A DNA stretch of 21,917 nt from Paramoeba atlantica (GCA_977017575.1 CDRNVI010000191.1:1-21917), one strand, 5' to 3'; positions 1 to 21,917 are shown, counted from the stretch's first letter. Program-made: numbers and translations. The notes: generated from the letters alone by a model not told the origin.

Positions 1-690
1 CTAAACCCTAAACCCTTAAACCTAAACCCTAAACCCTAAACCTAAACCCTAAACCCTAAACCCTAAACCCTAAAACCCTAAACCCTAAACCCTAAACCCT
101 AAACCCTAAACCCTAAACCCTAAACCCTAAACCCTAAACCCTAAACCCTAAACCCTAAACCCTAAACCCTAAACCCTAAACCCTAAACCCTAAACCCTAA
201 ACCCTAAACCCTAAACCCTAAACCCTAAACCCTAAACCCTAAACCCTAAACCCTAAACCCTAAACCCTAAACCCTAAACCCTAAACCCTAAACCCTAAAC
301 CCTAAACCCTAAACCCTAAACCCTAAACCCTAAACCCTAAACCCTAAACCCTAAACCCTAAACCCTAAACCCTAAACCCTAAACCCTAAACCCTAAACCC
401 TAAACCCTAAACCCTAAACCCTAAACCCTAAACCCTAAACCCTAAACCCTAAACCCTAAACCCTAAACCCTAAACCCTAAACCCTAAACCCTAAACCCTA
501 AACCCTAAACCCTAAACCCTAAACCCTAAACCCTAAACCCTAAACCCTAAACCCTAAACCCTAAACCCTAAACCCTAAACCCTAAACCCTAAACCCTAAA
601 CCCTAAACCCTAAACCCTAAACCCTAAACCCTAAACCCTAAACCCTAAACCCTAAACCCTAAACCCTAAACCCTAAACCCTAAACCCTAA
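1..690. repeat. Telomeric repeat array (CCCTAAA)n, i.e. TTTAGGG on the minus strand; left chromosome end
   Basis: About 98 near-perfect CCCTAAA units with the C-rich strand 5' at the window start; a few variant units in the first 80 nt; array stops sharply at 690. Confidence 0.98.
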
Positions 691-913
691 CCACTCCCTG
701 GTTTTAGAAGGCAAACAATCAAACGCAGACCCCTTAGTGAGAACTAAAGTTGGTAAAGAAACTCCAATGCATCCCATGCTGAAGAGATCTTTGGATCTAA
801 CTCTTAATTTATCTTCCCTCCCCCCCCCCTTTCTTCCCCCCTCTTTTCCATCCTAGAGATGGTTTTTTAACTCTAATAAATGGCACCTGGTGTTTGAACC
901 TTAAAAAAAAAAA
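691..913 (+). mobile_element. Putative 3'-end fragment of a polyadenylated retroelement or transcript, capped directly by the telomere
   Basis: Open frame 692-856 ending in TAG with no start codon (cut by the telomere); AATAAA at 875-880; TT then A11 at 903-913. AATAAATGGCA is identical to the signal at 5106 in the neighbouring LINE. Confidence 0.5.
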
Positions 914-930
914 TTCAAAATTTCAAAAAA

Positions 931-1520
931 TTGAGAACCCTTCGGAAGATGGCTGGAAGTTGTCGGCCTCTTTTCATTTTGATTCAAGAATCTCACTCTG
1001 ATTTTGAATGCGACCTCGATCTCATCAGGAACCAATTGAAGAAGTATATCTGGTTGAGAGACAACTCCTTTGGGAAGAGGAGGGGTCTGCTCATTGGAGT
1101 TAGGCAGATGGAGGGGGTGAAAGAGATCTCTCCCTGTTTCTTTGACCAGACCATGAGTGGATTATTTGGTGTCCATGTGACTATTGGATCGACGAACTAT
1201 TCTGTCCTGAATATATACTATCACCTTGACCTCAAAGTAGCCACCATCTCGCAGGAGGCCGCTCGTTTTTTCGGCCAGAACTCTAGGAGCATAAATATCT
1301 TTGGGGGTGATTTCAATTGGGATGTGAAGGAAAAACAGATGGGGGAAATTGAAAAGTGTTGTGCTTCTCTCTGTATGTCATGCTTAAAATGGGATGAACC
1401 CACCCATTATAAAGGGAGGTGTATCGACCATATCTTCTTCTTGTCCAAGGCTCCATTAAAACGTTTGTTTATCAATGCCATCCTGTCCGGCTTTAAAGAT
1501 CATGCACTGCTGATTGGAGG
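931..1520 (+). other. Apurinic-like endonuclease (APE/EEP) domain, N-terminal strand missing
   Basis: Motifs ILIQESH, LNIY, GGDFN, CIDHIF and FKDH (canonical SDH). The expected N-terminal xNxxG motif is absent. Confidence 0.88.
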
Positions 1521-2217
1521 ATCCTCGTTTAAGGAATGGGAGATTCGGGCGAATAAGAAATCCATCCCTGAGTATCTGATTAATGACCATGGGTTCATCA
1601 ACACTCTTATTGAGAGGATGGGTACCTTCTCCGAGGGTGATGATCCCAACGAGTTTTTGACCAGATTTAAGACCACAGCTTGGGAATTAGTTCCCTACTG
1701 GAGAGAAAGAAACACTAAGGCAGCATTGTTTAGAGAACTGTGGAAGATCCACTCTCTTGTAAGATCCCTTTGCAATTCTCGCATTCTTAGGAAATCTACT
1801 GTCCAGAGGCTATACTCTTCCCTTGAAATGGGTTTGTTGGACCAGGCCTCCCTTGGTTGGAAAGGTTCGAAGGAAGGGAAGTCGTGGAGGAGAGGAATAA
1901 TCCCCAGAATGATTTCTGCAGCACTCAAGAAGATTGAATGCATTGAAGGACAGTTGGGGATCTTTATTGACAGTCACCCTGCGAGGCCTAAAGCGAGATC
2001 ATCCCCAAGGGTTAAAGGAATTGTTGTGGATGGGGTCATTTCCAGAGATAATGGTGTGGTCCAGAAAGCAATTAAAGAATTTTGGGGGAATCTATTGGGC
2101 TCAGTGAGGCCATACAACAAGGACTCCCTCCAGAAGCTGATTGAGAACCATAAACCTCGGTTTCCTAAGGTTGATTACCATGTTGTTGATGGGGCCAAGG
2201 TTGATAAACTGCTGTGA

Positions 2218-3120
2218 CGGTGCAATAATTCAAGCGCTGGCCCAGATGGTATCCCCTTTGCTCTCTACAGAGTGACAAGCGAACAGCTGTGTGATATATG
2301 GTGTGAACTTATCCAGAGAGCTGGGGAATCAATGGATTTCTCTGAGTCGTTTGGGGAGAGTCAGCTTGTATTACTACCTAAGATTGAGAATATTCCTCGT
2401 CCTGACCAATTTCGACCAATAAGTATTACCAATTCTGATTATCGGATTGTGATGAGATATTGGGCCAAATGGCTGATGGAGAGTGCCAGAGAGGTGATTT
2501 CCCCGGAACAAAATGCTATATTTGCTGGAAGGTCCATTGATAATGCAGTGGAATCGATACATGATGGGTTTATGGAAGCGGTAGCAGAGGGCAAAGATGT
2601 GACCATCCTCCAAACTGATTTCTGTAAGGCTTATGACTATGTTAACCGTGAAGCTCTTATGGAGTTGCTGATTGGGTTGAATGCTCCACCCCAAGCCCTT
2701 GAAGTTGTATCTAAAGTTCTGCGAGAGTCAGATACATGGCTCCCAACTGTAGGATCGAATGATAAGACACAGAAGGAAGCCATCAAGAGCTGGACTGGTG
2801 TGCGACAAGGCTGCCCCATTTCACCTCTTCTGTTCATTATTCTTTTTGATGTTTTATTGGTTAGTTTGAACAATGGGGGTGACCTTGAGAAGCTTACTGG
2901 GTTCATGGATGATTTAGCCCTTCTCCTTCACAGGGTTCAGTCCATAAATTCCTTGACCTCAACCTTCCAAGAATATGAACAAGGAACCGGGGCCAAACTC
3001 AACTACAACAAATGCTTTGTATTGTCAACTGAAAAATTCGCTCCTGTGGGCCCTTGGGTTGAAATGCCTTCAGCTAATTATTTGGGAGAGGAGACTGTGT
3101 ACTTGGGAGTTACAATTTCT
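2218..3120 (+). other. Non-LTR reverse transcriptase domain
   Basis: Motifs AGPDGIP, FRPISITNSDYRI, PEQNAIF-GRSI-DN, TDFCKAYDYV, GVRQGCPISPLLF, catalytic FMDD at 2902-2913, GAKLNYNKC and YLGVTI. Confidence 0.96.
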
Positions 3121-3756
3121 TGAAAAATGAACCCAACTAAAGATTGAGAAGGGGTGATCAAGAAAATGCAGAAGGTTGGAACAGCAATTAAGCAAAGGAA
3201 AGGCAGCTTCAAGGAGAGAGTCCGGATGATCAATACTTATCTTATTCCTTGTATGGGTTATTTGGCAAGATTCAAGCTTATCTCGAAAGCTGTCTCCTCG
3301 AAGATGTGGAAGGCCATTCGTTCAGCCTTAGGTGCATATGCAAATCTAAAGTCCTGCGTAATGACCTCTCTTCGTCCCCCCTTCTTTGAAAAACCCCAAG
3401 TTAGACACCCTATTCTGTTTAACTGGGCTCTGCTGATATCAAGGAAACCTCTCCAAGATCATTATAGGAATCCATTGTCCATTGGGGCCATGAGGATTGA
3501 TGCTTTGGAAGCTAGTGGTGCTATCTCAGAACAAGTGAGGATGGGCTCCAAAACCAAGAGATCTTTCTCTCTCCTCTCTCGGAACATTTCTGTGAGAGTG
3601 GAGAATTTCTATGTGGGGGATGGGTGCTTGAAATGTGTGATCTATAATTTGTCTCTTCCACAAAGACCCCAGATTAAGCGGAACCTTTTGAAATTCTTTT
3701 TGAGGGGTCTTCCAACTGTGGATAAGATTGCCCATTTTATATCTGTGAGTCCACTT

Positions 3757-3810
3757 TGTTGGCTATGTAGGAAAGCCAAAGAGTCAAGGGTGCACCTCCT
3801 TGAAGAATGT
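3757..3810 (+). other. zf-RVT-type zinc finger
   Basis: CWLCRKAKESRVHLLEEC (C-x2-C-x8-H-x4-C) downstream of the RT, as in L1-type ORF2. Confidence 0.8.
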
Positions 3811-4125
3811 CTGAAAGCTAAGGCAATTTTGAAAACTATTGGGAGGAAATGCTTTATTTTAAAGATTCCTGGGTGGGAGAGTGCCAACTTTGTGTGTGGA
3901 TTTACGAACCAGTATCTAAAGAAGGCTGAAGCATCTGCAGTGAGTGCAGCCCTATTGAGCTTGTGGATCACTGTATGTGCAGAAGGATCAAAGTCCCCAA
4001 GCTTTGCTGTTAAAATTTTTGATGAAATTGCTAAGACAAACAAGATGATCCCCAAACAAACTATAAGAAAGGCTCCCCCCAAAGGTAAAAGAGAAGTGAA
4101 ACAACCAAAGTTCAAGTACCCTGCC

Positions 4126-4500
4126 TTGCAAGTGTTTTATGATGGCTCTGGGCATGTAGACCCTCACATCAGGGGAGCTGGGTATGTGATTATTAAGGAA
4201 GGTTTGGAGGTTGGAGGTGGATTTGAAACAATTCCACTAGGCTCAAATAACTTGGGTGAGTTTTCAGGATGCTTAGCTGGTCTACAACAAGTTATTAGCT
4301 TTGGGCAACACGTAGAGATGGTGGGAGATTGTAAAATTCTGACTGAGGCAGCGCCTAAGACGAAACCAATTGATAACTTTAAGCTCAATGAGATCCTATC
4401 TGAGATCAGAAATATTGCTGAGAGTAAATTTGCCAAAGTGGAGTACACTCATGTGTATCGCGAATTCAACAAGAGGTCAGATGCGATTACAACAGCAGCA
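4126..4500 (+). other. RNase HI domain, archaeal-like type
   Basis: VFYDGSG...GAGYVI, SNNLGEF, MVGDCKI and HVYREFNKRSD; the four catalytic acidic residues (D, E, D, D) are all present. Confidence 0.88.
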
Positions 4501-5105
4501 AGTCACTTTGAAGAGGATGGGATGGAAGCTGTGTTTGATAGGAACTGGGATCCAAGATCGAAACAACTAGCAACAACCAGTGAGGAATGGATTATTGAGA
4601 ATTCCAAGCTGTGGAAGTGGGTGATGGAACCGTTGGATTTGGATTGGAGCTTCCCTGTGAAGAAAGTTCAGTTTAAGAGAAGATTTAAGGACAAGGTGAT
4701 TACAACTAATAATGTTTACTTCCCAGTACAAGCTGCACTGGATGGGGTGATGATTTCTCCTGTGTTCATTTCAGATGATATTGTCAAGTGGTTTCCAGAA
4801 AGAGCTGCACCTGGAGAGATGTTAGAAAGTTTTGTTGAAAAAGAAAACCGGAAATGGAGAGAGGAGTATGAGCAAGCAAGGAACCATTGGTTGAAGAGTG
4901 CAATGAGACCTTCCATTGTAAGGAAGATTATTAGGCCTATTAAGGCTGTTGAGAAGAAAAGAATTTTGAAAGAGATTCGAATGAGAAATAGAAAGAAACA
5001 TTAGAGCTTTTGGCCACTAAGTTGGTGCTGAAGTGGGTTGATCCTACTTGATTATAACAATTTAATTTAAGTGTATTCTTGGGTGTCCAGATTACACTTC
5101 ATTTC

Positions 5106-5152
5106 AATAAATGGCATCTCTGATGTCTAAAATTAAAAAAAAAAAAAAAAAA
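5106..5152 (+). terminator. Polyadenylation signal and encoded poly(A) tail of the LINE
   Basis: AATAAA at 5106-5111 and A18 at 5135-5152. Confidence 0.8.
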
Positions 5153-5456
5153 TCAACTTAGTTCAGTTGGTCTTTATGTTGAACTTTAGAACTTCTGCAA
5201 GTTCAGGCTGGAGAATACACATCAGAAGGGAGAATAATTCAAAGCTCCTTTCAAGGGAATTTATTCTCAACTTTTTAACAAACAAGGCTGAAATGTAACC
5301 TGTTCTGATTTTCACACTTTTTCAAAAGCTCCTCACTCCAATCAAATCACTCTACAGCACCAGAAAAATTTTCTATAATATCAAAAAATTAGGATTTGAA
5401 CTCACCCCCCAGGGTTGGACATAGTTGAATTTATGACTAAACTATGAGCACCAACC
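5153..5456. repeat. Direct repeat copy 1 (about 304 bp; partner 6144-6448): region downstream of the gag-like gene
   Basis: About 92% identity by manual alignment; begins immediately after the LINE poly(A). Confidence 0.93.
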
Positions 5457-6027
5457 TCTCATTTCCATTCTTGTTCAAAGACATCAATAAAGGCAGCAGT
5501 TTCTTCTTGTAACACTGACTTTCTGAATGGCCAGTTTTCTTACAAAATGCACAAGTTGCCTTTTTCTTTAGCATCTTTGCATCCTCCTTCAACAAAACAA
5601 ACTGGTTTGTGTTTTTGACCTCAAAGGCATGGTCTACTAAAACTCTCCAATGAACCTCTTGGTCACACTCAAATGCTTGACCAAAATTCCTCACCCAAAG
5701 TAATTCATATTCTGTGTAAGAATTCTTTCAGAGCTTTAATTTTGCTTCTTTTGAATTCAAATTCAACTGAAGCTCTAATAGAAACCAAGAGAATTACTTT
5801 GCAAATTTCTTTATACATTCTGATTCCTCTTGAACCACTGAATCCAAGAATCCCTCCACCTTCTAACTGAAGTTGGCTCCCAAATTCGATTTTTTCAAAA
5901 ACTTAAACATTTGATTCACTGTCCAATCCAAAGTATCTGATTGTACAAAATCAGACTTCATTGTTTCAGATACTGCCTGCAAAAGAGACTTCTTCTGCAC
6001 CCCTTCTTGCAAACCTTCAGCCTTCAT

Positions 6028-6449
6028 TTTTTTTTTTTTTTTAAGGCAAATTTTATTCAATTAGTAGTTCTTAATTTAAGTCATTTGAATTACATTAAAT
6101 TATATTTGTTTTTAACCTCTAACAAAAGATAAAGTTTTAAACTTCAGCTTAGTTCAGTTAGTCTTTATGCTGAACTTTAGAACTTCTGCAAGTTCAGGCT
6201 GGAGAATGCACATCAAAAGGGAGAATAATTCAAAGCTCCTTTCAAGGGAATTTATCCTCAACTTTTTAGCAGATAGGGCTGAGATGTAACTTGTTCTGAT
6301 TTTCACACTTCTTCAAGAGCTCCTCACTCCAATCAAATCACTCTACAGCACCAGAAAAATTTTCTATAATATCAAAAAACTGGAATTTGAACTTGCCCCC
6401 CTGGGGTTGGACATAGTTGAATTTATGACTAAACTGCAGGCACCAACCC
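6028..6449 (-). mobile_element. 5'-truncated polyadenylated retrocopy (422 bp) flanked by an 18-bp target-site duplication
   Basis: CAAACCTTCAGCCTTCAT at 6010-6027 and 6450-6467; T15 at 6028-6042 (poly(A) on minus); TTTATT at 6052-6057 (AATAAA on minus). Confidence 0.9.
6144..6448. repeat. Direct repeat copy 2 (inside the retrocopy; partner 5153-5456)
   Basis: Manual alignment to copy 1. Confidence 0.93.
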
Positions 6450-8675
6450 CAAACCTTCAGCCTTCATCAAAATCTTAAACAAAAACTGAAACTCAAGGAC
6501 TTTTGCAATGTCCTTCGTTGGGGTTTTTAATTTTGGTAGATTGTCAAGTTTCTTTAACCAATCTCCCAAGCCTGTGAATGATTCAAACAAACCAACTAAA
6601 GGATTAGCTACTCCCCTTGATATTTTGGCTCATCTCCTTGAATCACTTCCACTCAAGGAAGAACAATCTGACACAGACTGCTCCCTCTTCATCACATAAT
6701 AATTTGATTCTGACTCAGTTGAAGAAGTGGCTTCCTTCTCTTCCAACTTTGTCATTCTTCTTCCAGGAATTTTCAAATTCCCTAGAACACCTGAAAGTCC
6801 TACTTGACTTCTTATGTCTGAATACTCAGGTTCTGATGTCTTGAATTTTGTCTCACAAGCCAATGTTTGTTTCAAGAGCTTCAATGTAACTTGGATTATA
6901 GAAATTTGCTTCTGCAAACTTGCAATGGCCTCTTCATGAAACTCACCCTCATTTAAAGTGAGATTAATCATCTGATCCATTAATGTGAGTTTAAGTTTCC
7001 TCAGTTTGTCATAACACTGGACAACTTTAAACTCCAGTGACCCTGACAAGACTGATAATGACAACTCAGATGATGACATCTGTTCAATTTCACTTTCTGC
7101 ATCTTGATCCTCTTGTTCCAAACTAAGGGGTGTCTCATGGGCCTCCTCCTTTGCTGACTCCATAGAGAAAAAGTTTTCCAAAAAAAAATGGATTTACAAC
7201 TGATTAAACTTGATGCACACAAGGAAAAGACCAAAAAAAAGTTGAGTCCTCTACAGAATAGTATGGAAATAGAGACAAGAACAGAGAACAAGAACAAAGA
7301 ACAAAGAAAGAACAAGCTTGGTTCAATGTCTTTTATCAAATGTGTTCCAAAAGCCAAAAAGAACAAAAGAAAGTTTACACTCTTTTGACCACAAATGGGT
7401 CCAAAGAACAAAACCTCTTTTGTACAAAAAAGGGCAACAAATAATTTACAATTATTTACAATCAAAAAACACACACAAAACAGTTCAGTGTTTCCACTCA
7501 CCAACAAAATGATAAAGTCAACAAAACCAACTATAACAACCCAACACAATCCATTTTGGTCATTTAGACAATTTATTCTTCTGTTGGCCAAATCCCAAAC
7601 CTTTGGCTAGTATTCTTGGCCTGCTTCAGCAAATCACTTTGATGGGAACCATTTGATAACATCAGCCCACAATGCATTCCTCTCACATCTTTTCACATTT
7701 TCTCACTTTCTTGCAATTTGCATAAACTAGTTTTCCCACACAGACAAACTTTAAGTTTTTACATGGTTGTGTTCTCTCCCAAGAAATTTTTTTGTCCCAA
7801 AGTGGATGATGTCATCAGAAAGTTTCTCACTTTTCATAAGACTTCTGAGAACTGCTTTTCAGTTGTTCATTCAATATATTTCTAACATGTCTTCTTTAGT
7901 TTGTACCAAAGTAAATGTGTTCATGGTGTTTTGTGTTTTTTTTAACATTTTCCTTATTTTTTTTTAATTTTTTTTTGTTTTATTTTTGGCTGAAGTTGAA
8001 TAATATTTGAGTGGAAGTGAATGTATTCTTATATTATTTTTTATTCTTTTTTTGGTTTTTGTAGGAATGAATGATAAAAGCAGCTCATCAATAAAAAAAG
8101 AAAATTTAAATTTTGACAATTTGAGAAACATTCATTTCAAATTTCCTCTCTGATATGTCTAGCACTCATTTTTAGCTTGAAAATTTCCTTATTTGCTAGT
8201 AAAAAGAAATTCAAAGAAACTTGTTTTGGATATCTAAAAAAAAAAGAAGAAAAAAGAAAAAGAAAAAAAGAAAAAAAAAAGAACTTTATTTCACTCTCTT
8301 TTCCAGCTCTTGAAATTGAGCCCAAAGAAAAAATTGGTATGAAAAATCTTCTTCTTTTTTTTCTAAATCAAATTGTAATTCCATTTTTTTCTTTCTTTTT
8401 TCTTTTTCTTTTTTTCTTACTTTTCTTTTGTTTCTTGGTTTTTTTCTTTTTTTCTTTTTTTTTAAAAAAAATCTATTTCTTTTTAGTTATTGGAAAAAAA
8501 ATTCAAAAAATAAGAATTTGAAGAAAATTCAATGAAAATCTTCTTTGAATTATTATTACTTCATCAAACTTTTCCATTTTTCAAAGTTTGTCACATTTTT
8601 ATTTTTATTTTAAAATTTGAGTGAGTTTTTTTTTTGAAAAGGATTTATGATGTGAAGGATCCATCTTCTTCTTTT

Positions 8676-9889
8676 TTATCTTCTTCTTCTTCTTCTTTTT
8701 TCTTTCTCTTCTTCTTCTTCTTCTTCTTCTTTTTCTTCTTCTTCTTGGGAATGAAGCAAGGCAGTCTCAAGATATTTGATTGGAAGATCATCAAGCTCAG
8801 TCATTAAACTCTCTTCAAGGACAACATAGTTTTGATGAAATAATTTTCTCTTCTCTTTCAAAGACTGAGGGACAAAAATTAATGTTTGTTCAAAGAAATG
8901 ATAAAAATTACCAACATGAAAAAGAAAAAAAAAGAAAAGGATAAAATGAAGATAATTAAAGAGAGAAAAGAAAAAAAAAAAAAAAGAAAAGAAAAAGAAA
9001 AAGAAAGAGAAACCACAGAAAGAAAAGATGCACCAATAATCACCAAACCACAAAACATAAGAATAAAAACAAAAGAGTAGTCAGAGCCCCACCCCACCAC
9101 TTCCCCAAAAACCAAACAACACTGGAAAATGAAACCAATCACCCCAAAAAAAGTGGCAGGAAAAGAAGGAAATATCATTCCAATGGCCGTCACAATGATT
9201 GTCATCAACAATGCCAAAACATTCATGAATAGCTCGCGAGTGAAACAACCAAGGAGAAGATAGATCACAAATCCAAAATTTGCTGCAACAAAGAGCCATC
9301 CAATTTGAGTTCTCAAATAGAAATTTTGCACTAAAAGGACAAACAAGATTACAATCAAGAAGAAACAAATGGCCACCATTGGAAAAGTCCAGAATATCAC
9401 ACCATCACCAAAGGCTGCCTCAAGAAGTGCGCTCACCAAATACCCACTCCCAAGATACAGATTGAAAATCATGGAGTTCACTTTGAAGCAACAGAAAACA
9501 ATACAAGCCACAAACAAATGGGGAAGACATGAAAAAATGATAACATCCCACATGGTATCATAAGAACAAATCCCCAGAGCAAAAACAAGCCCCAATGGAA
9601 CAACAAGAGAAACAAGCAGAATCCAACAGATTGGAATGAAAGGGGAGTTTTTTGGTGTCTGGTAGATCACGATCGCAAGGATAAACATTAACATAAAGAA
9701 CCACCCAAAAGTAAACCAATCATCATGTGCCGAAAGGGTGAGCAAGAAAGTCCCACAAACTAAAGGAACCAGCCCAATCCAAAAGAGAATCGATGCAGGC
9801 CGACAGGCACAAATTTGATTGTTTTCATCTTCGACAGAAGAAAGAGGCTCCTCAACAACAACACGACCACGTTCCAGATCTTGCTCCAT
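8676..9889 (-). CDS. Multipass membrane protein of about 354 aa with an E/K/R-rich C-terminal tail; exons 9889-9014 and 8864-8676
   Basis: 292 open codons with roughly 9-10 hydrophobic segments; T-rich phase-0 GT-AG intron 9013-8865; exon 2 SLKEKRK...EEEEKEKRRRRRR ending in TAA. The donor could instead be 3 nt upstream. Family not recognised. Confidence 0.75.
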
Positions 9890-11105
9890 ATCTTTTCTTC
9901 TTTTCTACCTCTCTCTCTCTCTCAAAACAATCAACCAAAAGGATTTTTTGGAAAAGAACTCGGAAGCACAGCCTCAAATTCACACATATGGCAAGAAAAG
10001 GCGGCTTTTGTTAAAGGCGATCTTTTTCCCTGCTCTTTCTTGGAAAAGGGAGCTCTCCATTAACCAAAAAAGGGGAAAAATGGTTTGGTAATTTATCTCC
10101 CGATGGCTTTTGAGAAATAATGAACAAGTTTTTCTTTCTGTCCTGAGATGATTCAACAACATCCAGATAAAGTTTCTTTGTCAAAATTGGTGGTAGAAAG
10201 GTGCAAGAAAAGGGTTTTTCAAAAAAAGTGGAGTTTTTTTTTTTGTTTTATTTTACTTTTCTCCTTTGTCTTCTCTTTCCTTGAGTGCCACTTTTTTGTC
10301 CTCTAAAAAGGTTGTCCCCACCCCAACAAAATAGTCAACTTGACAGAATCTTGTTTCAAGAAATTTAGCGAAAAAACTTTCTCCTTTGATGATGAGGAAG
10401 GAGGATGTCCTTCACGAAGGAGACCAGTTCATTTGGGTGGCGAAAATGCAATCCTTGGGGATGGATTGTAAATCTCAGGAGTGCTCCACTTGAGGCGATG
10501 GTTCCCAAATTGTTTTGAGATATTTCCAGCCCCCTTAAAATTTGAGAAACAATAATTGGTATCATCACCTTCTTAAAGACAGTTGGGGTTGGCGGAGTAC
10601 ATCAAAGCCCCCGGTTGGAGTTGAGGTCAGAAAAATTAATTCTGAATTTCTGAGACTAATCAGGTGAAGTTCAAAGAAGCTTGCAAGATTAGATCTCAGA
10701 GATCTAAAGGGATTAAATCACTGACATTGAGGATCAGGAGATGTAGTTCATTGTCAATGTTCATTCTTCTTCTTTTTTGTGTTTTGGTTGTTGTTGTTGC
10801 TTGCTCATGTTGGGAAGTTTTGATTTTTCACTCTGAAACTTTTTCGAAAAATTGAAAAATTGTGAGATCTCCAGAGAATTTTCCTCAAGAAAAGATGGGA
10901 GATGTGTGGGGGTTCTGTTGGGATGGGAGAATTTTGTTCAAGAAAAGGGAAGATGATTTTTTCATTTTTGTTTTTTTTTTGAACATCCACCAATAATGAT
11001 TTTTTGTTTTTTGTTTTTGTTTGTTTTTTGAAAAAGGTTCCTTTTTTATTTATTTCTCCCACCAAAAAGGCACACAAAGATTCTATTTTCCAAACTTTCA
11101 AAATT

Positions 11106-14100
11106 TTAATTTTCTTTTTTTGCTCGAGCTGGTTTTATAGTTTGTCCCTACAACCAAGAAAACAAAAATGAGATTATATTCTTTCTTCCCACATTTAAAT
11201 AAAATATTTATTCAACAAAAAAATCAAACAACAAAAAAGAAAAAGAAAAAAAAGAGGAAAATGGACAAAAAGGATAAAAGAAGAAAAAAACCAAACCTTC
11301 AATTGAATGATCAGATCAACAATTTTGTGGTTCTTTGCAACATCAAAGACTGTCTTCCCAAACTAAAAACAAAAAAAAAAAAAAAAAAAAAGAAGTTCAA
11401 AAAAAAAAAGAAAGAACCCCACCCAAAACCAACAAAACCAACAAAACCAACAAAATCAATAAAATCAACAAAATCAACAAAATCAATTTTAAAAAAAGGG
11501 AACATTCTAAAATCAAACAACACATCAAAAAAGAAAAAAAAAAAAAAGGAAGATTAAAAAACACGGATCACACACACCTCAACTCAATCAACTCAGACAA
11601 TCAAAAGAGATATTCCCCAAAACCCAAATAACAAAAAAACACAAAATAAAAATGAAACAAAAAGGGGAAAAAAAATATATCAAAAAAAAAAAGAAAAATG
11701 AAAAAACTTTGTTTTGAAGGTTAACATTGGCATGATGTTCAATCAAAATCTTTACAATTTCTTTATAACCTTTAGAAGCAGCTTTATGAAGAGGGGTCCA
11801 CCCATCCTTGAAAAAAAAAGATTTCAAAAAAAAAAAGAATTTAAAAAAAAATAAAACACAAAACAAATATCAATCAATATCCTCCACTCCACTGGAGGGA
11901 CTGGAAAAAGAAGATCAACAAATTCAAAATGAGAATGAATAACTCAATAACCTTATTTACAAAATCAACATTGGCTCTTCCTTTTTCCAATAAAAGTTGA
12001 ACAATTCGTTTATGTCCTTCTCCAGCAGCAACATAAAGAGGAGTTATTCCATCCTTTACATTAAAAAAAAAATAAATAAAAAAATGAGAAACTGAAAAAG
12101 AAAAAGAAAAAGAAAACAATCAACAAAATAACTTGATCTGGAAGATCAACATTTGGGTTTCCTTTTTCCAATAGAATTTGAACAATTTGTTCATGTCCTT
12201 CTTCAGCAGCAATAGAAAGAGGAGTTGCTCCATACTTTACATGAATAAAAAATAATAAAAAAAATGAGAAATTGAAAAAAAAAAAAAAAGAAACAATCAA
12301 CAAAAGAACCTCAGTTGCAAGATCAACATTTGATTTTCCTTTTTCCAATAAAATCTGAATAGTTTGTTCATGCCCTTCTTGTGCAGCAAAATAAAGAGCA
12401 GTTGCTCCATTCTTTACATGAATAATAAATAGAAAAATGAGAAATTGAAAAGAAAAGAAAGAAAAAGAAAAAGAAAACAATCAACAAAAGAACCTTATCT
12501 GGAAGGTCAACATTTGCTTTTCCTTTTTCCAATAAAATTTCAACAATTTGTTCATGTCCTTCTTGAGCAGCAACATAAAGAGGAGTTGCTCCATTCTTTA
12601 CATGAATAAAAAATCGAAAAATGAGAAACTGAAAAAAAAAAAAAAAGAAGAAAACAAACAAAAAAAGAACCTTTTTTGCAAGATCAACATTTGGTTTTCC
12701 TTTTTCCAATAAAATTTGAACAATTTGTTTATGTCCTTCCCGAGCAGCAATAAAAAGGGGAGTTGCTCCAGTCTTTACATTTAAAAAAATAGAAAAATGA
12801 GAATCTGAAAAAGAAAAAGAGAAGAAAAAGAAAACAATCAACAAAAGAACCTCAGTTGCAAGATCAACATTTGGTTTTCCTTTTTTCAATAAAATTTGAA
12901 CAATTTGTTCATGTCCATTTTGAGCAGCAATAAAAAGAGGAGTGAATATTCCCTTAAAATTAAAAGAAAATATAGAAAAATGAGAAACTGAAAAAGAAAA
13001 AGAAAAAGAAACAATCAACAAAATAACCTTATCTGGAAGATCAACATTGGCTCCTTTTTCCAATAAAAGTTGAACAATTTGTTTATGTCCATCTTCAGCA
13101 GCAATAGAAAGAGGAGTTGCTCCATTCTTTACATTAAAAATATAGAAAAATGAGAAACTGAAAAAAAGAAAAAGAAAAAAGAAAACAATTAATAAAAGAA
13201 CCTTAGTTGCAAGATCAACATTTGGTTTTCCTTTTTCCAATAAAAGTTGAACAATTTGTTCATGTCCATTTTGAGCAGCAACATAAAGAGGAGTTTCTCC
13301 ATACTTTCCATTTAAAAAAATAGAAAAATGAGAAACTGAAAAAGAAAAAGAAAAAAGAAAACAATTAACAAAATAACCTTATCTGGAAGATCAACATTTG
13401 GTTTTCCTTTTTCCAATAAAATTTGAACAATTTGTTCATCTCCATTTTCAGCAGCAATAGAAAGAGGGGTTACTCCATCCTTTTGATGAAAAAAATAGAA
13501 AAATGAGAAACTGAAAAAAGAAAGAAAAAGAAAAAAGAAAAGAATCAACTAAAGAACCTCAGTTGCAAGATCAACATTTGGTTCTCCTTTTTCCAATAAA
13601 AATTGAACAATTTGTTCATCTCCTTGTTGAACAGCAATAAGAAGAGGAGTTGCTCCATCCTTTATGATAAAAAAAAAAAGAAAAAAATGAGAAACTGAAA
13701 AAAAGAAATTTCAAATATTTTGAGTTTTTTCAATTGTTTTTTTTGAGAAGAAAAAAGAGATAAAATTGTGTGTATGGTAAAAAAACTCTCAATGAGAGTA
13801 AAAAAACAAATCTAGGAAACAAGTTAAACAAGAAAAAAAATAATCTAATTTTCTTGGAATCAATCTTTCAAAGAAATAAGATTAATTTTCAAAGAAATAA
13901 TAATAATATTTTTTCAAGAAATAATATTAACTTTGTTTTGTTTGACCTTTTTCCAAACAAAAAAAAAATCCACTGACTAAAAAGTTCCCTTTTGATGCAA
14001 GAGAATTGTGTGTGTTTTTTTGAGAGAAAAAAGAGTTCAAATTGTGTGTGTGGTGAAACTCTCTCTCTCTCCCTCTCTCTCTCTCCCCCTCTCTCTTTCC

Positions 14101-14507
14101 CTCTCTCAGCCCCTCTCCCCTTCTCCCCTTTGATCTCTCCTTCTCTCTCCCCAAAAACAAAAGGAAAAAAAGAGAAAGAAAGAAGAAAATTCACAAACAT
14201 TGGATGATTTTTCTATCAACTCTTTTCTCATTTTCTCTTCTTCTTCTTCTCCTTCTCCTTCTCCTTCTTCTTCTTCTTTTCTCCTCTTCTCTTCTTCTTC
14301 ATGTCTCAATTTCACCACTCCAAGTTCTTCATTTTCCAGTTTCGGTCTTTTAATCACTCCGTTTCTTTGTTTTTCTCTCCCTTTCTCTTCTTCTTCTTCT
14401 TTTCTCTTCCTCTTCCCCTCTTCCTCTCTTCTCTCAGTCCTCTCTCTATCCCCAACCACCACCACCACCACCTCCTCCTTCATCATATTTCTCTCATTCA
14501 AATTCAT
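11106..14507 (-). CDS. Ankyrin-repeat gene A: E/K/R-rich exon, 11 single-repeat exons, capping exon and tail exon
   Basis: Exons 14507-14199, 13659-13558, 13479-13378, 13303-13202, 13126-13028, 12952-12851, 12772-12671, 12595-12494, 12411-12310, 12234-12133, 12053-11952, 11806-11708, 11362-11297 (FGKTVFDVAKNHKIVDLIIQLK) and 11147-11106 (GQTIKPARAKKEN, TAA). All introns are GT-AG and phase 0. The start exon is less certain. Confidence 0.85.
11425..11480. repeat. Short 9-bp tandem repeat CAAAA(C/T)CAA in the intron before the capping exon; copy number differs between paralogs
   Basis: About six units here; fewer in gene B (near 15275-15310) and gene C (near 18385-18430). Confidence 0.7.
11708..13659 (-). 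repeat. Tandem exon+intron array with a period of about 174-184 bp (11 ankyrin exons)
   Basis: Each unit is a 99/102-nt exon of pattern xGxTPLxxAAxxGHxQIVxxLLEKGxxNVDLxxx plus a 75-82-nt T-rich intron; the last intron is 145 nt. Confidence 0.93.
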
Positions 14508-14977
14508 CAAACAAAAAATAAAACAAAAAAAAATAAAAAACAAAACAAAAAAAAACAAGAGACACACACCCTCAAAACAAAAAAACAAAAAAAGAGAAAA
14601 AGAAGGGTTTTGGGGGGTGGGTCTTTTTGTTAATTTTTGAAAGGGTTTTCAGATTTTGATGAGAAATTCTCAGGTTTCATAAAAATGGAGGTTGAATTCT
14701 CACCACACTACCCTAAATACAGAGAAATCCTGGAGAGAGTCTTTTGTGGTTGCATGGATATCACCAAAAGTTTTTTTCCCTTGACTTTTTTCTTTCTCTT
14801 TCTCAAGGAAGTAAGAGAGGTTGAATTTACCCACGATGGGTTCTCCCAATCAAATTCTTTATCACCAACATCATCTCAAGTCAAAAGTCAATTTTTAAAT
14901 TTTGGTTTAATAAAAAGGGAGGTTTTTGTGTGAGGAAACATAACTTTGTTATTATTCTCTTTTCAAACTTTTAAATT

Positions 14978-17846
14978 TTAATTTTCTTTTTTTGCTCGAG
15001 CTGGTTTTATAGTTTGCCCCTACAACCAAGAAAATAAAAATGAGATCACATTCTTTCTTCCCACACTCCAACAAAAGAATAAAACAAAAAAAGAAAAGAA
15101 AAAAAAGTAAAAAGTAAAAAGAAAAAAAAAGAAGAGAGAATAAAAAAAAACCAAACCTTCAATTGAATGATGAGATCAACAATTTGCTGGTTCTTTGCAA
15201 CATCAAACACTGTCTTCCCAAACTAAAAACAAAAAAAGAAAAGAAGTTCAAAAAAAAAAAAAAAGAACCCCACCCAAAACCAACAAAACCAACAAAATCA
15301 ATAAAATCAATTTTAAAAAAAAGGGAACATTCTAAAATCAAACAACACATCAAAAAAGAAAAAAAAAAAAAGAGGAAGATTAAAAAACACACATCACAGA
15401 TCACACACACACACCTCAACTCAATCAACTCAGACAATCAAAAGAGATATTCTCCAAAACCCAAATAACAAAAAAACACAAAATAAAAATGAAACAAAAA
15501 GGAGAAAAAAAATATATCAAAAAAAAAAAAGAAAAATGAAAAAACTTGGTTTTGAAGATTAACATTGGCATGATGTTCAATCAAAATCTTTACAATTTGT
15601 TCAAAACCTTCCTCAGCAGCTCTATGAAGAGGGGTAAACCCAAACTTAACAAAAAAGATTTCAAAAAAAAAGAGTTTTAAAAAAAAATAAAACACAAAAC
15701 AAGTATCACTCAATATCCACCCACCCTCCCTCCACTTCCACTGGAGGGATTGGAAAAACAAAATCAATAAATTCAAAATGATAACAAATAACACAATAAC
15801 CTTATTTGCAAGATCAACATTTGCTTTTCCTTTTTCCAATAAAAGTTGAACAATTTGTTTATGTCCTTTACAAGCAGCAATAAAAAGAGGAGTTCTTCCA
15901 CCCTTTAAATAAAAAAAAAGAAAAATGAAAAACCGAAAAAAAAAAAAAGAAAAAGAAAAAGAAACAATCAACAAAAGAACCTGATCTGGAAGATCAACAC
16001 TTGGTTTTTCTTTTTCCAATAAAAGTTGAACAATTTGTTCATCTCCATTTTGGGCCGCCATATAAAGAGGAGTTGTTCCATCCTTTACATTCAAAAAATA
16101 GAAAAATGAGAAACTGAAAAAAAAAAAAAGAAAAAGAAGAAAACAATCAACAAAATAACCTCATTTGCAAGATCAACATTTGGATTTCCTTTTTCCAATA
16201 AAATTTGAACAATTGGTTCACGTCCACATTGAGCAGCAACAAAAAGAGGAGTTCTTCCAGTCTTTAAATTAAAAAAAAAAATAGAAAAATGAGAAACTGA
16301 AAAGAAAAAAAAAGAAAAAGAAGAAAACAATCAACAAAATAACCTTAGTTGCAAGATCAACATTTGGATTTCCTTTTTCCAATAAAATTTGAACAATTTG
16401 TTCATGTCCATTTTGAGCAGCACTATAAAGAGGAGTTACTCCATACTTTACATTAAAAAAATAGAAAAATGAGAAAATGAAAAAAAAGAAAAAGAAAAAG
16501 AAGAAAACAATCAACAAAATAAACCTTAGTTGGAAGATCAACACTTGGTTTTCCTTTTTCCAATAAAAGTTGAACAATTTGTTCATGTCCATGTTGGGCC
16601 GCCATATAAAGAGGAGTTACTCCATACTTTACATTAAAAAAATAGAAAAATGAGAAACTGAAAAAAAAAAAAAAGAAAAAGAAAAAGAAAACAATCAACA
16701 AAAGAATCTGGAAGATCAACATTTGGTTTTCCTTTTTCCAATAAAATTTGAACAATTTGTTCATGTCCATTTTCAGCCGCAATATAAAGAGGAGTTACTC
16801 CATTCTTTACATTAAAAAAATAATCAAAAATGAGAAAAAGAAAAAGAAAAAGAAAAAGAAACAATTAACAAAATAACCTTATCTGGAAGATCAACATTGG
16901 CTCCTTTTTCCAATAAAATTTGAGCAATTTGTTCATGTCCATTTTCAGCAGCAACAAAAAGAGGAGTTTTTCCATTCTTTACATTAAAAAAATAATCAAA
17001 AATGAGAAAAAGAAAAAGAAAAAGAAAAAGAAAAAGAAAAAGAAAAGAATCAACAAAATAACCTGATCTAGAAGATCAATATTTGGTTCTCCTTTTTCCA
17101 ATAAAATTTCAACAATTTGTTCATCTCCTTGTTGAACAGCAATAAGAAGAGGAGTTGCTCCATCCTTTATGATAAAAAAAAAAAGAAAAAAATGAGAAAC
17201 TGAAAAAAAGAAATTTCAAATATTTTGAGTTTTTTCAATTGTTTTTTTTAAGAAAAAAGAGATAAAATTGTGTGTATGGTAAAAAACTCTCAATGAGAGT
17301 AAAAAAACAAATCTAGGAAACAAGTTAAACAAGAAAAAAAATAATCTAATTTTCTTGGAATCAATCTTTCAAAGAAATAAGATTAATTTTCAAGAAATAA
17401 TAATAATATTTTTTCAAGAAATAATATTAAATGTGTGTGTGGTGAAACTCTCTCTCTCTCCCTCTCTCTCTCCCCCTCTCTCTTTCCCTCTCTTGGCCCC
17501 TCTCCCCTTCTCCCCTTTGATCTCTCCTTCTCTCTCCCCAAAAACAAAAGGAAAAAAAGAGAAAGAAAGAAGAAAATTCACAAACATTGGATGATTTTTC
17601 TATCAACTCTTTTCTCATTTTCTCTTCTTCTTCTTCTTCTTCTCCTTCTCCTTCTTCTTCTTCTTCTTTTCTCCTCTTCTCTTCTTCTTCATGTCTCAAT
17701 CTCACCACTTCAAGTTCTTCATTTTCCAGTTTCGGTCTTTTAATCACCCCATTTCTTTGTTTTTCTCTCCCTTTCTCTTCTTCTTCTTCTTTTCTCTTCC
17801 TCTTCCCCTCTTCCTCTCTTCTCTCAGTCCTCTCTCTCAAATTCAT
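14978..17846 (-). CDS. Ankyrin-repeat gene B: E/K/R-rich exon, 9 single-repeat exons, capping exon and tail exon
   Basis: Exons 17846-17586, 17164-17063, 16976-16878, 16804-16700 (shifted donor), 16626-16525, 16445-16344, 16261-16160, 16082-15981, 15902-15801, 15644-15546, 15222-15157 and 15019-14978 (TAA). Confidence 0.83.
15546..17164 (-). repeat. Tandem exon+intron array (9 ankyrin exons)
   Basis: Same repeat unit as gene A. Confidence 0.92.
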
Positions 17847-18095
17847 CAAACAAAAAATAAAACAAAAAAAAATAAAACAAGAGACACACCACACCCAAAA
17901 CAAAAAAATAAAAAAAAAAGTTTTCAATTTTGAGGAGAAAACCATTCTTTGTTCTTTTTTCCAAATTATTTCCCTTTTTTTGAACATCCAATATCGATTT
18001 TTTGTTTTTGTTTGTTTTTTGAAAAAGGTTCCTTTTTTATTTATTTCTCCCACCAAAAAGGCACACAAAGATTCTATTTTCAAACTTTCAAAATT

Positions 18096-20601
18096 TTAAT
18101 TTTCTTTTTTTGCTCGAGCTGGTTTTATAGTTTGTCCCTACAACCAAGAAAACAAAAATGAGATTATATTCTTTTTTCCCACACTCAACAAAAAAATCAA
18201 ACAACAAAAAAGAAAAGAAAAGAAAAAAAAGAAAATGGACAAAAAGGATGAAAGAAAAAAAAAACTAAACCTTCAATTGAATGATGAGATCAACAATTTT
18301 CTGGTTCTTTGCAACATCAAAGACTGTCTTCCCAAACTAAAAACAAAAAAGAAAAGAAGTTCAAAAAAAAAAAGAACCCCACCCAAAACCAACAAAACCA
18401 ACAAAACCAATAAAATCAACAAAATCAATAAAAAAAAAAGAGGAAGATTAAAAAACACAGATCACACACACCTCAACTCAATCAACTCAGACAATCAAAA
18501 GAGATATTCTCCAAAACCCAAATAACAAAAAAACACAAAATAAAAATGAAACAAAAAGGAGAAAAAAAAAAAAGAAAAATGAAAAAACTTGGTTTTGAAG
18601 ATTAACATTGGTACAATGTTCAATCAAAATCTTTACAATTTGTTCAAAACCTTCCTCAGCAGCTCTATGAAGAGGGGTAAACCCAAACTTAACAAAAAAG
18701 ATTTCAAAAAAAAAAAGAGTTTTAAAAAAAAATAAAACACAAAACAAATATCACTCAATATCCACCCACCCTCCCTCCACTTCCACTGGAGGGATTGGAA
18801 AAACAAAATCAATAAATTCAAAATGATAACAAATAACACAATAACCTTATTTGCAAGATCAACATTTGCTTTTCCTTTTTCCAATAAAAGTTGAACAATT
18901 TGTTTATGTCCTTTACAAGCAGCAATAAAAAGAGGAGTTCTTCCATCCTTTAAATAAAAAAAAAGAAAAATGAAAAACTGAAAAAAAAAAAAAAAAAAAA
19001 GAAAATGAAAAAGAAACAATCAACAAAAGAACCTTATCTGGAATATCACCATTTGGTTTTCCTTTTTCCAATAAAAGTTGAACAATTTGTTCATACCCTC
19101 TTTCAGCAGCAATATAAAGAGGAGTTATTCCATACTTTACATTAAAAAAAAAATAGAAAAATGAGAAACCGAAAAAAAAAAAAAAGAAAACAATTAACAA
19201 AAGAACCTGATCTGGAAGATCAACATTTGGGTTTCCTTTTTCCAATAAAATTTGAACAATTTGTTCATATCCTTCTTCAGTAGCAATAGAAAGAGGGGTT
19301 ACTCCATCCTTTTGATGAAAAAAAATAGAAAAATGAGAAACTAAAAAAAAAAAAAAAAAGAAAAAGAAACAATTAATAAAAGAACCTGATCTGGAAGATC
19401 AACATTTGGTTTTCCTTTTTCCAATAAAATTTCAACAATTTGTTTCTGTCCATTTGCAGCAGCAATAAGAAGAGGAGTTACTCCATACTTTACATTAAAA
19501 AAAAATAGAAAAATGAGAAAATGAAAAAAAAAAAGAAAACAATCAACAAAAGAACCTTCTCTGCAAGATCAACATTTGGGTTTCCTTTTTCCAATAAAAT
19601 TTGAACAATTTGTTTATGTCCTTGTTCAGCAGCAATAGAAAGAGGAGTTGCTCCATTCTTTACATTAAAAAAAAAATAGAAAAATGAGAAACTGAAAAAG
19701 AAAAAGAAAAAGAAACAATTAATAAAAGAACCTGATCTGGAAGATCAACATTTGGTTTTCCTTTTTCCAATAAAATTTCAACAATTTGTTTATGTCCATT
19801 TGCAGCAGCAATAAGAAGAGGAGTTACTCCATCCTTTACATTAAAAAAAAATAGAAAAATGAGAAAATGAAAAAAAAAAAAAAAGAAAACAATCAACAAA
19901 AAAGAACCAGATTTGGAAGATCAACATTTGGTTTTCCTTTTTCCAATAAAATTTCAACAATTTGTTTATGTCCATTTGCAGCAGCAATATAAAGAGGAGT
20001 TCTTCCATACTTTACATTAAAAAAAAAAATAGAAAAATGAGAAAATGAAAAAAAAAAAAAAAAAAGAAAAAGAAAAAGAAACAAACAACAAAAGAACCTG
20101 ATCTGGAAGATCAACATTTGGTTCTCCTTTTTCCAATAAAAATTGAACAATTTGTTCATATCCATTTTGAGCAGCAACAAAAAGAGGAGAGATTCCAGCC
20201 TTTTGATTTAAAAAATAGAATAATTTAATAATAGAATAAAATAATAAAAAAAGGAAAAAAAGAGAAAAGAAGAAGAAGAAAATTCACAAACCTGGAATGA
20301 TTTTTCTATCAACTCTTTTCTCATTTTCTCTTCTTCTTCTTCTTCTTCTTCTTCTTCTTCTTCTTCTTCTTCTTCTTCTTCTTCTTCTTCTTTTCTCTTC
20401 TTCTCTTCTTCTTCATTCCTTGATCTCACTCCAAGTTCTTCATTTTCCGGTTTCGGTCTTTGTTTTTCTCTCCCTTTCTCTTCTTCTTCTTTTCTCTTCC
20501 TCTCTTCCTCTTCTCACAGTCCCCTCTCTTTCAATCAGATGAACAGGGGGAAAGAGATCAACTTCCTCACCACCACACCCACATCCACACCAATTCCCCA
20601 T
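18096..20601 (-). CDS. Ankyrin-repeat gene C: E-rich exon (5' end uncertain), 9 single-repeat exons, capping exon and tail exon
   Basis: The E-rich exon ends IEKSFQ|gtttgt near 20292. Repeat exons 20199-20098, 20009-19908, 19833-19732, 19657-19556, 19487-19386, 19308-19207, 19134-19033, 18947-18846 and 18687-18589; cap 18336-18271; tail 18137-18096 (TAA). The candidate ATG at 20601 is out of frame with the E-rich part. Confidence 0.75.
18589..20199 (-). repeat. Tandem exon+intron array (9 ankyrin exons)
   Basis: Same repeat unit as genes A and B. Confidence 0.92.
20329..20390. repeat. (TTC)n/(GAA)n microsatellite encoding poly-Glu in gene C
   Basis: About 20 perfect triplets in frame with MRKELIEK. 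Confidence 0.85.
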
Positions 20602-20805
20602 CTTTTTTTTGTGAACACCCACACTCACTTTTTGTTTGTTTCTGCCTCTGAACTCTCCACTCTCTCTCTCTTCTAAACCCCCTTCTCCCCTCAGAAACCT
20701 TTTTCAAAGGAAAATAAAAAAAATAAAAACAAACAAAAACCAAAAAATTGCTGAAATAAAAAACCACTGAAAAACCCCCCAAGAGTTAGAGTCCCAAAAA
20801 AGTCT

Positions 20806-21047
20806 TTATGTGCTTGGAAAGTACTCAAAGTGGGAACACCACTTGAGTGTTTATTCTCCAGAAGAAAACACCAGATGAAACAACCAAAAAACCAAAACAC
20901 AAACAAAGCTCGAAGATCAGAGCAGATAAGGACGAACCAACAGAAAAAGGGGAAGAAACTCAGAGCGAGAAGGAAAGGAAGCATGGGAAGAGCCAAAGAC
21001 TCAAAAGGAAGGGGGGCACTGATGCTCAAGGGCTCGAGAGCCACACC
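20806..21047. repeat. 242-bp direct repeat, terminal copy (B2)
   Basis: One mismatch to 21261-21502 (GAGAGCC versus GGGAGCC). Confidence 0.95.
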
Positions 21048-21260
21048 CAGGGTGGGTGGGAGGGATAAGGACCAAAAAAGAAGAAGAGAGGAGGGAAAAA
21101 GCGAAAGAAAAGAGCGCAAAGAGCACAAGATGCAGAGAGCAAGAAGCTGAAGAAGCGTGAAGAAGAAAAGGGCGAAACGCGTCCCAGTGCATCTTCAGAG
21201 AATGCGATGATCAAATGAATCTGAGCACTTTCCGCACATAAAAAGCACTTTCGTGCCTGA

Positions 21261-21502
21261 TTATGTGCTTGGAAAGTACTCAAAGTGGGAACACCACTTG
21301 AGTGTTTATTCTCCAGAAGAAAACACCAGATGAAACAACCAAAAAACCAAAACACAAACAAAGCTCGAAGATCAGAGCAGATAAGGACGAACCAACAGAA
21401 AAAGGGGAAGAAACTCAGAGCGAGAAGGAAAGGAAGCATGGGAAGAGCCAAAGACTCAAAAGGAAGGGGGGCACTGATGCTCAAGGGCTCGGGAGCCACA
21501 CC
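21261..21502. repeat. 242-bp direct repeat, internal copy (B1), overlapping the YR stop codon
   Basis: 241 of 242 positions identical to 20806-21047. Confidence 0.95.
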
Positions 21503-21915
21503 ATCTTCGGCCTGAGGCTCCGAAGTCTTTCGGATAGGGTGGAAATGCAGAGTCTGTGCTTGAGTCTCAACTTCTCAGAGAAGGTAATCCCCTCCCTGTC
21601 ACGGATGTAAATCTTCATAGAGTTGCACTCTTTCCAAGTTCCAAGAGCTTGTAGAATCTCATTGGGGTAGTTTAGGTCGTTCATAAACTGAGAACCAGTG
21701 TGTCTCAAGTCGTGCCAAGTGTGGTTCTTAACACTGGAGGATGCACAGATCTTTGAAAGATGTAGATTTAGCAGTCGATCGGACCAGCCCTCAGCTACTA
21801 GGGAATTGGGTTCACACTCAAGACGGTGCATTCTGTTGATGATGACTCTTTCTGCAATAGGGTGAAGAATAGACCATATTGAATCTTGATGTCCTTTGAC
21901 TTGTTCAAGGTAGAT
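21481..21915 (-). CDS. Tyrosine recombinase, C-terminal part (5'-partial)
   Basis: The frame is open to the window edge. TWHDLRH (H-x-x-R at 21714-21703), LQALGTW (H/W position) and SMKIYIR (catalytic Tyr at 21609-21607) match the pattern in DIRS/Ngaro/Crypton recombinases. Confidence 0.85.
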   Translation of the reverse strand: MYLEQVKGHQDSIWSILHPIAERVIINRMHRLECEPNSLVAEGWSDRLLNLHLSKICASSSVKNHTWHDLRHTGSQFMNDLNYPNEILQALGTWKECNSMKIYIRDREGITFSEKLRLKHRLCISTLSERLRSLRPKMVWLPSP

Positions 21916-21917
21916 GC

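What the first reader, a model, noticed from the sequence alone, without database searches (positions are those of the whole stretch)
11106..20601. Subtelomeric ankyrin array with one repeat per symmetric exon: a possible combinatorial repertoire
Seen: three tandem paralogs with 11, 9 and 9 full repeats. Every repeat is one exon of 99, 102 or 105 nt between phase-0 GT-AG introns, bracketed by a charged head and constant cap and tail exons. No repeat exon contains a stop or frameshift. Any exon can be skipped, duplicated or swapped without losing frame. Established: exon-per-repeat shuffling has been proposed as an immune-like diversifier for Ectocarpus LRR-ROCO and NB-ARC-TPR genes, and subtelomeres host variable gene families in many protists. 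Inference: an ankyrin-based diversifying recognition system using splicing and/or recombination.
Basis: partly seen in the sequence, partly recalled or inferred. Interest (0 to 1): 0.85.

Follow-up and report, generated by a model that had tools for sequence, protein, structure and literature searches.

The report
Hypervariable ankyrin genes, one repeat per exon
Three intact neighbouring genes near a chromosome end encode ankyrin-repeat proteins with one repeat per small exon; they belong to a large family whose target-binding residues change about five times faster than neutral DNA, which points to a fast-evolving recognition repertoire, but whether splicing mixes the exons could not be tested.

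Summary
On the minus strand lie three head-to-tail ankyrin genes with 11, 9 and 9 repeats. Each repeat is one AG..GT, phase-0 exon of 99, 102 or 105 nt, and none has a stop or frameshift. N-cap, C-cap and tail exons are constant. The cluster lies 10-20 kb from a (CCCTAAA)n telomere. One correction: gene 3's "charged head" has no upstream ATG, so the head may be 5'UTR.

- **Family.** At least 65 contigs of the same assembly carry relatives. Eleven fetched loci have the same build, with about 9 to 40 repeats.
- **ROCO link.** Two loci join at least 15 and about 40 such exons to an intronless Roc-COR-kinase gene.
- **Selection.** Nonsynonymous change at the six DARPin-randomised positions is 5.1 times the synonymous rate (95% bootstrap 4.1-6.6). 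It is 4.2 times intron divergence. Framework positions give 0.5.
- **Gene conversion.** Genes 2 and 3 share a tract of about 600 bp at 97-100% identity.

Best reading: a germline-diversifying ankyrin binder family, an ankyrin counterpart of brown-algal LRR-ROCO and fungal NLR repeats. None of the 11 other loci held telomere repeats, so subtelomeric enrichment is not supported. The scan had already noted this family on another piece of this genome (s1-369893) and on this stretch (s1-370111).

The parts
1..690 (.). Telomere tract (CCCTAAA)n, the chromosome end that makes the cluster subtelomeric
   Evidence: TRF finds period 7, 98.6 copies and 98% matches.
11106..14231 (-). Gene 1: ANK-only gene with 11 repeats, 418 aa counted from the shared Met at 14231. 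A possible longer start lies at 14507.
14199..14507 (-). Gene 1 head: an E/K/R-rich open frame that ends in the N-cap helix MRKELIEKSSN, with its donor after 14199
   Evidence: One search shows in-frame Mets at 14507, 14486, 14483 and 14231. Whether the part upstream of 14231 is coding is uncertain.
11952..13659 (-). Gene 1 repeat exons R1-R10: 13659-13558, 13479-13378, 13303-13202, 13126-13028 (99 nt), 12952-12851, 12772-12671, 12595-12494, 12411-12310, 12234-12133, 12053-11952
   Evidence: All are AG|exon|GT in phase 0 with no stops, and the introns between them are 74-82 nt.
11708..11806 (-). Gene 1 C-cap repeat exon R11 (99 nt, ..ILIEHHANVNLQNK)
   Evidence: It is 58-65% identical in nucleotides to the internal repeats and 83-86% identical to the C-caps of genes 2 and 3.
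11297..11362 (-). Gene 1 tail exon (66 nt, a half repeat FGKTVFDVAKNHKIVDLIIQLK)
11106..11147 (-). Gene 1 last exon (GQTIKPARAKKEN, then stop)
14978..17618 (-). Gene 2: ANK-only gene with 9 repeats, 351 aa from the shared Met at 17618. A possible longer start lies at 17846.
15801..17164 (-). Gene 2 repeat exons R1-R8: 17164-17063, 16976-16878 (99 nt), 16804-16700 (105 nt, atypical GTTGAT donor), 16626-16525, 16445-16344, 16261-16160, 16082-15981, 15902-15801
15546..15644 (-). Gene 2 C-cap repeat exon R9 (99 nt)
   Evidence: It is 97% identical to gene 3 R9.
14978..15222 (-). Gene 2 tail exon (15222-15157) and last exon (15019-14978)
18096..20324 (-). Gene 3: ANK-only gene with 9 repeats, 351 aa from Met 20324, the only in-frame Met of its head
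   Evidence: The head frame opens only at 20513 after a stop. It contains a (GAA)n microsatellite at 20329-20414.
18846..20199 (-). Gene 3 repeat exons R1-R8: 20199-20098, 20009-19908, 19833-19732, 19657-19556, 19487-19386, 19308-19207, 19134-19033, 18947-18846
18589..18687 (-). Gene 3 C-cap repeat exon R9 (99 nt)
18096..18336 (-). Gene 3 tail exon (18336-18271) and last exon (18137-18096)
15324..15922 (-). Tract 97-100% identical to 18420-18967 of gene 3 (R8, its intron, R9 and part of the next intron), set inside paralogues that are otherwise 79-93% identical; read as recent gene conversion
   Evidence: Windowed global alignment of gene 2 against gene 3.

Best explanation
The stretch holds three intact, tandem members of a large and fast-evolving family of soluble ankyrin-repeat binder proteins.

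Each repeat with its short T-rich intron forms a unit of about 177 bp, and this unit was multiplied by tandem duplication. One repeat per symmetric phase-0 exon is therefore a by-product of how the array grew.

The family diversifies in the germline in three ways:
- Units are gained, lost and reshuffled by unequal crossing-over.
- Tracts are copied between paralogues by gene conversion.
- Selection strongly favours amino-acid change at the six to eight residues that line the ankyrin binding groove, while the framework, the splice sites and the caps are conserved.

The proteins consist of an N-cap helix, 9-11 repeats, a C-cap and a short basic tail. They have no signal peptide, no membrane segment and no enzymatic domain. 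They most likely act as intracellular recognition or adaptor modules for variable ligands. The same cassettes form the sensor arm of Roc-COR-kinase (ROCO) genes elsewhere in the genome.

What is shown: the anatomy, the family size, the selection pattern, the conversion tract and the ROCO fusions. What is inferred: the recognition or immune-like role, constitutive splicing and expression.
For: Anatomy:
- 29 of 29 repeat exons are open, have lengths divisible by three and are bounded by AG..GT.
- Intron lengths are not constrained to multiples of three, and intron GC is 0.15-0.22 against 0.34 for the CDS.
- TRF finds periods of 176-181 bp that span exon plus intron, at 83-85% matches.
- Pfam Ank matches with E = 8e-38.

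Family:
- Read-through ORFs with 50-77% identity lie on at least 65 contigs of different lengths in one assembly.
- Eleven fetched loci show the same exon build. Loci L001-L004 and L006 also hold the same C-cap exon, and most of these a tail exon as well.

Selection (64 independent nearest-neighbour exon pairs):
- pS is 0.046 and intron mismatch is 0.056.
- pN at the six DARPin-randomised positions is 0.233, so pN/pS is 5.1 (bootstrap 4.1-6.6).
- Framework pN/pS is 0.50 (0.36-0.69).
- The window alone gives the same picture (5.65), as do ANK-only loci and ROCO arrays taken separately (per site).
- Random pairs across the family differ at 6.8% of fourfold sites and 7.4% of intron columns, but at 75% of the six positions.

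Shuffling and conversion:
- Internal repeats have their best matches at other positions or in other genes, for example g2R5 with g1R3 at 95% and g3R3 with g3R5 at 98%.
- A tract 97-100% identical sits inside gene 2 and gene 3, which are otherwise 79-93% identical.

ROCO link:
- In L005 the ANK exons splice in frame into a single-exon ORF of 1837 aa with Roc, COR-A, B-box and kinase domains.
- L007 has at least 37 intact ANK exons upstream of a paralogous Roc-COR that is 94% identical in protein.

Precedents: Ectocarpus LRR/TPR exon-per-repeat families (PMC3341825, PMC11378527) and fungal NLR ANK repeats (PMC4986451).
Against: - No transcript-derived protein of the family was found in the protein collection. 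One small run labelled 'RNA?' holds only 7-9% of the words, and these could be words shared with paralogues.
- The window genes have no signalling domain, so a receptor role is argued by analogy.
- The pN/pS counts are pairwise Nei-Gojobori counts in a recombining family. No likelihood or recombination-aware test was run.
- Synonymous and intron sites may be under some constraint from codon bias and splice signals. That would inflate the ratio, though hardly by a factor of five.
- The organism and its way of life are unknown.
Confidence: 0.6

Rival explanations
1. One reading: the symmetric exons are used combinatorially within one organism. Exon skipping, choice among exons or somatic recombination would let each gene yield many binders, giving an individual-level repertoire.
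For: Every internal exon is phase 0-0 with nearly identical splice sites, so any skip keeps both the frame and the repeat register. Gene 2 repeat 3 has only a weak atypical donor and is a natural candidate for skipping. Brown-algal LRR-ROCO genes with one repeat per exon are reported to give up to nine transcripts with different LRR sets (PMC11378527).
Against: No RNA data could be obtained. Introns of 68-88 nt are usually removed one by one by intron definition, which favours retention over skipping (general knowledge). No docking or selector-type conserved intron structure stood out, and Rfam gave nothing. The diversity seen is fully accounted for by germline differences between units and paralogues.
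Confidence: 0.1
2. An ordinary structural or adaptor ankyrin family. The variable positions are merely unconstrained surface residues, and the near identity of the rest reflects recent duplication or concerted evolution, without selection for diversity.
For: The variable positions are those that vary in ankyrin repeats generally. Tandem duplication alone explains the exon build. Gene conversion is active.
Against: Relaxed constraint gives omega of at most 1. Here omega is 5.1 (4.1-6.6) against synonymous sites and 4.2 against introns of the same pairs, in every subset. Gene conversion would homogenise the variable codons together with their neighbours. Instead, 75% of the variable positions differ where neutral sites differ by 7%.
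Confidence: 0.12
3. Exported effectors. The organism would be a parasite, symbiont or predator that delivers variable ankyrin proteins into another cell to bind host or prey proteins, as many intracellular bacteria do.
For: The family is large, fast-evolving and shaped by diversifying selection. This copy lies in a TE-rich subtelomeric setting. Ankyrin effectors are common in host-associated microbes (mentioned in PMC4986451).
Against: The predicted N-termini show no signal peptide or membrane segment (by eye only, no predictor was run). The same cassettes are the N-terminal arm of cytoplasmic ROCO kinases. The life style of the organism is unknown.
Confidence: 0.1
4. Decaying repeats: a subtelomeric minisatellite derived from an ankyrin gene, not functional genes.
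For: The cluster is AT-rich, tandemly repeated, next to a telomere and to mobile elements. Gene 3 lacks the upstream ATG.
Against: All 29 repeat exons, the caps and the tails are open, with intact AG/GT borders, in all three genes. Framework codons are under purifying selection, with pN/pS 0.5 and an upper bound of 0.69. Indels are confined to the introns.
Confidence: 0.03

Closest known systems
[quoted passage not shown] 2012, PMC3341825; Teng et al. 2024, PMC11378527)
   Same: Both have one repeat per exon of constant length, symmetric phase, gene clusters with changing repeat number and exon shuffling. Both show positive selection on the ligand-binding face and a link to Roc-COR, seen here in paralogues L005 and L007.
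   Different: The repeat here is ankyrin (99-105 nt, phase 0), not LRR (72 nt, reported as phase 2) or TPR. The three window genes have no Roc-COR or NB-ARC. The ROCO paralogues carry a kinase. Alternative splicing is reported there and untested here. The organism is a different, unidentified lineage with TTTAGGG telomeres.
Fungal NLR repeat domains with high internal conservation (ANK, TPR, WD; Dyrka et al. 2014, PMC4986451)
   Same: Both have nearly identical tandem repeats with a few hypervariable positions on the concave ankyrin face. Both show positive diversifying selection, repeat-number variation, and concerted evolution or unequal crossing-over.
   Different: The fungal arrays are attached to NACHT or NB-ARC domains and are not described as one repeat per exon. 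Here there is an intron after every repeat and no NOD domain. Amino-acid identity between window repeats is 0.68 on average (0.84 outside the variable positions), which is below the paper's 85% criterion.
Designed ankyrin repeat proteins (DARPins; Binz et al., from my own knowledge; cited in PMC1553488's reference list)
   Same: A constant framework and caps carry variation at the same six positions per repeat (DARPin 2, 3, 5, 13, 14, 33, which correspond to exon positions 34, 1, 3, 11, 12, 32). N- and C-terminal capping repeats are present.
   Different: These are natural 34-residue units with one extra loop residue. Positions 7 and 8 (DARPin 9 and 10) are also variable. The comparison is a functional analogy only.
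Metazoan ankyrin genes ANK1-3, in which most of the 24 repeats are single 99-nt exons (my recollection of Gallagher et al. 1997; not checked here)
   Same: One 33-residue repeat per symmetric exon, so the exon build by itself is not new.
   Different: Those repeats are old, diverged and positionally conserved across species. Here the units are about 93% identical at neutral sites and are under diversifying selection.
ROCO proteins with N-terminal ankyrin repeats (LRRK2, Dictyostelium Roco; reviewed in PMC4104024, which I did not read in detail)
   Same: The ANK - Roc - COR - kinase order is seen in paralogues L005 and L007.
   Different: The window genes lack the ROCO core. LRR was not detected between ANK and Roc by Pfam in L005. 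There are about 40 ANK repeats, far more than in LRRK2.

Membership tests
Ankyrin-repeat proteins (Pfam PF00023 / PF12796) | Tandem repeats of about 33 residues matching the Ank profile above the curated cut-off | tested here: met
   PF00023 scores 126.8 bits (cut-off 21.1), E = 8e-38, in 4 stretches of window:12368-13240:-. PF12796 gives E = 3.8e-30. ORFs of genes 2 and 3 also match.
Exon-per-repeat shuffling receptor families (Ectocarpus type) | Each repeat encoded by one exon of constant length, a multiple of three, with symmetric phase | tested here: met
   29 of 29 window exons are 99, 102 or 105 nt in phase 0. 175 such exons were found in the window plus 8 loci. The borders are predicted, not RNA-verified.
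Exon-per-repeat shuffling receptor families (Ectocarpus type) | Diversifying selection on the ligand-binding positions of the repeat exons | tested here: met
   pN/pS is 5.1 (4.1-6.6) at the six groove positions and 0.5 at the framework. This is pairwise counting, not a likelihood test.
Exon-per-repeat shuffling receptor families (Ectocarpus type) | Exon shuffling and rapid birth and death: repeat number and order differ between clustered paralogues | tested here: met
   Repeat numbers are 11, 9 and 9 in the window and about 9 to 40 elsewhere. The best matches of internal repeats are non-collinear.
Exon-per-repeat shuffling receptor families (Ectocarpus type) | Repeat array joined to a signalling core (Roc-COR or NB-ARC) | tested here: not met
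   The three window genes end in a C-cap plus a 35-residue tail. Only paralogues on other contigs (L005, L007) carry Roc-COR-kinase.
Exon-per-repeat shuffling receptor families (Ectocarpus type) | Alternative transcripts with different repeat-exon sets | not testable with these tools
There are no transcript-derived proteins.
Fungal-type NLRs with highly conserved repeats | Central NACHT or NB-ARC NOD domain | tested here: not met
   There is no such domain in the window genes or in the neighbouring ORFs of the fetched loci.
Fungal-type NLRs with highly conserved repeats | Internal repeat identity above 85% over at least 100 residues | tested here: not met
   Mean amino-acid identity between window repeats is 0.68, and 0.84 outside the variable positions. 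Nucleotide identity is about 85%.
Subtelomeric variant gene families | Family members concentrated next to telomeres | tested here: inconclusive
   This cluster is 10-20 kb from a telomere. None of 11 other loci holds telomere repeats, and seven of them are whole or nearly whole contigs of 6-22 kb. The contigs are too short to measure distance to chromosome ends.
ROCO proteins | Roc GTPase followed by a COR domain in the same protein | tested here: not met
   The pair is absent from the window genes. It is present in paralogues L005 (Roc 39.7 bits, COR-A 38.6 bits, Pkinase 114.9 bits) and L007.

The most novel reading that the evidence does not exclude
The cassettes form an ankyrin-based, individual-level repertoire. 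Regulated exon skipping or mitotic recombination among about 177-bp units would generate many binders per cell line. These would feed into the ANK-ROCO kinases as an adaptive-like immune or prey-recognition system in a unicellular eukaryote.
Probability: 0.07. Interest if true: 0.9.

Novelty: new variant of a known kind. Interest (0 to 1): 0.6.

Why it matters
Repeat-based recognition repertoires that diversify quickly are known with LRRs (jawless-fish VLRs, plant and brown-algal receptors) and with WD, TPR and ANK repeats in fungal NLRs. This family would add an ankyrin version that combines two known designs. One is the exon-per-repeat build of brown-algal ROCO genes. The other is the "constant framework, few hypervariable groove residues" logic that protein engineers chose for DARPins. 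It occurs in an unrelated eukaryote and includes ROCO kinases with about 40 such exons. It gives a concrete set of genes on which three questions can be tested: whether protists use ROCO-linked repeat arrays for non-self recognition, whether symmetric repeat exons are mixed by splicing, and which natural ligands drive the selection. It also carries a practical warning. Many of the short introns are stop-free and in frame, so prokaryote-style gene callers turn these arrays into false read-through proteins.

Tried and rejected
- **Read laying.** I worked beside them (queries started at 11270 or lay elsewhere).
- **Transcript evidence through proteins.** Two searches with read-through ORFs of 290 and 139 aa found only ORFs called on genomic contigs of one ENA assembly. 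None came from a transcriptome.
- **Spliced-junction pattern.** A pattern that matches only intron-less copies gave 0 hits in the window (the control) and 0 in JGI metagenome contigs. This is uninformative.
- **RIP-like or adenine-directed hypermutation as the diversifier.** Rejected. Transitions to transversions are 190:224 in exons, and the variable codons change at the first and second bases in all directions.
- **Organism identification.** A neighbouring FAD monooxygenase gave only unnamed transcriptome hits at about 42% identity. The Atlas lookup gave generic family rows whose commonest taxa were fungal, which says nothing about this organism. The organism stays unidentified.
- **Known RNA families.** Rfam found none in 11270-21917.

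Full report
**Setting.** The window starts with 98.6 copies of CCCTAAA (1-690), so it begins at a chromosome end of an organism with TTTAGGG telomeres.
- Next comes a LINE-like element (931-5004, + strand) with RVT_1, an RNase-H-type RVT_3 and a weak zf-RVT match.
- After it lie AT-rich DNA and a 336-aa multi-pass membrane ORF with no Pfam match (8879-9889, minus strand).
- The stretch in question, 11106-20601, follows.
- Beyond it, a fragment resembling a tyrosine recombinase lies at 21481-21831 (weak match, below the Pfam cut-off).
- GC drops to 0.26-0.30 over the stretch.

**Check of the observation.** On the minus strand I searched for AG|open frame|GT segments that carry the ankyrin TPL..AA..G motif, then built three gene models.
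- Gene 1 has 11 repeat exons, and genes 2 and 3 have 9 each. The ninth repeat of gene 3 to be found (19308-19207) was missed at first because it reads ..IAT.. instead of ..IAA...
- All 29 exons are 99, 102 or 105 nt, in phase 0, and have no stop.
- The introns between internal repeats are 68-88 nt and start GTT. Their lengths fall in all three classes mod 3. Their GC is 0.15-0.22, against 0.34 for the coding sequence.
- Indels are therefore free in the introns and absent from the exons except in threes. That is the signature of real exons and removed introns.
- Pfam confirms ankyrin repeats (PF00023, E = 8e-38).
- TRF finds the period (176-181 bp, or twice that) across exon plus intron at 83-85% matches. 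The repeated unit is thus the exon together with its intron.
- Each gene ends with a distinct C-cap repeat (..IEHHANVNLQN.), a 66-nt half-repeat exon and a 42-nt last exon coding GQTIKPARAKKEN.

**Correction on the head.** The purine-rich "charged head" is in frame with an upstream ATG in genes 1 and 2. In gene 3 the frame opens only after a stop at 20513, and its single Met (20324) lies 11 codons before the donor. All three genes share that Met, which starts an N-cap-like helix, MRKELIEKS... The head may therefore be 5'UTR, or be translated in only two of the genes. All exon borders are predictions.

**RNA evidence.** None could be obtained.
- Five runs hold words of the stretch. One small run labelled "RNA?" holds 7-9% of them, which could be words shared with paralogues.
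- Protein searches found no transcript-derived member of the family.
- A pattern specific for spliced junctions found nothing in JGI metagenomes.

**The family.** The two protein searches returned read-through ORFs at 50-77% identity. Many introns are in frame and free of stops, so a prokaryote-type gene caller reads through them. These ORFs lie on at least 65 contigs of different lengths in one ENA assembly. I fetched eleven loci.
- The eight loci scanned for exons (L001-L008) show the same build: tandem 99-, 102- or 105-nt AG..GT exons, one repeat each, in arrays of about 9 to 18 repeats. L009-L011 were checked only for Ank Pfam hits and for telomere repeats.
- Five of the first six loci (all but L005) hold the same type of C-cap. 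Most of those also hold the half-repeat tail, and in L004 the same last exon is present.
- The neighbours are often mobile elements: a Ty3-type element with a chromodomain, a pogo-type DDE_1 and RVT_3.
- None of the eleven loci holds even two telomere units, although seven of them are whole or nearly whole contigs of 6-22 kb.
- The subtelomeric position of this cluster is real, but my sample does not show it to be a property of the family. The contigs are too short to settle the point.

**Link to ROCO kinases.**
- In L005 the last ANK exon is followed by a C-cap-like exon and then, in frame, by a single open exon of 1837 aa. That exon carries Roc, COR-A, a weak B-box match (below Pfam's cut-off) and a protein kinase domain.
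- L007 carries at least 37 intact ANK exons (about 40 units by spacing) directly upstream of a paralogous Roc-COR that is 94% identical in protein. The contig ends inside it.
- The same cassette family thus forms small ANK-only genes, as in this window, and also the long N-terminal arm of ROCO kinases.
- In those genes an intron follows every 102 nt for about 7 kb, and then 5.5 kb have no intron. This fits one ancestral intron having been copied along with the repeat.

**How the repeats vary.** I paired repeat exons greedily into independent nearest-neighbour pairs, using each unit once. I counted synonymous and nonsynonymous differences per codon (Nei-Gojobori) and aligned the introns of the same pairs.

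| Measure (64 pairs from the window and 8 loci) | Value |
|---|---|
| pS | 0.046 |
| Intron mismatch | 0.056 |
| pN at the six pre-specified positions | 0.233 |
| pN/pS at those positions | 5.1 (bootstrap 95% 4.1-6.6) |
| pN / intron mismatch at those positions | 4.2 |
| Framework pN/pS | 0.50 (0.36-0.69) |

- The six pre-specified positions correspond to the randomised DARPin positions 2, 3, 5, 13, 14 and 33, which are exon positions 34, 1, 3, 11, 12 and 32. The mapping rests on my own knowledge of the DARPin design.
- The window alone gives 5.65 (3.4-16.6), ANK-only loci 4.9, the ROCO arrays 6.7, and close pairs (at least 90% identical) 7.2.
- Random pairs across the whole family differ at only 6.8% of fourfold third positions and 7.4% of aligned intron columns, but at 75% of the six positions.
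- Positions 7 and 8, which follow TPL, are also hypervariable.
- Relaxed constraint cannot push omega above 1. Gene conversion would erase the variable codons together with their neighbours. The pattern therefore needs selection that favours or preserves diversity in the binding groove.
- Transitions do not dominate (190:224), so a RIP-like process is not the source.
- Caveats: these are counting methods in a recombining family, and codon bias and splice signals may constrain the "neutral" sites somewhat.

**Turnover at the DNA level.**
- Between the three genes, the first repeat of genes 1 and 2 (92% identical), the penultimate repeat and the C-cap correspond by position. The internal repeats do not.
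- Their best matches lie at other positions or in other genes: g2R5 with g1R3 at 95%, g2R3 with g1R2 at 92%, g3R6 with g1R2 at 94%, and g3R3 with g3R5 at 98%.
- Genes 2 and 3 are 79-93% identical over most of their length and 82-90% in the tail. They are 97-100% identical from repeat 8 into the intron after repeat 9 (15922-15324 against 18967-18420). I read this as a recent gene-conversion tract.
- Gene 2 repeat 3 lacks the usual donor context and has only an atypical in-frame GTTGAT donor, which makes it 105 nt.

**Interpretation.** The best-supported reading is a germline-diversifying binder family.
- A unit of about 177 bp, exon plus intron, was amplified in tandem.
- Arrays gain, lose and exchange units by unequal crossing-over and gene conversion.
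- Selection drives change at the groove residues while keeping the framework, the caps and the splice sites.
- The products are soluble ankyrin solenoids with no signal peptide, membrane segment or enzymatic domain (by eye). They are most likely intracellular recognition or adaptor modules.
- Their kinship with the sensor arm of ROCO kinases makes an immune-like or non-self-recognition role plausible, but that role is inferred.
The precedent in brown algae (PMC11378527) keeps it alive. The short introns argue for ordinary intron-by-intron splicing.

**Comparison with what is known.**
In its LRR-ROCO and NB-ARC-TPR genes each repeat is one exon, exon shuffling is intense and the binding face is under positive selection (PMC3341825). 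Alternative transcripts with different LRR sets were later reported (PMC11378527).
- Fungal NLRs show ANK, TPR and WD repeats with high internal conservation, repeat-number polymorphism and positive selection on the concave face (PMC4986451).
- One ankyrin repeat per 99-nt exon also exists in animal ankyrin genes (my recollection, not checked), so the exon build alone is not new.
- What is new here is the combination: ankyrin repeats, one per exon, near-identical units with DARPin-like hypervariable positions, a family on at least 65 contigs, and ROCO kinases with about 40 such exons, all in an unidentified lineage.
- I file it as a new variant of a known kind.
- The window genes fail the membership tests that require a Roc-COR or NOD core. 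They work like the sensor part of those systems without being members.

**Earlier notes of the scan.**
- Note s1-370111 (variation at DARPin positions, on this same stretch) agrees with my counts.
- Note s1-369893 reports the same kind of family next to another chromosome end of this genome. I confirmed the family elsewhere, but not its telomere adjacency.
- Notes on spliced-leader elements (for example s1-369741) raise the possibility that these closely spaced same-strand genes are trans-spliced. Intergenic spacers are about 250-480 nt. That would bear on the head question. I did not test it.

Noticed in passing
L005:1-8958 and L007:5534-14607: These are ROCO kinase genes (Roc, COR-A, weak B-box, kinase) whose N-terminal arm is built from the same one-repeat-per-exon ankyrin cassettes. 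L005 has at least 15 exons; its contig starts inside the array. L007 has at least 37 intact exons, about 40 units by spacing. The arm is followed by about 5.5 kb without any intron. The two ROCO cores are 94% identical in protein and the DNA is 91% identical, so they are paralogues or divergent alleles.
   Followed up: partly
window 1-5004: The telomere tract (CCCTAAA)x98.6 is followed directly by a LINE-like element (ORFs 931-2217, 2272-3123, 3154-5004, + strand) with RVT_1, RVT_3 (RNase H type) and a weak zf-RVT match.
   Followed up: partly
window 21481-21831 (-): An ORF has a weak Phage_integrase match (E = 2.6e-4, below the cut-off) including an HDLRHT motif. It is probably a fragment of a tyrosine-recombinase mobile element (DIRS or Crypton type) just upstream of gene 3.
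   Followed up: partly
window 8879-9889 (-): A single 336-aa ORF is rich in hydrophobic segments and looks like a multi-pass membrane protein. It has no Pfam match and lies directly downstream of gene 1 on the same strand.
   Followed up: partly
window 12368-13240 (-) and many ENA ORFs (P0002-P0205): Many of the short T-rich introns are in frame and free of stops. Prokaryote-style gene callers therefore produce long false 'proteins' that alternate ankyrin repeats with F/L-rich intron translations. All database relatives of this family are of that kind.
   Followed up: yes
window 16700-16804 (-): Gene 2 repeat 3 lacks the family's usual donor context (..AG|GTTMTT). It has only an atypical in-frame GTTGAT donor, giving the only 105-nt exon in the window. 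It is a natural candidate for skipping or mis-splicing.
   Followed up: partly
window 13700-14200, 17230-17590 and 20200-20300 (-): The intron after the head exon is 539 nt in gene 1 and 421 nt in gene 2, and it is full of CT/GA and 21-24-nt repeats. In gene 3 it is only 92 nt. The poly-E part of the head is a (GAA)n microsatellite of different length in each gene (20329-20414 in gene 3).
   Followed up: partly
L002:1-5971: Neighbouring ORFs for a polyprenyl synthase, a UbiA prenyltransferase (split), a methyltransferase and a FAD monooxygenase lie beside two ANK genes. The set looks like a ubiquinone-type or meroterpenoid-type gene cluster, which is unusual in a eukaryote. The closest relatives of the monooxygenase are unnamed transcriptome proteins at about 42% identity.
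   Followed up: partly
L007:8-1740: A second ankyrin subfamily also has one repeat per exon, but with 99-nt exons and a different consensus (..VQMLLDKGANVD..).
   Followed up: no
L006:1984-4099: WWE-domain ORFs (E = 3e-22) lie on the same strand about 1.3 kb upstream of an ANK array with about 18 repeats. Whether they belong to one gene was not examined.
   Followed up: no
L008:4954-5541: A small Ras/Roc-type GTPase ORF (Ras, E = 2e-49) lies 3 kb upstream of an ANK-only gene near the end of a 108-kb contig.
   Followed up: no
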